DNA from: Escherichia coli
GTDB taxonomy: Bacteria > Pseudomonadota > Gammaproteobacteria > Enterobacterales > Enterobacteriaceae
Assembly: GCF_003019035.1 (NCBI RefSeq)
Contig: NZ_CP027447.1
DNA: 64,000 nt
Strand: one strand, 5' to 3'
Part shown: piece after piece, positions 1 through 64,000 of the stretch
Position numbering within the stretch: the first letter of the stretch is position 1
Layout of the letters: each line of letters begins with the position of its first letter
Notes under the pieces: generated by a model
The model's database searches: none
The model's input: the letters and a program-made list of their open reading frames with translations, nothing else
What the model was told of the DNA's origin: nothing
Made by a program: the position numbers and the translations under genes

Positions 1-539
1 GTAATCGGAGACTCGGCCATTAAGCGCATCATCTGCGGCCAGTGATGCCAGAGAAAAAACCCCGTCACGCTGCCAACCAGGATGGTTTTCAAAATTGCTT
101 TAAGTAACTCCGCGCCAGTCTGAGCCGAGAACATCCGTTTAATGCCCGGTAGCGGGTTGAGTTTGGAAAACTTCGGCTGCAAGGATTTGCCGCTAAATAC
201 CAGCCCTCCCAGCATGACCGGAGAAATGAGCGCCACCAGTACCACGCCGCTAATCAGTGGCAGCAGCGCCAGCATGGCTTCTCTGATCAGCAGAATAATC
301 TGCCCGAGGATCAGATTCGGGTCATTGATAATACTGTGATCAAAATGCAGCCCAGCGGAGAGCATGCCCGACAATCGACGGGCCAGCGACACACCGCCAA
401 ACCAGATAACACTCACGCCCACTAACAAAATCAGCAGCGAGGTCAGTTCACGGGAACGCGGGATTTGCCCCTCTTCCCGCGCTTTTTCTAGTCGGTGAGG
501 TGTGGGGGCTTCTGTTTTGTCGTCGCTCTCGTCAGACAC
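1..539 (-). CDS. flhB: Flagellar export apparatus protein FlhB, N-terminal part (gene continues beyond window start)
   Basis: Reverse-strand translation from GTG at 539 reads VSDESDDKTEAPTPHRLEKAREEGQIPRSRELTSLL..., recognisable as FlhB N-terminus; not in ORF track because it runs off the window edge. Confidence 0.85.
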   Translation of the reverse strand, partial: MSDESDDKTEAPTPHRLEKAREEGQIPRSRELTSLLILLVGVSVIWFGGVSLARRLSGMLSAGLHFDHSIINDPNLILGQIILLIREAMLALLPLISGVVLVALISPVMLGGLVFSGKSLQPKFSKLNPLPGIKRMFSAQTGAELLKAILKTILVGSVTGFFLWHHWPQMMRLMAESPI

Positions 540-775
540 GTCGCCAATCCTGGAAAGAGTATTAAGCGTAAATGATGCCAGAGCGCAAAGCGTTCAATGG
601 TTTGAGTAAGGGGCAAAACAGGCGGGATTTAGGGCGTTTATGCAAAAAATAGGTTCAGTTGCAGAACGTTTTGCGAACCATTTTCCAGTTCTGAGATTTA
701 GCCATTTAGCCTATAGAATCGCCCACCGCCTCTCTGTTAGTTTGCTAATAATTAAATTATTACAAAGGCGATCAA

Positions 776-2284
776 ATGGAATGGCAACAATTGCTTAACT
801 GCAACCGTCGGAAAGATAATCTAAAAAAAACCAGCATAGAATTTTTACATCCCCTTGCTAGCGGAAGACAAGAGATCGAGCGGGATTACGACCGATTACT
901 TTTTGCTGCGCCAACTCGTCGGCTTGCGGATAAAACACAAGTTTTCCCGTTAGATCAAAATGACAGTATACGGACGAGGCTGACTCATTCTCACGAAGTA
1001 GCAAACTTTGCTCGCGGAATAGGAATGAGACTCGCTTTCGAGATGAAGGAACACATCTTTGGCGAAATACCCACGGGGATTGTCGTTGAACGCGACGTTC
1101 CTGCTCTGTTAGCAGCGATCGGACTGGCACACGATCTCGGTAATCCACCATTTGGGCATCAAGGTGAAGCAGCGATGCGCGCATGGTTTAATAAAAATCT
1201 TCCAGGCCTTCTTGATAAAGAAGTAAACAGCGAAATATATAACGACTTTCTGCAATTTGATGGAAACTCACAAACCCTGCGCCTGGTTACCAAATTACAA
1301 ATTATTAACGATAACTTTGGTCTGAATCTGACCTATGCCACGCTGGCTGCACTGATCAAATATCCCCGAGCTTCATATTCATCGGACAAACATTGGAAAA
1401 AGCACGGTTTTTTCTATTCTGAGCATGAGGTTGTCATGGATGTCTGGCAACAAACGGGCCTTGGCGTACCAGGTAATGATGCCGGTTGCCGCCACCCATT
1501 TACCTGGATAATGGAAGCTTGCGACGATATTGCCTACTCTGTGCTGGACGCAGAAGATACCATCAAGAAAGGATTTGCCTCATACCAGGATTTGCGTGAT
1601 TTTTTGATGTCACAATCCGAGCCGAACGATGTAATTCAACATGTTATTGAAGCTGTAGAGGCCAAAAATGACGCCTGGAAAGAGCAAAGAAATGCACTTT
1701 CACCGGCGGAAATTAATGAACTCAGTATGCAAATGTTCAGAGTTTATGCCACCAGTGCATTGATTAATGCCGTAGTAGAAGCCTTTCGCGAACAATTACC
1801 CACGCTGATGCAGCGTGACTGCCCGTTCAAAGATTTAATCTCGCAAAGCAAAGGTCACGCTCTCTGCACTGCCCTGAAAATGTTCGACCGAACACGAGGC
1901 TACTTTCATCGTTCAGTCTTGCAACTGGAACTTAGGGGATCTAATTACATTACTAACTTGATGGATATGCTCTGGATTGGCATCCATGGACACAAAACAA
2001 AGAAAGAACGAGACGGAGAACGCGAGTCCGCGTCTACAGATAACCTTTTTGTTTCTCGTGAAGAATACCTGTCGGATACTCCCTTTGGTCGCTATGCTTA
2101 CGGGACAATCTCTGAAAATTATCGCCGTGTGTTTGAAGATCCCGCCAATACACTCCCTATTCTTTATAAAGAAGCGCAGTTGCTTACCGACGCAATCTCA
2201 GGCATGACGGATAGTTATTTAATGCGCCTTCACGATGAGCTAAAATCACTGTATGAATGTGGTCTCAAACACCCAACAGCTTGA
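776..2284 (+). CDS. Dgt-family HD-domain deoxynucleoside triphosphate triphosphohydrolase homologue (dGTPase-like), accessory copy
   Basis: 502-aa ORF with AAGG RBS about 9 nt upstream; motifs TRLTHSHEV, LAHDLGNPPFGH, TWIMEACDDIAYSVLDAED and C-terminal ISGMTDSY align with E. coli Dgt motifs as I recall them; local GC about 35-42%. Confidence 0.8.
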   Translation: MEWQQLLNCNRRKDNLKKTSIEFLHPLASGRQEIERDYDRLLFAAPTRRLADKTQVFPLDQNDSIRTRLTHSHEVANFARGIGMRLAFEMKEHIFGEIPTGIVVERDVPALLAAIGLAHDLGNPPFGHQGEAAMRAWFNKNLPGLLDKEVNSEIYNDFLQFDGNSQTLRLVTKLQIINDNFGLNLTYATLAALIKYPRASYSSDKHWKKHGFFYSEHEVVMDVWQQTGLGVPGNDAGCRHPFTWIMEACDDIAYSVLDAEDTIKKGFASYQDLRDFLMSQSEPNDVIQHVIEAVEAKNDAWKEQRNALSPAEINELSMQMFRVYATSALINAVVEAFREQLPTLMQRDCPFKDLISQSKGHALCTALKMFDRTRGYFHRSVLQLELRGSNYITNLMDMLWIGIHGHKTKKERDGERESASTDNLFVSREEYLSDTPFGRYAYGTISENYRRVFEDPANTLPILYKEAQLLTDAISGMTDSYLMRLHDELKSLYECGLKHPTA

Positions 2285-3005
2285 ACAGCGTATCGCCGAT
2301 TTTTTTACGCTTAGTGATGAGCATAAGAAAGCCAGAGTATTACTTGATACTCTGGCCTGTTCCTGTCCGGCCTGGATTTTTGGCGGGATGGTGCGTGACT
2401 TAGGCTTGTTTGGCGTCGAGGGATTCTCTTCAGACCTTGATATCGTCATCGGTCGCTCCCGTGAGGAACTCTTCCGGACATTGGCTGAACTGCCCGTCAA
2501 ACAACTGCGTTTTAATAAGTTCGGTGGGATCCGTTTTCGTTATCACGACTTCGAATTTGATATCTGGAACCTCAATGAGACATGGGCATTTCGGGAAAAA
2601 CTTATATTTTGTGAGGATGAATCAAGTCTGTTAAACACTACGCTGATGAGTTGGGATGCCGTGCTCTATGATCTACGTAGTGAAAAAATTATCAGTAAAG
2701 ATAATTATTTGACCGACTTAAATCGCAGACATCTTGAACTTGTTCTTCATACTAACCCCAATCCAAGCGGTTCGGTAACGAAAATTTTACGCACTATTTT
2801 TACTAAGCAGGTAAAGAGTTTAGGTCCGGAACTCTGTCATTTCTTGCACCATGAACTGACGAAAAAACGTTATGAAGTTTGGCATCATTACGATGTACTG
2901 CACTACCAGTCATCGTCATTTTCTCGTTCACAATTTAATGCGTTGATAAATTTACTGGCGCAACAATCACGCTTCGCTGATCTAAAATTATCAAATTACA
3001 AATAA
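2253..3005 (+). CDS. Pol-beta superfamily nucleotidyltransferase-like protein (tRNA-NT/poly(A) polymerase head-like motif), unknown function
   Basis: 250-aa ORF overlapping the upstream gene by 32 nt; motif WIFGGMVRDLGLFGVEGFSSDLDIVIG resembles the GGxVRD...DxD head motif of CCA-adding enzymes and PcnB; the rest has no recognisable body/tail domain. Confidence 0.65.
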   Translation: MNVVSNTQQLEQRIADFFTLSDEHKKARVLLDTLACSCPAWIFGGMVRDLGLFGVEGFSSDLDIVIGRSREELFRTLAELPVKQLRFNKFGGIRFRYHDFEFDIWNLNETWAFREKLIFCEDESSLLNTTLMSWDAVLYDLRSEKIISKDNYLTDLNRRHLELVLHTNPNPSGSVTKILRTIFTKQVKSLGPELCHFLHHELTKKRYEVWHHYDVLHYQSSSFSRSQFNALINLLAQQSRFADLKLSNYK

Positions 3006-3049
3006 CCATCCTCCACATACTTCCTGAACGATACCCGCCCCCCTGCTAT

Positions 3050-3074
3050 CGGCCTGGCATCATCGCGCAGGCCG
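3050..3074. other. 7-bp inverted repeat hairpin (CGGCCTG-N11-CAGGCCG) between the cassette 3' end and the cheZ stop
   Basis: Perfect inverted repeat read in sequence; no flanking T-run on either strand, so not a canonical intrinsic terminator. Confidence 0.3.
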
Positions 3075-3092
3075 AAGTTAAGGCAATACAAA

Positions 3093-3737
3093 TCAAAATC
3101 CAAGACTATCCAACAAATCGTCCACCTGATCCTGACTGGCTACCACACCGGCTTTGCTGGTATCGACCTGAGGTCCATTAAGCAAACTCTGGTTTTCACG
3201 TTTTGGACGCGACTCCTGTTCCGGGATGTTTTCCAACAGCACCATCAGCAACTGACGTTCGATCTCCTGAATGACATCCATCATCCGCTTAATGACCTGC
3301 CCGGTGAGATCCTGAAAATCCTGCGCCATCATGATTTCCAGCAGTTGCGCGTTAGTAAAGCTGGTATGCACGGGGACATCTACCAGAAATTGCCGCGTAT
3401 CTGTTACCAGTTCTCGGGCGTCGGCAAGGTCGATCGGATCGGCAAACCAGTCATCCCAACGTTGGGTTAACGCTTTTGCTGATTTCTCCATTTGATCCTG
3501 ATGCGGTTGTGACGCCTCAACACTGTTCAGCGCCCGCTCCGCAGCCTGGGCGGTCATCTGCACAACATAGTACAAACGATCGCGCGCATCGGGGATGGCT
3601 TCCGCCGCTTCGGCAATGGCCTGATCCAGCCCCAGCTCCCGCAAACTGTCGCGCAGCATACGCGTCAGGCTGCCGATGCGCGCAATGATATCGCCAGCTG
3701 AATGCTCGTCAGCAGGTTTGATTGATGGTTGCATCAT
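3093..3737 (-). CDS. cheZ: Chemotaxis phosphatase CheZ
   Basis: Translation [24 protein letters not shown]... to ...DDLLDSLGF matches E. coli CheZ; start taken at MMQP inside the longer track ORF. Confidence 0.95.
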
Positions 3738-3747
3738 AGTCGCATCC

Positions 3748-5201
<1,454 letters not shown>

Positions 5202-5203
5202 CG

Positions 5204-6064
5204 TTAATCCTTACTTAGCGCATACACCGTCTGACCACGCAGCGTGAAGCGGCGCTCAAGGTGGCTAAAGTTTTCAGAGTGACCCGCAAACAGCAATCCG
5301 TCGGGTTTAAGGAGCGGAACAAAGCGGCGCAAAATCTCCTGCTGGGTAGTTTGATCGAAGTAGATCATGACGTTACGACAGAAGATCGCATCAAACGGCC
5401 CCGGCACGGTGTACTGTTTCGCCAGTAAATTCAGCGGGGCAAAATCAACATAGTTCGCCAGCTCCTGACGCACGCGTACCAGCCCTTCATGCGGTCCCGT
5501 CCCTCGCATGAAATACCGTTGCAGTTGCTGCGGCGTCAGGTTTTTCAACTCTTCATGGCGATAAATACCGCTTCTGGCTTTTTCCAGCACTTCGGTGTCG
5601 ATATCGCTGGCAAACACTTTCCAGCGTCCGGGCACGGTGCCCAATGTGTCAGCCAGCGTCATCGCAATGCTGTACGGCTCTTCGCCGGTCGAAGCCGCCG
5701 CGCTCCATACGCGATACTCGCCAGAACGGCGACGTGCGTGATCCGCGAGCAGAGGAAAATGATGCGCCTCACGGAAAAATGCCGTCAGATTCGTGGTCAG
5801 CGAATTGATAAACGCCTGCCACTCACCGCTGTGCTGATTAGATTCCAGCAAGTTCAGGTAATGACCGAAATCCGTCAGTCCCAGCGAACGCAAACGACGA
5901 ACCAGTCGGTTGTAAACCATGTCGCGTTTATGGTCGGCCAGGACGATCCCGGCTCGTTGATAGATCAATTGACTTATCCGCCGAAAATGCGCGTCGGAAA
6001 GCGCCAGGCGCTCGGTCATCTGTAACAATAAAGACGTTTGCCCACAGGGCAGAGATGAAGTCAT
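5204..6064 (-). CDS. cheR: Chemotaxis methyltransferase CheR
   Basis: 286-aa ORF matching CheR. Confidence 0.95.
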
Positions 6065-6082
6065 AGCGCCTTCTCAATCACT

Positions 6083-7684
6083 TCAGGATACCACTGGCGC
6101 AATTTGTAACTGCGCCGACTCATGTCGTGCTACTTCATGCTCTTCAAGGGTAAATACCGCCACGCGCGACGAAAGATGGTCGGCCTGATTCGCCAGTTGT
6201 TCTGTTGCCACCGCCGCTTCTTCTACCAGGGAGGCGTTCTGCTGTGTCACCTGATCCATCTGGCTGACAGCCTGTGCAACCTGCTCAATCCCCCGCCGTT
6301 GTTCTTCCGAGGCCGAAGCAATTTCTCCCATAATGTCGTTCACGCGGGTCACCGAACTGACAATATCAGTCATGGTCGCGGCGGCGTTATTCACCAGTTT
6401 CGAACCCTGCTGGACACGATTGACTGACTCTTCGATCAGCCCTTTGATCTCTTTTGCTGCCTGGGCGCTACGGCTGGCAAGATTGCGCACTTCACCTGCC
6501 ACTACCGCAAAACCACGCCCCTGCTCTCCGGCGCGAGCCGCTTCCACTGCCGCATTCAGGGCCAGAATATTGGTCTGGAAAGCAATGCCGTCGATAACGC
6601 TGATAATGTCGCCAATTTTTTGCGAGCTGGTGGCGATCTCCTGCATGGTGTGAGTCATGGTACTGACCTGAACACCGCCCGCCTGTGCCGTTGTCGCGGC
6701 ATTTTTTGCCAGTTCCGACGCCTGGCGCGCGTTATCGGCGTTTTGCCCTACCGTGGCGGTTAATTGCTCCATACTGGCGGCCGTTTGTGCCAGCGATGCC
6801 GCCTGCTGTTCGGTACGACTTGAGAGATCGTTATTGCCTGCGACAATCTCCGCGATACCAATGTGCATCTCCTGGCTTCCCTTACGCACATCACTTACCG
6901 TCCCACGCAAAGCCTGCTGCATGGTCTTCAGACTGGCAAAAATGGCGGTGATCTCATTGCGACCATACACCGCAATCGGACGCGCCAGATTACCCGCAGC
7001 AATGCTGTCAAAATGGCTACCGATAATGGCCAGTGGTTGAACAATCATCTTGCGCGTCCACCACAGCGCACTGCTGATGTAGATCGCCGCAACAATAATC
7101 ATGCTGATAAACACCAGCGCCGAAATCTGATAGTTACGCTGGCTTTGCGCACTGGCAGCTTCCAGCACATGGTTGATCTCCAGCTGCCAGGCCTCAAAGT
7201 TAACGTCAAACGCATTCTGTGATTCCTGCACCGGCGCAGTGAGGAAATCCGAAAGTTGATTACTTTCAAGCCAGGTCGCCTGATGTTCGAGATCGTTGTG
7301 CCAGCGGGCAAAACTTTTCTCCGTCTCTTTTTGCAACGCCCTGACGTGCTCGTTGCCCGCAGTCATCGCCATAAAACTTTTAAACAGCGTGGTGGATTGC
7401 GTCAGACTGGCGCGCGCCGTCGTCATCAACGTTTTAATGTCATCCGCCGGATAGCTAAGCGCCGTCAGAGTGCCCGCTTTGTTCAGCGCGGTACTGGCCT
7501 GTAACATTACCGCCCGAGTTTGCGCTAAAGCCGCACGTTGCTGATTGCTCTGCTCGACCTGATTCAGTCGTTGCACATCGTCGCGAAATGCCCAAAAAGA
7601 CATGCCGTTACTGCCAATCTGCAAGATCCCGCAGAGAATCAAAATTAAAAACAGCGTGGTCGAAATTCGAATACGATTAAACAT
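6083..7684 (-). CDS. tap: Methyl-accepting chemotaxis protein IV (dipeptide/pyrimidine receptor) Tap
   Basis: ORF MFNRIRISTTLFLILILCG... with conserved MCP signalling domain; start at second Met of track ORF. Confidence 0.93.
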   Translation of the reverse strand: MFNRIRISTTLFLILILCGILQIGSNGMSFWAFRDDVQRLNQVEQSNQQRAALAQTRAVMLQASTALNKAGTLTALSYPADDIKTLMTTARASLTQSTTLFKSFMAMTAGNEHVRALQKETEKSFARWHNDLEHQATWLESNQLSDFLTAPVQESQNAFDVNFEAWQLEINHVLEAASAQSQRNYQISALVFISMIIVAAIYISSALWWTRKMIVQPLAIIGSHFDSIAAGNLARPIAVYGRNEITAIFASLKTMQQALRGTVSDVRKGSQEMHIGIAEIVAGNNDLSSRTEQQAASLAQTAASMEQLTATVGQNADNARQASELAKNAATTAQAGGVQVSTMTHTMQEIATSSQKIGDIISVIDGIAFQTNILALNAAVEAARAGEQGRGFAVVAGEVRNLASRSAQAAKEIKGLIEESVNRVQQGSKLVNNAAATMTDIVSSVTRVNDIMGEIASASEEQRRGIEQVAQAVSQMDQVTQQNASLVEEAAVATEQLANQADHLSSRVAVFTLEEHEVARHESAQLQIAPVVS

Positions 7685-7729
7685 CAACGCTCCCCATCAG
7701 GCGGCAATGACCGCGTTAGTAAATACTCG

Positions 7730-9391
7730 TCAAAATGTTTCCCAGTTTGGATCTTGTTCAGCAATTCGCAGTCGTGGCTGTGCCGGTGGTTGCTCACTGG
7801 CAGGACGGGATGGTGTTTGCGGTTTATTGGTGAGTGGGCTGGCTGTCAGACGGAACGCGGAAACCGCTTGCGTTAAACGACTCGCCTGTTCTTCCAGCGC
7901 AGCTGCGGCGGCAGCTGATTCCTGCACCAGCGATGCGTTCTGTTGCGTGACGCGATCCATTTCCGAAACCGCCAATGCGACTTGATCGATGCCACGGCTC
8001 TGTTCATCCGATGCTGATGCAATCTCGCCCATAATGTCAGTCACGCGGGTGACAGCATTGACGATATTGTTCATTGTTTCCCCGGCGCTTTCGACCAGCA
8101 CCGAACCGGTATCAACGCGCGAGACGGAGTCTTCAATGAGGGCTTTGATCTCTTTTGCCGCCTGGGCGCTGCGACTGGCAAGATTACGCACTTCGCCCGC
8201 CACCACGGCAAAACCACGGCCTTGTTCACCCGCTCGCGCGGCTTCAACCGCGGCATTCAGCGCGAGGATATTAGTCTGGAAGGCAATACCGTCGATAACG
8301 CTGATAATGTCGGCAATTTTCTTCGAACTATCGGCGATCTCATGCATCGTTTTCACTACGCCATCCACCACTTTGCCGCCGTGCTGGGCGGTGTCGGAGG
8401 CACTTTGCGCCAGTTGCGAGGCCTGGCGGGCGTTATCGGCGTTTTGCTTCACTGTCGCGGTGAGCTGCTCCATGCTGGCGGCAGTTTCTTCCAGCGCGGA
8501 TGCCTGCTGTTCAGTACGGGAGGAAAGATCGGTGTTGCCCGCCGCAATTTCACGGGTACCGGCATAGATGGCATCTGAACCTTCGCGCACATGAGTGACG
8601 GTGTCAGTCAAAGAGCGTTGCATATGTGAAACACTCTGCGCCAGGTCGCCCATTTCACTGCGCCCGTCAATGGTCAGGGTATTCGCCAGGTTACCACCGG
8701 CAATTTCGCGAATATGCGCAATAATTTTTGCCAGCGGTGTAAGCAACATACGGCGAATGCCGTACCACGCCACCAGCAGAATCAATATCACCACCAGCGC
8801 GATAACCGCCAGTTGCCACTGGGCAAATCGGTAATCATCTGCGTTGTCAGTGACGATATCGCGATACAGTTTTTCACTGCTGAGGGCGTACTGAGCAAAC
8901 GCTTCGCCCATTGCATTTTGCATTCCCTGGGTTGGCTGAGCGAAATAAGCTCCAGTATTGCCATAATCAAGATAATCAATCAGTTCAGTTAACGCTGTGT
9001 GATAGTTTTTATATTTTTCATCAATATTACGACTGGTAGCGACCATTTCAGGTAACGGTGCCATGCTTTTGAATTTTTTATAATGCGTCGCTGCCTGGGC
9101 CAATGTTTTCCTGGCGCTATCGAGCAATTCAACTTTGGCATTACTTTGCTGATTGGATGAATCCATCATCATCCGCACCGCTGAACGACTCAGGTTAATG
9201 CGCGTTTGCAGCATTAAATCCCATGTAGACGTCAGCTCGCCCTGCTGTTCCCGTAATTGATTGGAAACCACAAAGCTCTTCTGGCTATGGTGAAGGGAAG
9301 AAAAAAACAGACTGCCGGAAATAAGCTGTAACAGTGCGAATACCCCCAGCACCATTACCAACAGCGTGACTACGCGGATACGGTTAATCAT
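7730..9391 (-). CDS. tar: Methyl-accepting chemotaxis protein II (aspartate receptor) Tar
   Basis: [25 protein letters not shown]... ending NWETF pentapeptide; start at MINRIR within track ORF. Confidence 0.93.
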
Positions 9392-9422
9392 AAGGCACCT
9401 TCCTGAAAACAAGTTGATCTCG

Positions 9423-9449
9423 TTATCGGCAAGGAAGGGGGAAACTTTA
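9423..9449 (-). promoter_or_regulatory. Sigma-28 (FliA) class 3 promoter upstream of tar
   Basis: Minus strand reads TAAAGTTT-N11-GCCGATAA, an exact match to the sigma-28 consensus. Confidence 0.7.
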
Positions 9450-9476
9450 TTGCTGATGCCACCCGCCGCGAAATTG

Positions 9477-9507
9477 AAATAAAAAACCCGATGCGCAGAT
9501 CATCGGG
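9477..9507 (-). terminator. Intrinsic terminator downstream of cheW
   Basis: Hairpin CCCGATG...CATCGGG followed by a T-run on the minus strand. Confidence 0.6.
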
Positions 9508-9535
9508 TTCATTTCAATTGAGGAAATCGGGAGAA

Positions 9536-10039
9536 TTACGCCACTTCTGACGCCGCGCTATCTAACAGCGCCATCTCTTCGCTGTTCAGCAGTTTTTCGA
9601 TGTTCACCAGAATCAACATCCGGTCGCCCAGTGCGCCCAGTCCAGTGAGATATTCGGTTGAAAGCGTCACGGCAAATTCCGGTGCCGGACGAATTTGCTC
9701 CGCCGTCAATGAAAGCACGTCTGAAACGCCGTCAACCACGATGCCGACCACCCGCTGTCCGAGATTCAGGACGATAACTACCGTGTTGTCGTTATAGTCC
9801 ACATCCACCTGGCTGAACTTAATTCGTAAGTCAACAATCGGCACAATAACGCCGCGCAGATTCGTGACGCCTTTGATAAACGCTGGCGTGTTCGCAATCC
9901 GTGTCACCTGATCGTAGCCACGGATCTCCTGCACTTTCAGAATATCAATACCGTACTCTTCATCACCAAGGGTAAATACCAGAAATTCCTGGCCTGACGG
10001 CTCGCTGGCCAGCTTTGTTACATTCGTCATACCGGTCAT
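9536..10039 (-). CDS. cheW: Chemotaxis coupling protein CheW
   Basis: 167-aa [45 protein letters not shown]... matches CheW. Confidence 0.96.
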
Positions 10040-10059
10040 ATTGTTACCTTTTTACTCAT

Positions 10060-12951
<2,892 letters not shown>

Positions 12952-12955
<4 letters not shown>

Positions 12956-39544: not shown

Positions 39545-40960
39545 ATGGCTAGTATTTCAACGCTTGGGGTTGGGTCGGGGCTGGACTTAAGCAGCATCCT
39601 TGACAGTCTGGAAGCGGCAGAAAAATCTACCCTGACGCCGATATCAAAACAGCAAAGCTCTTATACCGCGAAACTGAGCGCCTACGGGACGCTGAAAAGC
39701 GCACTAGAGAGCTTCCAGACAGCCAACACAGCACTGAACAAAGCCGATTTATTTACCGCCACCTCAACTACCAGCAGTTCATCGGCTTTCAGCGCCACCA
39801 CCACGGGCAGCGCGATTGCCGGGAAATACACCATTAGCGTTAGCCAACTGGCGCAGGCACAGACGCTGACCACCCAAAATAGTCAAAAAGACAGTAAAGC
39901 TGCCATCGCCACCAGCGATAGCGTACTAACCATCCAGCAAGGTGGCGGTAAAGATCCGGTCACGATTGATATCAGCGCGGCTAACTCGTCACTTTCCGGC
40001 ATTCGCGATGCCATTAACAACGCCAAAGCTGGTGTCAGCGCCAGTATCATCCATGTGGGTAACGGCGAGTATCGTCTGTCCATCACTGCTAACGATACGG
40101 GCAGCGATAACGCTATGAAACTTAGCGTCAGCGGCGACAGCGCCCTGGAAAGTTTTATGGGTTACAACGGAACGTCGGGTGATAGCAGCAATGGCATGAT
40201 TGAAAGCGTCACTGCGCAAAACGCCAAACTGACAGTCAATAACGTTGAGATTGAAAACAGCAGTAACACTATCAGCGACGCGCTGGAAGATATCACCCTC
40301 AACCTGAATGACGTCACCACCGGTAATCAGACACTGACCATCAGTAAAGACACATCCAAAGCTGAAAATGCGGTTAAAGCGTGGGTGGATGCCTATAACT
40401 CATTGCAGGATACGTTCAGCAGCTTAACCAAATACACCGCTGTCGATGCCGGAGCAGAGAGTCAGGACTCCAGCAATGGCGCATTACTCGGTGACTCCAC
40501 ACTGCGTACCATCCAGACTCAGCTTAAAACCTTGCTCGCCAATACTCACAGCAGTTCAAACTATAAAACGCTGGCACAGATTGGCATTACCAGCGATGCC
40601 AGTACCGGCAAGCTGGAAATCGCGACCGACAAACTGCAAACGGCGCTAAAAAAAGATGCCGCTGGCATCAGTGAAATGTTTATAGGTGACGGTAAAAGTA
40701 CAGGGGTAACCACCGGCATTAGTAGCAACCTAACCAGTTGGCTCTCTTCCACCGGGATAATCCAGGCCGCAAAAGATGGCGTCAGCAAAACGCTGAATAA
40801 TTTGACCGACCAGTACAACGCAGCCAGTGAGCGTATCGATACCTTAATGACGCGCTATAAAGCCCAGTTCACCCAATTAGATGTGTTAATGAACTCGCTT
40901 AACTCCACCAGTAGCTATCTGACACAGCAATTCGACACATCAAATAGCAACTCGAAATAA
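39545..40960 (+). CDS. fliD: Flagellar filament cap protein FliD
   Basis: 471-aa ORF MASISTLGVGSGLDLSSILDSLEAAEKSTLTPIS...; conserved termini, divergent from K-12 FliD internally. Confidence 0.94.
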   Translation: MASISTLGVGSGLDLSSILDSLEAAEKSTLTPISKQQSSYTAKLSAYGTLKSALESFQTANTALNKADLFTATSTTSSSSAFSATTTGSAIAGKYTISVSQLAQAQTLTTQNSQKDSKAAIATSDSVLTIQQGGGKDPVTIDISAANSSLSGIRDAINNAKAGVSASIIHVGNGEYRLSITANDTGSDNAMKLSVSGDSALESFMGYNGTSGDSSNGMIESVTAQNAKLTVNNVEIENSSNTISDALEDITLNLNDVTTGNQTLTISKDTSKAENAVKAWVDAYNSLQDTFSSLTKYTAVDAGAESQDSSNGALLGDSTLRTIQTQLKTLLANTHSSSNYKTLAQIGITSDASTGKLEIATDKLQTALKKDAAGISEMFIGDGKSTGVTTGISSNLTSWLSSTGIIQAAKDGVSKTLNNLTDQYNAASERIDTLMTRYKAQFTQLDVLMNSLNSTSSYLTQQFDTSNSNSK

Positions 40961-40975
40961 TCTTCAGGAGAAACT

Positions 40976-41386
40976 ATGTACGCGGCAAAAGGCACCCAGG
41001 CCTATGCACAAATTGGCGTCGAAAGCGCCGTAATGAGCGCCAGCCAACAGCAGCTGGTCACCATGCTATTTGATGGAGTGCTGAGCGCACTGGTTAGAGC
41101 GCGCCTGTTTATGCAGGACAACAATCAGCAAGGCAAAGGCGTCTCTTTATCAAAAGCGATCAACATCATTGAGAACGGGCTGCGGGTGAGTCTTGATGAA
41201 GAGAGCAAAGACGAATTAACCCAAAACTTGATTGCTCTTTATAGCTATATGGTCAGGCGTTTGCTGCAAGCCAATTTACGCAACGATGTCTCCGCAGTCG
41301 AAGAAGTGGAAGCATTAATGCGCAATATTGCCGATGCCTGGAAAGAGTCTTTACTCTCCCCTTCTTTGATTCAGGACCCAGTCTGA
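40976..41386 (+). CDS. fliS: Flagellin-specific chaperone FliS
   Basis: 136-aa [37 protein letters not shown]... matches FliS. Confidence 0.95.
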
Positions 41387-41751
41387 TGAACCACGCACCG
41401 CATTTGTATTTCGCCTGGCAACAACTCGTCGAAAAAAGCCAGCTCATGTTACGCCTGGCAACGGAAGAACAATGGGACGAACTCATCGCCAGCGAAATGG
41501 CGTATGTGAATGCGGTGCAGGAGATTGCACATCTGACTGAAGAGATTGACCCGTCCATCACGATGCAGGAGCAGCTCCGCCCGATGCTGCGCCTGATTCT
41601 CGACAACGAAAGCAAGGTAAAGCAGTTATTACAGATTCGGATGGATGAACTGGCGAAACTGGTCGGTCAGTCATCGGTGCAAAAATCGGTGTTAAGTGCC
41701 TATGGCGATCAGGGCGGCTTTGTGCTGGCTCCGCAAGATAACTTCTCGTGA
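41386..41751 (+). CDS. fliT: FliD chaperone / anti-FlhDC factor FliT
   Basis: 121-aa [37 protein letters not shown]... matches FliT. Confidence 0.94.
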
Positions 41752-41828
41752 ATCTTAACGAGCTAATGGCTCGCGAATAATCCGATTACGGCTACGCTTC
41801 TAATGTTCCCCTTGAATGGAGTCGAAGA

Positions 41829-43316
41829 ATGCGTAATCCCACGCTGTTACAATGCTTTCACTGGTATTACCCGGAAGGAGGTAAGCTCTGGCCTGAACTG
41901 GCAGAGCGCGCCGACGGTTTTAATGATATTGGTATCAATATGGTCTGGTTACCGCCAGCCTATAAAGGCGCATCGGGCGGGTACTCGGTCGGCTACGACT
42001 CCTATGATTTATTTGATTTAGGCGAGTTTGATCAGAAAGGCAGCATCCCTACTAAATATGGCGATAAAGCACAACTGCTGGCCGCCATTGACGCCCTGAA
42101 ACGTAATGACATTGCGGTGCTACTGGACGTGGTAGTCAACCACAAAATGGGGGCGGATGAAAAAGAAGCTATTCGCGTGCAACGTGTAAATGCTGATGAC
42201 CGTACGCAAATTGACGAAGAAATCATTGAGTGCGAAGGCTGGACGCGTTACACCTTCCCCGCCCGTGCCGGGCAATACTCGCAGTTTATCTGGGATTTCA
42301 AATGTTTTAGCGGTATCGACCATATCGAAAATCCTGATGAAGATGGCATATTTAAAATTGTTAACGACTACACCGGCGAAGGCTGGAACGATCAGGTTGA
42401 TGATGAACTCGGTAATTTCGATTATCTGATGGGTGAGAATATCGATTTCCGCAATCATGCCGTGACGGAAGAGATTAAATACTGGGCGCGCTGGGTGATG
42501 GAACAAACGCAATGCGACGGTTTTCGTCTTGATGCGGTCAAACATATTCCGGCGTGGTTTTATAAAGAGTGGATCGAACACGTACAAGAAGTTGCACCAA
42601 AGCCGCTGTTTATTGTGGCTGAATACTGGTCGCATGAAGTCGATAAGCTGCAAACGTATATTGATCAGGTGGAAGGCAAAACCATGCTGTTTGATGCGCC
42701 GCTGCAGATGAAATTCCATGAAGCATCGCGCATGGGGCGCGACTACGACATGACGCAGATTTTCACGGGTACATTAGTGGAAGCCGATCCTTTCCACGCC
42801 GTGACCCTCGTCGCCAATCACGATACCCAACCGTTGCAAGCTCTCGAAGCGCCGGTCGAACCGTGGTTTAAACCGCTGGCGTATGCTCTAATTTTGTTGC
42901 GGGAAAATGGCGTTCCTTCGGTGTTCTATCCGGACCTCTACGGTGCGCATTACGAAGATGTCGGTGGTGACGGGCAAACCTATCCGATAGATATGCCAAT
43001 AATCGAACAGCTTGATGAGTTAATTCTCGCCCGTCAGCGTTTCGCCCACGGTGTACAGACGTTATTTTTCGACCATCCGAACTGCATTGCCTTTAGCCGC
43101 AGTGGCACTGACGAATATCCCGGCTGCGTGGTGGTCATGTCGAACGGGGATGATGGCGAAAAAACCATTCATCTGGGAGAGAATTACGGCAATAAAACCT
43201 GGCGTGATTTTCTGGGGAACCGGCAAGAGAGCGTAGTGACCGACGAAAACGGCGAAGCAACCTTCTTTTGCAACGGCGGCAGCGTCAGCGTGTGGGTTAT
43301 CGAAGAGGTGATTTAA
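41829..43316 (+). CDS. amyA: Cytoplasmic alpha-amylase AmyA
   Basis: 495-aa [50 protein letters not shown]... GH13 family. Confidence 0.95.
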
Positions 43317-43349
43317 ATTCATCCCCGGCGGCAAGCCGGGGAGATTTCA

Positions 43350-43763
43350 TTACGGCAGTGGCGTCGGTAACGGCGCTTTATCCAGCGCGGCGGCACACTC
43401 TGCCGTCGGGCGATCCACACGCTCCATCGTCATACCATCGTACTCAATGGTGTTACCGTCACGCTCAACCTCGTACAGCTCACGTTTTACGGTAACGTTA
43501 GTGAGATCATCAGACATCAATGTCAACTTACCCGGCACAGCAATCACCCGCTGCCACTGACGGCAATCCAGAGTATCGCCCTCTTTAGTGACAATCAGGC
43601 TGCCTATCGCTTCCGGACTGACCAGCGCACGTTGCGGCCCTTTGGTCTGCCAGTAGCCCGCCAGCCAGTCCGGCGCGGGGGTTTTCACGACATTGTTATA
43701 GTTTTCGACTTCGGCACAGCCCGCCAGCAACATGAGCGCGCCTGCAATTGCGAGTTTTTTCAT
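43350..43763 (-). CDS. yedD: Lipoprotein YedD
   Basis: ORF MKKLAIAGALMLLAGCAEVENYNNVVK... with lipobox. Confidence 0.9.
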   Translation of the reverse strand: MKKLAIAGALMLLAGCAEVENYNNVVKTPAPDWLAGYWQTKGPQRALVSPEAIGSLIVTKEGDTLDCRQWQRVIAVPGKLTLMSDDLTNVTVKRELYEVERDGNTIEYDGMTMERVDRPTAECAAALDKAPLPTPLP

Positions 43764-43949
43764 CATTCGTCCTGCATGAGAAGAAAAGAGGATTGTGGCA
43801 TTAAAGCCCTGATGTCGCCAGCCTTTCCAGGTTCAGAGAGAAATTTGATCTAACTATTATTTTTGTGAATTATTACCCCGAAAATAAATGTGCATGATGT
43901 ATGATTCGCGACTCTTGTTTCAAACCTTCTGAGTTCAGAGGCTACATTC

Positions 43950-45155
43950 ATGTCATGGCAGCAATTCAAACACGCCTGGTTGATTAAATTCTGGGCACCC
44001 ATCCCTGCGGTCATCGCGGCGGGTATTCTCTCCACTTACTATTTTGGCATTACTGGCACCTTTTGGGCTGTCACGGGTGAATTTACCCGTTGGGGCGGTC
44101 AGCTCCTGCAGCTGTTTGGCGTCCATGCTGAAGAGTGGGGTTATTTTAAAATTATCCATCTGGAAGGATCGCCATTAACCCGCATCGACGGGATGATGAT
44201 CCTCGGTATGTTTGGCGGCTGCTTTGCCGCAGCGCTGTGGGCCAACAATGTCAAACTACGCATGCCGCGCAGCCGTATCCGCATTATGCAGGCCATCATT
44301 GGCGGCATTATCGCCGGTTTTGGCGCGCGTCTGGCAATGGGCTGTAACCTGGCGGCGTTCTTTACCGGCATTCCTCAGTTCTCGCTGCATGCCTGGTTCT
44401 TTGCCATCGCCACTGCCATTGGTTCATGGTTTGGCGCGCGCTTTACCCTGCTGCCCATCTTCCGTATTCCCGTGAAAATGCAGAAAGTTTCTGCCGCCTC
44501 GCCGCTGACGCAAAAACCGGATCAGGCGCGGCGTCGTTTTCGTCTCGGGATGCTGGTCTTTTTCGGCATGCTGGGCTGGGCGCTGCTGACGGCGATGAAC
44601 CAGCCCAAACTGGGGCTGGCAATGCTGTTTGGCGTCGGCTTTGGTTTACTGATTGAACGTGCGCAAATCTGCTTTACTTCGGCGTTCCGCGATATGTGGA
44701 TCACCGGACGTACCCATATGGCGAAAGCAATCATTATCGGTATGGCGGTAAGTGCCATCGGGATCTTCAGTTACGTACAGTTAGGCGTTGAACCCAAAAT
44801 CATGTGGGCAGGACCAAACGCGGTAATTGGTGGTTTACTGTTTGGTTTTGGCATCGTGCTGGCAGGCGGCTGCGAAACCGGCTGGATGTACCGCGCGGTA
44901 GAAGGCCAGGTGCACTACTGGTGGGTCGGTCTGGGCAACGTGATCGGCTCAACGATTCTGGCGTATTACTGGGATGATTTCGCTCCGGCGCTGGCCACCG
45001 ACTGGGACAAAATCAACCTGCTAAAAACCTTTGGTCCGATGGGTGGCCTGCTGGTGACATATTTGCTGTTGTTTGCAGCTCTAATGTTGATTATCGGCTG
45101 GGAAAAACGCTTCTTCCGCCGTGCGGCACCGCAGACTGCTAAGGAGATCGCATGA
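43950..45155 (+). CDS. yedE: Putative selenium/sulfur-compound transporter YedE
   Basis: 401-aa polytopic membrane ORF at the yedE position. Confidence 0.9.
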   Translation: MSWQQFKHAWLIKFWAPIPAVIAAGILSTYYFGITGTFWAVTGEFTRWGGQLLQLFGVHAEEWGYFKIIHLEGSPLTRIDGMMILGMFGGCFAAALWANNVKLRMPRSRIRIMQAIIGGIIAGFGARLAMGCNLAAFFTGIPQFSLHAWFFAIATAIGSWFGARFTLLPIFRIPVKMQKVSAASPLTQKPDQARRRFRLGMLVFFGMLGWALLTAMNQPKLGLAMLFGVGFGLLIERAQICFTSAFRDMWITGRTHMAKAIIIGMAVSAIGIFSYVQLGVEPKIMWAGPNAVIGGLLFGFGIVLAGGCETGWMYRAVEGQVHYWWVGLGNVIGSTILAYYWDDFAPALATDWDKINLLKTFGPMGGLLVTYLLLFAALMLIIGWEKRFFRRAAPQTAKEIA

Positions 45156-45385
45156 AAAATATCGTTCCTGATTACCGTCTTGATATGGTGGGTGAACCCT
45201 GCCCTTATCCGGCAGTCGCCACCCTTGAGGCGATGCCGCAGTTAAAAAAAGGTGAGATCCTGGAAGTGGTGAGCGACTGTCCGCAGTCGATCAATAATAT
45301 TCCACTGGATGCGCGTAATCACGGCTATACGGTGCTGGATATTCAGCAAGACGGGCCGACCATTCGTTATTTAATTCAGAAGTAA
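45152..45385 (+). CDS. yedF: TusA-like sulfurtransferase family protein YedF
   Basis: 77-aa ORF with CPYP motif (MVGEPCPYPAVA); 4-nt overlap with yedE. Confidence 0.9.
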   Translation: MKNIVPDYRLDMVGEPCPYPAVATLEAMPQLKKGEILEVVSDCPQSINNIPLDARNHGYTVLDIQQDGPTIRYLIQK

Positions 45386-45493
45386 TCCCTCATTCCCGCT
45401 GTGGCCCACAGCGGGAACATCGTTACCTCTGTATCACATAGATTTTACCCGCCCCCTCTCCTATTCTTTTCAGTATGATCTCAGGAGGTTTCT

Positions 45494-46162
45494 ATGTGTG
45501 GACGCTTTGCCCAATCCCAAACGCGTGAAGATTACCTTGCGCTTCTCGCGGAAGATATTGAACGCGATATTCCCTATGATCCCGAACCCATTGGCAGATA
45601 CAACGTCGCGCCGGGAACCAAAGTCCTTCTGCTCAGTGAACGTGATGAACACCTTCATTTGGATCCGGTTTTCTGGGGATATGCTCCCGGATGGTGGGAT
45701 AAACCGCCGCTGATTAATGCCCGCGTAGAAACTGCCGCAACCAGTCGCATGTTTAAGCCGCTCTGGCAACATGGTCGGGCAATCTGTTTTGCCGATGGCT
45801 GGTTTGAGTGGAAAAAAGAAGGCGACAAAAAACAGCCTTATTTTATCTATCGCGCTGACGGACAACCTGTTTTTATGGCCGCGATAGGTAGCACACCGTT
45901 TGAGCGTGGTGACGAAGCCGAAGGATTTTTGATCGTCACTGCGGCGGCAGATCAAGGTCTGGTAGATATTCATAACCGCCGCCCGCTGGTACTGTCGCCA
46001 GAAGCTGCACGGGAATGGATGCGGCAAGATATTGGCGGTAAAGAAGCCTCTGAAATCGCTACCAGTGGCTGTGTGCCAGCAAACCAGTTCACCTGGCACC
46101 CGGTATCGCGCGCGGTGGGTAATGTCAAAAACCAGGGCGCGGAGTTAATTCAACCTGTTTGA
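45494..46162 (+). CDS. yedK: SOS-response associated peptidase family protein YedK (abasic-site DNA-protein crosslink protein)
   Basis: 222-aa ORF beginning MCGRFAQSQTREDY... (SRAP N-terminal Cys2). Confidence 0.9.
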   Translation: MCGRFAQSQTREDYLALLAEDIERDIPYDPEPIGRYNVAPGTKVLLLSERDEHLHLDPVFWGYAPGWWDKPPLINARVETAATSRMFKPLWQHGRAICFADGWFEWKKEGDKKQPYFIYRADGQPVFMAAIGSTPFERGDEAEGFLIVTAAADQGLVDIHNRRPLVLSPEAAREWMRQDIGGKEASEIATSGCVPANQFTWHPVSRAVGNVKNQGAELIQPV

Positions 46163-46272
46163 TAAGCCTGGAGATTATTGATCAACAATACTGCGTCATA
46201 AGAAATCTCTATTAGACAAAGATTTCAGTACCTGTTGGCATATTGCAAAAATAATACCAATACGGAATCGTC

Positions 46273-46752
46273 ATGTTCACGATTAAAACAGATGATCTCA
46301 CCCATCCAGCAGTGCAAGCATTAGTGGCTTACCATATTTCCGGCATGCTGCAGCAGTCTCCCCCCGAAAGCAGTCATGCTTTAGATGTGCAAAAATTACG
46401 TAACCCGACAGTGACATTCTGGTCAGTATGGGAAGGCGAACAACTCGCAGGAATTGGTGCGCTGAAGTTGCTGGATGATAAACATGGCGAGCTGAAATCA
46501 ATGCGTACCGCGCCTAATTATTTACGTCGTGGTGTCGCCAGTCTGATTTTACGCCACATTTTGCAGGTCGCCCATGACAGATGCCTTCATCGCCTGAGCT
46601 TAGAAACGGGTACACAGGCTGGATTTACGGCCTGCCATCAACTTTATTTGAAGCATGGTTTCGTTGATTGCGAACCGTTTGCTGATTATCAACTTGATCC
46701 ACACAGTCGATTTTTGTCATTGACGCTATGCGAAAATAATGAATTGCCATGA
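46273..46752 (+). CDS. yedL: GNAT-family N-acetyltransferase YedL
   Basis: 159-aa ORF at the yedL position. Confidence 0.85.
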   Translation: MFTIKTDDLTHPAVQALVAYHISGMLQQSPPESSHALDVQKLRNPTVTFWSVWEGEQLAGIGALKLLDDKHGELKSMRTAPNYLRRGVASLILRHILQVAHDRCLHRLSLETGTQAGFTACHQLYLKHGFVDCEPFADYQLDPHSRFLSLTLCENNELP

Positions 46753-47169
46753 GCCAGACGCAGCACATTCTTGCATTCGACGAGCTGCGCCTTTATTTAT
46801 TATCAGCCGCAAATGTCTTGTCCTTAGACGCTCTTTCCACATGCGCCACAAGAAACCTCTATTCCAGTGACACAATTATGCCTGATTATTTCCCTAGCCC
46901 GGAATATGAATAAAAACATCAAATAAGATGAAATTATCAAAATATTAATGTTGCGTCTGTGGTCGTAACAACAACCGACCTGGTGATGCGTGTTAAAGGA
47001 GACACTCTGATGTTCAGGGGGGTTATCACGTATACAGATCGTGGATGGCAGAAAACTTTCAGAATCAGGTTTCCATTTTAAACCAGAAATTGAGTGAGTT
47101 TGCCCCATCAATGCCCCACGCTGTGAGTTTGGATGTCATTAAACAAGCACAATCAACACGTAACACAAC

Positions 47170-47484
47170 CTACACCTGCATGCTCATCACTTCCTGATAC
47201 GCCGCTACCAGCTTATTACGCACCTGAATCCCCATTTGCATAGAAACTGAGGCTTTTTGCATATCGGTCATCACATCGTTTAGCGCCACGCCGGGCTCAC
47301 CGAGGGTGAATTTTTCTGCCTGGGTACGGGCGGCTGTTTGTGTATCGCTTATGCGATCGAGCGCGGCGTGCAGCTGCCAGGCAAAACTAATGGTCGGTTG
47401 CGGCAGTGATTCCTGCGCACGCGCACTCATCGCCGTGGTCTGTAACTGGCTGATAACCCCTTCAATCCCCTGTATCGCTGACAT
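47170..47484 (-). CDS. fliE: Flagellar hook-basal body protein FliE
   Basis: [38 protein letters not shown]... matches FliE; start at MSAIQ within track ORF. Confidence 0.94.
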
Positions 47485-47698
47485 TTTCATCTCCCGGATA
47501 ATTTCTGGTAGCAAAGCCTACCAGTAAGTCAATAAGACAAAGGCGCTAAATAGCAACAAAAAAACGGGTTTATTGGCGGATAGAAAAAAACGAAAGCACA
47601 AATAATGGGAGCGTCAATTTTTCGAGTTTGCTGACCCGGGAGTGAGTCTTGTTCCACTTTGCCAATAACGCCGTCCATAATCAGCCACGAGGTGCGCG

Positions 47699-51023
<3,325 letters not shown>

Positions 51024-51024
<1 letters not shown>

Positions 51025-52397
51025 TGACCACGCGCCTGACTCGCTGGCTAACCACGCTGGATAACTTTGAAGCCAAAATGGCGCAGTTGCCTGCGGTACG
51101 TCGCTATGGGCGATTAACCCGCGCTACCGGGCTGGTGCTGGAAGCCACCGGATTACAATTGCCGCTCGGCGCAACCTGTGTCATTGAACGCCAGAACGGC
51201 AGCGAAACGCACGAAGTAGAAAGCGAAGTCGTTGGCTTTAACGGTCAACGGCTGTTTTTAATGCCGCTGGAGGAAGTGGAAGGTGTCCTGCCCGGCGCGC
51301 GTGTTTATGCCAAAAACATTTCGGCTGAAGGGCTGCAAAGCGGCAAGCAGTTGCCGCTCGGTCCGGCGTTATTAGGTCGCGTTCTGGACGGCAGCGGTAA
51401 ACCGCTCGATGGCCTCCCCTCCCCCGATACGACGGAAACCGGTGCGCTGATTACCCCGCCATTTAACCCATTGCAACGTACACCGATTGAACATGTGCTG
51501 GACACCGGCGTGCGCCCAATCAATGCCCTGCTTACCGTCGGGCGCGGGCAGCGCATGGGGCTGTTTGCCGGGTCCGGCGTTGGTAAAAGTGTGCTGCTGG
51601 GGATGATGGCCCGTTACACCCGCGCCGATGTCATTGTCGTGGGTTTGATTGGTGAACGAGGGCGCGAAGTAAAAGATTTTATTGAGAATATCCTCGGTGC
51701 CGAAGGACGTGCACGCTCCGTGGTGATTGCCGCTCCAGCGGACGTTTCTCCGCTCCTGCGAATGCAGGGTGCCGCCTATGCCACGCGCATTGCCGAAGAT
51801 TTTCGCGATCGTGGTCAGCATGTGTTGCTGATTATGGACTCCCTCACCCGCTACGCGATGGCCCAGCGTGAAATTGCGCTGGCGATTGGCGAACCCCCCG
51901 CCACCAAAGGTTATCCACCGTCGGTGTTTGCCAAATTACCGGCACTGGTCGAGCGTGCCGGAAATGGCATTAGCGGCGGAGGCTCGATTACCGCGTTTTA
52001 TACCGTGCTCACCGAGGGCGATGACCAGCAGGACCCCATTGCCGACTCCGCGCGGGCCATCCTCGACGGTCACATTGTGCTGTCTCGCCGACTGGCGGAA
52101 GCCGGGCACTATCCGGCTATCGATATTGAAGCGTCGATCAGCCGCGCAATGACGGCGTTGATCAGCGAGCAACATTATGCGCGAGTGCGCACCTTCAAAC
52201 AGCTGTTGTCGAGTTTTCAGCGTAACCGCGATCTGGTTAGCGTCGGTGCGTATGCCAAAGGCAGCGATCCAATGCTCGATAAAGCCATCGCCCTGTGGCC
52301 GCAGCTGGAGGGCTATTTGCAACAAGGCATTTTTGAACGCGCGGACTGGGAAGCGTCTCTCCAGGGGCTGGAGCGTATTTTCCCGACAGTGTCATAA
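51024..52397 (+). CDS. fliI: Flagellum-specific ATPase FliI
   Basis: 457-aa ORF with Walker A GSGVGKS. Confidence 0.96.
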
Positions 52398-52415
52398 CCC
52401 AGGAGATAACGGCAG

Positions 52416-52859
52416 ATGGCAGAACATGGTGCGCTGGCGACCCTGAAAGATCTGGCAGAAAAAGAGGTAGAGGATGCCGCGCGCCTGCTGGGTGAAATGC
52501 GTCGCGGATGTCAGCAGGCGGAAGAACAGCTCAAAATGCTGATCGATTATCAGAATGAATATCGCAATAACCTCAATAGCGATATGAGTGCCGGGATGAC
52601 CAGCAACCGCTGGATCAACTATCAGCAGTTTATCCAGACGCTGGAAAAAGCCATTACTCAGCATCGCCAGCAACTTAATCAGTGGACGCAGAAAGTTGAC
52701 ATTGCCCTGAACAGCTGGCGAGAAAAGAAACAACGTTTGCAGGCCTGGCAGACACTGCAGGAACGGCAATCCACGGCGGCACTGCTTGCAGAAAACCGCC
52801 TCGATCAGAAAAAGATGGATGAGTTCGCCCAGCGCGCCGCCATGAGGAAACCTGAATGA
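52416..52859 (+). CDS. fliJ: Flagellar export protein FliJ
   Basis: 147-aa [43 protein letters not shown]... Confidence 0.95.
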
Positions 52860-53983
52860 TTCGCATAGCGCCCTTGATTACCGCTGACGTTGATAACGCC
52901 ACATTGCCTGGCGGCAAAGCCAGCGATGCTGCACAAGATTTTCTCGCGTTGTTGAGCGAAGCATTAACAGGCGAGGCAACAACCGACAAAGCGGCCCCTC
53001 AGTTGCTGGTGGCAACAGATAAGCCCACGGCAAAAGGCGAGCCGCTGGTCAGCGATATTGTTTCCGACGCGCAACAAGCAGATTTACTGATCCCTGTGGA
53101 TGAAACACCGCCTGTCATCAACGACGAACAATCCACATTAACACCGTTAACCACCGCTCAGACGATAACGTTGGCTGCGGCGGCTGACAACAATACGGCA
53201 AAAGACGAAAAAGCGGATGATCTGAATGAAGACGTCACCGCAAGCCTGAGTGCCCTTTTTGCGATGTTGCCGGGTTTTGACAATACGCCCAAAGTGACTG
53301 ATGCACCGTCAACCGTGTTACCGACAGAGAAACCAACGCTTTTCACAAAACTGACTTCTGCGCAACTCACTACAGCACAGCCTGATGACGGCCCCGGCAC
53401 GCCAGCTCAGCCATTAACAGCGCTGGTAGCAGAAGCCCAGAGTAAAGCGGAAGTCATCAGCACACCTTCACCGGTGACCGCTGCCGCCAGCCCGCTAATC
53501 ACTCCACACCAGACACAGCCACTGCCCACCGTCGCCGCGCCTGTCTTGAGTGCACCGCTGGGTTCTCACGAATGGCAACAATCATTAAGCCAGCATATTT
53601 CGCTGTTCACCCGCCAGGGGCAACAAAGTGCAGAGTTGCGTCTGCACCCACAGGATTTAGGTGAAGTGCAAATTTCCCTCAAAGTGGATGATAACCAGGC
53701 GCAAATCCAGATGGTTTCACCGCATCAGCACGTACGCGCCGCCCTGGAAGCAGCGCTGCCGGTACTGCGTACGCAGTTGGCCGAAAGTGGCATTCAGTTA
53801 GGGCAAAGCAACATCAGTGGCGAAAGCTTTAGTGGTCAGCAGCAGGCCGCTTCCCAACAACAGCAAAGCCAACGCACAGCAAACCATGAACCTCTGGCGG
53901 GGGAAGACGACGATACGCTTCCGGTTCCCGTCTCTTTACAAGGGCGTGTAACAGGCAACAGCGGCGTTGATATTTTCGCCTAA
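52856..53983 (+). CDS. fliK: Flagellar hook-length control protein FliK
   Basis: 375-aa Pro/Gln-rich [27 protein letters not shown]... Confidence 0.94.
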
Positions 53984-54087
53984 CGTCAGAGGTAGCACCG
54001 TAATCCGCGTCTTTTCCCCGCTTTGTTGCGCTCAAGACGCAGGATAATTAGCCGATAAGCAGTAGCGACACAGGAAGACCGCAACAC

Positions 54088-54552
54088 ATGACTGATTACG
54101 CGATAAGCAAGAAAAGCAAGCGATCGCTTTGGATCCCGATTCTGGTATTCATTACCCTCGCGGCCTGTGCCAGCGCAGGTTACAGCTACTGGCATTCGCA
54201 TCAGGTTGCCGCTGAAGACAAAGCGCAGCAACGCGTCGTGCCCTCCCCGGTCTTCTATGCGCTGGATACCTTTACAGTCAATCTGGGCGATGCGGATCGC
54301 GTGCTTTATATCGGCATAACCCTGCGACTCAAAGATGAAGCTACCCGCTCGCGGCTGAGTGAGTATTTGCCGGAAGTCCGTAGCCGTTTGCTGTTACTGT
54401 TTTCGCGTCAGGATGCTGCCGTACTGGCGACAGAAGAAGGCAAGAAAAACCTGATTGCCGAGATTAAAACCACACTTTCCACCCCGCTTGTTGCCGGGCA
54501 ACCGAAACAGGATGTCACCGACGTGCTGTATACCGCTTTTATTCTGCGATAA
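54088..54552 (+). CDS. fliL: Flagellar basal body-associated protein FliL
   Basis: 154-aa [38 protein letters not shown]... Confidence 0.95.
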
Positions 54553-54556
54553 CGAC

Positions 54557-55561
54557 ATGGGCGATAGTATTCTTTCTCAAGCTGAAATTGATGCGCTGTT
54601 GAATGGTGACAGCGAAGTCAAAGACGAACCGACAGCCAGTGTTAGCGGCGAAAGTGACATTCGTCCGTACGATCCGAATACCCAACGACGGGTTGTGCGC
54701 GAACGTTTGCAGGCGCTGGAAATCATTAATGAGCGCTTTGCTCGCCATTTTCGTATGGGGCTGTTCAACCTGCTGCGCCGTAGCCCGGATATTACCGTCG
54801 GGGCCATCCGCATTCAGCCGTACCATGAATTTGCCCGCAACCTGCCGGTGCCGACCAACCTGAACCTTATCCATCTGAAACCGCTGCGCGGCACAGGGCT
54901 GGTGGTGTTCTCACCGAGTCTGGTGTTTATCGCCGTGGATAACCTGTTTGGCGGCGATGGACGCTTCCCGACCAAAGTGGAAGGTCGCGAGTTTACCCAT
55001 ACAGAACAGCGCGTCATCAACCGCATGTTAAAGCTGGCGCTTGAAGGCTATAGCGATGCCTGGAAGGCGATTAATCCGCTGGAAGTTGAGTACGTGCGTT
55101 CGGAAATGCAGGTGAAATTTACCAATATCACCACCTCGCCGAACGACATTGTGGTTAACACGCCGTTCCATGTGGAGATTGGCAACCTGACCGGCGAATT
55201 TAATATCTGCCTGCCATTCAGCATGATCGAGCCGCTACGGGAATTGTTGGTTAACCCGCCGCTGGAAAACTCGCGTAATGAAGATCAGAACTGGCGCGAT
55301 AACCTGGTGCGCCAGGTGCAGCATTCACAGCTCGAGCTGGTCGCCAACTTTGCCGATATATCGCTACGCCTGTCGCAGATTTTAAAACTGAAACCCGGTG
55401 ACGTCCTGCCGATAGAAAAACCCGATCGCATCATCGCCCATGTTGACGGCGTTCCGGTACTGACCAGTCAGTACGGCACCCTCAACGGTCAGTATGCGTT
55501 ACGGATAGAACATTTGATTAACCCGATTTTAAATTCTCTGAACGAGGAACAGCCCAAATGA
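54557..55561 (+). CDS. fliM: Flagellar motor switch protein FliM
   Basis: ORF MGDSILSQAEIDALLNGDSEVKDEPTASVSGESDIRPYDPNTQRR...; start at MGDSIL within the longer track ORF. Confidence 0.95.
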   Translation: MGDSILSQAEIDALLNGDSEVKDEPTASVSGESDIRPYDPNTQRRVVRERLQALEIINERFARHFRMGLFNLLRRSPDITVGAIRIQPYHEFARNLPVPTNLNLIHLKPLRGTGLVVFSPSLVFIAVDNLFGGDGRFPTKVEGREFTHTEQRVINRMLKLALEGYSDAWKAINPLEVEYVRSEMQVKFTNITTSPNDIVVNTPFHVEIGNLTGEFNICLPFSMIEPLRELLVNPPLENSRNEDQNWRDNLVRQVQHSQLELVANFADISLRLSQILKLKPGDVLPIEKPDRIIAHVDGVPVLTSQYGTLNGQYALRIEHLINPILNSLNEEQPK

Positions 55562-55971
55562 GTGACATGAATAATCCGGCCGATGACAACAACGGCGCAA
55601 TGGACGATCTGTGGGCTGAAGCGTTGAGCGAACAAAAATCAACCAGTGGCAAAAGCGCTGCCGACGCGGTGTTCCAGCAATTTGGCGGTGGTGATGTCAG
55701 CGGAACGTTGCAGGATATCGACCTGATTATGGATATTCCGGTCAAGCTGACCGTCGAGCTGGGCCGCACACGAATGACCATCAAAGAGTTATTGCGTCTG
55801 ACGCAAGGATCAGTCGTGGCGCTGGACGGTCTGGCGGGCGAACCGCTGGATATTCTGATCAACGGTTATTTAATTGCTCAGGGCGAAGTTGTCGTAGTCG
55901 CTGATAAATATGGCGTGCGGATCACCGATATCATTACTCCGTCTGAGCGGATGCGCCGCCTGAGCCGTTAG
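55558..55971 (+). CDS. fliN: Flagellar motor switch protein FliN
   Basis: 137-aa ORF MSDMNNPADDNNGAMDDLWAEALSEQKSTSGKSAADAVFQQF... Confidence 0.96.
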   Translation: MSDMNNPADDNNGAMDDLWAEALSEQKSTSGKSAADAVFQQFGGGDVSGTLQDIDLIMDIPVKLTVELGRTRMTIKELLRLTQGSVVALDGLAGEPLDILINGYLIAQGEVVVVADKYGVRITDIITPSERMRRLSR

Positions 55972-56339
55972 TGATGAATAACCACGCTACTGTGCAATCT
56001 CCCGCGCCGGTTTCTGCTGCGCCACTGCTGCAGGTGAGCGGCGCACTCATCGCCATTATTGCCCTGATCCTCGCTGCTGCCTGGCTGGTAAAACGGCTGG
56101 GATTTGCCCCGAAACGCACTGGCGTTAACGGTCTGAAAATTAGCGCCAGTGCTTCGCTGGGCGCGCGTGAACGGGTTGTGGTGGTCGATGTGGAAGATGC
56201 ACGGCTGGTGCTCGGCGTTACCGCAGGGCAAATCAATCTGCTGCATAAACTTCCCCCTTCAGCACCAACGGAAGAGATACCGCAGACCGATTTTCAGTCG
56301 GTCATGAAAAACTTGCTTAAGCGTAGCGGGAGATCCTGA
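55971..56339 (+). CDS. fliO: Flagellar biosynthesis protein FliO
   Basis: [46 protein letters not shown]... Confidence 0.92.
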
Positions 56340-57076
56340 TGCGTCGTTTGTTGTCTGTCGCACCTGTCCTTCTCTGGCTGGTTACGCCCCTCGCCTTCGC
56401 GCAACTACCGGGTATCACCAGCCAGCCGCTGCCTGGCGGTGGACAAAGCTGGTCGCTCCCGGTGCAGACGCTGGTGTTCATCACCTCGTTGACGTTTATT
56501 CCGGCAATTTTACTGATGATGACCAGTTTCACCCGCATCATCATTGTTTTTGGTTTATTGCGTAACGCGTTGGGAACACCCTCCGCGCCACCTAACCAGG
56601 TATTGCTGGGACTGGCGCTGTTTTTGACCTTTTTTATTATGTCGCCGGTGATCGATAAAATTTATGTCGATGCGTACCAGCCATTCAGCGAAGAGAAAAT
56701 CTCAATGCAGGAGGCGCTGGAAAACGGGGCGCAGCCGCTGCGTGAGTTTATGCTGCGTCAGACCCGTGAGGCGGATTTAGGGTTGTTTGCCAGACTGGCG
56801 AATACTGGCCCGTTGCAGGGACCTGAAGCTGTGCCGATGCGCATTTTGCTCCCGGCCTACGTGACCAGCGAGTTGAAAACCGCATTTCAGATAGGCTTCA
56901 CGATTTTCATTCCTTTTTTGATTATCGACCTGGTGATTGCCAGCGTGTTGATGGCATTGGGGATGATGATGGTTCCCCCAGCCACCATTGCTCTGCCCTT
57001 TAAACTGATGCTGTTTGTACTGGTGGATGGCTGGCAATTGCTGGTCGGTTCGCTGGCGCAGAGCTTTTACAGCTAG
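56339..57076 (+). CDS. fliP: Flagellar export apparatus protein FliP
   Basis: 245-aa [82 protein letters not shown]... Confidence 0.96.
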
Positions 57077-57085
57077 AGAGGCAAA

Positions 57086-57355
57086 ATGACACCTGAATCG
57101 GTCATGATGATGGGGACTGAAGCGATGAAAGTCGCGCTGGCACTGGCTGCCCCACTGTTGCTGGTGGCGCTGGTCACGGGTCTTATCATCAGTATTTTGC
57201 AGGCCGCCACCCAGATTAACGAAATGACGCTGTCGTTTATTCCGAAAATCATCGCCGTATTTATCGCCATTATTATTGCCGGACCGTGGATGCTCAATCT
57301 GTTGCTGGATTACGTCCGCACCTTGTTCACTAACCTGCCGTATATCATCGGGTAG
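57086..57355 (+). CDS. fliQ: Flagellar export apparatus protein FliQ
   Basis: 89-aa [57 protein letters not shown]... Confidence 0.96.
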
Positions 57356-57363
57356 GCCGTACA

Positions 57364-58149
57364 ATGATGCAGGTAACAAGCGATCAATGGCTTTCCTGGT
57401 TAAGCCTGTACTTCTGGCCGTTACTGCGCGTGCTGGCGCTCATTTCTACCGCACCAATTCTGAGCGAACGCAGCGTGCCGAAACGGGTAAAACTGGGTCT
57501 GGCAATGATGATCACGTTCGCTATTGCCCCATCATTACCTGCCAACGATGTTCCTGTTTTTTCGTTCTTTGCTCTGTGGCTGGCCGTGCAGCAGATCCTG
57601 ATCGGCATTGCGCTTGGTTTTACCATGCAATTTGCCTTTGCCGCTGTGCGAACCGCTGGTGAAATTATCGGTCTGCAAATGGGGCTGTCATTTGCGACGT
57701 TTGTCGATCCGGCCAGCCATCTCAATATGCCCGTTTTAGCGCGTATCATGGATATGCTGGCGTTACTGCTGTTCCTGACATTTAACGGTCATTTATGGTT
57801 GATTTCACTGCTGGTCGATACCTTTCACACCCTGCCAATTGGTGGCGAACCGTTGAACAGCAATGCGTTTCTGGCACTCACCAAAGCAGGGAGTTTGATT
57901 TTCCTTAACGGGCTGATGCTGGCATTACCGCTCATTACTCTGCTGCTGACCCTGAATCTGGCATTAGGCTTACTTAATCGTATGGCCCCGCAATTATCCA
58001 TTTTTGTTATTGGATTTCCATTAACTCTGACTGTCGGTATCTCTTTAATGGCGGCATTAATGCCGTTAATTGCGCCTTTTTGCGAACATTTATTCAGTGA
58101 AATATTTAATTTGCTGGCTGATATTATTAGCGAATTACCATTAATATAA
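57364..58149 (+). CDS. fliR: Flagellar export apparatus protein FliR
   Basis: 261-aa polytopic [55 protein letters not shown]... Confidence 0.95.
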
Positions 58150-58438
58150 TTCCGTAACGTTTATCATGTTATCCTAAGGATTATCCGAAAAATAATACCT
58201 ACGAACATCTTCCAGGATACTCCTGCGGCGAAATATTTGTTTTAAGCTCACTCACATATCGCAACATTTACTTTACTTTAAGACAATTCCAGGCAAATTA
58301 TACAACACTTTACGGGATAGTAAGTCCGCCTGAAAAATCGCGAGAGTGGCGCATTAGGTGACCCATGTTGTTCCGTTTAGTCATGATGAAATATTCAGGT
58401 AAGGGGAATTATCGTTACGCATTGAGTGAGGGTATGCC

Positions 58439-59062
58439 ATGTCAACGATTATTATGGATTTATGTAGTTACACCCGACTAGGTTTAACCGGGTATCTGTT
58501 GAGTAGAGGGGTTAAAAAAAGAGAAATCAACGATATTGAAACCGTTGATGACCTTGCCATAGCTTGTGATTCACAGCGCCCTTCAGTGGTGTTTATTAAT
58601 GAGGACTGTTTCATCCACGATGCTTCTAACAGTCAGCGTATCAAGCTCATCATTAATCAACATCCCAATACGTTATTTATCGTTTTTATGGCAATTGCCA
58701 ATGTTCATTTTGATGAATATCTATTGGTCAGAAAAAATTTATTGATCAGTTCTAAATCGATCAAACCGGAATCTCTCGACGATATCCTTGGCGATATTCT
58801 GAAAAAAGAGACAACGATAACCTCGTTTTTAAATATGCCGACGTTATCATTGAGCCGAACCGAATCGAGTATGTTGCGAATGTGGATGGCAGGTCAGGGA
58901 ACCATTCAAATCTCTGACCAAATGAATATCAAAGCCAAGACCGTTTCATCGCATAAAGGTAATATTAAACGTAAGATCAAAACGCATAATAAACAGGTTA
59001 TCTACCATGTCGTCCGACTGACGGATAATGTGACTAATGGTATTTTTGTCAACATGCGCTAA
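58439..59062 (+). CDS. rcsA: Colanic acid capsule regulator RcsA (LuxR-type)
   Basis: 207-aa [48 protein letters not shown]... with C-terminal HTH. Confidence 0.95.
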
Positions 59063-59105
59063 CACATTCTGACTGGTGGTTTCCCACCAGTCAGGCTGAA
59101 TTAGA

Positions 59106-59384
<279 letters not shown>

Positions 59385-59456
59385 CTATACTTAAGAGATG
59401 CCAGGCGGACTTAACGACTGGCGGCAACAACAGAGTAACGGTTGCGAGGAAAGATG

Positions 59457-59684
59457 ATGAAAACCGCAAAAGAGTACAGCGATACCGCAAAACGTGAGGT
59501 CAGCGTCGATGTCGATGCCCTGCTGGCGGCGATCAATGAAATTAGCGAAAGCGAAGTTCATCGCAGCCAGAACGATTCTGAACACGTTAGCGTCGATGGA
59601 CGTGAATATCATACATGGCGTGAATTGGCGGATGCCTTCGAACTGGATATTCATGACTTCAGCGTCTCTGAAGTGAATCGTTGA
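59457..59684 (+). CDS. yodD: Stress-induced protein YodD
   Basis: ORF MKTAKEYSDTAKREVSVDVDALLAAINEISESEVHRSQNDSEHVSVDGREYHTWRELADAFELDIHDFSVSEVNR; start at MKTAKEY within track ORF. Confidence 0.9.
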   Translation: MKTAKEYSDTAKREVSVDVDALLAAINEISESEVHRSQNDSEHVSVDGREYHTWRELADAFELDIHDFSVSEVNR

Positions 59685-59697
59685 ATGCACAATAAAA

Positions 59698-59784
59698 AAA
59701 TCCCGACCCTGAGGGGGTCGGGATGAAACTTGCTTAAGCAAGAAGCACTTAAAAAATTCGTTACACCAGGAAATCTGATGTGTT
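59698..59784 (-). ncRNA. dsrA: Small regulatory RNA DsrA (rpoS activator / hns repressor)
   Basis: Reverse complement reads AACACATCAGATTTCCTGGTGTAACGAATTTTTTAAGTGCTTCTTGCTTAAGCAAGTTTCATCCCGACCCCCTCAGGGTCGGGATTT, matching the DsrA sequence as I recall it, including its terminator hairpin. Confidence 0.9.
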
Positions 59785-59963
59785 CATCACCTTATCCGCA
59801 ATTTTTTTCGCTGACAAGAAAATATTCGTGATATGAATGATTAACGCTGCTTATGAATAGAAATGTGACGCGCGTCACCCCTTGGTGGCTCTGGTGTCAA
59901 CGGGATCGCTCCCGAAAAAATCATCTTTGATTATTTGTGCTGTTTTGAGAATCATCCTGGTAA

Positions 59964-62488
<2,525 letters not shown>

Positions 62489-62658
62489 CCTGACGACTCC
62501 CAACCTGCTTTTTTATGATTCTGGCATAACCCGGCGATAACGTACCGCAAAACAGCGATAATTTTATAATGGTGGCATGATAAGACGCGACTATCATTCA
62601 TTGCAGGCATTGGCACACCAGGCCGGATGTGATCCGGCCTGGTGTTAATGATACCCTT

Positions 62659-62841
62659 TCAAACTTCTTCCGCAGAACGACTCCCCTCCCCCGGAACAAG
62701 ATCGGTTTCATGAAAAGCTTCCCGCTTGACCCCGTAACCGTCATACCAACGACACTCAACCATACCGCTGGAGTATCCGGTGACAATCATCCGCGGGCCG
62801 CCCTCTTTAACCGTAACTTCCTCACTAACCATAAAGCTCAT
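62659..62841 (-). CDS. yodC: Small protein YodC
   Basis: 60-aa ORF MSFMVSEEVTVKEGGPRMIVTGYSSGMVECRWYDGYGVKREAFHETDLVPGEGSRSAEEV. Confidence 0.88.
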   Translation of the reverse strand: MSFMVSEEVTVKEGGPRMIVTGYSSGMVECRWYDGYGVKREAFHETDLVPGEGSRSAEEV

Positions 62842-62919
62842 ACTCGCCTCCTTTTTTCGAGTGAAACTTGTTCACCTTAGTTGAAGATGGCGAATTTTGC
62901 ATAATAGCCAGTGCGAGTA

Positions 62920-63837
62920 TTAATGTGCATGACCGCGCATTTTCGCTACTGCTTTCACTCCCAGCACCACGATGCCGCCGATGATAAATCCAAGAATCAG
63001 ATTTAAAACAGTCGGTAATATCATCGCCACCACTGCACTTTGCTGCCCGGCGATATGTTCAATAGCGTGATGCAGCGGCGCAATACCATGTACCACAATC
63101 CCGCCGCCGACGAGGAACATCGCCAGCGTGCCGACAATCGATAATGCTTTCATCAGCCAGGGCGCGATAATCAATAACCCTTTACCTAATGCCTGCATCA
63201 GCGCGCTGGATTTTTCCGCCAGCCAATACCCCAGGTCATCAATCTTAACGATAACCCCTACCAGACCGTAGACGCCCACGGTCACTACCAGCGCGATGCC
63301 TGAAAGCACCAGCACCTGATTAAGCAACGGCGCCTCTGCCACAATCCCCAGCGTGATGGCGACGATTTCCGCAGACAAAATAAAATCGGTACGAATCGCC
63401 CCTTTAATTTTGTCCTTTTCAAACTTCAGCGGATCCTGCGCCGCCAGCTTCTCCAGACGCTGCTGGCTCTGCGCTGGATCTTCTTTATGTTTACGCGCCT
63501 CCAGCATATGCAGCACTTTCTCTACCCCTTCAAAGCAGAGAAACGCGCCACCAATCATCAACAGTGGCGTAATCGCCCACGGGATAAACGCACTGATGAT
63601 CAGCGCCAGCGGCACCAGAATCACTTTATTGATCAGCGATCCTTTCGCCACGCCCCAGACCACGGGAAGTTCCCGGTTGGCCCGCACGCCTGAAACTTGT
63701 TGCGCATTGAGCGATAAATCATCCCCTAATACACCGGCGGTTTTCTTCGCCGCCAGTTTGCCCATCACGGAGATATCGTCCAGCAGTGTGGCGATATCAT
63801 CGAGCAACGTCAGTAAACTACTCCCGGCCAAAAGCAT
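62920..63837 (-). CDS. yedI: DUF808 family inner membrane protein YedI
   Basis: 305-aa polytopic membrane ORF at the yedI position. Confidence 0.9.
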
Positions 63838-64000
63838 TCCCTCTCATTTTTATTGTTGAAGGGTGTAAGTATGAAGCAAAAACGGCAGCTCTGATACTTG
63901 CTTCACAGATCAACATTTATTTAACAATCAAGTGCAATTATATCTCTCGCCAGCAGAATGATTTTCACGTTTACTATGACCCACCTTTTTATTTCCACCG

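Follow-up and report, generated by a model that had tools for sequence, protein, structure and literature searches.

The two-gene cassette that separates flhB from cheZ in the window (the whole stretch of 64,000 nucleotides of E. coli DNA analysed here) is very probably a Clover anti-phage defence system, present as a divergent copy. The assignment was based on homology, gene order, catalytic and ligand-binding residues, the fold and active site of CloB, accessory distribution and purifying selection. The enzymology, signals and phage range of this copy are expected, by analogy, to follow those of the published Salmonella and E. coli H5 systems. Clover, which consists of CloA and CloB, was reported together with its structures in 2025 (Yamaguchi et al., PMC12265719; bioRxiv 10.1101/2025.07.09.663793). 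CloA is a dTTP-activated dGTPase and CloB synthesizes p3diT, which restrains it; without CloB, CloA is toxic, and the nucleotidyltransferase (NTase) is the protective partner (PMC12265719). Enzymology, toxicity and protection were established for the Salmonella, E. coli H5 and Xanthomonas proteins, and the tested systems guard mainly against T5-like phages (PMC12265719).

The cassette is real, yet the kind of system is already known, and the known concept is unchanged. An earlier note, made from the letters alone, had proposed an accessory nucleotide-targeting defence module with a dNTP-depleting dGTPase effector, which the homology to Clover makes probable. The same note did not recognise the pair as a named system, a statement superseded by the name given in 2025 and by the 67% identity of gene 1 to Salmonella CloA. 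The features of Clover found in the cassette were a two-gene operon on the same strand, the HD/HE residues, the dTTP pocket, the p3diT pocket and the CloB active site. The cassette does not sit in a defence island or on a mobile element; such a setting belongs to the context of discovery and is not a mechanistic requirement. Against the assignment stand the CloB identity of 35%, the substitutions T25L, Q427D and H263Q, and an insertion of ~27 aa beside the dTTP-sensing segment.

The cassette replaces a short spacer between flagellar genes

The start of flhB (minus strand) lies at 539 and the stop of cheZ at 3093, and the 2,553 bp in between correspond to a spacer of only 201 bp in K-12, where the two genes are adjacent. 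This gap carries two plus-strand open reading frames, at 776-2284 (502 aa) and 2253-3005 (250 aa), antisense to their flagellar neighbours, the arrangement of about 2.5 kb that the earlier note had described. Breakpoints at 644 and 3080 were set by blastn against K-12, which delimited an accessory cassette of 2,437 bp (644-3080, plus strand, 44% GC) in place of an 87 bp REP-like spacer of K-12. Positions 1-643 of the window were 98.3% identical to K-12 up to the breakpoint. According to this alignment, the 104 bp upstream of flhB (540-643, minus strand), which are common to empty-site genomes, were retained beside the cassette, and the flhB-proximal ~100 bp were partly conserved between genera.

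The GC content of the cassette averaged 44.0% (cloA 45.0%, cloB 41.7%), compared with 53.1% in the cheZ-cheB flank and 50.4% in the whole window. The lower GC that had been noted before was therefore correct in direction, while the range of 35-42% given for it was too extreme, as windows of 300 nt ranged from 37 to 49%. The surroundings are core flagellar genes with no defence-island context. No direct or inverted repeats of at least 7 nt joined the two cassette ends, and no target-site duplication, terminal inverted repeat, integrase or transposase was found in the window copy. No cassette homologues were found on phages, and plasmid homologues were only distant (at most 35% identity; Phaeobacter and Bacillus plasmids).

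cloA encodes an HD-domain dGTPase with conserved ligand pockets

The first gene, cloA (776-2284, plus strand), encodes a protein of 502 aa that is predicted, from its homology to Salmonella CloA, to be an HD-domain dGTP triphosphohydrolase effector. It was 67% identical to Salmonella CloA (PDB 9P8S-9P8V; E = 3.4e-190, 636 bits) and 60% identical to the tested E. coli H5 CloA, while other PDB matches were weaker (Dgt 4X9E, 133 bits; Shewanella dGTPase 9P8W, 89 bits). The dGTP triphosphohydrolase subfamily model TIGR01353 matched at 284.1 bits (cutoff 152.35), as did the Pfam HD domain, which upheld the Dgt-like HD hydrolase of the earlier note. The two more specific models fell below their cutoffs: the NCBIfam antiphage_dGTPase model NF041026 scored 182.9 bits (cutoff 400), and the E. 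coli Dgt equivalog NF003429 scored 270 bits (cutoff 405), despite the RefSeq name 'dgt'. The profile check with PADLOC that had been suggested did return a defence match, to the uncurated dGTPase model (E = 9e-71). Clover is not among the models of PADLOC 2.0, which labels the cassette a stand-alone 'dGTPase'.

Residues were mapped by alignment to Salmonella CloA, with roles taken from the published work (PMC12265719). All six catalytic residues of the metal, HD and HE sites were kept (H71, H119, D120, D250, H128 and E131, equivalent to Salmonella H69, H117, D118, D242, H126 and E129). The dTTP activator pocket was identical at nine of nine positions (R49, D63, Q175, K264, S446, N448, A473, T478 and Y481; in Salmonella R47, D61, Q172, K256, S418, N420, A444, T449 and Y452), including the tyrosine Y481, whose Salmonella equivalent Y452 abolishes defence when mutated (PMC12265719). 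The p3diT inhibitor pocket (Salmonella T25, R29, R34, D37, R38, F41, N75, N181, Q311 and R314) was identical at nine of ten positions, among them the base-reading D39, N77 and Q319 and the arginines R31, R36 and R40; the single change was T25 to L27, a phosphodiester contact. All base-specific contacts were kept, both for p3diT (D39, N77, Q319) and for dTTP (D63, T478, R49, Y481).

The differences lay elsewhere in the protein. Q427, the partner of N175 in the suppressed-state loop, was replaced by D455. At the octamer ('four-leaf') interface, Salmonella R46 was kept as R48, and H263, whose stacking contact stabilises the tetramer within the octamer, was replaced by Q271. Alignments also revealed a variable charged loop insertion (1991-2071, plus strand; residues ~406-432), absent from Salmonella and H5 CloA and situated just before the dTTP-contact segment with S446 and N448. 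The length of this loop was ~27-28 aa in E. coli and Cronobacter, ~18 aa in loci L003 and L004, and zero in Enterobacter and the H5 type. In the published account, the residue numbered 'Q377' is a glutamate in both CloA proteins by alignment, probably a numbering detail, and was not used. The PDB codes are printed there as '8P9S...', and the matching entries are 9P8S-9P8V, each with eight chains and the entry name 'dNTP triphosphohydrolase'; 9P8W is cited correctly.

cloB encodes a nucleotidyltransferase of CCA-adding-enzyme fold

The second gene, cloB (2253-3005, plus strand), encodes a Pol-beta-superfamily nucleotidyltransferase of 250 aa, the predicted synthase of the inhibitory signal. By sequence alone, searches with PADLOC, NCBIfam, Pfam and PDB phmmer gave no match or a marginal one, the Pfam PolyA_pol head domain matching weakly (E = 0.099), and its identification required both a predicted structure and an alignment made directly to H5 CloB. 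The protein was 35% identical to the tested E. coli H5 CloB over its full length (E = 1e-54), and its D61 and D63 aligned with D71 and D73 of H5 CloB. Across 32 homologues, G44, G45, R48, D49, S60, D61, D63 and D103 were invariant, forming a GGxxRD...SDxD...D motif, and the invariant D61, D63 and D103 supply the [D/E]h[D/E]...h[D/E]h active site. The AlphaFold2 model (pLDDT 92) matched class II CCA-adding enzymes and poly(A) polymerases in Foldseek with a probability of 1.0 and E of ~5e-8, tRNA-bound structures of CCA-adding enzymes included. These results confirmed the nucleotidyltransferase half of the pair named in the earlier note. As this CloB is just 35% identical to the tested CloB, we infer its product from the CloA pocket, which points to p3diT by analogy.

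Promoter, gene overlap and intergenic hairpin

Upstream of cloA, a candidate sigma-70-like promoter of cloAB was located at 691-719 (plus strand; CTGAGA, a 17-nt spacer and TAGAAT). Its nine of 12 consensus matches are not significant by themselves. The spacer contains a tandem pair of ATTTAGCC (696-711, plus strand), and the block TTTTGCG..TTCCAGTT.. around the candidate was kept upstream of cloA in E. coli, Enterobacter, Cronobacter and locus L004. A class III flagellar (sigma-28) promoter was also sought upstream of cloA and rejected, the best match reaching 10 of 16 positions compared with 14-16 of 16 for the controls tar, fliC, fliD and motA. The end of cloA and the start of cloB overlap by 32 nt (2253-2284, plus strand), which suggests translational coupling, and overlaps were also present in L003 and L004 (32 nt), L010 and L011 (38 nt) and H5 (47 nt). 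A GC-rich hairpin was predicted at 3037-3084, where cloB and cheZ converge (MFE -24.3 kcal/mol, z = -3.08 relative to shuffles). Its core stem pairs 3050-3056 with 3068-3074 and it has no T-run; its role may be that of a stabiliser or of a terminator working in both directions. No known RNA families were found in or around the cassette, apart from a single chance snoRNA match (E = 0.77).

Distribution and evolution of the flagellar-locus Clover

The cassette was carried by 107 of 5,426 complete E. coli genomes (2%), invariably at flhB-cheZ, and all other chromosomes had an empty junction. Since it is missing from most E. coli, the objection raised beforehand, that the pair might be ordinary core genes of the species, does not refute the accessory reading. 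Carriers included ST648 and SMS-3-5-like lineages. The H5 type was present in eight of the complete genomes, so the commonest Clover in E. coli is the window type and not the tested one. Beyond E. coli, the sub-lineage to which the cassette belongs resided in the flagellar/chemotaxis locus beside cheZ in at least seven enterobacterial genera, for which common descent is the simplest explanation. The position in the flagellar regulon, which the earlier note had found intriguing, is real and conserved across genera. Its speculation that the position reflects flagella as phage receptors found no support: tested Clover systems act mainly against T5-like phages, and cloA has no sigma-28 promoter upstream. 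In Pluralibacter, a second, H5-related Clover lineage occupied the same cheZ-proximal site.

Of 38 species-level loci, essentially every one had CloB directly after CloA, the pair being kept wherever the sequence allowed it to be seen. Both cassette genes are under purifying selection, with pN/pS of 0.18-0.30 for cloA and 0.03-0.04 for cloB. Losses were also observed: Buttiauxella retained decayed remnants of the cassette, an IS was inserted within cloA of Enterobacter L009 with cloB intact, and a single IS1 deletion removed both genes in E. coli E17. There was no case of an intact cloA with cloB lost among the loci examined, which is consistent with the toxicity of CloA. The flagellar/chemotaxis locus of Enterobacteriaceae houses a separate Clover sub-lineage that is not in a mobile island, which may be a modest novelty. 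Such conserved, non-mobile residence with remnants presents a defence system as a long-lived presence/absence polymorphism and not as an island-borne one.

Relation to known systems

The window copy shared with Clover of Salmonella enterica SA20044414 and E. coli H5 the overlapping cloA/cloB operon, the catalytic and allosteric residues of CloA, and the catalytic aspartates and fold of CloB. Compared with the tested systems, its CloB shares 35% identity and has 26 aa fewer at its termini, and its CloA carries the loop insertion of ~27 aa together with H263Q, Q427D and T25L. The window copy lies at flhB-cheZ without an integrase, whereas the H5 copy resides in a tRNA-Sec integrase island.

Stand-alone anti-phage dGTPases were reportedly introduced by Tal et al. 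in 2022, and SpdGTPase of Shewanella putrefaciens (PDB 9P8W) is said to be one of them. The window CloA resembles it in the HD dGTPase fold and in the probable strategy of dGTP depletion. It differs in that the match is just 89 bits and the antiphage_dGTPase score is below cutoff. With E. coli Dgt (PDB 4X9E, 6OIY) and human SAMHD1 it has in common an HD-domain dNTP triphosphohydrolase with nucleotide-controlled activity, although Dgt is matched at just 133 bits and the score for the equivalog model falls below cutoff. E. coli Dgt is a core gene at another location, without an NTase partner or control by p3diT. SpdGTPase is constitutively active and hexameric and has no partner, and Clover itself has been likened to Hailong and Panoptes/MISS, in which a constitutively made nucleotide represses a toxic effector (PMC12265719). 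By description, those systems differ from Clover in their effectors (an ion channel or others), signals (oligo-dA, 2'3'-c-di-AMP) and NTase lineage. CloB resembles class II CCA-adding enzymes and poly(A) polymerase (PDB 3H39, 5HC9, 3AQL) in its head-domain fold and GGxxRD...DxD motif, but it does not have their body and tail tRNA-binding domains, and identity was 13-19%.

Proposed mechanism and alternative explanations

By analogy with the tested systems, CloA alone would be inactive and would be switched on allosterically as dTTP rises when T5-like phages remodel the dNTP pool. Activated CloA would then strip dGTP from the cell, and phage DNA replication would be blocked. The cloB gene, presumably translationally coupled to cloA, would supply a nucleotidyltransferase resembling CCA-adding enzymes, and the dinucleotide made by this enzyme would be p3diT (5'-triphosphothymidyl-3'5'-thymidine). 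Occupying the pocket adjoining the dTTP site, p3diT would raise the dTTP threshold, and uninfected cells would be spared the toxicity of CloA.

It is unlikely that the cassette belongs to the Clover family and works differently, with another CloB nucleotide or with another threshold, cue or assembly of CloA. The identity of CloB to the tested CloB, 35% while CloA reaches 60-67%, points in this direction, as do the charged loop of 0-28 aa adjoining the dTTP-contact segment, H263 to Q271 at the oligomer interface and Q427 to D455 in the switch network. The base-specific contacts for both thymine ligands are nevertheless all conserved, and a distant Xanthomonas CloB also makes p3diT (PMC12265719). 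It is very unlikely that gene 1 is a second Dgt of housekeeping type, accompanied by a regulator, whose task would be dNTP-pool homeostasis or motility-linked physiology in place of immunity. Such a role would suit the RefSeq name 'dgt', the absence of a mobile-element signature at a locus shared across genera and the purifying selection on both genes. It is contradicted by the Dgt equivalog score (270 bits, cutoff 405) and the 133 bits to 4X9E, by a presence in just 2% of E. coli with decay in Buttiauxella and an IS hit in Enterobacter, by the lack of a sigma-28 promoter, and by close homologues that are proven defence systems (PMC12265719).

There is a slighter chance still that gene 1 is a stand-alone dGTPase of the type ascribed to Tal et al. 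and the downstream gene is functionally unrelated. The PADLOC dGTPase match (E = 9e-71) and the failure of gene 2 to match PADLOC, NCBIfam or Pfam significantly would fit this. Yet the antiphage_dGTPase score was 183 bits for a cutoff of 400, 9P8W matched at 89 bits as against 636 for CloA, the two genes overlap and co-occur at every locus examined, and CloA keeps the pocket residues for the CloB product. The least plausible reading makes the pair a toxin-antitoxin module whose NTase would act as a toxin on tRNA 3' ends, like MenT or AbiEii; the earlier note had considered such toxins, and the resemblance of CloB to tRNA CCA-adding enzymes, including tRNA-bound structures, speaks for it. The published evidence assigns the roles the other way round, as tested homologues become toxic when the NTase is inactivated, the HD enzyme is the toxic effector and the NTase is the protective p3diT synthase (PMC12265719). 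In addition, CloB is confined to the head and neck (250 aa, compared with ~400 aa for CCA enzymes), and MenT, AbiEii and DUF1814-type models gave no match in PADLOC, NCBIfam or Pfam.

The Clover assignment corrects the present annotation, which is 'dgt' and 'hypothetical protein' in RefSeq and a lone dGTPase in PADLOC 2.0. It is improbable that the flagellar-locus clade forms a functionally distinct branch, chromosomally fixed beside cheZ throughout the history of Enterobacteriaceae. Under this reading, the flagellar-locus Clover might be expressed in step with the motile state, through a link to the divergent FlhDC-dependent flhBAE promoter. Alternatively, the diverged CloB and the CloA loop beside the dTTP sensor might change the signal, the threshold or the range of phages, with flagellotropic phages as one conceivable target. 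The H5-related lineage at the cheZ-proximal site of Pluralibacter would then be a hint that the site itself may matter. The window variant of Clover offers a natural test of control by p3diT and dTTP under CloB divergence, oligomer-interface changes and a loop insertion near the sensor.

The Cassette Stands in Place of a Short Spacer Between flhB and cheZ

The two plus-strand genes reported in the earlier note between flhB and cheZ were borne out. The GTG start codon of flhB (minus strand) is annotated at 539 and the cheZ stop at 3093, and between them lie the ORFs of cloA (776-2284, 502 aa) and cloB (2253-3005, 250 aa), which share 32 nt. In K-12 the flhB-cheZ spacer measures only 201 bp. Pairwise alignment with K-12 placed the breakpoints at 643/644 and 3080/3081, and therefore 2,437 bp of the window stand in place of 87 bp of REP-like K-12 spacer. 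The flanks were 98.3-98.5% identical to K-12 up to both junctions. The GC content of the cassette was 44.0% compared to 53.1% in cheZ-cheB, so that the lower GC noticed earlier held in direction, though it was less extreme than the 35-42% sampled by the earlier reader. Comparison of the cassette ends revealed no common repeats, and no trace of the cassette was found in the 87-bp K-12 empty site (L002 743-829). This empty site is palindromic and REP-like (GCCTGATATGACGTGGTCACGCCACATCAGGC).

The same sequence is present in E. coli SCU-301, where RefSeq names gene 1 "dgt: dGTP triphosphohydrolase" and gene 2 "hypothetical protein". The RefSeq/PGAP name dgt belongs to the core housekeeping gene, and the accessory gene at 776-2284 scores under the Dgt equivalog cutoff. 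In the same SCU-301 record, yedL (GNAT acetyltransferase, window ~46273-46753) is annotated as a frameshifted pseudogene.

The Gene Pair Belongs to the Clover Family

Gene 1 passed the dGTP triphosphohydrolase subfamily model TIGR01353 (284 bits, cutoff 152) but failed both the E. coli Dgt equivalog NF003429 (270 bits, cutoff 405) and the antiphage_dGTPase model NF041026 (183 bits, cutoff 400); the PADLOC dGTPase profile matched with E = 9e-71. Its top PDB matches by far were 9P8S-9P8V, "dNTP triphosphohydrolase" with eight chains each (E = 3.4e-190, 636 bits), compared to 133 bits for the housekeeping Dgt structure 4X9E and 89 bits for the Shewanella dGTPase structure 9P8W. A literature search led to their source, the Clover paper, whose data statement covers structures of Salmonella CloA along with 9P8W, the dGTPase of Shewanella, with the CloA codes transposed in print (Yamaguchi et al., 2025; PMC12265719). 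The description of the pair as an unrecognised, unnamed system is thus superseded, and the cassette is an uncharacterised new member of the known Clover family.

In Clover, the HD dGTPase CloA is inactive alone and is switched on specifically by dTTP, the level of which climbs as T5-like phages remodel the dNTP pool. Its partner CloB, a Pol-beta nucleotidyltransferase, produces p3diT, which docks on CloA beside the dTTP site and thereby increases the threshold for activation. In cells lacking CloB, CloA is highly toxic. With the operons of Salmonella and E. coli H5, protection against T5-like phages was >10,000-fold (Yamaguchi et al., 2025; PMC12265719).

Every CloA residue with a role assigned in that paper was mapped by HMMER alignment to 9P8S, in which the chain index equals the paper number + 2 (offset verified by H117/D118 and H126/E129). 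All six catalytic residues (H71, H119, D120, D250, H128, and E131) and all nine residues of the dTTP pocket were conserved, including Y481, the counterpart of Salmonella Y452, which is essential (PMC12265719). The p3diT pocket retained 9 of 10 residues (R31, R36, R40, D39, F43, N77, N184, Q319, and R322). The substitutions relative to Salmonella CloA were T25 to L27, Q427 to D455, and L174 to I177, and the oligomer contact H263 is replaced by Q271. Moreover, window CloA carries a charged insertion of ~27 aa (residues ~406-432) directly ahead of the S446/N448 dTTP-contact segment; within the clade its length is 0 in Enterobacter, ~18 aa in the enteric flagellar-locus copies L003 and L004, and ~28 aa in Cronobacter.

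Gene 2 had no significant match in sequence libraries. An E. coli H5 operon of exactly 2,200 bp was present in the genome collection, and since the Clover paper cites the same length (PMC12265719), it was identified as the operon of that paper. Window CloB aligned with H5 CloB over the full length (35% identity, E = 1e-54), and its D61/D63 align with D71/D73, the residues mutated in the Clover paper (PMC12265719). Across 32 homologues G44, G45, R48, D49, S60, D61, D63, G91, G92, and D103 were invariant. A Foldseek comparison of the AlphaFold2 model (pLDDT 92, pTM 0.88) matched it to class II CCA-adding enzymes and poly(A) polymerase with probability 1.0 and E about 5e-8. The Pol-beta nucleotidyltransferase assignment made earlier is thus right. 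The earlier comparison with NTase toxins that act on tRNA ends was wrong about the role of the protein; the homologues point to signal synthesis by CloB rather than tRNA modification. The only features that might repay work are the conserved, non-mobile position of the cassette in the flagellar locus, the diverged CloB, and the loop and interface changes of CloA.

Distribution and Constraint in E. coli

The cassette was carried by 107 of 5,426 complete E. coli genomes, always chromosomal, single-copy and at the flhB-cheZ junction. The remaining chromosomes gave a single short joined match spanning this junction, and no other large inserts were seen there among the 5,426 genomes. The earlier interpretation, an accessory dNTP-depleting defence, was right in spirit. 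SMS-3-5, a strain named "ST648" and IMT16316, which are probably phylogroup F lineages, were among the carriers. Divergence among the E. coli copies was 0-2%. Against the two most divergent copies, the window showed pS of 3-7% and pN/pS of 0.18-0.30 for cloA and 0.03-0.04 for cloB, indicating that both genes are constrained and that the cassette has long been resident in the species. A query of 400-3300 matched two plasmid records and a cassette-only query matched none; the two matches are therefore flhB/cheZ flank sequence or misassigned replicons.

The Chromosomal Address Is Shared Across Genera

Window-type pairs were located in the flhB-cheZ interval, or at any rate immediately downstream of cheZ, in Enterobacter hormaechei, Enterobacter quasihormaechei, Cronobacter dublinensis, Pseudescherichia vulneris and two related genomes, Atlantibacter subterranea, A. 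hermannii, and two enteric contigs. Identity to the window was 63-80% for CloA and 47-73% for CloB in the flagellar-locus copies, and 85-90, 95-98, and 93-95% for CheZ, CheY, and CheB of the same loci, respectively. In Erwinia the pair adjoins an MCP gene or a flagellin gene. The cassette was 5-13 GC points under its flank in each genus examined. Homology across genera extended over about 100 bp 5' of cloA, a stretch that contains a sigma-70-like promoter candidate (691-719). The spacer of this candidate contains a perfect tandem ATTTAGCC ATTTAGCC (696-711), which was not conserved in the other genera.

Most simply, the cassette would have entered the locus long ago in an ancestor of these enterics, been passed on with it, and been lost repeatedly. 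Exchange of the cassette via the highly conserved flanking genes is also possible. In a CloB NJ tree (no bootstrap), the flagellar-locus copies clustered together, except that of Pluralibacter gergoviae (L029 3605-5760), a cheZ-adjacent pair whose CloB clustered with the mobile H5 type; a second Clover lineage may therefore occupy the same cheZ-proximal site.

Just 8 E. coli genomes carried the H5-type operon, which resides within a tRNA-Sec integrase island; this island module also occurs in Atlantibacter, adjoining a type I restriction system. A neighbour block is conserved with the operon in both genera (E. coli H5, L007:1353-5535; Atlantibacter hermannii, L013:1-3259), comprising a PfkB kinase/nucleoside deoxyribosyltransferase, a QueC-like 7-cyano-7-deazaguanine synthase, a hypothetical protein, an Ogg-like glycosylase, and a Dam-like methylase. 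The block resembles a module for DNA modification or defence.

The sigma-28 consensus scan of the window recovered the promoters of tar (16/16), fliD (15/16), and fliC and motA (14/16), and its best match upstream of cloA was 10/16, which gave no sigma-28 promoter there. The cassette leaves 104 bp upstream of flhB intact, and crosstalk could come from the FlhDC-dependent, divergent promoter of flhB, though nothing indicates it. T5-like phages are not known to use flagella as receptors. It is against these phages that the tested Clover systems act (PMC12265719).

Disrupted and Decayed Copies

In the related strains E. coli 1532WA and 1532MA, an IS1 lies between cloB and cheZ (L008 3817-4514) and both clo genes are intact. 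An IS1-bounded deletion in E. coli E17 (L058 5077-6451; window equivalent ~1396 onwards) removed the 3' two-thirds of cloA and all of cloB together with cheZYBR, tap, tar, cheWA, motBA, flhCD, and uspC, ending within otsA; E17 is presumably a non-motile variant. In Enterobacter hormaechei (L009 2365-5038), an IS3-family element divides cloA into pieces of 396 and 87 aa and leaves cloB intact; if CloA is the toxic member of the pair, cloA would be expected to be lost first, as here. Between flhB and cheZ, Buttiauxella izardii (L053 4474-5658) retains only fragments of the pair and Buttiauxella massiliensis (L031 3502-5856) shortened ORFs (CloA 376 aa, CloB 196 aa); these remnants are decayed Clover copies at the same address.

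What the first reader, a model, noticed from the sequence alone, without database searches (positions are those of the whole stretch)
660..775. Putative promoter and tandem 8-mer repeat upstream of the cassette, sharing space with the flhB promoter region
A tandem direct repeat ATTTAGCC-ATTTAGCC (696-711) sits immediately before a -10-like TATAGAAT (712-719), about 60 nt upstream of the HD gene start. This same roughly 235-bp interval must also hold the class 2 promoter of flhBAE on the opposite strand, so the inserted cassette may have rearranged or may share flagellar regulatory DNA.
Basis: inference. Interest (0 to 1): 0.3.

Follow-up and report, generated by a model that had tools for sequence, protein, structure and literature searches.

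The report
Back-to-back flhB and Clover promoters
The 8-base tandem repeat is real, but it is a chance-level, lineage-specific quirk inside the ordinary promoter region of a known phage-defence operon (Clover), which lies back-to-back with an intact flagellar flhB promoter.

Summary
The sequence is as described: ATTTAGCC x2 at 696-711 and TATAGAAT at 712-719. One exact 8+8 tandem per 64 kb is what chance gives (1 seen, 1.1 expected). The repeat is degenerate in one E. coli carrier and absent from orthologous loci.

The "cassette" is a Clover anti-phage operon: cloA dGTPase 776-2284 and cloB nucleotidyltransferase 2253-3005. It is probably not a recent insertion. The same flhB|cloAB|cheZ order occurs in Enterobacter, Cronobacter, Pseudescherichia and others, with divergence like that of the flanking genes. 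About 98% of complete E. coli genomes, K-12 included, carry 89 bp of REP-like DNA instead.

Homology to K-12 ends at 639, one base beyond the outer edge of the flhB FlhDC box (596-638), which is intact. The two promoter regions are adjacent, not shared.

Across 15 Clover loci the conserved plus-strand signal is an extended -10 (TGtTAGTTT, 735-743). No start-site data exist.

Verdict: ordinary, low interest. One side-note: this Clover lineage stays linked to motility loci.

The parts
537..539 (-). flhB start codon (GTG)
   Evidence: Translation VSDESDDKTEAP.... Annotated flhB in the identical record SCU-301.
572..579 (-). GGCATCAT (flhB sense), the likely class 2 -10 region of flhB (hexamer CATCAT, 572-577). 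Predicted start about 26 nt before the GTG.
   Evidence: GGCATnAT is the best-conserved block between the FlhDC box and the start codon in 12 flhB upstream regions. Its role as a -10 is inferred; no start site has been mapped here.
596..638 (-). FlhDC box of the flhB class 2 promoter: AACGCCCTAAATCCCG-N11-CCTTACTCAAACCATT in flhB sense, -99..-57 from the GTG
   Evidence: 21/28 match to the published consensus (PMC9962212), reached by 0 of 500 shuffles. The same position is a top-scoring hit in all 12 sequences (unique best in 11). The K-12 ChIP-seq peak centre lies about 65 bp upstream of flhB (PMC4183435; coordinate conversion from memory).
639..640 (.). Left end of homology with Clover-less E. 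coli (K-12 type)
   Evidence: Alignment to the K-12-like locus: identical through 635, G/T at 636, TTT shared at 637-639, unrelated from 640.
639..682 (.). Second, weaker FlhDC-like match (19/28) directly abutting the real box; probably fortuitous
   Evidence: P about 0.009 in shuffles of 639-775. Drops to 17/28 in TB06052, whose A-run is one base shorter (as in 4 of 7 E. coli alleles), and has no counterpart in other genera.
671..687 (+). Conserved upstream block TTGCGA-N6-TTCCA. It may be the -35 of an upstream promoter (TTGCGA-N16-GAGATT) or a regulator site; unresolved.
   Evidence: TTGCG is conserved in most of the 15 Clover upstream regions, and recognisably in Erwinia (ATGCGA/ATGTGT) and Atlantibacter (TTGTGC). 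Invariant in 7 E. coli alleles. PWM score 5.3-6.6 bits in E. coli.
696..711 (+). Tandem ATTTAGCC ATTTAGCC (the finding)
   Evidence: Exact; chance-level. Within 640-775, three of six substitution sites among E. coli alleles fall at 695, 701 and 707, in or next to the repeat. Not conserved in orthologues.
714..719 (+). Alternatively the -35-position hexamer of the conserved promoter (spacer 18).
   Evidence: PWM 10.2 bits in E. coli, but a top-3 hit at this column in only 4 of 15 orthologues. T.G of this hexamer is kept in most orthologues exactly 17 bp before the conserved -10.
735..743 (+). Extended -10 element TG-t-TAGTTT (hexamer 738-743). Predicted start near 750.
   Evidence: TGnTAnnnT is present in 14 of 15 aligned upstream regions, 29-39 nt before the ATG. 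The 15th, Pseudenterobacter, has TG directly abutting TAGAAT at the same place. It is a top-3 PWM hit in 13 of 15. No conserved RNA structure explains it.
765..768 (+). Shine-Dalgarno AAGG, 7 nt before the ATG
   Evidence: Conserved aGGAt column block.
   Evidence: PDB 9p8s-9p8v E=3e-190, with H119/D120, H128/E131 and R31/R36/R40 aligned. PADLOC dGTPase 9e-71. TIGR01353 2e-84.
2253..3005 (+). cloB: Clover nucleotidyltransferase; overlaps cloA by 32 nt
   Evidence: GGMVRD...D61-L-D63. 35% identity, E=1e-54, to the CloB next to a CloA that matches the solved CloA over its full length. The D61/D63 and D71/D73 mutants are described in PMC12265719.
3050..3074 (.). Stem-loop CGGCCTG-N11-CAGGCCG between convergent cloB and cheZ
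   Evidence: No T-run on either strand.
3080..3081 (.). Right end of Clover-specific DNA. Homology with K-12 resumes at AGGCAATACAAATCA (cheZ stop at 3093-3095).

Best explanation
Window 540-775 is a compact back-to-back promoter region made of two independent halves.

The left 100 bp (540-639) is the complete, intact flhB class 2 promoter. FlhD4C2 binds the box at 596-638 and drives sigma-70 transcription leftwards from a weak -10 near 572-577.

The right half (about 665-775) is the native promoter region of a Clover anti-phage operon (cloA dGTPase, cloB nucleotidyltransferase). Its conserved core is an extended -10 promoter, TGtTAGTTT at 735-743, with TAGAAT at the -35 position and a predicted start near 750. 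A conserved block at 671-687 lies further upstream.

The tandem ATTTAGCC pair lies in the unconstrained stretch between that upstream block and the -35 position. It became an exact repeat only in the E. coli lineage and has no function of its own.

The gene pair is an old resident of the flhB/cheZ slot. Most E. coli have lost it, and K-12 carries 89 bp of REP-like DNA in its place. It is probably not a recent insertion that disturbed flagellar regulation.

What is shown: the sequence facts, the junctions, the position and conservation of the FlhDC box, the Clover homology, the synteny, and the conservation pattern. What is inferred: which hexamers RNA polymerase actually uses, and both start sites.
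For: Repeat
- It is exact but chance-level: 1 observed against 1.12 expected.
- It is degenerate in TB06052, and E. coli polymorphism clusters in it, while 671-687, 712-719 and 733-743 are invariant.
- The two units differ at 3 or more positions in L013 and L014 and are lost further out.

Junctions
- K-12 homology runs through 639 and resumes at 3081.
- 106-107 of 5426 complete E. coli genomes carry the pair. All copies are at this locus and none is on a plasmid.

FlhDC box
- The published consensus is in PMC9962212.
- The best match is 596-638 (21/28), reached by 0 of 500 shuffles. The same place is a top-scoring hit in all 12 sequences from several genera (unique best in 11).
- The ChIP-seq peak in K-12 lies at flhB.

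Clover identity.

Old residency
- The flhB|cloAB|cheZ order occurs in Enterobacter cancerogenus, E. hormaechei, E. kobei, Pseudescherichia, Cronobacter dublinensis, Pseudenterobacter timonensis and unnamed assemblies.
- CloA identity is 69-81% against 69-87% for the FlhB N-terminus.
- Within E. coli the module is 98.3-98.4% identical and the flanks 98.5-98.7%.

Promoter
- TGnTAnnnT is present in 14 of 15 upstream regions and in a variant form in the 15th, 29-39 nt before the ATG. This includes loci that are not next to flhB (Erwinia, Atlantibacter island).
- No conserved RNA structure, no Rfam hit and no sigma-28 promoter explain it.
Against: - No transcription start data exist for any Clover-carrying strain.
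- The hexamer TAGTTT is a poor match to TATAAT (3/6).
- The function of the 671-687 block is unexplained.
- The flhB -10 and start site are inferred from conservation only. The footprinting papers (Liu & Matsumura 1994; Lee et al. 2011) were not available to me.
- Ancient residency against repeated recombinational transfer through the conserved flanks cannot be strictly separated with these data.
Confidence: 0.7

Rival explanations
1. One reading: CTGAGA(691-696)-N17-TAGAAT(714-719) is the working cloA promoter in E. coli (start about 726). The tandem 8-mer, which fills its spacer, is an operator or otherwise tunes it.
For: This is the best sigma-70 match in the interval by two scans (9/12; 10.2 bits). 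TAGAAT is invariant in 7 E. coli alleles and present in L014.
Against: - It is a top-3 hit at that column in only 4 of 15 orthologues.
- The -35 (CTGAGA/CTGATA) is polymorphic and not conserved.
- The repeat is chance-level, mutated twice in TB06052, and not conserved.
- The operon encodes no recognisable DNA-binding protein.
Confidence: 0.2
2. An upstream promoter, TTGCGA(671-676)-N16-GAGATT(693-698; GATATT in most carriers), fires from about 705, inside the repeat. It gives a leader of about 70 nt, alone or in tandem with the extended -10 promoter.
For: TTGCG(A/T) is conserved in most of the 15 orthologues and is followed 15-18 bp later by an A/T-rich hexamer in about 12 of them (TATAAT in E. 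kobei, TAAAAT in E. hormaechei).
Against: - Scores are modest (5.3-6.6 bits in E. coli).
- The window's private T695G change weakens its -10.
- The conserved TTCCA inside the would-be spacer is not explained by a promoter.
- The leader shows no conserved structure.
Confidence: 0.15
3. Shared flagellar control: FlhD4C2 also activates cloAB. It would act through the second FlhDC-like box at 639-682 or through the flhB box working bidirectionally, as at flgA/flgB.
For: There is a 19/28 match abutting the true box, P about 0.009 in shuffles. The flhB-cloA spacer length is similar (222-252 bp) in 9 of 10 flhB-adjacent loci. This Clover lineage stays near motility genes even in Erwinia.
Against: - The second box is not conserved outside E. 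coli, and an A-run indel alters it in 4 of 7 E. coli alleles.
- The conserved G and C of TTGCG fall on consensus mismatches.
- The true box is centred about 133 bp from the predicted start at 750. At flhB the equivalent distance is about 50 bp.
- The same cloA promoter motifs occur where there is no flhB or FlhDC box nearby (Erwinia, selC island).
Confidence: 0.05

Closest known systems
Clover anti-phage system (CloA dGTPase + CloB nucleotidyltransferase making p3diT; Salmonella enterica SA20044414 and E. coli H5; bioRxiv 2025, PMC12265719)
   Same: Two overlapping genes in the order cloA-cloB. CloA matches the solved CloA octamer chains at E=3e-190, with the HD, H/E and p3diT-pocket arginines aligned. 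CloB has the GGxxRD...DxD nucleotidyltransferase motif, with D61/D63 aligned to D71/D73.
   Different: CloA is 502 aa rather than 471 aa, and CloB is only 35% identical to the island-borne type. This copy sits between flhB and cheZ, not in a defence island. The paper used pBAD expression and does not mention native promoters or flagellar neighbours. Defence activity of this copy is untested.
E. coli K-12 flhB class 2 promoter and flhB-cheZ spacer
   Same: From the flhB start codon to 100 bp upstream the two differ at only two positions (G/A at 570, G/T at 636), and this stretch includes the FlhDC box (20/28 in K-12, 21/28 here).
   Different: Beyond the box, K-12 has 89 bp of REP-like DNA that recurs elsewhere in the chromosome and then cheZ. 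Here 2441 bp of Clover DNA lie in between.
Divergent flagellar class 2 regions flgAMN/flgBCDEFGHIJ and fliE/fliFGHIJK
   Same: Two operons face away from each other with an FlhDC site in the short spacer (one ChIP peak each; PMC4183435).
   Different: Here the second operon is not flagellar. Its conserved promoter elements travel with it to non-flagellar contexts, and the box is too far from its predicted start. FlhDC dependence is unsupported.
Extended -10 (TGn) sigma-70 promoters
   Same: TG one base upstream of a TAnnnT hexamer, with a weak -35. The TG and the T-12, A-11 and T-7 positions are the ones conserved.
   Different: Identified by conservation only. No start site or mutational evidence.

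Membership tests
Regulatory tandem repeat (operator or iteron-like direct repeat) | Repeat is more frequent or longer than chance allows | tested here: not met
   One exact period-8 tandem in 64 kb against 1.12 expected.
Regulatory tandem repeat (operator or iteron-like direct repeat) | Both units conserved among carriers and orthologues | tested here: not met
   TB06052 carries two substitutions in the repeat. L013, L014 and L011 units differ at 3 or more positions. No repeat is recognisable in the more distant orthologues.
Regulatory tandem repeat (operator or iteron-like direct repeat) | A cognate DNA-binding protein | tested here: not met
   Neither cassette protein has a DNA-binding domain hit in Pfam, NCBIfam or PADLOC. 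Binding by a host factor is not testable here.
   CTGAGA-17-TAGAAT, 9/12; 10.2 bits.
   A top-3 PWM hit at that column in 4 of 15.
   No start-site data found for any carrier strain.
Extended -10 sigma-70 promoter (735-743) | TG at -15/-14 plus T-12, A-11 and T-7 | tested here: met
   TGtTAGTTT in the window. TGnTAnnnT in 14 of 15 orthologues, with a variant (TG abutting TAGAAT) in the 15th.
Extended -10 sigma-70 promoter (735-743) | Positional conservation relative to the gene start, independent of the alignment | tested here: met
   The hexamer ends 29-39 nt before the ATG in all.
Extended -10 sigma-70 promoter (735-743) | Mapped start about 7 nt downstream and loss on TG or A-11 mutation | not testable with these tools
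   Needs an experiment.
Flagellar class 2 (FlhDC-dependent) promoter, flhB side | FlhDC box matching AAYGSSNNAAATAGCG-N10-12-CGCTATTTNNSSCRTT upstream of a sigma-70 -10 | tested here: met
   596-638, 21/28, reached by 0 of 500 shuffles, conserved in position across genera.
Flagellar class 2 (FlhDC-dependent) promoter, flhB side | FlhDC occupancy and flhDC dependence in vivo | not tested
   Shown for K-12 in PMC4183435: a ChIP peak, and flhBAE expression of 137 falling to 0 in the flhD deletion mutant. Not tested in a carrier.
Flagellar class 2 promoter, cloA side | Conserved FlhDC box at class 2 distance from the plus-strand start | tested here: not met
   The second box (639-682, 19/28) is not conserved. 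The true box is centred about 133 bp from the predicted start.
Flagellar class 3 (sigma-28) promoter | TAAAGTTT-N11-GCCGATAA | tested here: not met
   Best match 10/16, below the shuffle mean of 10.45. The tar promoter in the same window scores 16/16.
Clover defence system | CloA: dGTPase-family HD enzyme with the HD and H/E residues and the p3diT-pocket arginines | tested here: met
   E=3e-190 to 9p8s. H119/D120, H128/E131 and R31/R36/R40 align to H117/D118, H126/E129 and R29/R34/R38.
Clover defence system | CloB: adjacent nucleotidyltransferase with a catalytic DxD | tested here: met
   35% identity, E=1e-54, to the CloB of the solved-type operon. D61xD63 aligns to D71xD73.
Clover defence system | Phage defence, dTTP activation and p3diT synthesis | not testable with these tools
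   Biochemistry and plaque assays are needed.
Recent mobile-element insertion (cassette) | Mobility genes, target-site duplication, occurrence at several sites or on plasmids, foreign flanks | tested here: not met
   In the window 540-3092 the only ORFs matching protein families are cloA and cloB. There is one site in all 107 carriers and none on plasmids. The flanks are about 99% K-12-like up to the junctions. The same slot is occupied in other genera.

The most novel reading that the evidence does not exclude
This lineage of Clover is a long-term resident of flagellar and chemotaxis gene clusters across Enterobacterales: between flhB and cheZ in Escherichia, Enterobacter, Cronobacter and Pseudescherichia, and next to an MCP, a GGDEF protein and a flagellin gene in Erwinia. 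Its promoter abuts the flhB FlhDC box, and E. coli has a second FlhDC-like match at 639-682. If this linkage is functional, expression of a dGTP-depleting defence would be coupled to the motile state, for example against flagellum-dependent phages. That would be a new regulatory link between motility and immunity.
Probability: 0.08. Interest if true: 0.6.

Novelty: new member of a known kind. Interest (0 to 1): 0.2.

Why it matters
As posed, it matters little. The repeat is noise, and the flhB promoter is untouched by its neighbour.

Three by-products are useful:
- The exact boundary between Clover DNA and flagellar DNA, which lies at the outer edge of the FlhDC box.
- A first description of the conserved native promoter architecture of Clover operons, which have so far been studied only from pBAD.
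- The recognition that K-12-type E. coli is probably the loss state of an old flhB|cloAB|cheZ arrangement, rather than carriers being an insertion state.

Native regulation matters for Clover because CloA alone is toxic (PMC12265719). The persistent flagellar neighbourhood gives a cheap, testable hypothesis about when the system is expressed.

Tried and rejected
- **Sigma-28 promoter in 540-775.** Best match 10/16, below shuffles, while the tar control scores 16/16. Rejected.
- **Conserved RNA structure or leader.** RNAalifold predicts 0 pairs on 15 orthologues and Rfam finds nothing relevant. Rejected.
- **Small ORF 640-798 (52 aa).** Broken by a 1-nt A-run deletion in 4 of 7 E. coli alleles. 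Rejected.
- **Repeat as an 8-bp target-site-duplication footprint.** Both units already exist in diverged form in L013 and L014, so the two-unit layout predates the exact identity. Rejected.
- **Second FlhDC box at 639-682.** Statistically unusual in E. coli (P about 0.009) but not conserved. Kept only as a low-probability rival.
- **CRP-like reading of TGCGA-N6-TTCCA.** The centre is about -70.5 from the predicted start, but core matches are only 5-8 of 10 by my manual count on the alignment. Left unresolved.
- **Plasmid origin.** No match in PLSDB.
- **Literature for the flhB footprint or start site.** Lee et al. 2011 and Thomason et al. 2015 are not held. A full-text search for flhB promoter sequence strings found nothing. 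The RNase E paper gives no coordinates.
- **Alignment with Erwinia upstream DNA.** It first looked unrelated, but the 15-way local alignment recovered the shared blocks.

Full report
**1. The observation**

The window reads ...ttctgagATTTAGCCATTTAGCCTATAGAATcgcc... The two 8-mers are at 696-711 and TATAGAAT is at 712-719. The next long ORF starts at ATG 776. flhB runs leftwards from a GTG at 539-537, so the interval is 236 bp.

The repeat is the only exact period-8 tandem of at least 16 nt in the window. First-order Markov simulations of the window yield 1.12 such repeats on average. It is therefore what chance delivers once per window.

The consensus scan returns CTGAGA-17-TAGAAT (9/12). Promoter-like hits in 400-3400 are not enriched over shuffles: 3 found against 4.6 expected.

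**2. Junctions with K-12**

A megablast of 440-3200 against 5426 complete E. coli genomes gives full-length matches in 106. The remaining matches cover only about 12% of the query, and the rows listed show the two flanks joined by a short spacer.

Alignment with a K-12-type locus shows identity from flhB through 635, G/T at 636, shared TTT at 637-639, and then unrelated sequence. Homology resumes at 3081 (AGGCAATACAAATCA), 12 nt before the cheZ stop.

So 2441 bp here (640-3080) correspond to 89 bp in K-12. That K-12 segment looks like a REP element (my reading of the sequence), and parts of it recur elsewhere in the chromosome, at a median of two places per genome. The repeat at 696-711 has no counterpart in K-12.

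**3. Where the flhB class 2 promoter is**

The published FlhDC consensus is AAYGSSNNAAATAGCG-N10-12-CGCTATTTNNSSCRTT (PMC9962212).

- Scanning 540-775 on both strands gives one outstanding match at 596-638. In flhB sense it reads AACGCCCTAAATCCCG-cctgttttgcc-CCTTACTCAAACCATT, at -99..-57 from the GTG.
- The match scores 21/28, and none of 500 shuffles reaches that.
- The same position is a top-scoring hit in all 12 flhB upstream regions examined (unique best in 11). These comprise three E. coli alleles, Enterobacter, Cronobacter, Pseudescherichia, Pseudenterobacter and unnamed assemblies. The columns reported as most conserved (A1, A2, G4, AAAT) are the ones kept.
- ChIP-seq in K-12 places the FlhD/FlhC peak centre at 1964280 in NC_000913.2 (PMC4183435). 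The flhB start is at 1966191 in version 3. Using a version offset of 1976, which I recall rather than computed, the peak lies about 65 bp upstream of the GTG, or about window 604. That is 13 bp from the box centre.
- Downstream of the box, the best-conserved block is GGCATnAT (window 572-579, minus strand). I take this to be the class 2 -10, which gives a start about 26 nt before the GTG. This step is inferred.

The key point is that homology with Clover-less E. coli ends at 639, one base beyond A1 of the box. The flagellar promoter is complete. It is one consensus match better than in K-12 (AACGCC against AAAGCC).

**4. What the cassette is**

- The 502-aa HD protein hits the PADLOC dGTPase model (9e-71) and TIGR01353 (2e-84).
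- It matches PDB 9p8s-9p8v, each with eight 'dNTP triphosphohydrolase' chains, at E=3e-190.
- The 250-aa partner has no Pfam, PADLOC or NCBIfam hit. It carries GGMVRD...D61-L-D63. It belongs to a small Enterobacterales family that some sources label nucleotidyltransferase or poly(A)-polymerase head domain.
- A 2025 preprint describes exactly this pair as the Clover defence system. CloA is a dTTP-activated dGTPase that forms an octamer. CloB makes the inhibitory signal p3diT, and CloA alone is toxic (PMC12265719).
- The residues named there (H117/D118, H126/E129, R29/R34/R38; CloB D61/D63 or D71/D73) align with H119/D120, H128/E131, R31/R36/R40 and D61/D63 here.
- An island-borne Clover in eight other E. 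coli genomes has a CloA that matches 9p8s over its full length (E=2.9e-276). Its CloB is 35% identical to ours, E=1e-54.
- The preprint does not mention native promoters or flagellar neighbours.

**5. Probably not a recent insertion**

Looking up the contigs that encode CloB relatives shows the same flhA-flhB | cloA-cloB | cheZ-cheY-cheB-cheR order in:

- Enterobacter cancerogenus, E. hormaechei (where cloA is split by an IS) and E. kobei;
- Pseudescherichia and Cronobacter dublinensis;
- Pseudenterobacter timonensis (where cloA is split);
- several unnamed assemblies.

One locus has AraC | cloAB | cheZ.

CloA identity to the window protein is 69-81% in these loci, similar to the FlhB N-terminus at 69-87%. 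CloB is faster-evolving at 44-71%.

Within E. coli, the window and TB06052 differ by 1.6-1.7% in cloA and cloB and by 1.3-1.5% in the flhB and cheZ flanks.

All 107 E. coli carriers hold the pair at this one site, and none is on a plasmid.

The simplest reading is an old resident of this slot that most E. coli have lost. Repeated transfer by recombination through the conserved flanks is not strictly excluded.

**6. The plus-strand promoter**

I aligned 125 nt upstream of cloA from 15 loci. The set included Erwinia (no flhB neighbour) and the Atlantibacter selC-type island. Three conserved features stand out.

- **An extended -10.** TtTGnTAGnnT corresponds to window 733-743. TGnTAnnnT occurs in 14 of 15 loci, ending 29-39 nt before the ATG. 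Pseudenterobacter has TG directly abutting TAGAAT at the same place. These are exactly the informative positions of an extended -10 promoter: TG at -15/-14, plus T-12, A-11 and T-7.
- **A -35-position hexamer.** A T.G-type hexamer lies 17 bp upstream of that hexamer (18 bp in E. coli).
- **An upstream block.** TTGCG(A/T)-N6/7-TTCCA corresponds to window 671-687.

A simple PWM scan (consensus frequencies recalled from the literature, so indicative only) gave these results:

| Candidate | Score in E. coli | Top-3 hit at that column |
|---|---|---|
| Extended -10 (735-743) | 5.7 bits | 13 of 15 |
| TTGCGA-N16-GAGATT/GATATT | 5.3-6.6 bits | recurring at about 12 of 15 |

RNAalifold finds no conserved structure in this region. 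Rfam finds nothing. There is no sigma-28 promoter: the best match is 10/16, against 16/16 for tar in the same window.

I therefore place the conserved promoter at 735-743, with a predicted start near 750 and a Shine-Dalgarno AAGG at 765-768. Only start-site mapping can decide.

**7. The repeat itself**

Relative to the conserved promoter, the repeat lies at about -54..-39, between the conserved upstream block and the -35 position.

- Among seven E. coli alleles, the conserved blocks at 671-687, 712-719 and 733-743 are invariant. Within 640-775, three of the six substitution sites fall at 695, 701 and 707, in or next to the repeat.
- TB06052 reads ATTTAACC ATTAAGCC.
- In the nearest outgroups the two units are already present but different: L013 ATTTAGCC/ATCAGGCC, L014 ATATAGCC/ATTTGCCC, L011 CTTAAGCC/GACTGACC. 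Further out they dissolve.

The exact identity is thus a recent, E. coli-specific coincidence or micro-conversion in unconstrained DNA. It is not an operator, and it is not a transposon footprint.

**8. Is flagellar regulatory DNA shared?**

The true FlhDC box is centred at about 617. That is about 50 bp from the inferred flhB start but about 133 bp from the predicted cloA start.

A second FlhDC-like match (639-682, 19/28) directly abuts the box and is unusual by shuffling (P about 0.009). It has several weaknesses:

- it drops to 17/28 in TB06052, whose A-run is one base shorter, a state shared by 4 of 7 E. coli alleles;
- it is absent from other genera;
- the conserved G and C of TTGCG fall on consensus mismatches.

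The cloA promoter motifs also occur where no flhB is nearby. I therefore rate FlhDC control of cloAB as unlikely (about 5%).

It remains curious that this Clover lineage stays beside motility genes even in Erwinia, with a Tar-like MCP and a GAF-GGDEF protein upstream and a flagellin gene downstream. The flhB-cloA spacer is also kept at 222-252 bp in nine of ten flhB-adjacent loci.

**9. Verdict**

What is there is an ordinary back-to-back promoter region joining a textbook class 2 flagellar promoter and the native promoter of a recently described defence operon. Interest is low (0.2).

The most novel reading still open is functional coupling of Clover expression to motility. I give it about 8%.

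Noticed in passing
window 776-3005; loci L011, L014, L016, L018, L019, L020, L022, L023, L024: The cassette is a Clover (cloA/cloB) defence operon. It occupies the same flhB|cloAB|cheZ slot in Enterobacter, Cronobacter, Pseudescherichia, Pseudenterobacter and unnamed assemblies, so K-12-type E. coli looks like the loss state.
   Followed up: yes
L008 40-2925; L010 2085-3107 and 6023-7933: In Erwinia the same Clover lineage is not next to flhB but is still flanked by motility-related genes: a Tar-like MCP and a GAF-GGDEF cyclase upstream, and a flagellin gene downstream in E. persicina.
   Followed up: partly
L025 (E. coli EcPF16) 4420-6619; L021 (Atlantibacter): A second, island-borne Clover type occurs in 8 E. 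coli genomes; in EcPF16 it lies at tRNA-Sec. Its CloA is 471 aa and matches PDB 9p8s over its full length (E=2.9e-276). Its neighbours are an integrase, QueC, Ogg and Dam-like genes. Its upstream DNA also carries a TGnTAATAT extended -10.
   Followed up: partly
window 671-687: A conserved block TTGCGA-N6-TTCCA lies upstream of cloA, conserved in most of the 15 orthologues. It is either a -35 of an upstream promoter or a regulator site. The CRP-like half-site spacing is centred about -70.5 from the predicted start, but it is a weak match.
   Followed up: partly
window 639-682: A second FlhDC-consensus-like match (19/28, P about 0.009 by shuffling) directly abuts the real flhB box. It is not conserved in other genera, and an A-run indel alters it in 4 of 7 E. 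coli alleles.
   Followed up: yes
window 621-636 (minus strand): The site proposed in PMC8092317 for EsrF sRNA pairing with the 'flhB 5' UTR' (AGCCCUAAAUCCCGCC) coincides with the distal half of the FlhDC box. It would lie upstream of a class 2 start about 26 nt before the GTG. In Clover carriers, any read-through transcript from cheZ would have to cross 2.4 kb antisense to cloBA.
   Followed up: no
L018 1365-4038; L022 1606-3050; protein P0010: There are signs of decay of the flhB-slot Clover. cloA is interrupted by an IS (rve transposase) in Enterobacter hormaechei and split into 167 + 314 aa in Pseudenterobacter timonensis. Shigella flexneri has a partial CloB.
   Followed up: no
window 3050-3074: The stem-loop CGGCCTG-N11-CAGGCCG lies between the convergent cloB and cheZ genes. 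It has no T-run on either strand and may be a bidirectional barrier or stabiliser, standing where K-12 has its REP-like element.
   Followed up: no
window 695: G at 695 (TGAGATT) appears private to this strain: the six other E. coli alleles aligned have T (TGATATT), and only SCU-301 matches 640-800 at 100%. The change weakens the GATATT -10-like hexamer of the putative upstream promoter.
   Followed up: partly
window 640-798: A 52-aa ORF on the plus strand overlaps the promoter region. It is frameshifted by the A-run length polymorphism in 4 of 7 E. coli alleles, so it is not a gene.
   Followed up: yes

What the first reader, a model, noticed from the sequence alone, without database searches (positions are those of the whole stretch)
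776..2284. Second, divergent Dgt-family dNTP triphosphohydrolase with intact HD catalytic motifs
The 502-aa protein keeps the H...HD...D metal-binding residues (THSHEV; AHDLGNPPFGH; MEACDDIAYSVLDAED) and the C-terminal ISGMTD motif of dGTP triphosphohydrolases, but is clearly diverged from housekeeping E. coli Dgt, which is encoded elsewhere on the chromosome. It is therefore an accessory paralogue and probably catalytically active. Standalone Dgt-like enzymes are known to defend by depleting dGTP during infection; this one has an overlapping partner gene.
Basis: partly seen in the sequence, partly recalled or inferred. Interest (0 to 1): 0.6.

Follow-up and report, generated by a model that had tools for sequence, protein, structure and literature searches.

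The report
Clover anti-phage system (CloA–CloB)
The gene is real and is the dGTP-degrading enzyme CloA of the recently published two-gene "Clover" anti-phage system, whose overlapping partner CloB makes a small nucleotide that keeps CloA switched off until a phage raises dTTP. It is a correct observation of something already described.

Summary
It is an accessory paralogue. It shares 29% identity with housekeeping Dgt, which is present in 5,424 of 5,426 complete E. coli genomes. With the overlapping 250-aa ORF at 2253..3005 it forms a ~2.4-kb, 44%-GC island (about 644..3080) inserted between flhB and cheZ in 106 of 5,426 genomes.

It is not a standalone dGTPase. Its best solved relatives are PDB 9P8S–9P8V, Salmonella CloA of the Clover defence system (E 3e-190, 67% identity, model TM 0.90–0.92; Yamaguchi et al., bioRxiv 2025). 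All 6 catalytic residues, 9 of 9 dTTP-activator contacts and 9 of 10 p3diT-inhibitor contacts are conserved.

The partner is a CloB homologue. It is 35% identical to Salmonella CloB (E 3e-55), and its D61/D63 align with the published catalytic D71/D73. Its confident model has a class II CCA-adding-enzyme-like nucleotidyltransferase fold.

The inferred mechanism is as follows. CloB makes pppdTpdT (p3diT), which holds CloA off. Phage-driven dTTP accumulation overrides this, and CloA then depletes dGTP.

The window's pair is an untested sister lineage of the tested Salmonella and E. coli H5 systems. It differs by a ~20-aa charged loop in CloA. Low novelty.

The parts
644..3080 (.). Accessory island (~2.44 kb, 44% GC against 50.4% for the window). 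It replaces an 87-bp REP-like stretch of the K-12-type flhB-cheZ intergenic region. No flanking repeats or mobility genes.
   Evidence: BLASTN against the empty site L002: homology ends at window 643 and resumes at 3081 (alignment). Present in 106 of 5,426 genomes, always on the chromosome. Only short chance-level repeats were found.
691..719 (+). Weak sigma-70-like promoter candidate upstream of cloA (CTGAGA-17-TAGAAT). Tentative.
   Evidence: Consensus scan, 9 of 12 matches. The number of sites in the region does not exceed the shuffled expectation.
776..2284 (+). cloA: HD-domain dGTP triphosphohydrolase effector of Clover (502 aa).
   Evidence: PDB 9P8S-9P8V (Salmonella CloA) at E 3e-190. 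67% identity with all catalytic and allosteric residues mapped. AF2 model against 9P8S-V gives target-normalised TM 0.90-0.92.
1130..1135 (+). Codons for the HD motif H119-D120 (equivalent to SeCloA H117-D118). The H128/E131 dyad follows at 1157-1168.
   Evidence: Residue mapping. Invariant in 27 CloA-clade proteins.
1994..2071 (+). Lineage-specific charged insertion in the CloA C-terminal helical bundle (about residues 407-432, KTKKERDGERESASTDNLFVSREEYL). Absent from the characterised Salmonella CloA.
   Evidence: Pairwise and family alignments. Predicted partly helical (H409-421), with block-mean pLDDT about 76-86.
2253..2284 (+). 32-nt overlap of the cloA 3' end with the cloB 5' end, which suggests translational coupling.
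   Evidence: Coordinates. Overlaps are also present in relatives: 47 nt in L007 and L013, 20 nt in L010, 26 nt in L012.
2253..3005 (+). cloB: Pol-beta-superfamily nucleotidyltransferase (250 aa), inferred synthase of the inhibitory signal p3diT.
   Evidence: 35% identity, E 3e-55, full length, to the Salmonella CloB encoded next to SeCloA. Invariant GG..RD / SDxD / D..W signature. AF2 pLDDT 91.9, with best folds being class II CCA-adding enzymes and poly(A) polymerase.
2433..2441 (+). Codons for the CloB catalytic D61-L-D63. The third carboxylate D103 is at 2559-2561.
   Evidence: D61/D63 align with Salmonella CloB D71/D73, the residues mutated in the paper. Invariant in 27 CloB homologues.
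3050..3074 (.). GC-rich 7-bp stem-loop (CGGCCTG-11 nt-CAGGCCG) in the 87-bp spacer between the convergent cloB and cheZ genes. Role unknown.
   Evidence: Read directly from the sequence. Not scored as an intrinsic terminator.

Best explanation
Window 776..3005 encodes a Clover anti-phage defence system. CloA (776..2284) is a dGTP-specific triphosphohydrolase. CloB (2253..3005), translated from an overlapping frame, joins two dTTP molecules into pppdTpdT (p3diT). p3diT binds at the CloA dimer interface and keeps the enzyme off in uninfected cells. When a phage such as a T5-like phage, which carries its own Dmp and NrdAB enzymes, drives dTTP up, dTTP occupies an adjacent and mutually exclusive pocket. 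This orders the alpha3-alpha4 loop, completes the active site, and CloA then destroys dGTP so that phage DNA replication stalls. Shown here: gene structure, homology, conservation of the catalytic and ligand-contact residues, the folds, the conserved gene pairing and the accessory distribution. Inferred from the orthologous Salmonella and E. coli H5 systems: the chemistry, the ligands and the defence phenotype.
For: CloA is closest to solved Salmonella CloA (9P8S-V, E 3e-190; PDB titles 'Structure of CloA apo / co-expressed with CloB / with dGTP and p3diT / with dGTP and dTTP', TMt 0.90-0.92). That is far closer than E. coli Dgt (1e-37) or SpdGTPase (3e-24). Residue mapping shows 6 of 6 catalytic residues conserved (H71, H119, D120, D250, H128, E131). 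It shows 9 of 9 dTTP-site residues conserved (R49, D63, Q175, K264, S446, N448, A473, T478, Y481). It shows 9 of 10 p3diT-site residues conserved (R31, R36, D39, R40, F43, N77, N184, Q319, R322), including the base-reading D39, N77 and Q319. These positions are invariant or nearly so across 27 clade members. CloB is 35% identical (E 3e-55) to the CloB next to SeCloA, with D61/D63 aligned to the published catalytic D71/D73, an invariant active-site signature and a confident NTase fold. The overlapping CloA-CloB pair is conserved in Salmonella, Atlantibacter, Pseudomonas, Vibrio and a metagenome, in several cases on integrase or defence islands. The locus is accessory (106 of 5,426 genomes) and low in GC. 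The mechanism and phenotypes come from PMC12265719.
Against: No experiment exists for this lineage. The tested E. coli H5 operon (2,200 bp) matches the other E. coli lineage (L007, 2,200 bp) rather than the window's (2,230 bp). CloB is only 35% identical to the characterised enzyme. CloA carries a ~20-aa insertion. It also lacks H263 (Q271 in the window), which stabilises the tetramer in SeCloA, and Q427 (D455 in the window), which stabilises the suppressed state. The island is flanked by flagellar and chemotaxis genes rather than other defence genes. Promoter evidence is weak.
Confidence: 0.9

Rival explanations
1. A Clover-like system with altered regulation. The divergent CloB makes a different nucleotide signal, or the charged CloA loop and changed interface residues alter the oligomeric state or add a further input, so that trigger or threshold differ from the published model.
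For: CloB is only 35% identical to Salmonella CloB. The lineage-specific insertion at residues 407-432 lies just upstream of the dTTP contacts S446 and N448. The changes H263->Q271 and Q427->D455 affect assembly and suppressed-state contacts.
Against: The base-specific p3diT contacts (D39, N77, Q319) and all dTTP contacts are conserved. The paper reports that a distant Xanthomonas CloB also makes p3diT. D at the Q427 position and Q or Y at the H263 position are common across the clade, so these are normal family variation.
Confidence: 0.06
2. A standalone, constitutively active anti-phage dGTPase of the Tal et al. 2022 type. The downstream ORF is unrelated.
For: The PADLOC dGTPase model hits at 9e-71 and has no partner model.
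Against: The NCBIfam antiphage_dGTPase model scores 183 bits against a curated cut-off of 400. SpdGTPase (9P8W) matches at only 3e-24, against 3e-190 for CloA. The partner overlaps the gene, is a CloB homologue and co-occurs across genera. The allosteric pockets are conserved.
Confidence: 0.02
3. A housekeeping-type paralogue tuning dNTP pools (or a toxin-antitoxin-like addiction pair) with no role in phage defence.
For: The locus sits among flagellar and chemotaxis genes, not in a defence island. The paper reports that CloA without CloB is highly toxic, which would favour retention of the pair.
Against: It is present in only about 2% of genomes, while dgt is universal. GC is low. Orthologues gave more than 10,000-fold protection against T5-like phages. 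Relatives sit on integrase or defence islands with type I R-M and DarTG. Addiction behaviour is compatible with defence and does not replace it.
Confidence: 0.02

Closest known systems
Clover system of Salmonella enterica SA20044414 (SeCloA/SeCloB; PDB 9P8S-9P8V; Yamaguchi et al., bioRxiv 2025, PMC12265719)
   Same: Two overlapping co-oriented genes. An HD dGTPase with identical catalytic residues, dTTP pocket (9 of 9) and p3diT pocket (9 of 10). The same fold (TMt about 0.9). The partner is a homologous NTase with aligned catalytic aspartates.
   Different: CloA is 67% identical and 31 aa longer, with a ~20-aa charged loop plus small indels. H263->Q and Q427->D. CloB is only 35% identical and 27 aa shorter. 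The genomic site differs: flhB-cheZ here, against an integrase island with a QueC/PfkB-deoxyribosyltransferase cluster there. This lineage is untested.
E. coli H5 Clover (tested in the same paper); equated here with the tRNA-Sec island lineage L007
   Same: Same species and the same system architecture. CloA orthologue (64% identity).
   Different: The H5 operon length (2,200 bp) and D71/D73 numbering fit L007 rather than the window. L007 CloA is 85% identical to SeCloA. L007 CloB is 35% identical to the window CloB. L007 is found in 8 complete genomes, against 106 for the window type. The H5-to-L007 equation is an inference, not a sequence match.
Standalone anti-phage dGTPase (Shewanella putrefaciens SpdGTPase, PDB 9P8W; Tal et al. 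2022)
   Same: HD-fold dGTPase that defends by dGTP depletion, with shared catalytic residues.
   Different: SpdGTPase has no partner gene, is constitutively active in vitro and is a hexamer. It matches the window protein at only E 3e-24. The NF041026 cut-off is not reached.
Housekeeping E. coli Dgt (PDB 4X9E, 6OIY)
   Same: The same superfamily fold (TM about 0.75), the H..HD..D metal site, and dGTP specificity in the characterised relatives.
   Different: 29% identity. Core gene at another locus. Hexamer. No CloB partner. The NF003429 equivalog cut-off is not reached (270 against 405 bits).
Negatively signalled defence systems: Hailong (oligodeoxyadenylate) and Panoptes/MISS (2'3'-c-di-AMP)
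   Same: An NTase constitutively makes a nucleotide that restrains an effector (as cited).
   Different: The effectors, signals and NTase clades are unrelated. The CloB fold is closest to class II CCA-adding enzymes and poly(A) polymerase.

Membership tests
Clover (CloA/CloB) | CloA is an HD-domain dNTPase with metal ligands H..HD..D and an HE catalytic dyad | tested here: met
   H71, H119, D120, D250, H128 and E131 align with SeCloA H69, H117, D118, D242, H126 and E129. Invariant in 27 homologues.
Clover (CloA/CloB) | CloA is closer in sequence and fold to solved CloA than to Dgt or standalone dGTPases | tested here: met
   phmmer gives 3e-190 against 1e-37 (Dgt) and 3e-24 (SpdGTPase). Foldseek's top six hits are all CloA chains, TMt 0.90-0.92.
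Clover (CloA/CloB) | Conserved dTTP activator pocket (SeCloA R47, D61, Q172, K256, S418, N420, A444, T449, Y452) | tested here: met
   9 of 9 identical.
Clover (CloA/CloB) | Conserved p3diT inhibitor pocket (SeCloA T25, R29, R34, D37, R38, F41, N75, N181, Q311, R314) | tested here: met
   9 of 10 identical. Only T25->L27 differs, and that position varies across the family.
Clover (CloA/CloB) | An adjacent co-oriented accessory NTase gene (cloB) immediately downstream of cloA | tested here: met
   2253..3005 overlaps cloA by 32 nt. The same arrangement is found in five other taxa or loci.
Clover (CloA/CloB) | CloB is homologous to the characterised p3diT synthase and carries the [D/E]h[D/E]...h[D/E]h motif | tested here: met
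   35% identity, E 3e-55, to Salmonella CloB. D61-L-D63 aligns with D71-I-D73, and F-D103-I supplies the third carboxylate.
Clover (CloA/CloB) | CloB has a Pol-beta-superfamily nucleotidyltransferase fold | tested here: met
   AF2 pLDDT 91.9. 47 PDB hits at E<=1e-3, 46 of them CCA-adding/tRNA nucleotidyltransferase or poly(A) polymerase entries (best 7.6e-9) and one FAM46C. Pfam PolyA_pol is only marginal (E 0.099).
Clover (CloA/CloB) | Octameric four-leaf-clover assembly of CloA | not testable with these tools
   Only a monomer model was made. The interface residue R46 is conserved (R48) but H263 is Q271.
Clover (CloA/CloB) | dTTP-activated dGTP hydrolysis inhibited by p3diT, p3diT synthesis by CloB, and defence against T5-like phages | not testable with these tools
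   Biochemistry and phage assays exist only for the Salmonella and E. coli H5 orthologues.
Clover (CloA/CloB) | Accessory or defence-island genomic context | tested here: inconclusive
   The locus is accessory (106 of 5,426 genomes, 44% GC) but flanked by flhB and cheZ, not defence genes. Relatives do sit on integrase or defence islands.
Standalone anti-phage dGTPase (NCBIfam NF041026; Tal et al. 2022) | Score at or above the curated whole-protein cut-off | tested here: not met
   182.9 bits against a cut-off of 400, and only the N-terminal HD region aligns. The generic PADLOC dGTPase HMM does hit (9e-71).
Housekeeping Dgt (NCBIfam NF003429 equivalog) | Score at or above the curated cut-off, and a core-genome locus | tested here: not met
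   270 bits against a cut-off of 405. 29% identity to Dgt. dgt lies elsewhere and is universal.
dGTP triphosphohydrolase subfamily (TIGR01353) | Score at or above the curated cut-off | tested here: met
   284.1 bits against a cut-off of 152.35, covering residues 31-490.

The most novel reading that the evidence does not exclude
The flhB-cheZ lineage of Clover has a CloB only 35% identical to the characterised enzyme. Its CloA has a ~20-aa highly charged, partly helical insertion next to the dTTP pocket and lacks the H263 stacking contact. It may therefore assemble differently or respond to an additional cue or threshold, which would give a different phage range from the published systems.
Probability: 0.08. 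Interest if true: 0.4.

Novelty: already known. Interest (0 to 1): 0.22.

Why it matters
This result mainly matters for annotation. RefSeq calls the pair 'dgt' plus 'hypothetical protein', and PADLOC-DB v2.0.0 would report a lone dGTPase. The locus is in fact a complete Clover system, in which a nucleotide-pool sensor (dTTP) and a self-made inhibitor (p3diT) jointly gate dGTP depletion. E. coli carries two distinct Clover lineages at different chromosomal sites. The commoner flhB-cheZ one appears not to be the one tested, so it is a ready natural variant for asking how conserved the p3diT/dTTP logic is. Nothing here changes the published picture.

Tried and rejected
- Pfam alone was uninformative: only a weak HD hit for CloA (5.8e-6) and a marginal PolyA_pol hit for CloB (0.099).
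- NCBIfam, PADLOC, PHROGs and PDB sequence searches found nothing for CloB. Its identity came from the literature, the family alignment, the structure model and direct comparison with the Salmonella neighbour gene.
- A literature search for the PDB code found nothing relevant. The paper prints the codes as 8P9S-8P9V. The link was made through the PDB entry titles and the H126A/E129A substitutions visible in 9P8U.
- I looked for mobility signatures (terminal repeats, integrase, IS) at the island borders and found none.
- I looked for RNA elements in the island and found none.
- I looked for an intrinsic terminator after cloB. None was scored; there is only a GC-rich hairpin.
- I looked for the system in phages (none) and plasmids (only distant Phaeobacter and Bacillus homologues).
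- I considered that the window system might be the tested E. coli H5 operon. I rejected this on operon length (2,230 against 2,200 bp), CloB residue numbering, and IMG membership of the other lineage.
- The paper's supplementary table of CloB homologues is not held, so I could not check whether this exact lineage is listed.

Full report
**Observation.** The window has an ATG-initiated ORF at 776..2284 (+) of 502 aa. A second ORF at 2253..3005 (+) of 250 aa overlaps it by 32 nt. An identical stretch in E. coli SCU-301 is annotated by RefSeq as 'dgt: dGTP triphosphohydrolase' (WP_096986692.1) followed by 'hypothetical protein' (WP_001103661.1). The protein passes the dGTP_triPase subfamily model (TIGR01353, 284 bits against a cut-off of 152). 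It fails the equivalog cut-offs for housekeeping Dgt (NF003429, 270 against 405) and for the standalone anti-phage dGTPase (NF041026, 183 against 400). PADLOC's generic dGTPase HMM hits at 9e-71, and nothing in PADLOC hits the partner.

**Genomic setting.**
- The flanks are flhB (− strand, start codon at 539) and cheZ-cheY-cheB-cheR-tap-tar (− strand).
- Against a K-12-type empty site, homology stops at window 643 and resumes at 3081. About 2.44 kb therefore replaces 87 bp of REP-like sequence.
- The island is 44% GC against 50.4% for the window.
- It is present in 106 of 5,426 complete E. coli genomes, always chromosomal, and at 95% identity or more in all 106 (at least 99% in about 99).
- There are no flanking repeats, integrase or IS and no Rfam family inside it.
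- Housekeeping dgt is 29% identical at the protein level and occurs in 5,424 of 5,426 genomes at its own locus next to degP.
- The 'accessory paralogue' reading is therefore correct.

**Identity of the 502-aa protein.**
- A sequence search of the PDB gives 9P8S, 9P8T, 9P8U and 9P8V ('DNTP triphosphohydrolase', 473 aa) at E about 3e-190. The next hits are Pseudomonas, Flavobacterium and Leeuwenhoekiella dGTPases (about 1e-50), then E. coli Dgt (1e-37) and 9P8W (3e-24).
- These belong to Yamaguchi et al. (bioRxiv 2025, PMC12265719), which defines the Clover system.
- In that system CloA is an octameric dGTPase that is inactive alone and is switched on specifically by dTTP, which T5-like phages raise through their Dmp and NrdAB enzymes.
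- CloB is a Pol-β-superfamily nucleotidyltransferase. It makes 5'-triphosphothymidyl-3'5'-thymidine (p3diT), which binds a neighbouring and mutually exclusive pocket at the CloA dimer interface and raises the dTTP threshold.
- Mutating CloB makes the operon toxic. Mutating the CloA HD motif abolishes defence.

**Residue-level test.** Window CloA is 67% identical to Salmonella CloA.
- All six catalytic residues are conserved: H71, H119, D120, D250, H128 and E131.
- All nine dTTP contacts are conserved: R49, D63, Q175, K264, S446, N448, A473, T478 and Y481.
- Nine of ten p3diT contacts are conserved: R31, R36, D39, R40, F43, N77, N184, Q319 and R322. Only T25→L27 differs.
- Across 27 diverse clade members the catalytic positions and most ligand-contact positions are invariant, and the rest (N75, N420, A444) vary in only a few sequences. 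T25 varies.
- The differences are H263→Q271 (a tetramer-stabilising stacking residue), Q427→D455, and a ~20-aa highly charged insertion at about residues 407-432. The insertion characterises an enterobacterial sub-lineage (Cronobacter, Enterobacter, Pseudescherichia, Cedecea) and is absent from SeCloA.
- An AF2 model (pLDDT 81) superposes on the CloA structures at TMt 0.90-0.92.
- The model's low-confidence segments at 47-69 and 174-181 coincide with the α3-α4 and α8-α9 loops that the paper identifies as the ligand-controlled switches.
- The insertion is predicted to be partly helical.

**Identity of the partner.**
- Sequence libraries were silent on it: Pfam PolyA_pol E 0.099, and no hits in NCBIfam, PADLOC, PHROGs or the PDB.
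- A homologue search found 52 relatives, those with organism names all from Enterobacterales and most unannotated or 'hypothetical protein'. They share invariant G44 G45 R48 D49, S60 D61 D63, D103 W105, T110-F113 and W134 D135.
- To obtain the characterised enzyme I located a Salmonella protein 99.4% identical to the PDB SeCloA. Its operon (L013 6001..8203) is 2,203 bp, exactly the Salmonella operon length the paper gives.
- The downstream 277-aa gene is therefore effectively SeCloB. Window CloB aligns with it end to end at 35% identity (E 3e-55), with D61/D63 opposite D71/D73, the residues mutated in the paper.
- The AF2 model of window CloB is confident (pLDDT 91.9, pTM 0.88). Its best solved neighbours are class II CCA-adding enzymes, A-adding enzymes and poly(A) polymerase (best E 7.6e-9).
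- These are template-independent 3'-end nucleotidyltransferases. That fits a reaction adding dTMP to the 3'-OH of dTTP. This last step is my inference.

**Conservation of the pair.** An HD-domain gene followed by an overlapping ~250-277-aa gene without Pfam hits is found in five other settings:
- a metagenomic relative, also next to cheZ (L003);
- Atlantibacter, among type I R-M and DarTG genes (L004/L005);
- E. coli on a tRNA-Sec integrase island (L007);
- Pseudomonas (L010);
- Vibrio harveyi (L012).

No phage record encodes a CloB. Distant homologues occur on Phaeobacter and Bacillus plasmids.

**Which lineage was tested?**
- The paper's E. coli H5 operon spans 82910-85109, which is 2,200 bp. 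The window operon is 2,230 bp. The tRNA-Sec island operon (L007 5920..8119) is exactly 2,200 bp.
- L007 CloB has D71/D73, and its proteins are held in JGI/IMG.
- L007 CloA is 85% identical to SeCloA but 64% identical to the window CloA. The two E. coli CloB proteins are 35% identical.
- I therefore infer that the window carries an untested sister lineage. It is the commoner of the two in complete E. coli genomes: 106 against 8.
- I could not check the paper's Supplementary Table 1.

**Mechanism and confidence.** The best explanation (0.9) is that this is a functional Clover system working as published.
- Shown here: anatomy, homology, residue conservation, folds, conserved pairing and accessory distribution.
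- Inferred: dGTP specificity, dTTP activation, p3diT synthesis and inhibition, and defence against T5-like phages.
- Rivals: a Clover-like system with altered signal, assembly or threshold (0.06); a standalone constitutive dGTPase with an unrelated neighbour (0.02); a non-defence pool regulator or pure addiction module (0.02).

**Verdict.** Every testable defining feature of Clover is met. The features of the standalone anti-phage dGTPase and of housekeeping Dgt were tested and not met. Novelty is low: the kind is known, and this lineage is an ordinary though individually untested member. Interest 0.22.

Noticed in passing
L007 5920-8119 (E. coli STK77-E, NZ_CP162190.1); also L013 (Salmonella) and L004/L005 (Atlantibacter): A second, distinct Clover lineage (CloA 471 aa, CloB 276-277 aa) occurs in 8 complete E. 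coli genomes. It sits on an integrase island at tRNA-Sec. Its operon length (2,200 bp) and D71/D73 numbering match the E. coli H5 system tested in the paper.
   Followed up: partly
L004 80-4259; L007 1353-5535; L013 1489-5671; L012 6325-9317: The 471-aa Clover lineage is repeatedly adjacent to the same gene cluster: a small ORF, a PfkB/nucleoside-deoxyribosyltransferase fusion, a QueC-like 7-cyano-7-deazaguanine synthase, an unknown gene, an Ogg-HhH protein and a Dam-like methylase. Part of this cluster also accompanies Clover in Vibrio harveyi. It could be a DNA-modification or defence module travelling with Clover.
   Followed up: no
L010 4001-6152 with nrdB at 6184-7434 and nrdA from 8016: In Pseudomonas the CloA-CloB pair lies directly beside the host ribonucleotide reductase genes. 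This is notable because Clover senses dTTP and phage escape mutations map to phage NrdAB.
   Followed up: no
L003 4554-6753 (JGI metagenome 3300039909): A relative of the window lineage (CloA 81%, CloB 66% identical) is also inserted right next to cheZ. Its other flank is AraC/MFS/rhamnosidase instead of flhB, which suggests the cheZ-proximal site is used in another enterobacterial species.
   Followed up: no
Protein clusters of window 2253-3005 (P0010): Shigella flexneri records hold many truncated fragments (53-160 aa) of the window-type CloB, and partial CloA fragments exist in E. coli. These are consistent with decayed copies of the island. In addition, strain E17 keeps only 29% of the island (H48), and strain CLSC36 has two 'hypothetical protein' features under the island match (H42).
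   Followed up: no
PMC12265719, data availability statement and Figure 3 legend: The preprint prints the CloA PDB codes as 8P9S-8P9V, whereas the PDB entries titled CloA are 9P8S-9P8V. One legend gives the CloB mutant as D61A/D63A where the rest of the paper says D71A/D73A.
   Followed up: yes
window 776-2284, residues 47-69 and 174-181 of the AF2 model: The only internal low-confidence segments of the CloA model, apart from the variable N-terminal segment 17-29, coincide with the two loops (alpha3-alpha4 and alpha8-alpha9) that the cryo-EM work identifies as rearranging on dTTP or p3diT binding.
   Followed up: partly
window 9439-9516 (+), 27730-28028 (-), 59698-59784 (-): Ordinary E. coli RNA genes elsewhere in the window: C0465 sRNA, a cluster of three tRNAs, and DsrA.
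   Followed up: no
window 640-798 (+): A 52-aa ORF starts at the left island junction and overlaps the cloA start. It has no support and is probably spurious.
   Followed up: no

Follow-up and report, generated by a model that had tools for sequence, protein, structure and literature searches.

What is the function of a 250-residue nucleotidyltransferase (NTase) whose gene overlaps that of an HD-domain hydrolase? This question was raised by an earlier note on the 64,000-nucleotide stretch of Escherichia coli DNA that was analyzed here as a whole (the window), which had recognized a motif of class II tRNA nucleotidyltransferases in the protein and had considered either a synthase of a nucleotide signal that regulates the HD hydrolase or a toxin that modifies the 3' ends of tRNA or other RNA. 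From sequence comparison, the protein is very probably CloB, the regulatory NTase of the anti-phage system Clover, and the product of the overlapping upstream gene its effector CloA. Clover as the explanation of the gene pair is already known; the copy in the window belongs to a divergent lineage of the Enterobacteriaceae with a fixed location between flhB and cheZ.

An overlapping gene pair in an accessory islet

The NTase gene was confirmed as an ATG-started open reading frame at exactly 2253..3005 on the plus strand, as was the presence of the adjacent HD gene, likewise claimed before; the two genes share 32 nt at the NTase start (Table 1), an arrangement that likely entails translational coupling. 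Both genes reside on an islet that stands in place of an 87-bp REP-like intergenic stretch of the empty site; in a BLAST comparison, homology to an empty-site genome (L002) stops at window position 643 and restarts at 3081. The GC content is 44.0% for the islet versus 50.4% for the window, and of 5,426 complete E. coli genomes, 106 (about 2%) carry the islet in full. No other defense genes are found beside the islet within the window, the flanks consisting of flagellar and chemotaxis genes. Promoter and terminator scans of the region yielded nothing exceeding chance, and as the number of promoter-like sites did not surpass the shuffled expectation, the weak sigma-70-like site upstream of cloA is listed as a candidate.

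Table 1. Positions of the islet, its genes and selected elements in the window
Feature	Position	Strand	Description
Clover islet	644..3080		2,437 bp, accessory, between flhB and cheZ
sigma-70-like promoter candidate, weak	691..719	+	CTGAGA-17-TAGAAT, upstream of cloA; 9/12 consensus matches
cloA	776..2284	+	502-aa HD-domain dGTP triphosphohydrolase, probable system effector
cloB	2253..3005	+	250-aa Pol-beta-superfamily nucleotidyltransferase; predicted p3diT synthase
cloA/cloB overlap, 32 nt	2253..2284	+	cloB ATG at 2253; cloA stop TGA at 2282-2284
NTase motif A, residues 41-67	2373..2453	+	GG-x-x-RD and first two catalytic carboxylates D61/D63
D103 codon	2559..2561	+	third catalytic carboxylate; F-D-I, h[D/E]h element

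The nucleotidyltransferase consists of the head and neck of class II enzymes

Direct library searches gave no usable match for the NTase (RefSeq hypothetical protein WP_001103661.1), so sequence libraries alone would leave it an 'unknown'. It had no matches in PADLOC, PHROGs or, when searched as a single sequence, the PDB; NCBIfam returned pcnB alone (E = 0.066, 12 bits versus a cut-off of 305.65), and Pfam PolyA_pol was hit below threshold (E = 0.099, model positions 1-63 of 126). A CloB model is absent from PADLOC 2023, PHROGs and NCBIfam, and CloB is not among the solved structures. Among 146 homologues reaching down to about 25% identity, residues G45, R48, D61, D63, G92, D103, W105 and W111 are invariant, and 68 of these family members match Pfam PolyA_pol at E ≤ 0.1. 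The PDB matches of the family profile are class II tRNA nucleotidyltransferases only, at the motif, with E values of 1e-3 to 0.09, and motif A (residues 41-67, WIFGGMVRDLGLFGVEGFSSDLDIVIG, as quoted by the earlier note) aligns with the GGxVRD...DxD of the Thermotoga and Aquifex class II enzymes. With these conserved residues and profile matches, the resemblance of the motif to class II enzymes is not due to chance. D61-L-D63 and F-D103-I also fit the [D/E]h[D/E]...h[D/E]h signature given for CloB (Yamaguchi et al. 2025; bioRxiv, PMC12265719).

The C-terminal half had been regarded as unrecognizable. This view does not hold: superposition on class II enzymes covers 202 of the 250 residues, and much of the C-terminal half thus corresponds to their helical neck domain. 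The head plus neck catalytic core fold of these enzymes is present in the NTase. A His-rich C-terminal stretch that had been singled out as a feature turned out to be allele-specific and is not kept even in close relatives. Class II tRNA nucleotidyltransferases and PcnB (PF01743, TIGR01942) possess a tRNA-binding body and tail, both of which are missing in the NTase from the window: it has 250 aa versus 342-517 aa for the matched enzymes, and target-normalized TM-scores reach only 0.29-0.40. Sequence likeness to the class II enzymes is limited to motif A and stays under the Pfam and NCBIfam thresholds. In structural terms, CloB is the head and neck of a class II CCA enzyme or PcnB minus the tRNA-binding body and tail. 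Whereas class II enzymes extend an RNA 3' end, the NTase would, by homology, convert two dTTP into a dinucleotide signal, and we infer that the acceptor, a tRNA 3' end in class II enzymes, is here a free dTTP. That class II CCA-adding enzymes and PcnB are the nearest structural kin of CloB, with respect to head plus neck only, is not found in the part of the preprint text available to us (PMC12265719).

These features bear directly on the idea that the protein modifies the 3' ends of tRNA or other RNA, be it as an enzyme or as a toxin, along the lines of MenT toxins or of a CCA/poly(A) enzyme in truncated form, which we regard as extremely improbable. The protein stops after the neck and thus lacks body and tail domains, its matches to PolyA_pol and pcnB are sub-threshold, and its strict pairing with a cloA gene throughout the loci examined speaks for a role directed at the partner. 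Furthermore, inactivation of the NTase itself causes toxicity in the tested Clover systems; because NTase-dead operons are toxic, the HD enzyme is the toxic component there and the NTase the protective one (Yamaguchi et al. 2025).

Related gene pairs and the Clover system

Nine further loci were inspected (L004, L006, L008-L012 and L014, plus L003, in which cloA is split by an IS). In all of them, cloB relatives, 29-68% identical, immediately follow a gene for a CloA-like HD protein and overlap it, the overlaps in the related loci measuring 10-47 nt. In Atlantibacter, the pair is found among type I R-M and DarTG, and in E. coli LR-33 it is part of an integrase island at tRNA-Sec. Nicastro and coworkers are said to have provided an earlier bioinformatic report in 2023.

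Clover is composed of CloA, a dGTPase activated by dTTP (EC50 about 15 µM), and CloB, an NTase whose product p3diT binds to CloA and inhibits it (IC50 about 7.6 µM); cryo-EM and LC-MS revealed the identity of p3diT, and the system confers a more than 10,000-fold defense against T5-like phages (Yamaguchi et al. 2025). The CloB proteins of that work stem from Salmonella enterica SA20044414, E. coli H5 and Xanthomonas oryzae DXO-052. The gene arrangement in the window is that of Clover, with cloB immediately downstream of the CloA dGTPase gene, on the same strand and overlapping it. CloB from the window shares the Pol-beta triad (D61/D63/D103) and full-length homology with Clover CloB, and its partner keeps the pockets for p3diT and dTTP. 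It aligns end to end with CloB from L014, whose operon matches the one in E. coli strain H5 at 100% identity, with 35% identity between the two CloB proteins (E = 1e-54). This value is far within the BLAST threshold of E ≤ 0.005 that the Clover authors applied for the inclusion of CloB homologues (PMC12265719). The earlier suggestion of a nucleotide-signal synthase regulating the adjacent HD hydrolase thus corresponds to what has been shown for the CloB family, in which p3diT inhibits CloA (Yamaguchi et al. 2025).

The HD partner resembles CloA rather than stand-alone dGTPases

CloA from the window matches the cryo-EM entries of the Salmonella protein, SeCloA (9p8s-9p8v, octamers), with 66.5% identity and E = 3.4e-190. 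In the preprint the codes appear as 8P9S-8P9V, an evident transposition, since the adjacent entry 9P8W matches. The HD motif (H119/D120), the HE dyad (H128/E131) and the metal ligands (H71/D250) are conserved and align with H117/D118, H126/E129, H69 and D242 of SeCloA. All 16 published contact residues of the dGTP/active site are conserved, all nine of the dTTP pocket are identical (including Y452, the equivalent of which is Y481), and so are nine of the ten in the p3diT pocket, where T25 is replaced by L27. A residue named Q377 in the paper is E377 in the deposited sequence and was omitted from the mapping.

The HD dGTPase fold and the catalytic residues are also common to the stand-alone anti-phage dGTPase of Shewanella (SpdGTPase, 9p8w) and to E. 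coli Dgt. Both SpdGTPase and housekeeping Dgt work without an NTase partner, and SpdGTPase forms constitutively active hexamers. The similarity of CloA from the window to 9p8w (E = 2.8e-24) and to Dgt (4x9e, E = 1.2e-37) is far weaker than that to SeCloA (3e-190). A stand-alone anti-phage dGTPase has reportedly been described by Tal and coworkers in 2022. PADLOC assigns the HD protein to dGTPase (9e-71) and RefSeq names it 'dgt'; it passes the NCBIfam subfamily TIGR01353 but none of the equivalog cut-offs (NF003429, 270 vs 405; NF002205, 357 vs 439).

Proposed mechanism and alternatives

Since the lineage in the window differs from the two tested Clover systems (Salmonella and E. coli H5), we infer its activity, and the following mechanism, which is based on those two systems, is carried over to the window pair by homology. 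CloB would constitutively join two dTTP to linear p3diT (5'-triphosphothymidyl-3'5'-thymidine), which would sit at the CloA dimer interface, in a pocket lined by arginines, and suppress the dGTPase, preventing a self-inflicted depletion of dGTP. Once a T5-like phage has remodeled the nucleotide pool, the increased dTTP would enter an adjacent, mutually exclusive pocket and displace inhibition; the active site of CloA would then be completed, dGTP destroyed and phage DNA replication blocked.

A divergent Clover-type regulator could make an inhibitory nucleotide other than p3diT, differing in base, linkage or as a longer oligomer. CloB from the window is just 35-36% identical to the CloB proteins of the E. 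coli H5 and Salmonella systems, one residue of the p3diT pocket (T25 to L27) and two in the switch loop are changed in CloA, and the published CloB tree is colored by adjacent effector, implying some diversity in the family (PMC12265719). On the other hand, Q311, D37 and N75, which read the bases of both thymines, as well as three arginines, R314 and F41 are identical in CloA from the window, and the distantly related Xanthomonas CloB still yields p3diT (Yamaguchi et al. 2025). We consider a different product quite improbable.

The inhibitory logic of Clover is shared with Hailong HalB, which makes oligodeoxyadenylate, and with mCpol of Panoptes/MISS, which makes 2'3'-c-di-AMP: in each case an NTase constitutively produces a nucleotide restraining the effector, and defense fires once this inhibition is overcome (Yamaguchi et al. 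2025). However, enzyme families, products and effectors of these systems are unlike those of Clover, the trigger of which is a competing activating metabolite, dTTP, and not the loss of an inhibitory signal. In HEPN-MNT (type VII toxin-antitoxin) systems, a small Pol-beta NTase likewise shields the cell from a toxic neighboring enzyme. By analogy, the NTase might act like an MNT antitoxin and neutralize the HD enzyme by covalent nucleotidylylation with no diffusible ligand involved. We judge this very improbable. HEPN-MNT systems pair an MNT-fold NTase with a HEPN RNase, which is not the case for the pair in the window.

That the islet is a remnant, decaying and without function, has a close to negligible probability. 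Signs of decay do occur elsewhere (cloA is split by an IS in one Enterobacter genome, two E. coli genomes have IS1 inside the matched 3.8-kb stretch, window 1-3800, that contains the islet, and Shigella flexneri has CloB fragments only), but both open reading frames in the window are intact, catalytic and ligand residues including nine of ten in the p3diT pocket are conserved, and the islet sequence is at least 99% identical among carrier E. coli genomes. Intact CloA combined with dead CloB would, moreover, be expected to be toxic (PMC12265719).

A divergent lineage at the flhB-cheZ site

Clover in the window differs from the tested type in location, at the flhB-cheZ site instead of a selC integrase island, and in protein size, with 502 aa for CloA and 250 aa for CloB versus 471 and 276 aa in the lineage of E. 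coli H5 and Salmonella. CloB lacks 26 N-terminal residues by comparison, and its DxD is located at 61/63 as opposed to 71/73 in Clover CloB. Compared with SeCloA, CloA from the window has about 20 additional residues (406-431) directly upstream of the dTTP-contacting S446/N448, the exchanges L174 to I and Q427 to D in the switch loop, and H263 to Q at an octamer interface (Q271 in the window allele). Among complete E. coli genomes, the flhB-cheZ lineage is about 13 times more common than the selC-island lineage, and in Enterobacter it occupies the same chromosomal site as in E. coli. The existence of two Clover lineages in E. coli, the commoner of which is outside the experimentally tested set, is not mentioned in the available portion of the preprint (PMC12265719). 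It is unlikely, albeit conceivable, that the flhB-cheZ lineage is a functionally distinct Clover subtype. If so, the insertion of about 20 aa, L174I/Q427D and H263Q in CloA could shift the activation threshold, the oligomeric state or the phage range, and the CloB product could differ subtly from p3diT.

The window allele had been suspected to be the E. coli H5 system, because one figure legend in the preprint lists D61A/D63A, which is the numbering of CloB in the window (PMC12265719). This was rejected: the operon in the paper measures 2,200 bp as compared with 2,230 bp in the window, and the operon in H5 (NZ_CP010169.1) is of the selC type, with 100% identity. The notion of a phage-encoded CloB acting as an anti-defense mimic was likewise discarded, with no matches in 50,697 phage records.

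The practical value of the assignment lies in annotation, as it gives a mechanism-level function to an islet in about 2% of E. coli genomes that is also carried by Enterobacter, Cronobacter and related genera. The current labels are 'dgt' and 'hypothetical protein' in RefSeq and, for the NTase, 'Poly A polymerase head domain-containing protein' in UniRef, while the 2023 PADLOC models detect a lone dGTPase; the assignment to Clover cautions against taking the HD gene for a housekeeping dGTPase.

The cloA–cloB gene pair and the Clover system

The window, which is 100% identical to E. coli strain SCU-301 in the genome comparison, contains the 250-aa reading frame exactly where the earlier note had placed it, and residues 41-67 of its product, CloB, read WIFGGMVRDLGLFGVEGFSSDLDIVIG as quoted there. 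The gene overlaps cloA by 32 nt. CloB had no matches in PADLOC or PHROGs, remained below threshold against Pfam PolyA_pol (E=0.099, model positions 1-63) and NCBIfam pcnB (12 bits, cut-off 305), and a PDB search with the single sequence returned no match. CloA matched the PADLOC dGTPase model (9e-71) and subfamily TIGR01353 and stayed below all NCBIfam equivalog cut-offs, that for housekeeping Dgt included (e.g., 270 vs. 405 for the housekeeping dGTPase). As RefSeq uses the name dgt despite these scores, automated annotation confuses the Clover effector with the housekeeping enzyme, and correcting this is part of the residual value of the present analysis.

Coordinates of features in the window and in related loci
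Feature	Position	Strand	Description
Islet	644..3080		2,437 bp, GC 44.0% (window 50.4%)
cloA	776..2284	+	502 aa, HD domain; RefSeq name 'dgt: dGTP triphosphohydrolase'
CloA insertion	1991-2068		CloA residues 406-431, HKTKKERDGERESASTDNLFVSREEYLS region
cloB	2253..3005	+	ATG-initiated ORF, 250 aa; RefSeq WP_001103661.1, hypothetical protein
Inverted repeat	3050-3056 / 3068-3074		CGGCCTG / CAGGCCG
yedL	46273-46753		GNAT acetyltransferase; frameshifted pseudogene in the annotation of the identical SCU-301 record
Empty site, E. coli LR-31	L002:842-928		87 bp, flhB-cheZ intergenic
Clover operon, E. coli LR-33	L014:3910-6109 = NZ_AP027523.1 81924-84123		CloA 471 aa, CloB 276 aa
Clover operon, E. coli H5	NZ_CP010169.1 1122857-1125056		100% identical to LR-33
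Interrupted pair, Enterobacter	L003:3365-6038 (CP056155.1)		IS3-family element splits cloA, cloB intact
CloB-like gene, Phaeobacter piscinae	NZ_CP010683.1 23973-24641		plasmid

Judged by sequence, the system is one already described, Clover (bioRxiv preprint by Yamaguchi et al. 2025, PMC12265719), and the window copy is a divergent member of it. In that study, the dGTPase CloA has no activity by itself and is specifically activated by dTTP, which climbs during infection by T5-like phages. The nucleotidyltransferase CloB forms p3diT (5'-triphosphothymidyl-3'5'-thymidine), and p3diT bound at the dimer interface of CloA holds activation down; an operon with a dead nucleotidyltransferase is toxic, and HD mutants lose defence.

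CloB is a class II nucleotidyltransferase head and neck

An AlphaFold2 model calculated from a 146-sequence alignment (pLDDT 96.2, pTM 0.92) was compared with the PDB by Foldseek, and the best 46 matches were all class II tRNA nucleotidyltransferases or PcnB. CloB thus corresponds to the head and neck of a class II enzyme without body or tail. The C-terminal half, which the earlier note had called uncharacterised, is predicted to be for the most part the helical neck and no new fold, and the His-rich stretch emphasized there is not conserved even in close relatives. Residues G45, R48, D61, D63, G92, D103, W105 and W111 are invariant across the family, and D61/D63/D103 match the published CloB signature [D/E]h[D/E]...h[D/E]h (PMC12265719). 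The same paper names one CloB mutant both D71A/D73A and D61A/D63A.

The first proposal of the earlier note, that the protein makes a nucleotide signal which regulates the HD hydrolase next to it, is borne out by the homology to Clover. The alternative given there, a toxin modifying tRNA or RNA, and a further reading, covalent, MNT-like neutralization of the HD enzyme, are both contradicted by the published evidence (PMC12265719) and by the fold ranking.

Conservation of the CloA ligand pockets

Window CloA matches PDB entries 9p8s-9p8v (four entries of eight chains each; E=3.4e-190), whose numbering minus a two-residue tag gives the H117/D118/H126/E129 of PMC12265719; the adjoining entry, 9p8w, is the SpdGTPase of that study. 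The paper prints the codes as 8P9S-8P9V, apparently transposed, writes a CloA mutant once as H116A/H117A and lists a contact residue "Q377" that is E377 in the deposited sequence. Window CloA is 66.5% identical to Salmonella CloA (SeCloA) in a global alignment, and every contact residue given in the paper except Q377 was placed on it.

Contact residues of SeCloA in window CloA (SeCloA residue -> window residue)
Site	Identical	Differences
dTTP pocket	9/9	none
p3diT pocket	9/10	T25->L27
dGTP/active site	16/16	none
Switch loop	1/3	L174->I177, Q427->D455

At an oligomer interface, H263 is replaced by Q271. An insertion of about 20 aa relative to SeCloA lies immediately upstream of the dTTP-contacting S446/N448; overall CloA length differs among relatives (471, 482, 492 and 502 aa).

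By extrapolation from the Clover systems of Salmonella and E. coli H5, in which these steps were shown, CloB of the window would condense two dTTP to p3diT, which would fill the CloA arginine pocket (R31, R36, R40 and R322 in the window allele) and raise the dTTP concentration needed for activation; phage-driven dTTP build-up would overcome this inhibition via the adjoining Y481 pocket, and activated CloA would deplete dGTP. We further infer that the class II active site would use free dTTP as acceptor instead of a tRNA 3' end, and that the conserved gene overlap probably couples synthesis of antidote and effector.

Two Clover lineages in E. coli

The window pair is not the tested E. coli H5 system: its operon measures 2,230 bp, the one cloned from H5 2,200 bp (PMC12265719), and H5 carries the operon described next. 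A second pair, found in E. coli LR-33, spans exactly 2,200 bp and recurs in H5; its CloA matches SeCloA with E=2.9e-276. It resides at tRNA-Sec within an integrase island, where its neighbours encode a PfkB kinase, a QueC-like 7-cyano-7-deazaguanine synthase and a Dam-like methylase; the Atlantibacter locus has the same neighbours. Window and LR-33/H5 proteins are 60% (CloA) and 35% (CloB; E=1e-54, full length) identical, the latter well inside the authors' inclusion criterion of E<=0.005 (PMC12265719). This divergent operon establishes two Clover lineages in E. coli, and the lineage tested in PMC12265719 is the 471/276-aa type, not that of the window. The window lineage is the commoner one (106 vs. 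8 complete genomes) and could possibly differ in activation threshold or phage range. With CloB identity of just 35% and the few CloA differences, there is some room for a divergent lineage making another signal molecule; against this, the thymine-reading CloA residues are all conserved, and even the distant Xanthomonas CloB produces p3diT (PMC12265719).

The islet and its relatives

Comparison with an empty-site genome (E. coli LR-31) places the islet between flhB and cheZ, where it replaces a REP-like palindromic stretch missing in carriers, rather than being a simple insertion. Of 5,426 complete genomes of E. coli, 106 have the full stretch and the remainder the empty site. Outside the islet, the window consists of ordinary core genome (flagellar, chemotaxis, ara and ots genes). 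Between the cloB stop and the convergent cheZ end, just within the right islet boundary, lies an inverted repeat that lacks a T-run and was not called by the terminator scan.

Decay of the islet is seen elsewhere: cloA is split in one Enterobacter genome, the matched 3.8-kb stretch (window 1-3800, islet included) contains IS1 in E. coli 1532MA and 1532WA (hits H4 and H5), and Shigella flexneri retains only CloB fragments (P0010, P0203-P0215). The window bears no such signs. Decay that removes the toxic effector before CloB would be the sequence of loss that cells tolerate.

An exhaustive search yielded 1,029 cluster representatives of CloB homologues at E<=1e-3. The close family, with full-length members of 44-73% identity, occurs only in Enterobacteriaceae (Escherichia, Enterobacter, Cronobacter, Pseudescherichia, Pseudenterobacter and Atlantibacter). 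Enterobacter has the pair at the same flhB-cheZ site, and Atlantibacter hermannii amid type I R-M, DarTG and the PfkB/QueC/Dam cluster. All four distant relatives from unrelated metagenomes (29-39% identity) lie directly 3' of, and overlap, a 458-480-aa HD gene, in one case cut by the contig end and 41% identical to window CloA. The overlapping upstream HD gene marks the pairing as a conserved unit. No CloB-like genes were found in 50,697 phage records; conjugative plasmids of Phaeobacter and megaplasmids of Bacillus thuringiensis/cereus carry such genes with 24-35% identity (hits H56-H63).

Follow-up and report, generated by a model that had tools for sequence, protein, structure and literature searches.

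The first 5 kb of the 64,000-nt stretch of Escherichia coli DNA analysed here (GCF_003019035.1, NZ_CP027447.1; hereafter the window) carry flhB (1-540, minus strand), two plus-strand genes, and then cheZ, cheY and cheB (from 3093, minus strand). According to the original prediction, the two plus-strand genes, encoding an HD-domain protein and a nucleotidyltransferase (NTase), overlap by 32 nt, and an overlap of this kind suggests translational coupling within a tightly co-expressed two-component module. The questions raised by this locus are what the gene pair is, whether the NTase gene really starts inside its neighbour, and what the overlap says about the way in which the second gene is translated.

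Genomic context of the two-gene cassette

The two genes occupy an AT-rich cassette with a G+C content of 43.9%, as compared to 53-54% in the flanks. It stands in the place of some 90 nt of REP-like DNA that lie between the flanking genes in K-12-type strains, as seen by comparison with the empty site of strain C600. Among 5426 complete E. coli genomes, 106 (2%) carry a cassette of the window type, and 8 one of the H5 type, discussed below. The main elements of the locus are:

636..3066: AT-rich two-gene cassette between flhB and cheZ, delimited by alignment to the C600 empty site
691..719, plus strand: candidate operon promoter upstream of cloA, weak and sigma-70-like (CTGAGA-17-TAGAAT, 9/12 match)
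776..2284, plus strand: cloA, Dgt-family dGTP triphosphohydrolase of 502 aa, predicted toxic effector, with its stop codon TGA at 2282-2284
2253..3005, plus strand: cloB, Pol-beta-superfamily nucleotidyltransferase of 250 aa, presumed p3diT synthase by homology to H5 CloB and by its AF2 fold
3037..3084: hairpin rich in G+C, located where the 3' ends of cloB and cheZ converge (-24.3 kcal/mol, z=-3.1)

The promoter scan returned no more matches than it did in shuffled sequence, and the element at 691..719 is hence a candidate only; the same scan found no plus-strand promoter match inside cloA. The hairpin at 3037..3084 was not called by the terminator scan because it is not followed by a T-run, and it may represent either the end of the transcript or a stabiliser. 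No Rfam family was matched in the region 500-3200. A third-frame ORF (2257-2403, 48 aa) was dismissed as a chance ORF, its length being unconserved in relatives (18, 62, 28, 10 and 1 codons).

Identity of the gene pair

Clover is an anti-phage system composed of CloA and CloB (Yamaguchi et al. 2025, PMC12265719; PDB 9p8s-9p8v). CloA assembles into a clover-shaped octamer, and its dGTPase activity is turned on by dTTP, the level of which goes up when T5-like phages infect the cell; CloB is a nucleotidyltransferase whose product, the dinucleotide p3diT, binds to CloA and keeps it inactive, and without active CloB, CloA is highly toxic (PMC12265719). Inhibition of CloA by the p3diT that CloB makes, defence against T5-like phages and toxicity of the CloB-dead operon were shown for the Salmonella and E. 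coli H5 systems, and the product alone for that of Xanthomonas (PMC12265719).

The first protein of the window pair scores 284 bits against TIGR01353 (cut-off 152), matches the PADLOC 'dGTPase' model with E=9e-71 and the octameric CloA structures 9p8s-9p8v with E about 1e-190 (3e-190 for 9p8s), and its AF2 monomer model has a pLDDT of 90. Its similarity to the structures of stand-alone dGTPases, namely the anti-phage Sp-dGTPase of Shewanella putrefaciens (Tal et al. 2022, PDB 9p8w) and the housekeeping Dgt of E. coli (4x9e), is much weaker (E=3e-24 and 1e-37). These enzymes share the HD fold and the dGTP triphosphohydrolase chemistry but, unlike the window pair, they have no partner NTase gene; Sp-dGTPase is a hexamer and is constitutively active in vitro (PMC12265719). 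Three segments of cloA are of particular relevance:

866..895, plus strand: codons of the p3diT pocket residues R31, R36 and R40, corresponding to Salmonella R29, R34 and R38 (residues mapped via the CloA alignment, roles from PMC12265719)
1130..1168, plus strand: HD motif (H119 D120) and HE catalytic dyad (H128, E131), invariant in 36/36 CloA sequences
2201..2212, plus strand: 'GMTD' motif of CloA (G476-D479), defined in the CloA alignment and used below as the upstream anchor of the junction

The functional residues named in PMC12265719 for catalysis, dTTP sensing and p3diT binding are almost all kept in the window CloA (33 out of 34). The complete set of catalytic-feature residues (H71, H119-D120, H128, E131 and D250) is invariant across the 36 sequences, and the dTTP activator pocket (R47, D61, Q172, K256, S418, N420, A444, T449, Y452) is identical at 9/9 positions, with T478 and Y481 of the window protein forming part of it. 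The p3diT pocket (Salmonella T25, R29, R34, D37, R38, F41, N75, N181, Q311, R314) is identical at nine of its ten positions, the counterparts being R31, R36, D39, R40, F43, N77, N184, Q319 and R322, and T25 being replaced by L27. The octamer-contact residue H263 corresponds to Q271.

The second protein and CloB of E. coli H5 share 35% identity (E=1e-54). Its AF2 model (pLDDT 92) adopts an NTase fold, for which class II CCA-adding enzymes are the best solved folds; it also shows a weak match to the PolyA_pol head, and no sequence relative was found in the PDB. Like the Clover partner gene, it is an adjacent, co-directional Pol-beta NTase harboring a [D/E]h[D/E]...h[D/E]h site, here made of D61, D63 and D103. 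The numbering of the DxD motif was checked on loci L012 and L050, the latter being that of E. coli H5.

2280..2306, plus strand: conserved N-terminal motif of CloB (L10-x-x-R13-I14-x-x-F17-F18), defined in the CloB alignment and used below as the downstream anchor
2433..2441, plus strand: catalytic D61-x-D63, corresponding to D71/D73 of the Salmonella/H5 type, invariant in the CloB alignment
2559..2561, plus strand: third catalytic acidic residue, D103, invariant in the CloB alignment

Judging from sequence comparison and structural models, the window pair is a Clover anti-phage operon, all features of membership that can be tested in silico being present. By homology, a dTTP surge elicited by T5-like phages would switch on the dGTPase activity of the window CloA and so starve phage DNA synthesis, and the window CloB would make p3diT and thereby keep CloA off in uninfected cells.

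The pair shares with the Clover systems of E. coli H5 and Salmonella enterica SA20044414 its gene order, its strand arrangement and an overlapping cloA-cloB junction. It is nevertheless distinct from the tested H5 system, which is of a Salmonella-like type and lies at another site, namely a tRNA-Sec integrase island instead of the flhB-cheZ interval. The two CloA proteins are 60% identical, that of the window having an insertion of about 20 residues around 407-427; CloB of the H5/Salmonella type carries an N-terminal extension of 9-10 residues that is lacking in the window CloB; and the H5 junction overlaps by 47 nt rather than by 32 nt.

Start site of cloB

The ORF coordinates confirm the overlap of 32 nt between the HD gene (776-2284) and the NTase gene (2253-3005), and RefSeq/PGAP annotates an identical overlap in the identical locus of E. 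coli strain SCU-301. The junction contains the following elements:

2235..2243, plus strand: vestigial start in frame with cloB (ATG-AGC-TAA), located where cloB of the H5/Salmonella type has its start codon (compared with L050 5370-5375)
2253..2284, plus strand: 32-nt overlap, encoding CloA 493-502 (YECGLKHPTA + stop) and CloB 1-11 (MNVVSNTQQLE)
2259..2261, plus strand: alternative in-frame GTG start at codon 3 of cloB, with which the overlap would be 26 nt

The cloB frame is +1 relative to that of cloA, and both are open across 2244-2284, the NTase ORF opening at 2244, just after the TAA at 2241-2243. Its first start codon is indeed the ATG at 2253, as originally predicted, but this ATG is not the sole start inside the HD gene, since the GTG at codon 3 had been overlooked. 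Going by its sequence and position, the upstream ATG-AGC-TAA is a relic of a longer, H5-type start.

Annotated long overlaps are often start-codon mispredictions, and this general tendency would favour an annotation artefact, the true cloB start lying downstream of 2284 with no overlap at all. However, no canonical cloB start exists between 2262 and 2387, and the next one, the ATG at 2388 (M46), sits beyond the invariant G44-G45 of the NTase motif; its use would delete these two residues together with a conserved helix modelled at residues 7-17 with a pLDDT above 90. Moreover, hardly any deviation is seen among 25 homologues at L10, R13, I14 and F18, and CloB is encoded past the cloA stop from R13 onwards. 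The missing start, together with the conservation of R13, I14 and F18 just past the cloA stop, rules out a downstream, non-overlapping start, and an artefact of annotation appears extremely improbable. The validated H5 operon is under the same constraint: its only possible cloB starts are an ATGATG at L050 5370/5373, 44-47 nt inside cloA, and the 2200-nt fragment expressed in PMC12265719 has the cloA start codon and the cloB stop codon as its exact ends. Toxicity was seen with the CloB-dead operon but not with the wild-type one, which shows that this fragment yields functional CloB and hence that an overlapping, internal start works in a validated operon. In favour of the GTG at 2259, it shares the cloB frame and lines up with the V that is conserved in the MNMKV/MNVV N-termini. 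Still, ATG is the stronger start codon, an ATG is found at M1 or M3 in every homologue, that at 2253 aligning with M3 of many of them, and the Shine-Dalgarno (SD) score of the GTG is even poorer (+0.8); we hold initiation at this codon to be quite unlikely. Finally, the two frames being open across 2244-2284 could also accommodate a programmed ribosomal frameshift producing a CloA-CloB fusion protein. This was rejected, as no slippery heptamer is present in 2240-2284 and the frame relation is not conserved among relatives (23 overlaps in phase 1, that is, with overlap mod 3 = 2, 10 in phase 2, and 3 junctions that abut in frame); the local fold is likewise unremarkable, and CloA and CloB were purified separately in PMC12265719, making a fusion the least credible of these readings. 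Hence cloB starts inside cloA, at ATG 2253 or, less likely, at GTG 2259.

The junction in homologous loci

Scanning a single genome for each species yielded 43 loci, to which two were added from contigs of the closest homologues. Junction lengths were determined for 37 cassettes, taking the start codon 9-18 codons ahead of the CloB motif. In every homologous locus with upstream sequence, a cloA homologue lies directly upstream of cloB on the same strand, and this arrangement extends over the 37 cassettes from enterics to Verrucomicrobia and Bacillota. Two patterns that had been put forward as evidence against the original prediction were not encountered: no cloB without a cloA homologue was found in the loci fetched, and use of a downstream, non-overlapping start in place of the internal one was not seen in homologous loci.

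The genes overlap or abut in 36 of the 37 cassettes, a proportion that exceeds chance, and the junctions range from a 50-nt overlap to a 15-nt gap. Enteric cassettes overlap by 50, 47, 44, 38, 32 or 29 nt, those of other gamma- and betaproteobacteria and of a verrucomicrobial MAG by 20, 17, 14, 13, 11, 8 or 4 nt, and those of alphaproteobacteria by 4, 1 or 0 nt; the 15-nt spacer belongs to a single Bacillota MAG. An overlap of exactly 32 nt is restricted to the window subclade (the window, L046 and L047) and to one coincidental case (L026). What is conserved across homologous loci is thus the tightness of the junction and not the overlap in its given length (+50 to -15 nt).

Most loci, from E. 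coli to Verrucomicrobia, have the GMTD codons of CloA 79-85 nt away from the LxxRI codons of CloB, and the CloB start usually lies 9-11 codons ahead of the CloB motif. Family-wide, this start holds a nearly constant place immediately behind the final conserved helix of CloA. The CloA tail beyond GMTD varies from 17 to 33 residues across loci, the residues encoded by the overlap are variable in sequence, and the AF2 confidence declines along the tail of the window CloA (block means of 96, 75 and 48). When only the three closest cassettes are compared, no part of the operon is better conserved than the junction (identity 0.90-0.93 vs 0.60), as is expected from dual coding, and a conserved nucleotide element seemed promising at this scale. 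It is gone in the comparison of 13 enteric and gammaproteobacterial cassettes, where junction identity is only average (0.49-0.57 vs a mean of 0.54). The junction therefore has a conserved geometry but no family-wide sequence element.

Origin of the 32-nt length

The near-fixed spacing of the two anchors and the variable CloA tail imply that the length of the overlap is set by the place where the CloA frame meets a stop codon. In the window, the TGA at 2282-2284 is formed by the CloB codons L10-E11 (cTT GAa), which gives 27 + 5 = 32 nt, and the same stop trap is used in L002, L003, L004, L008 and L010. The CloA frame would accordingly run 10 codons into cloB until it is closed by the TGA arising from these conserved codons, and the overlap would be tolerated since what it encodes is the variable CloA tail. 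A short junction of the ATGA or TGATG type is impossible in the window lineage because the frames are in phase 1.

These features can be compared with what is known of overlapping genes in general. Long overlaps typically arise from stop-codon loss, 'without translational coupling' (PMC10666635; Huber, Soppa and colleagues): when the stop is lost or displaced, the upstream ORF is extended up to whichever stop it happens to meet first within the downstream gene (PMC10666635). From there, overlaps in phase 2 can shrink down to ATGA or TGATG, whereas phase-1 overlaps stay long, with a minimum of 8 nt (PMC10666635); the numbers of phase-1 and phase-2 overlaps among the Clover cassettes (23 vs 10) fit this route. 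Overlaps of -10 to -60 nt are about 4-fold rarer than those of the -1/-4/-8 class (PMC10666635), so that a long overlap is uncommon, not rare. Altogether, the 32 nt look like a by-product of stop-codon placement and not like a tuned length.

Translation signals and expression of cloB

The anti-SD score at the cloB start is -1.9 kcal/mol, no better than at background positions in cloA (median -2.4), whereas 42 other genes of the window have a median of -5.6. The same holds family-wide, with medians of -1.9 for cloB and -5.4 for cloA (paired Wilcoxon p=2e-6, a statistic that ignores phylogeny). None of the 23 long-overlap loci reaches -4 at cloB, the single spaced locus scores -6.9, and SD strength rises as the overlap shortens (Spearman 0.46, p=0.005, without correction for phylogeny). 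No structure occluding the cloB start is supported in the window (local fold z=-0.05), where the accessibility of the start is at the 55th percentile; it is above the 80th in 17 of 36 loci. Coupling by the unfolding of RNA is left unsupported by these two values for the window, and an open start would suit independent initiation just as well.

Termination-reinitiation is another possible route. Efficient reinitiation is associated with spacings of about -8 to +6 nt (PMC10666635), outside of which the window junction falls with either 32 nt or, if GTG 2259 were used, 26 nt. In native E. coli pairs, reinitiation drops steeply with the distance between stop and start, a spacing of +14 nt causing a loss of 40-80% and one of +38 nt nearly abolishing it (PMC10666635). 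Given this steep dependence, the 29-nt backward step required in the window may be inefficient.

Co-expression of cloA and cloB is well supported, and a single transcript would carry both genes. As cloB lacks an SD and an occluding structure, and as no separate promoter is predicted for it, it is probably initiated weakly and with the assistance of ribosomes already translating cloA. Some inhibitor synthase would in this way accompany every production of toxic CloA, and a low level of CloB would suffice, the protein being catalytic.

The inference originally drawn from the overlap itself finds no support in that form: the 32-nt length is unconserved (+50 to -15 nt) and is explained by the position of the CloA stop, and PMC10666635 describes long overlaps as typically uncoupled and reinitiation as steeply distance-dependent. 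Taking all lines of evidence together, we consider it likely that this is a Clover junction with a real internal start, in which the 32 nt result from stop placement and cloB initiation is probably assisted by cloA; that translation of cloB truly depends on that of cloA is plausible, with roughly even chances. The overlap could instead be incidental, cloB being translated independently by ribosomes that initiate de novo, without an SD, at an open and moderately A/U-rich start region, and co-transcription being the sole link between the two genes. The start is unusually accessible in many loci (the 17 out of 36 mentioned above), the overlap length varies freely among loci, there is no family-wide junction element (0.49-0.57 vs 0.54), and the report of long overlaps as typically uncoupled (PMC10666635) is in line with this. 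Nevertheless, spacers are missing in 36/37 loci and the SD is missing exactly where the overlap is long, a pattern that is easier to explain if cloA ribosomes matter, and the cloB start of the window is no more than average in accessibility; independent initiation is thus a serious but somewhat less probable reading. The opposite view, in which the 32-nt overlap is itself a selected coupling device fixing the CloA:CloB ratio, can draw on the exact preservation of 32 nt in the three closest cassettes, with the junction as their most conserved segment, on the lack of an SD at cloB and on the toxicity of CloA without CloB. It is unlikely in view of the family range from +50 to -15 nt, of the loss of the high junction conservation in the 13-cassette comparison, of the mechanical origin of the 32 nt from frame phase and the CloB L10-E11 codons, and of the literature, in which coupling is best at -1/-4 (PMC10666635).

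Comparison with other two-component systems

The gene pair had been likened to toxin-antitoxin (TA) or sensor-effector modules. In enzyme-antitoxin modules such as type VII HepT-MntA, which are two-gene operons as well, the toxin is neutralised by a protein of the NTase fold; in these, as in the two-gene operons of reverse-order type II TA modules, cells do not survive losing the second gene. The original likening turns out to be essentially right, given the Clover match and the adjacency of the genes in homologous loci, the two forming an obligate two-component module, except that the pair is not a classical protein-protein TA. In contrast to enzyme-antitoxin TA, the Clover effector is neutralised by a diffusible dinucleotide, without covalent modification or protein binding, and it is gated by a phage-induced metabolite. 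By analogy, neutralisation in the window pair would occur via p3diT acting on CloA and not via CloB binding (PMC12265719), and we do not file the pair as a type II TA.

In Hailong (HalA/HalB) and Panoptes/MISS, a constitutive nucleotide signal from a partner NTase or cyclase represses a toxic effector (PMC12265719). Clover shares this negative-signal logic, but the effectors and the signals of these systems are different ones (oligo-dA, 2'3'-c-di-AMP). The window cassette is, by this analogy, a system that would work like Hailong, Panoptes and the enzyme-antitoxin TA modules without being a member of any of those families.

With respect to the junction, gene pairs expressed by termination-reinitiation (TeRe; -4/-1/-8 overlaps; Huber et al. 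2019; PMC10666635; review PMC12548453) resemble the window pair in being co-directional and spacer-free and in missing the downstream SD. The alpha- and betaproteobacterial relatives of Clover have ATGA or abutting junctions, as in TeRe pairs, whereas the 32-nt overlap of the window lies beyond the -8 to +6 range of measured efficient TeRe (PMC10666635).

Implications

The Clover system is already known, and its overlapping junction is an ordinary operon feature, although one that is not discussed in the Clover paper, where the word 'overlap' occurs 0 times (PMC12265719). What is added here is the family-wide geometry of the junction, the SD-less cloB start and an explanation for the 32-nt length, as well as what appears from sequence comparison to be a second Clover type in E. 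coli, which 2% of complete genomes carry at the conserved flhB-cheZ site. Such cassettes are likely miscalled as stand-alone dGTPases because PADLOC v2 recognises only the dGTPase and RefSeq labels cloB a 'hypothetical protein'. Since cloB starts inside cloA, deleting, tagging or recoding the CloA C-terminus changes CloB residues 1-11, and vice versa, and the dual-coded junction matters in practice because CloB-null constructs are toxic. The value of these observations lies mostly in annotation and experimental design.

Beyond this, the pattern of no spacer and no SD offers a concrete hypothesis for how an inhibitor synthase may be tied to a toxic effector. In its strongest form, which we regard as improbable, the SD-less, spacer-free junction, which persists from enterics to alphaproteobacteria at any length, would be a selected design that makes CloB synthesis strictly dependent on, and sub-stoichiometric to, CloA translation. 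If this were true, p3diT would be supplied in step with CloA production, CloA could also be released by a second, TA-like trigger when a phage blocks host translation, and the long phase-1 overlaps of enterics would represent a low-efficiency setting of the coupling.

The cloA/cloB junction and the edges of the cassette

Four small features lie at the junction of the two Clover genes and at the edges of the cassette:
640-798, + strand: 52-aa ORF overlapping the cloA start and a weak promoter-like site (691-719)
2235-2243, cloB frame: ATG-AGC-TAA
2257-2403, + strand: third-frame ORF of 48 aa, starting at ATG 2257
3037-3084: stable hairpin rich in G+C (-24.3 kcal/mol, z=-3.1), separating the 3' ends of the convergent genes cloB and cheZ

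The ATG-AGC-TAA triplets occupy the same position as the start codon of the H5/Salmonella-type cloB, and are a relic of a CloB N-terminal extension of 9-10 residues that was lost in the subclade of the window. Just downstream, all three forward frames are open at 2257-2281, and the segment ATGAATGTGG contains ATG, ATG and GTG across two frames. The third-frame ORF is probably due to chance, since its length varies among relatives and is not conserved. The 52-aa ORF at the 5' edge is probably spurious. At the 3' edge, the hairpin, which has no T-run, could serve as an end or stabiliser of both the cloB and cheZ transcripts.

Differences from the H5/Salmonella Clover

Relative to the CloA of E. 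coli H5 and Salmonella, that of the window harbors an insertion of about 20 residues (residues ~407-433; 1994-2074) that is rich in charged residues (KTKKERDGERESASTDNLFVSREEYLS). It falls within the C-terminal helical bundle, the part of the published structure that determines oligomer geometry (PMC12265719). Moreover, the octamer-contact residue H263 of the H5/Salmonella Clover is replaced by Q271. The tested H5 Clover (locus L050, 1-7633; NZ_CP010169) lies within a tRNA-Sec island carrying a tyrosine integrase. Its neighbors code for a 7-cyano-7-deazaguanine synthase, a PfkB kinase, a DNA adenine methylase and an 8-oxoguanine glycosylase, and together resemble a defence cluster of a deazaguanine DNA-modification or restriction-like type.

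Annotation, decay and distribution of the cassette

With cloB labelled 'hypothetical protein' in RefSeq and no model for CloB in PADLOC-DB v2, the cassette (776-3005) is scored as a lone dGTPase. A few E. coli genomes have two 'hypothetical proteins' annotated in the expected place of dgt.

Cassettes in decay were observed at three homologous loci (L003, 2796-3996; L014, 2763-4561; L040, 3740-4533), and cloA is broken in all of them, as expected if losing cloB alone is lethal. In Erwinia persicina NBRC 102418, cloB is intact and cloA frameshifted, and in two Buttiauxella species truncations or frameshifts affect both genes, sequencing error being possible in either case. Nine further E. coli genomes harbor only partial cassettes (for example NZ_CM143886, with 609 nt of cloA).

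Clover cassettes convergent to cheZ are present in at least seven enteric genera (window, 636-3066; loci L005-L010, L013, L014, L040, L046 and L047). They are highly diverged in sequence type, with CloB identities of 35-73%; CheZ itself is 78-89% identical. The cheZ site reflects either a long-standing residence with rapid divergence and frequent loss, only 2% of E. coli having kept the cassette, or the swapping of alleles via the conserved flanks.

Follow-up and report, generated by a model that had tools for sequence, protein, structure and literature searches.

What might keep two transcripts apart when their genes run toward each other across a gap of only 87 nt? The question arises in a stretch of Escherichia coli DNA of 64,000 nt (the window), where a two-gene defense cassette, cloA-cloB, converges with the chemotaxis gene cheZ. 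The second gene of the cassette, cloB (2253-3005, + strand), ends in a TAA stop codon at 3003-3005; cheZ (3093-3737, - strand), which is identified by its annotation and by the Pfam family CheZ (3.5e-76), has its stop codon at 3093-3095; and the gap between them runs from 3006 to 3092. The first-pass annotation of this DNA had the cassette ending 88 nt from the cheZ stop on the opposite strand. The genes do converge, but the distance is 87 nt, and the span that was given for the junction, to 3095, takes in the cheZ stop codon. The geometry matches the RefSeq annotation of SCU-301, a strain that is 100% identical here.

cheZ is the last gene of the tar-tap-cheRBYZ operon, and the order on the minus strand beyond the junction is cheZ, cheY, cheB, cheR, tap, and tar. 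Upstream of tar lies a perfect sigma-28 promoter (9423-9449, - strand; TAAAGTTT-N11-GCCGATAA, 16/16 matches), from which transcription in the cheZ sense arrives at the hairpin in the gap. This site and the other sigma-28 promoters in the window, at 14035 (-), 39402 (-), and 39476 (+) with 14-15 of 16 matches, served as positive controls for our promoter scan. The scan found no sigma-28 promoter upstream of cloA that scored at least 11/16 (the tar promoter scores 16/16), and no sigma-70-like promoter lies within the gap.

Judged by homology, the cassette is a Clover anti-phage system, which consists of the dGTPase CloA and the nucleotidyltransferase CloB (Yamaguchi et al. 2025; PMC12265719). 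CloA (776-2284, + strand) matches the Salmonella CloA structures (PDB 9P8S-9P8V) over its full length (E = 3e-190), the PADLOC dGTPase model (9e-71), and TIGR01353 (284 bits, above the cut-off). Its H119/D120 and H128/E131 align with the published HD motif (H117/D118) and HE dyad (H126/E129). The open reading frame at 2253-3005 overlaps cloA by 32 nt and fits CloB, the nucleotidyltransferase that makes the inhibitor p3diT: it contains GGMVRD...SDLDIV and a third aspartate (D103), so that D61, D63, and D103 supply the [D/E]h[D/E]...h[D/E]h motif of Pol-beta-type nucleotidyltransferases, and it adjoins cloA. Across 16 homologs, G44, G45, R48, D49, D61, D63, and D103 are invariant, and all 16 weakly match PF01743 (the PolyA_pol head domain). 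CloB by itself falls below threshold against Pfam, NCBIfam, and the PDB sequences, and searching genome contigs with this single protein found only three distant loci, as such a query finds close relatives only. In every locus that we compared, cloB follows cloA directly. When CloB is inactive, an E. coli Clover operon lowers fitness by more than 10,000-fold (PMC12265719), so the gene that faces cheZ is the one that restrains a toxic dGTPase.

On its other side the cassette diverges from flhB, which is on the - strand and starts near 540. The region upstream of flhB (541-636, - strand) is shared with cassette-free E. coli, as seen in alignments with K-12, S87, N56, O157, and HS-02, and the variable segment begins at about 636-655. 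Two blocks upstream of cloA, at 668-677 (GTTTTGCGAA) and 733-744 (TCTGTTAGTTTG), are conserved in seven lineages, although the spacer between flhB and cloA has otherwise diverged. They may be a Clover promoter or operator that is divergent from the FlhDC-dependent promoter of flhB (in MG1655, a FlhDC ChIP peak was assigned to flhBAE; PMC4183435).

The cassette is present in 106 of 5,426 complete E. coli genomes, always between flhB and cheZ. Where K-12 and the other alleles with an empty site have about 105 bp, the cassette-bearing allele has about 2.4 kb (roughly 637-3080). The 105 bp comprise a REP-like element and, directly after cheZ, a different hairpin (GCCTGAT...ATCAGGC). In the cassette-bearing allele, 3076-3092 form the spacer before the cheZ stop, and from about 3080 on this sequence (AGGCAATACAAA) is identical to that of cassette-free E. 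coli. Among the empty-site alleles, REP content varies and the gap ranges from 188 to 208 nt; N56 has a variant of the cheZ hairpin in which arm positions are changed and which is a nearly perfect palindrome. In one Clover-positive genome, FDAARGOS_944, the annotation gives flhB as a pseudogene that is interrupted by an internal stop (positions 1-551 of our locus L005).

A recent random insertion does not account for Clover at this site. The gene order flhB<-|->cloA-cloB-><-cheZ recurs in Enterobacter cancerogenus, E. hormaechei, Cronobacter malonaticus, Pseudescherichia, a Citrobacter amalonaticus-like contig, and Cedecea. Three further contigs have the cloAB-cheZ arrangement, and one of these has a different left neighbor with cheZ still on the right. 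Across the loci that we compared (L009, L011-L016, L018, L019, L026, and L027), identity to the window is 68-82% for CloA, 44-71% for CloB, and 84-92% for CheZ. The pair is also found elsewhere: a second Clover clade, with a CloA that is about 60% identical, is not near che genes in Salmonella enterica (L025) and Atlantibacter hermannii (L017), and cloA-cloB occurs in Pseudomonas and in a Bradyrhizobiaceae genome without che neighbors. The island of the second clade encodes QueC, a 224-aa protein, an Ogg-like glycosylase, a D12-type methyltransferase, and IS elements, along with a phage integrase in Salmonella and the type I restriction protein HsdR in Atlantibacter. In E. hormaechei CP056155 (L014, 1365-4038), cloA is split by an IS with an rve-family transposase while cloB is intact; by its sequence, this locus is a knock-out of the toxic effector that arose naturally.

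So what lies between cloB and cheZ? The only strong structure in the gap is a GC-rich stem-loop that is common to both convergent transcripts and whose arms the first-pass annotation had placed exactly (3050-3074), and we found no further comparable structure in 3006-3092. The perfect arms are CGGCCTG (3050-3056) and CAGGCCG (3068-3074), which taken alone give a 7-bp stem and an 11-nt loop. Folding adds the pair U3049-A3075 and two inner G-C pairs, so that the stem-loop at 3049-3075 has about 10 bp, a single bulge, and a loop of 6 nt. Because all of the stem pairs are Watson-Crick pairs, it folds equally well on both strands. The 10 nt 3' of the stem are AAGTTAAGGC on the + strand and ATAGCAGGGG on the - strand. 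There is a T-run on neither, as had also been claimed: directly 3' of the stem, AAGUUAAGGC (+) and AUAGCAGGGG (-) stand where a U-rich tract would be, and a terminator scan of the gap made no call. [quoted passage not shown] It also differs in E. coli from a bidirectional intrinsic terminator, since the convergent genes and the symmetric stem are present and the flanking A and T runs are absent.

The hairpin is not a chance structure. In a 45-nt context it folds at -22.0 kcal/mol on the + strand and -22.3 on the - strand (z = -3.4 and -3.1), and only 1 of 200 shuffled sequences folded as well. Among all 45-nt windows of the 64 kb, only about 0.2% fold at -22 kcal/mol or better on a given strand, and there are just 8 loci where both strands come to about -21 kcal/mol. 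With up to two mismatches allowed, 0.26 matches to the exact hairpin pattern are expected per window, and no second good match was found in it. The hairpin occurs at one place per genome in 107 genomes, that is, the 106 genomes with Clover and HS-02, and is unchanged in both E. coli haplotypes. Hairpins that are very stable on both strands and have no obvious T-runs also occur at 59053-59100 and 62602-62650, so U-less hairpins are not rare in this window. A search of 400-3900 with the Rfam covariance models returned nothing relevant at E values up to 1. Two other identities were considered and rejected. A REP/BIME or other dispersed repeat is ruled out, as the hairpin is single-copy in all 107 genomes and is not REP-like. 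An integron attC site or the end of a mobile element is ruled out as well, as the cassette contains no recombinase and its terminal repeats are at chance level (a 10-nt inverted match, 572-581/3054-3063, and a 15-nt direct repeat, 2997/3087).

The RNA that precedes the hairpin in the direction of the cassette is of unusual composition. A tract at the 3' end of cloB and in its UTR (2966-3043, + strand) has 28 C and 6 G, and no other 78-nt window on either strand of the 64 kb has a C/G ratio as high as its 4.67. Part of this tract is still translated; the untranslated 3006-3049 is 48% C and 9% G. For Rho-dependent termination, RhoTermPredict looks for a 78-nt window with C/G above 1, regularly spaced C residues, and a GC-rich hairpin within 150 nt (PMC6407284). 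Here the hairpin follows immediately, although no chain of C residues at a spacing of 11-13 nt is longer than 4. By its composition, then, the tract resembles a Rho loading site. As the strongest Rho-loading-like composition comes just before the hairpin, read-through from Clover into cheZ is unlikely. Past the hairpin the two directions differ: C/G is 1.7-2.1 over 3050-3167 on the + strand, whereas the cheZ-sense RNA is G-rich, with C/G of 0.2-0.6 for about 300 nt. The latter should be a poor substrate for Rho, so Rho may load late, and some read-through from cheZ into antisense cloB is possible.

Experiments on other E. coli junctions suggest how a hairpin of this kind might behave. By Term-seq, Rho-dependent transcripts of E. 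coli end just after stable U-less stem-loops, and these 3' stem-loops protect the RNA against PNPase and RNase II (Dar & Sorek 2018; PMC6061677). In motile MG1655, RNA-seq and RT-PCR showed no meaningful transcription across the gap between cheZ and flhB (PMC4183435). The hairpin that follows cheZ in K-12 (701-733 of our locus L001) is also U-less, and it folds at -25.5 kcal/mol in the cheZ sense and at -15.6 kcal/mol on the other strand, a bias that is due to G-U pairs. The cheZ-sense fold is usually the more stable one where the strands differ (K-12, L011, L018, and L027). REPs themselves are partly Rho-dependent terminators and stabilizers (Harris et al. 2026 bioRxiv). We looked for cheZ in published 3'-end maps, and the supplements of PMC7815308 contain no entries for cheZ or flhB; a literature search for cheZ, flhB, and readthrough together found no paper.

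The best explanation, which we hold with moderate confidence, is that the stem-loop at 3049-3075 is a common 3'-end element of cloA-cloB and of the sigma-28-driven tar-tap-cheRBYZ operon and insulates each from the other. It would be one of the stable 3' stem-loops without a U-tail, common in E. coli, that stand at Rho-dependent or processed ends and protect them from 3'-5' exonucleases. On the Clover transcript, Rho would most likely load on the RNA from the cloB stop onward, which is free of ribosomes, extremely rich in C, and poor in G; the hairpin would then be a pause site or a trimming stop, and little antisense RNA would enter cheZ. For the che mRNA, the hairpin, 18 nt past the stop codon, would be the positional counterpart of the U-less cheZ hairpin in cassette-free E. 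coli and probably fixes and stabilizes the 3' end of cheZ, with the polymerase being released by Rho further downstream, by head-on collision, or by both. The net effect would be that cloB, the restrainer of a toxic dGTPase, is insulated from a strongly expressed flagellar operon. There is a selective reason to expect this: the toxicity of losing CloB predicts selection against antisense interference. The arrangement of C-tract and hairpin, together with the lack of read-through past the U-less hairpin of K-12, argues that a missing U-tract does not mean a missing barrier. Against this, the C-tract lies upstream of the hairpin, and the K-12 experiment concerned a different hairpin plus a REP.

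Could the hairpin instead be a leaky barrier? The first-pass annotation had proposed that read-through across the junction would produce antisense RNA, a possible route for cross-talk between the cassette and chemotaxis. A U-less hairpin would stop few polymerases, so that che transcription would yield antisense cloB, Clover transcription would yield antisense cheZ, or both, and defense would be coupled to motility. The missing U-tracts and the blank terminator scan are what this would require, the cheZ-sense RNA is a poor Rho substrate for about 300 nt, our scan found no other terminator-like site on the - strand until 1818-1800, and the convergent linkage to cheZ has been kept across genera. 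Nevertheless, we consider this unlikely. The strong rut-like tract speaks against read-through from the cassette into cheZ, hairpins without a U-tract are common at efficient 3' ends in E. coli (PMC6061677), K-12 shows no read-through past its own (PMC4183435), and lowering CloB is highly toxic (PMC12265719).

The orthologous junctions also bear on this. In the ten cheZ-linked lineages the gap is 87, 64, 64, 43, 40, 40, 40, 34, 30, or 24 nt, and each gap contains one GC-rich hairpin, with sequences that are unrelated. The hairpins of E. hormaechei and Cronobacter have the layout of A-run, stem, and T-run, and the scan calls terminators there on the cheZ-sense strand; the Citrobacter-like hairpin (AAAGCCACC-ATTGC-GGTGGCTTTTT) has a T-run after the stem in the same classical layout; and in Cedecea the hairpin is followed on the cheZ-sense strand by a T-run (TTATTTTTT). 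An A-run before and a T-run after the stem are present in the orthologs L015, L016, and L026. The three most similar Clover alleles (those of E. coli, L009, and L011) are all without U-tracts. Since canonical terminators stand at several of the orthologous junctions, it is not cross-talk that has been conserved. So the anatomy that the first-pass annotation described stands, while the cross-talk that it drew from it is unproven and the evidence leans against it. Only the direction from cheZ to cloB is plausible: if read-through does occur, it should run that way rather than the reverse, because the cheZ-sense RNA is G-rich and its transcription is driven by sigma-28.

Another way for a U-less hairpin to work is as a collision-type bidirectional terminator, in which the stem-loop sets where head-on polymerases meet and trailing polymerases complete the release, with neither a U-tract nor Rho being needed. 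In its favor, the two genes converge on a single stem-loop with an equally good fold on either strand, and Wang et al. 2022 (bioRxiv 10.1101/2022.10.23.513370) reported that, between convergent genes, a stem-loop is needed if collisions are to occur at defined positions. We consider this unlikely, as it needs simultaneous and reasonably frequent transcription from both sides, while the expression of defense operons is usually weak and that of the che operon is limited to motile cells.

It is quite improbable, in our view, that the hairpin and the C-tract are just a relic of the recombination that created this allele, with no selected role. Some observations do point that way. GATACCCGCCCCCCT looks like the left arm of the hairpin in Pseudescherichia with the right arm missing, so from its sequence the C-tract may be a mere relic of an older hairpin arm. 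Of the six variable sites in the gap within E. coli, none lies in the hairpin, and this conservation is not significant (P about 0.11). Also, HS-02 has no cassette and yet keeps CCCCCTGCTAT and the hairpin, beside a run of about 60 A. This run (about 3950-4000 of our locus L003) takes the cassette's place and adjoins a K-12-like REP; the junction could be an assembly artifact or an unusual deletion junction. Against a relic, a strong hairpin is present at all 10 of the orthologous junctions despite the turnover of sequence, and between E. cancerogenus and E. hormaechei a stem pair has changed from G:C to A:T in a compensatory way while the loops vary freely. Furthermore, the E. coli hairpin is in the top 0.2% or so of the window.

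A more elaborate idea is that the convergence of cloB with che is itself functional. In motile cells, che transcription leaking past the hairpin or colliding at it would lower cloB relative to cloA, less p3diT would be made, and the activation threshold of the CloA dGTPase would be lowered exactly when flagella expose the cell to flagellotropic phages. We regard this as very unlikely. Finally, it is extremely unlikely that the perfect 7-bp inverted repeat with its 11-bp spacer is a DNA-level palindrome for a dimeric protein (an operator or a recombination site), given that it sits between two stop codons away from any promoter, that it is single-copy beside a cassette with no recombinase and with terminal inverted or direct repeats not above chance, and that orthologous hairpins of unrelated sequence fit an RNA structure and not a conserved binding site.

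If the stem-loop does insulate both operons, then the junction is a natural test case for how a dosage-sensitive defense operon is shielded from a strong neighbor, as the gene that restrains Clover's toxicity directly faces a strongly expressed flagellar operon. The hairpin as such is ordinary. More notable is that one Clover clade resides at the flhB/cheZ junction across several enterobacterial genera, with a hairpin each time; this context is what our analysis adds. Our impression is that these results are relevant mainly for specialists in termination or in the regulation of Clover.

How does the junction compare with known systems? Clover as described by Yamaguchi et al. 2025 (PMC12265719) has the same gene order and size (2,230 nt here and 2,200 nt for the cloned E. 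coli H5 interval). The characterized Salmonella system lies in an integrase-bearing island, in contrast to the clade that lies between flhB and cheZ, and that paper does not mention any flagellar genes. Another comparison is the cheZ-flhB gap of K-12, where a hairpin and a REP stand in the same place right after the cheZ stop, also without a U-tract, and no read-through was detected in MG1655 (PMC4183435). The K-12 hairpin, however, is unrelated in sequence, is biased toward the cheZ sense, and is followed by a REP, while the hairpin of the Clover allele is symmetric, single-copy, and not REP-like.

As a structure, the hairpin is an instance of a known and well-described class, the U-less 3' stem-loops between convergent genes. 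In bidirectional terminators of convergent gene pairs, reportedly described by Ju et al. in 2019, one stem-loop is likewise common to two genes and folds on both strands, but those have an A-run and a T-run and the E. coli hairpin has neither. A further comparison is the class of Dar & Sorek 2018 (PMC6061677), stable U-less stem-loops at the ends of Rho-dependent transcripts: like its members, the E. coli hairpin is stable, GC-rich, and directly after a gene, with no U-tail or upstream A-tract, and on the cassette-sense strand it is surrounded by more C than G. It departs from that class as the rut sites there are mostly downstream while the strongest C-rich tract here is upstream of the hairpin, and as the cheZ-sense side here is G-rich.

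Follow-up and report, generated by a model that had tools for sequence, protein, structure and literature searches.

Can the adjacent chemoreceptor genes tar and tap of Escherichia coli recombine with each other in nature, and where does the sequence that they share come from? In E. coli, the two genes are adjacent co-oriented paralogues in the cluster cheW-tar-tap-cheR-cheB-cheY-cheZ. The window, that is, the whole 64,000-nt stretch of E. coli DNA analysed here, contains the order cheW-tar-tap-cheR, all on one strand, according to its open reading frames and the RefSeq annotation of identical DNA (Table 1). A preliminary description had proposed that long, near-identical direct repeats in tap and tar can recombine, which would delete one gene or create a tar-tap hybrid.

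Tar and Tap share the same architecture. Each consists of a TarH, a HAMP, and an MCPsignal domain (Pfam PF02203, PF00672, and PF00015, with scores above the gathering thresholds), and the TarH domain of both is a four-helix-bundle sensor. The translated C-terminus of Tar (...QDPNWETF) carries the NWETF pentapeptide and that of Tap (...LQIAPVVS) does not, consistent with the high- versus low-abundance receptor class. In the list of open reading frames, tap starts one codon earlier, at a TTG at position 7687. The tar-tap region of K-12 is 98.5% identical to the window in nucleotides, with the same genes in the order cheW-tar-tap-cheR and the same perfect runs of 24, 18, and 16 nt; nothing material differs. 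Positions 1-27782 of the window are 99.9-100% identical to strain FDAARGOS_497, which contains a 14.5-kb island missing from the window, and the region 36-60 kb is 99.9-100% identical to strain SCU-301.

Homology between the C-terminal coding halves of K-12 tar and tap was reportedly described by Krikos et al. in Cell in 1983. In the window, a codon-aware alignment defines a shared block in which 461 of 630 positions (73.2%) are identical, ungapped and in register. The block encodes the methylation helices and the hairpin tip of the signalling domain. A repeat finder recovers it as two direct repeats with a spacing of 1701 nt (D1, 300 nt at 70%; D2, 185 nt at 74%). Identity rises to 80% over 225 nt in the core (6434-6658 and 8135-8359) and is 39-53% beyond the block. 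The two strings quoted in the preliminary description are exact and lie exactly 1701 nt apart. The block is therefore real and its spacing of about 1.7 kb, precisely 1701 nt over 630 ungapped nucleotides, is as described, but an identity of 73-86% is not near-identity. Uninterrupted identity is confined to one run of 24 nt, followed by runs of 18 and 16 nt; the remaining in-register perfect runs are at most 11 nt. The repeats have the same orientation and are in register, and the offset of 1701 nt is a multiple of three, so the product of an exchange between them is in frame.

Table 1 Positions in the window of the two genes, the shared block, its perfect runs, and the microhomologies of the common tap deletion
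Feature	Position	Strand	Details
tar, methyl-accepting chemotaxis protein II	7730..9391	(-)	553 aa; ORF, RefSeq annotation of identical locus, Pfam
tap, methyl-accepting chemotaxis protein IV	6083..7684	(-)	533 aa; ORF, RefSeq annotation, Pfam
Block, tap copy	6209..6838	(-)	630 nt; codon-aware alignment and repeat finder
Block, tar copy	7910..8539	(-)	630 nt; offset +1701 nt = 567 codons
Quoted tap string	6449..6526		Exact 78-mer in the window
Quoted tar string	8150..8227		Exact 78-mer; 67/78 = 85.9% match to tap string
Longest perfect run, 24 nt, tap copy	6588..6611		CGACATTATCAGCGTTATCGACGG (gene strand); crossover of ET474 and PEC389 hybrids
24-nt run, tar copy	8289..8312		tar nt 1080-1103
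Second-longest run, 18 nt, tap copy	6729..6746		GCAAAACGCCGATAACGC; crossover of ETEC4088 hybrid
18-nt run, tar copy	8430..8447		tar nt 945-962
16-nt run	tap 6442..6457, tar 8143-8158		Alignment
Left microhomology of tap deletion	6180..6191		TCGgCCTGATTC
Right microhomology of tap deletion	7554..7565		TCGaCCTGATTC

A single in-frame Tar(N)-Tap(C) gene of 535 aa replaces the tandem pair in exactly three of 5,385 locus-bearing complete E. coli genomes (about 0.06% of complete genomes). In each of the three strains, ET474, PEC389, and ETEC4088, the order is cheW-[1608-nt MCP gene]-cheR, and the locus is shorter than the tandem pair by exactly 1701 nt. The count was obtained with a junction query from which the block had been removed, at a coverage of at least 80%. 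A first synthetic query (the 3' part of tap and the 5' part of tar, joined at the 24-nt run) was dropped; it returned 1,112 genomes at the same coverage and was non-diagnostic because it joined pieces of normal and tap-deleted loci, although the three hybrids still ranked top.

For mapping of the junctions, the tar and tap genes of K-12 served as proxies for the parental genes. In the ET474 and PEC389 genes, 621 of the 623 informative sites through nt 1079 match tar, and every one of the 182 from nt 1104 onwards matches tap, which places the crossover within the 24-nt run. In the ETEC4088 gene, all 579 informative sites through nt 944 match tar and 225 of the 226 from nt 963 onwards match tap, which places the crossover within the 18-nt run. 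No natural crossover in the 16-nt run was found in the screen of complete genomes. ET474 and PEC389 are identical across 6.5 kb. The two hybrid types are separated by 37 differences in their flanks, indicating that they arose in independent events. All three hybrids lie in complete chromosome assemblies (China, Korea, and Belgium), and the hybrid isolates come from frog and pig faeces. In addition, exact copies of the two hybrid proteins were recovered from 71 and 28 more contigs (NCBI, ENA, and Logan), with gene context and nucleotide junctions unchanged. These sequence data establish that the hybrids exist and where their junctions lie. The exchange has occurred in natural strains two or more times, using the two longest perfect runs, and its products persist at low frequency. 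Assuming uniform crossovers over the 630-nt block, the probability that both fall in the two longest runs by chance is (44/630)^2 = ~0.005; the association of crossovers with long runs is based on the two independent events resolved. The reciprocal product, a three-gene array with a tap5'-tar3' junction, was found in none of the genomes at a junction coverage of at least 80%. Literature phrase searches returned no report of natural tar-tap fusions, hybrids, or deletions. The proposal that the repeats recombine is thus borne out by tar5'-tap3' genes with crossovers in the 24- and 18-nt runs. The preliminary description had taken runs shorter than about 20-25 nt as too short to support recombination; the longest run is borderline by this measure, which the population data override.

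We consider it highly probable that the block is conserved by selection on the protein and that unequal exchange at its perfect runs yields rare in-frame hybrids. An unequal exchange beginning in a perfect run would delete exactly one gene-length. Its product would fuse the sensor, the HAMP domain, and the first methylation helix of Tar to the hairpin tip and the C-terminus of Tap.

The enzymology of the exchange can only be inferred. RecBCD/RecA exchange usually needs about 23-27 nt of identity, and mismatch repair normally blocks exchange in homology that is about 25% diverged. Shen and Huang reportedly described in 1986 the dependence of E. coli homologous recombination on a minimal identity segment (MEPS), and RecA-independent deletion between short direct repeats is said to have been documented by Bi and Liu in 1994 and by Lovett and co-workers. 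As in MEPS-type recombination, the crossovers at this locus sit in the longest uninterrupted runs of a diverged repeat pair, but at 18 nt one of the junctions falls short of the classical MEPS. The data do not establish homologous recombination in its strict sense: the 24-nt run is at the lower edge of the length range, one event took place at 18 nt, and the flanks are about 25% diverged.

It is quite possible, though we lean slightly the other way, that RecA-independent exchange (replication slippage, template switching, or sister-strand misalignment at short direct repeats) made the hybrids, which would then be grouped with the microhomology deletions elsewhere in tar and tap and not with homologous recombination proper. 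The 18-nt junction and the divergence of the nearby DNA are in accordance with this, as are the other short-repeat deletions at the locus (1,374 nt in tap and 222 nt in tar) and the absence of the reciprocal duplication from the genome junction screen. However, RecA-independent deletion drops steeply with the distance between repeats, and the repeats are 1.7 kb apart. Moreover, the events used the two longest runs and none of the many 8-11-nt matches, which fits a requirement for longer identity, and instability of a three-MCP array, or selection against it, would also leave no reciprocal product. Sequence does not reveal whether the exchange depended on RecA and a minimal identity segment or was RecA-independent slippage.

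The deletions that bear on this comparison are of two kinds. The tap block is missing in about 1,090 of 5,426 genomes (about 20%), CFT073 included. The common form of tap loss is a 1,374-nt deletion that lies wholly within tap, at a microhomology of 8-12 nt; part of tap survives as a short remnant, and tar is intact. On this ground, the reading of some 1,100 partially covered genomes as tar-tap recombinants was rejected. The common tap loss is a separate event that does not derive from tar-tap exchange. The second kind, present in three genomes, removes 222 nt of tar in frame, at a 19-nt repeat that is imperfect. Loss of tap in phylogroup B2 and uropathogenic E. coli is attributed to Lane et al. 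2006 and Borziak et al. 2013 in later articles (PMC12623472 and PMC3559539). As in the hybrids, this locus ends up with one chemoreceptor gene fewer, but unlike them the loss is an intragenic tap deletion between TCGgCCTGATTC and TCGaCCTGATTC.

The comparison of the two genes with their proteins demonstrates that the block is the nucleotide-level counterpart of the conserved cytoplasmic MCP signalling domain and that its nucleotide identity follows from protein conservation. Protein identity between Tar and Tap reaches up to 100% at the hairpin tip, but identity at third positions is just 37-57% in the core where the amino acids are 100% identical. Purifying selection on the protein, together with common codon preferences, holds the DNA at 73-86% identity and leaves a few perfect runs of 16-24 nt. 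When synonymous codons were shuffled with both proteins fixed (2000 shuffles), the expected identity was 66.5 +/- 1.3% and the expected longest run about 15 nt, compared with 73.2% and 24 nt observed. None of the 2000 shuffles attained the observed identity, and 1.1% attained a 24-nt run, indicating that tar-tap identity exceeds chance given the proteins.

This excess raises the possibility that gene conversion or concerted evolution actively homogenises the block and keeps its identity high. In accordance, both block identity (0.73 versus 0.66) and the same-codon fraction at identical residues (0.53 versus 0.38-0.39) are above the synonymous-shuffle expectation. Nevertheless, we regard this reading as very improbable. 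The unlinked pair tar-tsr has an equal excess (identity 0.775 versus 0.705 by shuffle) and the same same-codon fraction of 0.53, and in K-12 tar is nearer to tsr than to tap in the block (0.77 versus 0.73). The tandem copies are therefore not closer at synonymous sites than the unlinked paralogues in the comparison of tar-tap with tar-tsr. Perfect runs in unlinked pairs are 28 nt (tar-tsr), 29 nt (tap-aer), and 22 nt (tar-trg), compared with 24 nt in tar-tap, and the low third-position identity of the core also argues against homogenisation. In the population, the contribution of the three hybrids aside, no tar or tap block at 90-95% identity was found in about 5,400 genomes by an identity-band screen that would miss tracts below about 50 nt. 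In particular, the tar block was never 90-95% identical to the query in these genomes (lowest normal value sampled, 97.9%), and no value was found between the normal alleles (lowest tap value sampled, 97.5%) and the deletion or hybrid alleles. Concerted evolution was rejected on two grounds, the codon comparisons with the unlinked genes tsr, trg, and aer and the spread of block identities in the population; nothing indicates homogenisation between the tandem copies, and the reading is largely refuted. The extra synonymous similarity is family-wide and not specific to the tandem pair.

That the single-gene hybrids are two similar tandem genes merged during assembly, as can happen to tandem paralogues in short-read assemblies, is hardly conceivable, since 73-80% identity is far too low for this, the three chromosomes are complete and come from three countries, ET474 and PEC389 agree throughout the compared region, the exact proteins recur on the further contigs with the same junctions, and the junctions are clean and in frame, without a mosaic of tar-type and tap-type sites.

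Tar-Tap hybrids have precedents in the laboratory. The hybrids of Slocum and colleagues from 1987 reportedly arose in vivo by recombination between homologous 3' regions. Like the hybrids found here, laboratory Tar-Tap hybrids join the N-terminal sensing part of Tar in register to the C-terminal signalling part of Tap, whereas the present ones occur in natural isolates, in lineages seen on about 100 contigs. Slocum, Halden & Parkinson 1987 (J Bacteriol 169:2938) and Weerasuriya, Schneider & Manson 1998 (J Bacteriol 180:914) are the studies cited for functional chimeras between receptors that are closely related. The paralogy and the laboratory tar-tap hybrids were already known, and the natural hybrids are a small addition.

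The hybrid receptor is predicted to retain aspartate and maltose sensing and to lose the Tap sensor for dipeptides and pyrimidines. It would also lose the NWETF tether for CheR and CheB, and adaptation would therefore depend on Tsr. It seems unlikely to us that the Tar(N)-Tap(C) fusions are a recurrently arising, selectively retained receptor variant and not neutral accidents. Two independent origins, intact frames, and about 100 contigs from several continents are compatible with selective retention but do not show it. If it were true, a highly expressed aspartate and maltose sensor without NWETF, combined with lost dipeptide and pyrimidine taxis, would alter chemotactic behaviour in certain animal-gut lineages. 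PGAP names the 535-aa fusion plain 'tar', and name-based chemoreceptor surveys would therefore overlook the fusion as well as the loss of Tap in these lineages. For annotation, the shared block is an ordinary, long-known outcome of paralogy that needs no new explanation. The value of the locus is modest: it provides a clean natural example of recombination between diverged tandem paralogues, in which the sole tar-tap fusions in about 5,400 genomes join at the two longest runs of a 73%-identical repeat.

The window is from E. coli, and its tar and tap genes lie side by side in a chemotaxis cluster. Over 5900-9600, the sequence has 100% identity to strain FDAARGOS_497 and 98.5% to K-12 MG1655. 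Tar and Tap, both methyl-accepting chemotaxis proteins (MCPs), share the domain architecture TarH, HAMP, and MCPsignal. According to the translations, the C-terminal NWETF is present in Tar and absent from Tap.

Window positions of the chemotaxis genes and of the longest perfect tap/tar identity runs.
Feature	Position	Strand	Basis
cheW	9536-10039	minus	ORFs and annotation
tar (553 aa)	7730-9391	minus	ORFs and annotation
tap (533 aa)	6083-7684	minus	ORFs and annotation
cheR, cheB, cheY	same cluster as tar and tap	minus	ORFs and annotation
24-nt perfect run	tap 6588-6611 / tar 8289-8312		
18-nt perfect run	tap 6729-6746 / tar 8430-8447		
16-nt perfect run	tap 6442-6457 / tar 8143-8158		

Elsewhere in the window, two genes occupy 776-3005 (plus strand) between flhB (1-539) and cheZ (3093-3737). 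The first encodes a 502-aa HD-domain protein, annotated 'dgt', with a match to the anti-phage 'dGTPase' model of PADLOC (E = 9e-71), and the second is an overlapping ORF of 250 aa with no match in Pfam or PADLOC. In K-12, cheZ adjoins flhB. Together, the two genes resemble a small defence cassette that has inserted into the flagellar region. FDAARGOS_497 is 99.9% identical to window 1-27782, and at ~27658-27782 (yecA to tRNA-Leu/Cys/Gly) it carries a 14.5-kb island absent from the window, with a DUF262 protein, an M48 peptidase, type I restriction-modification hsdR/S/M, a cold-shock-domain protein, a YecA-family protein, and IS3. The position is a variable defence-island site beside the tRNA cluster. 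Around fliC-fliD (~38000-47000) the identity to FDAARGOS_497 is just 91-93%, but strain SCU-301 matches window 36-60 kb at 100%; therefore, the allele of the flagellin region differs from that of the strain matching the first 27 kb. This suggests that the DNA around fliC has a mosaic or recombinant history.

A protein-guided codon alignment places the tap and tar signalling domains in one ungapped, in-register block (tap 6209-6838, tar 7910-8539) with an identity of 461/630 (73.2%), including a 225-nt core at 80%. Outside the block, the identity is 39% in the sensor and transmembrane part and 40% in the C-terminal tails. A repeat finder, which is independent of the alignment, returns direct repeats of 300 and 185 nt with 70-74% identity and a spacing of 1701. 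Apart from the three runs in the table, perfect runs are at most 11 nt. The preliminary description had reported extended near-identical blocks ~1.7 kb apart. The two 78-mers quoted there are exact in the window (6449-6526 and 8150-8227), lie 1701 nt apart, and agree at 67/78 positions (85.9%). The blocks thus exist where they were placed, but with this overall identity and runs of no more than 24 nt, both "extended" and "near-identical" are too strong. The block is real and rightly located, yet ordinary and already known; homology of the tar and tap 3' halves is textbook knowledge.

Protein constraint accounts for much of this similarity, but not all. In the hairpin tip, where the proteins are 97-100% identical, just 37-57% of third codon positions are identical. 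When synonymous codons are shuffled within each gene with both proteins fixed (2000 shuffles), the block is expected to show 66.5 +/- 1.3% identity and a longest run of ~15 nt. The observed identity is matched in 0/2000 shuffles and the 24-nt run is attained in 1.1%, indicating that synonymous similarity remains beyond protein constraint. The tandem arrangement is not the source of this excess. In K-12, tar has 77% identity to the unlinked tsr and 73% to the adjacent tap, both pairs show an identical-codon fraction of 0.53 at identical residues, and the perfect runs of unlinked pairs equal or exceed those of the tandem pair (tar-tsr, 28 nt; tap-aer, 29 nt; tar-trg, 22 nt). In tap-less genomes, megablast aligns the tap block best with aer (83.7% over 123 nt). 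Across all pairs of K-12 tar, tap, tsr, trg, and aer, 0.44-0.53 of conserved residues use identical synonymous codons, and codon-usage shuffles predict a lower 0.37-0.41; this family-wide excess may stem from codon preference at specific sites or from residual ancestry. No conversion tract between tar and tap is visible in ~5,400 complete genomes, and in none of them does the tar block fall in the 90-95% identity band; the lowest normal values sampled are 97.9% for the tar block and 97.5% for the tap block. A homogenised repeat is rejected, since unlinked pairs are as similar and no conversion tracts are visible in these genomes. Taken together, the codon statistics and the lack of visible tracts identify the block as a passive imprint, at the nucleotide level, of a protein domain under strong conservation.

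In a whole-locus search, the full tandem pair is present in 4,321/5,426 genomes, and ~1,100 show a coverage of only 63%. The latter are not tar-tap recombinants, as the deletion is wholly inside tap and tar is intact. It removes 1,374 nt between TCGgCCTGATTC (6180-6191) and TCGaCCTGATTC (7554-7565), leaves a short tap remnant, and is carried by ~1,090 of the 5,426 complete genomes, including CFT073. Because the span is identical in every sampled tap-deleted genome, the deletion looks like a single ancestral microhomology event without tar-tap exchange. It agrees with the Tap loss published for B2 and uropathogenic strains (Lane 2006, Borziak 2013, cited in PMC12623472, PMC3559539).

To find fusions irrespective of crossover position, a block-free junction query was used, in which the cheR 5' end, the spacer between cheR and tap, and the tap 3' tail precede the stretch of tar that lies immediately upstream of the block; the two pieces can be joined only by in-register fusion, with the crossover anywhere in the block. 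Exactly 3/5,385 locus-bearing genomes are positive: ET474 (frog faeces, China), PEC389 (pig faeces, Korea), and ETEC4088 (pig faeces, Belgium). These rare natural hybrid alleles bear out the prediction of recombination between the repeats. In all three, one intact 1,608-nt gene (535 aa), labelled 'tar' by PGAP, lies between cheW and cheR. Junctions were mapped at informative sites with K-12 tar and tap as stand-in parents. The hybrid gene shared by ET474 and PEC389 is tar-type at 621/623 sites to nt 1079 and tap-type at 182/182 from nt 1104, placing the crossover within the 24-nt run. The ETEC4088 gene is tar-type at 579/579 sites to nt 944 and tap-type at 225/226 from nt 963, placing it within the 18-nt run. 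ET474 and PEC389 do not differ over 6.5 kb, and 37 flanking sites separate ETEC4088 from them; therefore, at least two independent fusion events occurred. An assembly artefact is ruled out, because the exact hybrid proteins are present on 71 and 28 contigs of a large protein collection, always in the context motB-cheA-cheW-hybrid-cheR-cheB-cheY-cheZ and with unchanged nucleotide junctions. The reciprocal tap5'-tar3' junction, the mark of a three-gene array, was found in 0 genomes searched. In GCA_907172595.1, which carries the 24-nt-run hybrid, a 1-nt indel splits cheR (L012 4627-5486) into ORFs of 210 and 89 aa; the indel may reflect an error in sequencing or a genuine cheR frameshift alongside the NWETF-less receptor.

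The repeats are co-oriented with an offset divisible by three, and hybrid formation removes exactly 1701 nt. The fusions would arise by unequal exchange involving two sister chromatids or a single chromatid, probably nucleated where tar/tap identity is uninterrupted. Both junctions fall in the two longest perfect runs, for which the probability is ~0.005 by our own arithmetic if crossovers were uniform over the 630-nt block. The process may be RecA/RecBCD recombination that uses a minimal identity segment, or slippage independent of RecA. Slippage is favoured by the junction at a run of only 18 nt, by the ~25% divergence of the flanks, and by other short-repeat deletions at the locus. These are the tap deletion at a microhomology and a second one of 222 nt (74 codons), in frame, within the tar signalling domain of three genomes (strains 472, 673, and PI24). 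The latter is flanked by an imperfect 19-nt direct repeat, CCACGGCtcTGTTCAtCCG / CCACGGCctTGTTCAcCCG (7992-8010 and 8214-8232), and yields a 479-aa Tar without part of the hairpin region, named 'Tar ligand binding domain-containing protein' by PGAP. A process that depends on homology is favoured by the 1.7-kb distance between the repeats and by the use of the longest runs despite many 8-11-nt matches.

Functional Tar-Tap chimeras have been described (Slocum et al. 1987; Weerasuriya et al. 1998). The 1987 hybrids of Slocum and colleagues reportedly arose through recombination in vivo between the homologous regions. Natural tar-tap fusions are not mentioned in the literature searched, which includes few of the pertinent older journals. 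What is new is modest and lies in the population data: three hybrid genomes out of 5,385, with two independent junctions at the 24-nt and 18-nt runs and neither conversion nor a reciprocal product. The hybrid protein takes its sensor, HAMP domain, and first methylation helix from Tar, and its hairpin tip, second methylation helix, and tail from Tap; with this tail, it lacks NWETF. From established knowledge on high- and low-abundance receptors, the hybrid is predicted to retain aspartate and maltose sensing and to lose Tap-mediated taxis, with adaptation requiring help from Tsr.

Follow-up and report, generated by a model that had tools for sequence, protein, structure and literature searches.

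How is the chemotaxis operon tar-tap-cheRBYZ transcribed in this strain? The question is raised by a short sequence at 9423-9449, on the minus strand of the 64,000-nt stretch of Escherichia coli DNA analysed here (the window). This sequence is exactly TAAAGTTTCCCCCTTCCTTGCCGATAA, that is, TAAAGTTT-N11-GCCGATAA with 0 mismatches, or 16/16 positions of the FliA (σ28) consensus, and it has the two elements and the 11-nt spacer of a σ28 class 3 promoter. It is on the same strand as the operon, with 31 nt between the end of its -10 element and the ATG of tar, and FliA itself is encoded within the window. The sequence is almost certainly the class 3 flagellar promoter of tar-tap-cheRBYZ. The assignment is supported here by the match itself and its excess over chance, by the neighbouring genes, by identity with K-12, and by conservation across genera. 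The tar σ28 promoter is already known from ChIP-seq, mutagenesis, and cryo-EM in K-12; it is a textbook case and has little weight as a discovery.

The gene order of the segment, which extends from flhB to yedI, was transferred from the annotation of near-identical genomes; the first 6 kb of the window are 100% identical to strain SCU-301 (NZ_CP051751.1). After flhD come uspC, otsAB, and araHGF, followed later by fliZ, fliA, fliC, fliD, fliE, fliF-K, fliL-R, and yedI. The region around the tar site was matched in 5,385 of 5,426 complete E. coli genomes. The coordinates of the genes, promoter elements, and σ28 sites are collected in Table 1.

Table 1. Genes, promoter elements, and FliA (σ28) sites of the window, in order of position
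Feature	Position	Strand	Basis or remark
flhB	ends at 539	-	transferred annotation
operon tar, tap, cheR, cheB, cheY, cheZ	3093..9391	-	RefSeq annotation of near-identical genomes
Shine-Dalgarno region AGGAAGGTG of tar, in 24-nt 5' UTR (9392-9415)	9396..9404	-	sequence reading
predicted transcription start of tar, +1 = A, transcript beginning AAC	9415	-	from cryo-EM tarp numbering on identical sequence
-10 element GCCGATAA of tar promoter	9423..9430	-	exact match
11-nt spacer CCCCCTTCCTT of tar promoter	9431..9441	-	one C-to-T difference from K-12
-35 element TAAAGTTT of tar promoter	9442..9449	-	exact match
putative intrinsic terminator of motAB-cheAW, 10-bp stem and T run	9474..9510	-	terminator scan; function assigned from pattern
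cheW-cheA-motB-motA	9536-13839	-	transferred annotation
flhC-flhD	13966-14897	-	transferred annotation
motAB-cheAW σ28 promoter TAAACTTT-N11-GCCGATAT, inside flhC 3' end	14009..14035	-	2 mismatches, 20.07 bits
weak FliA site TGAAATTG-N11-GCCGATAA, inside otsA, antisense	17241..17267	+	3 mismatches
fliA (σ28 gene), intact, product WP_001087467.1	36980..37699	-	annotation of 100%-identical SCU-301
fliAZ-tcyJ σ28 promoter TGCAGAAA-N11-GCCGATAA	37725..37751	-	K-12 site, FAT score 91 (PMC4183435)
fliC σ28 promoter TAAAGGTT-N11-GACGATAA	39376..39402	-	2 mismatches
fliDST σ28 promoter TAAACTTT-N11-GCCGATAA	39476..39502	+	1 mismatch, 21.57 bits
fliD	39545-40960	+	transferred annotation
fliLMNOPQR σ28 promoter TCAAGACG-N11-GCCGATAA	54032..54058	+	15.43 bits; K-12 FAT score 18 (PMC4183435)

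FliA sites of the window

A perfect 16/16 match to the consensus is expected about 3e-5 times by chance in 64 kb read on both strands. When up to 3 mismatches are allowed, the window contains 6 matches against 0.56 expected, a number that was attained in 0 of 100 shuffles. Besides the consensus, a weight matrix was used, trained on 19 K-12 FliA sites that have FAT scores >4 and that all lie outside the region covered by the window. These sites were taken from the 52 FliA sites of a K-12 ChIP-seq study (PMC4183435), and the spacer columns were left out of the matrix. Among 128,000 positions on both strands, the tar site has the top score, 24.86 bits, with fliD second and motA third; a score of 24 bits was attained in 0 of 200 shuffles. 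Seven matches in the window reach at least 15 bits (0.57 expected) and three reach at least 20 bits (0.03 expected). Scanning with spacers of 10 or 12 nt yielded no additional convincing sites, the best being shifted versions of known sites or intragenic matches of 15-18 bits.

All seven FliA sites that K-12 ChIP-seq places in this segment (tar, motA, otsA, fliA, fliC, fliD, and fliL) are present at the orthologous places. The 28-mers of fliA (37724-37751), motA (14008-14035), fliL (54032-54059), and otsA (17241-17268) are identical to those in the K-12 table (PMC4183435), and that of tar has one substitution, in the spacer. At fliC, the -35 and -10 elements are those of the K-12 site (FAT score 110, PMC4183435) while the spacer differs. 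At fliD, the spacer also differs, and the -10 element is GCCGATAA here rather than the ACCGATAA of K-12, making the site closer to consensus in the window. The fliC-fliD intergenic region as a whole is about 86% identical to that of K-12 and has a 19-bp deletion, yet the σ28 elements of both promoters are kept. The flagellin allele next to it (fliC, 38019-39299, minus strand) encodes 426 aa, compared with 498 aa in K-12. The motA site has a FAT score of 101 in K-12, and the site reported there as "(otsA)" has a FAT score of 2 and no expression effect (PMC4183435). The tar site and its kin thus serve as an internal control: a matrix trained on sites elsewhere in the genome finds each of the seven FliA sites published for this segment.

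A preliminary description of this DNA, made from the sequence, had reported an exact FliA consensus at 9423-9449 on the minus strand, and it had proposed a matrix scan of the whole window for σ28 sites. The match is indeed perfect, and tar ranks first in that scan. The related sites it gave for fliC and fliD are also there (2 mismatches and 1 mismatch), as is the GCCGATAA element upstream of fliA, at 37725-37732 on the minus strand. This last element lies 25 nt upstream of the fliA GTG at 37699 and is paired with a poor -35 sequence, TGCAGAAA. The gene identities were right as well, with tar (7730-9391, minus strand) directly downstream of the promoter and with fliC, fliD, and fliA as placed. 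The list of sites was correct for tar, fliC, fliD, and fliA, but it overlooked the published K-12 sites of motA, fliL, and otsA.

Other matches in the window, each outside the K-12 ChIP-seq list, were also seen. The fourth best score in the window, 17.6 bits, belongs to TAAATATG-N11-ACCGATAT at 55905-55932 (plus strand) inside fliN. Its -10 element ends about 44 nt before fliO, and the match is identical in K-12; it could be inert, or it could drive fliOPQR weakly from within the operon. Three more matches, at 36643-36670 (plus strand), 45090-45117 (minus strand), and 62258-62285 (minus strand), score 14-15.6 bits; they are in fliZ (antisense), yedE, and dgcQ, respectively, and these too are identical in K-12. 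Finally, TAACGTAT-N11-GCCGATAC at 31595-31622 (plus strand), at the start of yecU and upstream of yecF, scores 12.2 bits; the K-12 version ends in GCCGATAT and scores 16.3 bits. The matrix score is a poor predictor of occupancy: fliC and fliA, with strong ChIP signals, score only 13.8 and 13.4 bits, whereas the fliN match scores 17.6 bits and has no peak. For this reason, no new promoters were called on score alone.

The tar promoter and its K-12 counterpart

In K-12, the tar promoter (tarp) has the same -35 and -10 elements, the same spacer length, and the same sequence down to the ATG as the promoter in the window. Gene order and the upstream cheW terminator are also shared, and the 328-bp neighbourhood is 99.7% identical. 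The spacers, CCCCCTTCCTT in the window and CCCCCCTCCTT in K-12, differ at a single base. The K-12 site is bound by FliA, with a ChIP-seq FAT score of 57 (Fitzgerald et al. 2014, PMC4183435), and tar expression drops from 251 in the wild type to 0 in a fliA deletion; the same study lists tar-tap-cheRBYZ as a FliA-dependent operon. Although tar is the sole site with 0 mismatches among the 52 K-12 sites, a perfect consensus does not make it the strongest one, as the FAT scores of fliC (110), motA (101), tsr (94), and fliA (91) are all above that of tar. Other promoters of the FliA regulon, including those of fliC, fliD, motA, tsr, flgM, and yhjH, have the same two-part motif and 11-nt spacer as tar.

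The transcription start can be placed from a cryo-EM study of σ28, in which the scaffold was the tar promoter (-39 to +15) and ATP and CTP were supplied to make an AAC RNA from +1. In that work, the tar -10 element is numbered C-13 G-12 ATAA N-7, and mutation of -13C or -12G greatly reduces tarp activity. This numbering puts +1 at 8 nt past the last A of GCCGATAA, which would correspond to A9415 in the window. The distance falls within the 7-10 nt downstream of the -10 element that the preliminary description had set as the test of its reading, and for the identical K-12 promoter that test is passed. The MotR sRNA of K-12 gives a second reference point, its annotated 5' end being 7 nt past the motA -10 element. 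FliA occupancy, fliA dependence, and the transcription start in the present strain are thus probably those of the identical K-12 sequence.

Taken together, RNA polymerase with σ28 would recognise TAAAGTTT at -35 and GCCGATAA at -10, held 11 nt apart, and transcription would begin 8 nt beyond the latter, giving an mRNA with a 24-nt leader that carries a strong Shine-Dalgarno sequence. The predicted motAB-cheAW terminator, located after cheW with its end about 25 nt short of the tar -35 element, would isolate the tar promoter from the upstream operon. With tar isolated in this way, its expression would depend on free FliA. In the established flagellar hierarchy, FliA is free only once FlhDC has activated fliA and the anti-sigma factor FlgM has left through the finished hook-basal body.

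A different possibility is that tar is transcribed mainly from a σ70 promoter, or by read-through from motAB-cheAW, and that the σ28 site is secondary. Dual control of this kind is known within the regulon: in K-12, fliA, fliD, and fliL are also served by FlhDC-dependent σ70 promoters, and deletion of fliA has little effect on them. The tar operon differs in being purely FliA-dependent. A scan of the minus strand found no σ70-like promoter in the cheW-tar interval, and the predicted terminator after cheW speaks against read-through. In addition, no FlhDC peak has been reported at tar in K-12, and tar expression there falls to 0 without fliA (PMC4183435). Transcription of tar mainly by σ70 or by read-through is therefore very unlikely.

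Conservation of the promoter and the opposite strand

Conservation within the species was considered as evidence and rejected. The cheW-tar intergenic region is 97.9-100% identical among 5,373 E. coli genomes, and this is too little divergence to tell which bases are constrained. The footprint was therefore taken from other genera. Loci were picked by their Tar N-terminus alone (M[IFL]NRIRVVT, back-translated), so that the promoter played no part in the choice, using one genome per species, and the 220 nt upstream of each were scanned. The sample comprises 102 loci from about 100 species and some 20 enterobacterial genera, among them Salmonella, Citrobacter, Enterobacter, Kluyvera, Kosakonia, Buttiauxella, and Cedecea. 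One locus (L053, from an "Eubacterium" MAG) was left out as a chance match to the search pattern. Another, L107, is labelled "Chryseobacterium sp. 18061" and bears an enterobacterial tar locus; this assembly is probably mislabelled or contaminated.

Across the 102 loci, the two elements are conserved while the adjoining non-coding bases drift. The -10 element GCCGATAA is invariant (102/102; 2.0 bits per position). The -35 element averages 1.82 bits per position: TAAAGTT together with an 11-nt spacer is found in 98 loci, with C as the eighth base in 66, T in 19, and A in 13, and two loci carry TTAAGTTT in place of TAAAGTT. A spacer length of 11 is kept in every orthologue but one (L064, Enterobacter sp. 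EA-1), in which it is 13 nt. The spacer sequence, on the other hand, takes 75 distinct forms, with a mean of 0.44 bits per position and only the final T, before the -10 element, conserved; further upstream of the -35 element, the mean is 0.36 bits per position. Because the spacer sequence is unconserved across genera, the single-base difference between the window and K-12 is not expected to have a functional effect. The distance from the -10 element to the ATG is 31 nt in 95 of the 102 loci, and the C after the -10 element, the AA at the predicted start, and an A.GGTG Shine-Dalgarno core are also conserved. The full 16/16 promoter occurs in Escherichia, Kluyvera, Pseudocitrobacter, Buttiauxella, and Intestinirhabdus. 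In Salmonella, a genome scan gave TAAAGTTA-N11-GCCGATAA (L030, L038); a preprint on Salmonella FliA (10.1101/2020.09.09.289983) contained nothing usable on the cheM/tar motif. The tar footprint neatly illustrates how a promoter can have two fixed elements at a fixed spacing and yet a free spacer sequence.

This pattern also bears on whether the tar match could be a chance occurrence with no promoter function. Motif matches alone can be inert, since the FliA-like sequences of 14-17.6 bits in fliN, fliZ (antisense), yedE, and dgcQ are shared unchanged with K-12, where none of them has a ChIP-seq peak. For tar, however, the number of perfect matches expected by chance is minute and its score was reached by no shuffle, the elements have been kept over about 20 genera around a drifting spacer and flanks, and the K-12 site is both bound by FliA and fliA-dependent (PMC4183435). 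The conservation pattern and the K-12 data effectively refute a chance origin, the probability of which is negligible.

The plus strand of the same region holds a candidate small RNA. Rfam RF00116 (C0465 RNA) gives a full-length match at 9439-9516 on that strand, with 111.6 bits against a gathering score of 40. The match covers the tar -35 element but not the -10 element, and it also overlaps the hairpin of the cheW terminator. Among 15 genomes scanned, C0465 was detected in three Escherichia loci only and in 0 of 12 loci of other genera. Overexpression of C0465 has been reported to produce no motility, biofilm, or fimbriae phenotype (PMC4606813), and no such gene is listed in the RefSeq annotation of K-12 as it now stands. 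If C0465 were a real, Escherichia-specific antisense RNA that starts in the spacer and ends at a bidirectional cheW hairpin, it might modulate the access of σ28 to the -35 element, a proposal that we regard as highly doubtful. Such modulation could come about through C0465 transcription itself or through pairing with read-through cheW-tar RNA; the Rfam match is the one observation behind it.

That the conserved sequence serves C0465 instead of tar transcription is a further reading, to which the strength of the full-length Rfam match lends some appeal, but it is next to impossible: the -10 element, the most conserved block, is outside C0465, which thus cannot account for the conservation pattern, the family is missing from the 12 non-Escherichia loci in which the promoter is still conserved, the sequence upstream of the -35 element averages only 0.36 bits per position, and both the overexpression result (PMC4606813) and the K-12 RefSeq annotation count against it.

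The cassette between flhB and cheZ

The region downstream of the tar operon differs from K-12 by an insert. The DNA absent from K-12 extends from about 644 to 3080 (2.4 kb) and takes the place of 87 bp of K-12 intergenic sequence. A cassette had been described here before, at 540-3092; the insert is real, but these bounds are too wide, as 540-643 is the native region upstream of flhB. The accompanying remark that 540-3092 contains no FliA-type promoter is borne out by comparison of matrix scores with shuffles: the best score in this interval, 8.59 bits, is lower than the mean best score of shuffled cassettes (9.79 bits, sd 2.63), and 64% of the shuffles do at least as well. The cassette therefore has no FliA-type promoter and is not connected by way of FliA to the late flagellar regulon. 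As for class 2 control, the published FlhDC motif is described as degenerate and low-scoring. By homology, the K-12 FlhDC ChIP peak for flhBAE would fall at about 603 of the window, in the retained part. Since the insert starts just past this mapped position, flhB seems to have kept its class 2 promoter.

The first open reading frame of the cassette (776-2284, plus strand) is dgt, which matches the PADLOC anti-phage dGTPase model with E = 9e-71 and also has a Pfam HD domain. The second (2253-3005, plus strand; 250 aa) has no match in PADLOC or Pfam. Of 5,426 complete E. coli genomes, 106 carry the cassette at this location.

A further difference was noted in the closely related strain FDAARGOS_497 (L001 28130-32000, L002 1-10094), in which an island lies between yecA and the leuZ-cysT-glyW tRNA genes. 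It is missing from the window, which at about 27600-27700 is colinear with K-12. In FDAARGOS_497, the island contains genes for type I restriction-modification as well as a DUF262 gene and an IS3 element.

Follow-up and report, generated by a model that had tools for sequence, protein, structure and literature searches.

We characterized the spacer between yedL and fliE in a 64,000-nucleotide stretch of Escherichia coli DNA (contig NZ_CP027447.1), referred to here as the window. The spacer was found to be 417 bp long, in agreement with the length and position given by the first-pass annotation (Table 1). Its left border is yedL, taken from the open reading frame (ORF) list of the window, which encodes a 159-aa GNAT-family N-acetyltransferase (Pfam Acetyltransf_1, E 1.1e-13) and is 98-99% identical to the yedL of K-12, E2348/69 and LR-03. 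Its right border is fliE (104 aa), which is 96-99% identical to other E. coli fliE genes. It was noted that the listed fliE ORF reaches a TTG at 47514; the 315-bp gene was taken, in accordance with near-identical RefSeq annotations. The wider interval between yedF and fliE holds yedK, yedL, a junction that we read as a deletion scar, and an integrase relic.

Table 1. Features of the yedL-fliE region in the window, with the comparison or remark attached to each.
Feature	Position	Strand	Basis or remark
Direct repeat, copy 1	46192-46213	+	22-nt imperfect repeat
yedL	46273-46752	+	ORF list of the window
yedL-fliE spacer	46753-47169		417 bp
Non-coding tail of the yedL module	46753-46841	no strand	99% identical to E2348/69, 90% to K-12
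18-codon ORF	46771-46827		just downstream of yedL; equivalent at LR-03 799-855
95-aa ORF	46824-47111	-	antisense to the integrase relic, spans the scar
Direct repeat, copy 2	46842-46863	+	inside the spacer
espR/yedN 3' flank, gene itself absent	46859-46888	-	end of left homology in BLAST, junction sequences
Putative deletion junction (scar)	46888/46889	no strand	BLAST against K-12 and O157:H7
AT-rich tract, distally upstream of espR/yedN (gene absent)	46889-47002	-	matched at 80-88% by alleles with the cassette
intG relic, last 49 integrase codons	47003-47149	+	tblastn against phage IdasGreatGrand Int
Phage attachment core	47167-47189	-	attL, attR and attP compared: lysogen UTAK-1, the phage, other genera with an unoccupied site
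fliE	47170-47484	-	stop codon 47170-47172

The espR/yedN gene in K-12 and O157:H7

The first-pass annotation placed yedN and yedM between yedL and fliE in K-12, and the MG1655 record (NC_000913.3) agrees. There, yedL (2010600-2011079) and fliE (2012700-2013014, minus strand) are separated by 1,620 bp, compared with 417 bp in the window, so that K-12 does not have the same short interval. The K-12 order yedL-yedN-intG-fliE (b1932, b4495, b1936 and b1937) includes the pseudogenes yedN (2011223-2012351, minus strand) and intG (2012502-2012780, plus strand), the latter annotated as 'cryptic prophage PR-G'. Alignment to K-12 and to the effector-bearing O157:H7, as had been suggested, found both to be colinear with the window apart from a single block at 46888/46889 (pairwise BLAST). 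In K-12 this block amounts to approximately 1,212 bp (about 8617-9840 of the K-12 derivative locus) and consists of the frameshifted DUF5503-LRR pseudogene yedN with 88 bp of its upstream region. The former yedM (116 aa) is the N-terminal fragment of this broken gene and a full-length DUF5503 match (Pfam, E 2.7e-81). K-12 is otherwise like the window in its identical flanking genes, in the integrase relic that adjoins the stop codon of fliE, and in the sequences on both sides of the cassette, but its relic has an 11-bp deletion near the integrase stop that the window lacks.

O157:H7 shares the locus and the cassette boundaries with the window, but possesses two intact 379-aa genes, espR3 and espR4 (T3SS effector leucine-rich repeat proteins), where the window has none. 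A tandem duplication of 1,958 bp holds these genes, along with a second copy of the 3' two-thirds of yedL and of the integrase stub. No EspR3 or EspR4 homologue was found in the full 64-kb window (tblastn, E ≤ 1e-3), and a tblastn search of the window for a surviving piece of the espR reading frame found none. The earlier description of yedN as IpaH-like holds for the shared leucine-rich repeats but not for the ligase, as EspR4 contains DUF5503 (E 4.6e-52) and LRR_4 only and the NEL E3-ligase domain was not found by Pfam in the intact EspR3/EspR4 homologues. The sole NEL-bearing match, P0053 (PF14496), shows 29% identity over 44% of the query and stands at the edge of the homology search. That search found EspR homologues in E. 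coli and Shigella only. EspR4 had no match among 50,697 phage records or in IMG/VR, and a phage cargo origin of the effector gene was set aside as unsupported.

The left-hand homology of the window with K-12 and O157 stops at query position 619, which corresponds to window 46891 (BLAST), and in both strains the espR/yedN stop codon lies a few bases past the equivalent of 46888. The junction, …GCCTGATTA/TTTCCCTAGCCCGG…, is identical in the window, E2348/69 and TUM1881, and the same junction was encountered in every cassette-free allele examined. Microhomology at this point is weak (TA/ATTA). Neither terminal inverted or direct repeats nor a target-site duplication was found at the cassette ends, and the idea of a mobile cassette was dropped for this reason. 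The 97 bp that contain the junction (46864-46960) have a GC content of 0.32, compared with 0.34-0.35 for the cassette and 0.45-0.55 for the neighbouring DNA.

An integrase relic beside fliE

The right part of the spacer encodes residues 386-434 of the integrase (Int) of the lambdoid Escherichia phage IdasGreatGrand at 82% identity (tblastn; E 1e-23 with the spacer as subject and 6e-19 with the whole window), and at the DNA level 46995-47169 shares 86% identity with the 3' end of the phage integrase gene. No integrase coding match upstream of residue 386 was found in the spacer by tblastn. In the intact phage Int, the Arm-DNA-bind_2 and Phage_integrase (PF00589) domains extend over residues 7-396. 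The relic has neither a start codon nor the catalytic core, and with residues 386-434 alone retained and no Pfam match for the ORFs of the window here, it falls short of a functional tyrosine recombinase. It runs towards fliE on the opposite strand and ends short of the fliE stop codon, as it does in K-12. Judged from its sequence, the relic is the equivalent of K-12 intG, or 'cryptic prophage PR-G', and it adjoins fliE in 5,159 of 5,426 complete E. coli genomes.

It was noted that the window retains, at 47139-47160, 11 bp around the old integrase stop (ACAAGCACAATC; ACAAGCATAGTC in the phage) that are deleted in K-12, O157, E2348/69, TUM1881, UTAK-1 and GCA_910664965.1. The window-type right-hand haplotype reads …CATCAAATAAGATGAAATTATCAAAATATTAATG…. 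Retention of these bases suggests that the window allele is a mosaic, joining a left half that is compact to a right half that is less eroded. Compared with the window, the other compact alleles show 99% identity on the yedL side of the spacer but only 89-93% in the relic. Segment by segment, the low identity of the right-hand block (91%) is due to the relic DNA, as fliE alone remains at the level given above.

A phage attachment core overlapping the end of fliE

The 23-bp core reads TGATGAGCATGCAGGTGTAGGTT in the orientation of fliE and overlaps both the stop codon of this gene and the codons that immediately precede it, and phage-chromosome homology extends beyond the integrase stop into the last fliE codons. 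In the lysogen UTAK-1, a P22-like prophage of approximately 38.7 kb lies between fliE and the old relic with a copy of the core at each end, and the pattern TGATG-NNN-ATGCAGGTGTAGGTT was found at both prophage ends and in the phage attP. In UTAK-1, fliE now ends in a TCC serine codon supplied by the prophage, and its former AGC version is found at the far junction. The window core differs from attP in this serine codon only (AGC versus TCC) and is identical to the bacterial copy in the UTAK-1 attR. An entire prophage was found at fliE in 6 E. coli genomes (among 5,426). By analogy with integration in other strains and genera, the window core would still be usable for phage attachment.

We surveyed the locus more broadly through a FliE-anchored scan of one genome per species, covering 80 species loci. 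A full-length integrase abuts fliE at 11 of the 80 loci, and integrase fragments are its neighbour at 7. At 18 loci the site was unoccupied, with yedF 52-405 bp away, a hairpin between the two genes and no integrase, while yedF was more distant, with other DNA between, at 17; neither yedF nor an integrase was present in the flank read at 27. The unoccupied layout, consisting of a converging yedF and a hairpin with no integrase-derived DNA, is seen for example in several Citrobacter species. The window does not have this layout, since yedK, yedL, the scar and the integrase relic all stand between its yedF and fliE.

Attachment sites at icd (phage 21 and e14) and at many tRNA genes are known to overlap the 3' end of the host gene, which integration restores. 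The fliE site is similar to these in that a phage copy of the host gene's end lies beside the integrase and the 23-bp core is present in attL, attR and attP. It differs in its target, fliE, and in that the window retains only the relic of an old integration. Literature searches on yedN/intG, on EspR3/EspR4 and on fliE with attB or prophage returned virulence-gene lists only and no description of a fliE attachment site. The 3' end of fliE is apparently a broadly used and previously undescribed phage integration site.

Open reading frames in the spacer

The first-pass annotation had listed the 95-aa minus-strand ORF as being of unknown significance. The ORF is present and open in the window allele, but in all seven other alleles compared (E2348/69, TUM1881, LR-03, K-12, O157, UTAK-1 and GCA_910664965.1) it is interrupted by a frameshift or stop codons. 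It is also left unannotated in 26 genomes with at least 99.4% identity over the region, and it has no Pfam match, nor has any of the four spacer ORFs. We regard it as a chance ORF and not a gene. The 18-codon ORF just downstream of yedL is called as a gene by PGAP at the equivalent position of LR-03-type genomes, under the label 'cyclic lactone autoinducer peptide' (an AgrD-type name). In the relic spacer of a Gram-negative organism, this label is probably a false-positive model match.

The open 95-aa frame and the PGAP call for the 18-aa peptide are the two observations in favour of a functional spacer, in which one of these ORFs would be at work, or else a regulatory element or small RNA serving yedL or fliE. 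We consider such a function very improbable given the broken and uncalled state of the longer ORF and its want of a family match. The spacer likewise gave no Rfam match at E ≤ 1, and a search of it for promoter-like or terminator-like sites found none. Between alleles, it diverges by 7-20%, compared with 1-4% for yedL and fliE, a pattern of unconstrained DNA. An expressed product from the spacer is not likely on these sequence grounds.

Distribution of the alleles among E. coli genomes

The locus had been described as variable, and the census of 5,426 complete E. coli genomes bears this out. The complete yedL-relic-fliE arrangement of the window was present in 132 genomes, including the well-known strains E2348/69, IAI39 and ATCC 8739, which are published complete genomes. 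These three share a colinear spacer and the identical junction with the window, but differ from it at 95.6-97.3% identity over the 1,242-bp yedL-to-fliE query. PGAP annotates an integrase fragment in E2348/69 and IAI39. The compact spacer is ordinary, already annotated E. coli strain variation, its parts being annotated in reference genomes.

The cassette-free junction was found in 1,146 of the 5,426 genomes, counted as genomes covering the junction query, and the espR/yedN cassette in 1,542. Approximately 1,076 of the cassette-bearing genomes have K-12-type cassettes, which are only about 85% identical to espR4. TUM1881 has the cassette-free junction and has also lost yedL through a deletion at TAGAC microhomology. 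Judged from an evenly spaced sample of the matches, the form without yedL probably makes up most of the 1,146.

Other rearrangements were noted at the same locus. In about half of the rows of an evenly spaced sample of the matches, the match was confined to the fliE end of the query. In the one such genome that was opened, Res13-Lact-PER12-33-A (3533-7462), yedK is truncated, an IS200/IS605 transposase gene and a DLP12-like emrE-ybcL-ybcM block stand between it and the integrase stub in the place of yedL and espR, and the stub is cut at a slightly different point. E. coli CUPS03 carries IS1 and a mer (mercury resistance) operon at the position of the espR cassette, of which about 70 bp of the right end is left; this insertion is another independent rearrangement at the yedL-fliE locus.

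Loss or gain of the espR/yedN gene

We then considered whether the window allele lost the gene or never possessed it. GCA_910664965.1 (3591-9505) contains three tandem DUF5503-LRR paralogues between fliE and yedK, with 48-54% protein identity to EspR4. Each paralogue has its own 73%-identical copy of the window tract 46904-47021, including about 20 bp of the integrase stub, as well as its own copy of the 3' flank. These paralogue-borne copies indicate that the gene, its flanks and the stub were contiguous long before the present allele diversity. A neighbour-joining tree of the tract 46897-47025 groups the four cassette-free alleles in a single clade. The sister of this clade is the UTAK-1 allele, which has the cassette, and the clade is nested among alleles that have it. 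The flank DNA behind this reading is short, unconstrained, fast-diverging and visibly recombinant, and the cassette-free alleles differ from each other by 7-16% over 129 bp with mosaic patterns. The lack of an espR coding remnant in the window and the weak microhomology at the junction also tell against a deletion. Escherichia albertii, E. whittamii, Escherichia sp. E1V33 and other outgroups contain unrelated genes between fliE and yedF, and therefore cannot polarise the gain or loss of espR.

From the paralogues with their flanks at the locus, the AT-rich composition, the flank tree and the identical junction with neither terminal repeats nor a target duplication, it is probable that the espR/yedN gene was present first and was then deleted, which favours loss rather than gain. 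The identical junction in all cassette-free alleles examined points to a single event. Of the two earlier alternatives, a deletion or a pre-insertion state, deletion is favoured for the effector-like gene, and a wholly unoccupied site is excluded by the presence of the intG relic and the attachment core.

A pre-insertion state of the gene alone, in which this allele never had espR/yedN and the cassette entered at 46888/46889 in an ancestor of the K-12/O157 type, was judged unlikely. It would account for the clean junction with no residual coding sequence. The cassette-free alleles of E2348/69, IAI39 and ATCC 8739, strains of phylogroups B2, F and A, which are distant from one another and two of which branched early, also fit it, as does the 7-16% divergence that marks the polymorphism as old. 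However, an inserted cassette of this kind would have neither terminal repeats nor a target-site duplication, would share its AT-rich composition with both flanks, and would need to have entered a locus where strongly diverged paralogues already have these same flanks. The nesting of cassette-free alleles within cassette-bearing ones in the flank tree also speaks against it, and no donor is evident, with EspR homologues found in E. coli and Shigella only and none in phage collections.

Recurrent loss, by unequal crossing-over in a tandem espR array or by integrase-mediated excision instead of one illegitimate deletion, seems far less plausible still. Tandem arrays do occur at the locus, in O157 and in GCA_910664965.1, and phages actively use the site for attachment. 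However, in the arrays the 3' flank is joined to the tract at its integrase-proximal end (about 47022) and not at 46889, and unequal crossing-over could therefore not yield zero copies with the junction of the window; it was rejected because the array junctions are unlike the scar. No att-like or direct repeats bounding the cassette were found, and all cassette-free alleles examined have one and the same junction.

The anatomy of the locus, its homologies, the frequencies of the alleles and the phage use of the site in other strains and genera are observed; the direction of the event (loss rather than gain) and its mechanism we infer as follows. Temperate phages of this integrase family insert themselves at the end of fliE and bring a substitute for that end, and one old prophage would have decayed to the integrase stub. 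The EspR-family LRR gene (yedN in K-12, espR3/espR4 in O157:H7) would later have been lost in the lineage of this allele through one old illegitimate deletion, perhaps by recombination at about 2-5 bp of microhomology, which would have left the 3' flank of the gene abutting the distal upstream tract at 46888/46889. The spacer is likely to be a decaying non-coding relic, composed of the tail of the yedL module, the scar, the integrase stub and the attachment core.

The yedL module and the wider block

The two copies of the 22-nt imperfect direct repeat (86% identity, spacing 650) bracket a 650-bp yedL module. UTAK-1 possesses a single hybrid copy of the repeat and no yedL, which suggests that yedL itself behaves like an insertion/deletion cassette. 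In GCA_910664965.1, a remnant of the yedL start is fused to a different short ORF. Both yedK, the bacterial model protein for HMCES/SRAP, and yedL are absent where yedF abuts fliE, as in several Citrobacter species, Kosakonia, Phytobacter and other species. The yedK of Enterobacter cloacae lies past an integrase fragment, an acyltransferase gene and an impB-like fragment, next to yedD, where the variable zone comes to its far end. This position could equally fit an ancestral gene or phage cargo. We tentatively propose, as a possibility to which we give less than even weight, that the 3' end of fliE is an Enterobacteriaceae phage hotspot and that its repeated occupation and decay built the yedK-yedL-(espR)-intG block of E. 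coli.

Implications

The short spacer would be better annotated as a pseudogene relic (intG) than as an ORF. Variation at this locus explains the varying espR3, espR4 and yedN calls between strains in virulence-gene screens, and the locus offers a compact teaching case of island erosion through stepwise deletions. As a live prophage attachment site, the fliE stop codon can confuse synteny comparisons. If the hotspot proposal is true, the 'core' genes yedK and yedL would be old cargo or hitch-hikers of the fliE site, as would the DLP12-like emrE-ybcL-ybcM block that a considerable proportion of strains carry at this locus, and the window allele would represent one late stage in the erosion of the block at this site.

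Follow-up and report, generated by a model that had tools for sequence, protein, structure and literature searches.

The short interval between yodD and yedP in this stretch of Escherichia coli DNA raises the question of whether its minus strand encodes the small RNA DsrA, as the original prediction held, and whether that gene comes with the promoter, structure and pairing sites known from K-12. DsrA is a textbook regulator, which activates RpoS at low temperature and counteracts silencing by H-NS. It also contributes to acid resistance and, through rcsA, to capsule control, and its gene takes its name from the 'downstream region of rcsA'. We searched the window, that is the whole 64-kb stretch of DNA analysed here, with the Rfam 15 models at their gathering thresholds. 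Of the five matches returned, one was RF00014 (DsrA) at 59784..59698 on the minus strand, which are exactly the coordinates that had been claimed. The Rfam/Infernal search with the DsrA model, named by the original prediction as its check, was strongly positive: with 102.5 bits (E = 1.5e-18 in the 64-kb window) the match exceeded the gathering score of 60. The alignment spans model positions 1-85 of 85 untruncated, and its structure line shows standard pairs throughout, free of non-canonical marks. A narrower, permissive rescan of 58100..60100 returned the DsrA match again (E = 4.8e-20), and the competing families that this rescan placed over dsrA all stayed far under threshold, namely anti-hemB (25.7 vs 49.5), Betaproteobacteria toxic sRNA (21.7 vs 50) and EF3314_EF3315 (17.4 vs 100). 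These sub-threshold matches are probably driven by the terminator hairpin.

Comparison with K-12 gave the same answer. The 87 nt in the window are identical at 87/87 positions to the first 87 nt of MG1655 dsrA (b1954, NC_000913.3 2025223..2025313), so the full-length DsrA sequence is present as had been stated. The K-12 feature measures 91 nt because its annotation includes the rest of the T tract (four more Ts), which ends at window position 59694; it therefore corresponds to 59694..59784. Accordingly we place the 5' end (+1) of dsrA at 59784 and its 3' end within the T tract, at 59698 for the 87-nt form or at 59694 for the 91-nt K-12 annotation. We found no sequence evidence contradicting the DsrA assignment. 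Taken together, we consider it about 98% probable that the minus strand of 59698..59784 carries the chromosomal dsrA of an Escherichia coli strain other than K-12, encoding the 87-nt Hfq-dependent sRNA DsrA. As such it is an already known gene and a correct but ordinary find, with no new biology.

The neighbourhood is that of K-12. Feature mapping onto NC_000913.3 yields the gene order rcsA, dsrB, yodD, dsrA, yedP, dgcQ found in that strain, and the order at the locus is unchanged in an O157:H7 record. Upstream of rcsA (58439..59062, plus strand) lies fliR (57364..58149, plus strand, 2.9% diverged from K-12), and rcsA is followed by dsrB (59106..59294, minus strand, 0 substitutions). The next gene, yodD (59457..59684, plus strand, 0 differences from K-12 b1953), converges on dsrA, while yedP (59982..60797, plus strand, K-12 b1955, 2.7% nucleotide divergence) is transcribed divergently from it; dgcQ (60794..62488, minus strand) is 2.1% diverged. 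The mapping thus bears out the predicted position between yodD and yedP on the minus strand. Two finer points of location need rewording. The sRNA gene had been called antisense-adjacent to the 3' end of yodD, and it is indeed the convergent neighbour, but antisense overlap does not apply since the 13 nt between the yodD stop codon and the end of dsrA (9 nt if the 91-nt annotation is used) keep the sRNA gene clear of the coding sequence. Likewise, 'next to rcsA' is true only loosely; rcsA lies 635 nt away, with the two genes dsrB and yodD in between. Within this locus we also observed a palindrome at 59051..59117, between the convergent stop codons of rcsA and dsrB, where a miRNA-hairpin model gave weak sub-threshold matches on both strands. 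It is most simply read as a bidirectional terminator hairpin.

The RNA has the expected architecture. Folded alone, DsrA forms three hairpins at -31.9 kcal/mol in both the minimum free energy (MFE) and the centroid structure; 200 dinucleotide shuffles gave -16.7 +/- 3.3 kcal/mol, none of them as stable (0/200, z = -4.67). Stem-loop 1 occupies nt 4-22 (59763..59781, minus strand, as for all parts of the RNA) and combines a 7-bp stem with an AUUUC pentaloop, both in the MFE/centroid fold and in the Rfam consensus structure. It is followed by linker 1 (nt 23-34, 59751..59762), an A/U-rich single strand reading AACGAAUUUUUU. For the limits of this linker we relied on an NMR study that defines SL1 as residues 4-22, Linker1 as A23-U34, SL2 as beginning at A35 (35-60) and SL3 as the rho-independent terminator (PMC5766208); the stem-loop boundaries found here agree with that study. 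Stem-loop 2 (59725..59750, nt 35-60 by the NMR model) is the conformationally flexible middle hairpin, and our MFE fold extends it to nt 26-59 and bulges C53, which corresponds to one of the alternative models in the literature. Stem-loop 3 and its T tract fill 59694..59724, corresponding to DsrA nt 61-85 and then the U tail. The terminator scan resolved the hairpin at 59724..59700 into 10 pairs, 7 of them G-C, around a 5-nt loop, and recognised it as an intrinsic terminator solely in the minus-strand orientation. The terminal stem-loop of the original prediction is thus in place, as a G+C-rich 10-bp stem followed by TTTTTTATTG.

Could this hairpin with its T/A tract at 59694..59724 be no more than the terminator of yodD, and the likeness to DsrA incidental? 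The geometry would allow it, as the hairpin starts 16 nt past the yodD stop codon (59684) and the plus strand of 59300..60100 holds no other terminator-like site. However, the hairpin runs into a T tract only when read on the minus strand; what follows it on the plus strand is GAAACTTGC. Moreover, the match to the DsrA model spans its 85 positions in full and takes in stem-loops 1 and 2, well beyond the hairpin, and the sequence is that of an experimentally defined K-12 gene. We therefore regard this explanation as vanishingly improbable, effectively refuted by the full-length Rfam match and the identity to K-12. The same scan nevertheless leads to a separate idea about an intact dsrA. It reported no plus-strand terminator-like site for yodD within 400 nt of its stop codon, and yodD is strongly RpoS-dependent (PMC10957080). 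Because of these two properties it is conceivable that yodD transcripts read through past the DsrA hairpin into dsrA, where antisense RNA or interference from convergent transcription would act as local negative feedback. If this were true, DsrA would raise RpoS, RpoS would increase yodD transcription and yodD read-through would in turn lower DsrA. We consider such a loop distinctly unlikely.

A further alternative accepts dsrA as intact and holds that it is differently regulated, or partly silenced, in this strain by way of a diverged upstream region. The putative core promoter, read from the sequence, spans 59789..59817 on the minus strand. It consists of a -35 hexamer TTGTCA (59817..59812), a 17-nt spacer and a -10 hexamer TAAGGT (59794..59789), after which 4 nt lead to the A at 59784. 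We take this arrangement to be the weak, temperature-responsive dsrA promoter described by Repoila and Gottesman (2001/2003). A generic scan for the sigma-70 consensus over 59300..60100 reported no promoter. The dsrA promoter was missed because TAAGGT fits only 3/6 consensus positions and so fails the scan criteria, and the null result therefore does not count against dsrA. Farther out, the spacer between dsrA and yedP (59785..59981) carries 10 substitutions in 197 nt relative to K-12 (5.1%). Those closest to dsrA fall at -45 and -46 (59829 and 59830), just upstream of the -35 hexamer, where a UP element or a regulator site could lie. Over 59600..60000, an identity of 99% or more to the window is reached by only 322 of 5340 genomes, and by this sequence comparison the spacer of our strain is a minority allele. 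These observations would fit altered regulation. On the other hand, no change from K-12 occurs in the core promoter (-1 to -44). In 2003, Repoila and Gottesman are said to have placed the thermoregulatory determinants in the -10 box and the spacer of the dsrA promoter. In addition, strain CFSAN061771 matches the 401 nt around dsrA without a single difference (100% identity), so that at least one further sequenced strain has exactly this upstream allele. We judge it very unlikely that dsrA is regulated differently here and retain the reading as an ordinary chromosomal dsrA. As a side observation, the 401-nt query from the dsrA region was split into two places in the GmF046 genome, which suggests an insertion near dsrA in that strain.

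That reading is in line with the conservation of the gene. Of 5426 complete E. coli genomes searched by megablast, 5338 contain the 87 nt of dsrA, 4973 of these at an identity of at least 99%, and the median copy number per genome is one. The 6-kb stretch around dsrA is 98.1% identical to K-12 and 98.2% to the O157:H7 strain, and divergence is unevenly spread within it: dsrB, yodD, dsrA and the gap between yodD and dsrA show zero substitutions relative to K-12, unlike yedP, dgcQ, fliR and the dsrA-yedP spacer, which diverge by 2-5%. Complete identity of dsrA to K-12 amid flanks diverged by 2-5% restates the strong constraint already known to act on DsrA. Compared feature by feature with K-12 DsrA (b1954; RF00014), the gene has the same 87 nt, three stem-loops, terminator and promoter from -1 to -44, the same flanking genes in the same orientations, and the same complementarity to rpoS and hns. 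The RNA itself shows no difference from K-12, and what differs lies outside it, in flanks that are about 98% identical and in the 10 spacer substitutions, the nearest at -45/-46.

The original prediction also stated that DsrA regulates rpoS and hns. As both genes lie outside the window, we used their K-12 sequences as pairing targets. The optimal duplex between DsrA nt 1-36 and the rpoS leader joins DsrA nt 10-32 (59753..59775, minus strand), the predicted rpoS-pairing segment, to K-12 rpoS -119..-97. It comprises 21 bp at -26.4 kcal/mol, arranged as two helices split by a 2-nt internal loop; among 1000 dinucleotide-shuffled versions of the DsrA segment, only 2 reached this energy. The site coincides with the published one, for which DsrA 1-32 and rpoS -119..-95 were used (PMC5766208). 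An earlier form of the test, in which full-length DsrA was paired with rpoS and compared with shuffles, gave z = -1.45; it ignores intramolecular structure, which leads to implausibly long duplexes and an inflated background, and it was replaced by the test limited to the known single-strand and seed segments. For hns, the longest unbroken complementarity measures 13 nt and pairs DsrA nt 31-43 (59742..59754, minus strand), the putative hns-pairing segment, with hns +7..+19. The energy test with DsrA nt 23-60 was weaker and only moderately above chance, as 18 of 1000 shuffles reached the hns value. The linker and SL2 segment has been assigned to pairing with hns, mreB and rbsD (PMC5766208). With both published pairing sites recovered on K-12 targets, the complementarity supports the proposed regulation of rpoS and hns. 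Of 5426 E. coli genomes, 5241 carry the rpoS leader from -160 to -61 at an identity of 99% or more, and for that reason the source strain almost certainly has the target site as well.

If the gene works as described in the literature, its action would begin at the weak promoter (TTGTCA, 17-nt spacer, TAAGGT), from which more dsrA would be transcribed at low temperature. Higher dsrA transcription at low temperature has been reported for K-12 (PMC8544407). Hfq would then bind the A/U-rich linker and the 3' U tail; DsrA carries both, the linker as AACGAAUUUUUU, and linker 1 would accordingly be expected to form an Hfq contact. On pairing with rpoS, stem-loop 1 would be unwound, and DsrA would open the inhibitory hairpin of the rpoS leader that hides the ribosome-binding site, a mode of action known as anti-antisense. 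Opening of the leader would raise RpoS translation and protect the mRNA. In published work, Hfq-assisted annealing opens the leader hairpin and frees the ribosome-binding site, and DsrA annealing guards rpoS mRNA against RNase E and against premature termination by Rho (PMC5766208). On hns, pairing just past the start codon would block translation and destabilise the mRNA, and a block of hns translation by DsrA pairing has been described (PMC5766208). Lower H-NS levels would indirectly de-repress H-NS-silenced genes, among them the nearby rcsA.

DsrA shares its target with two other Hfq-dependent activators of rpoS, RprA and ArcZ, but these are unrelated to it in sequence, are encoded at other loci and respond to other inducing signals. 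Both act on the rpoS leader hairpin by the anti-antisense mechanism, as does DsrA. Neither the scan of the window nor the rescan of 58100..60100 placed the RprA or ArcZ Rfam family at dsrA. All three are named as sRNAs that regulate RpoS translation (PMC8544407).

The practical value of the find is limited to completeness of annotation. In the RefSeq E. coli records annotated by PGAP that we examined (NZ_AP018488.1 and others), no feature lies under the dsrA match, whereas the curated K-12 record does annotate the gene. Automated annotation of the source strain would probably miss dsrA too.

Several other features of the window caught our attention. Between flhB and cheZ, about 2.4 kb (644..3080) are absent from K-12 and hold two overlapping plus-strand open reading frames. 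One of them, at 776..2284 (502 aa), was recognised by the anti-phage dGTPase model of PADLOC at E = 9e-71 and carries the Pfam domains HD and HD_assoc; the other, at 2253..3005 (250 aa), was matched by neither Pfam nor PADLOC. The segment may represent a small defence islet, with the latter gene as an uncharacterised partner. The IS1H element that lies upstream of flhDC in MG1655 is absent at about 15195..15202, where the flanking alignment blocks abut. This absence is expected for a strain other than MG1655, and it bears on motility regulation. The central part of fliC (38246..38817) has no K-12 match and presumably specifies a different H antigen. The adjoining segment 38817..46888, from the 5' part of fliC through yedL, is only 91.8% identical to K-12 vs about 98% elsewhere, which suggests a recombined segment. 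At its end, near 46888, K-12 positions 2011215..2012431 (the yedN pseudogene and the start of the intG cryptic prophage remnant) are without counterpart, and the neighbouring alignment blocks meet at a single position.

Two loci concern other RNAs. A full-length match to C0465 RNA (RF00116) lies at 9439..9516 on the plus strand, with 111.6 bits against a gathering score of 40. Collinearity places it between tar and cheW, with the che/mot operon on the other strand, and the K-12 record has no feature at this position. Finally, the three tRNA genes at 27730..28028 on the minus strand correspond to the glyW-cysT-leuZ operon of K-12, in which the 3'ETS-leuZ sRNA sponge is annotated directly downstream of leuZ.
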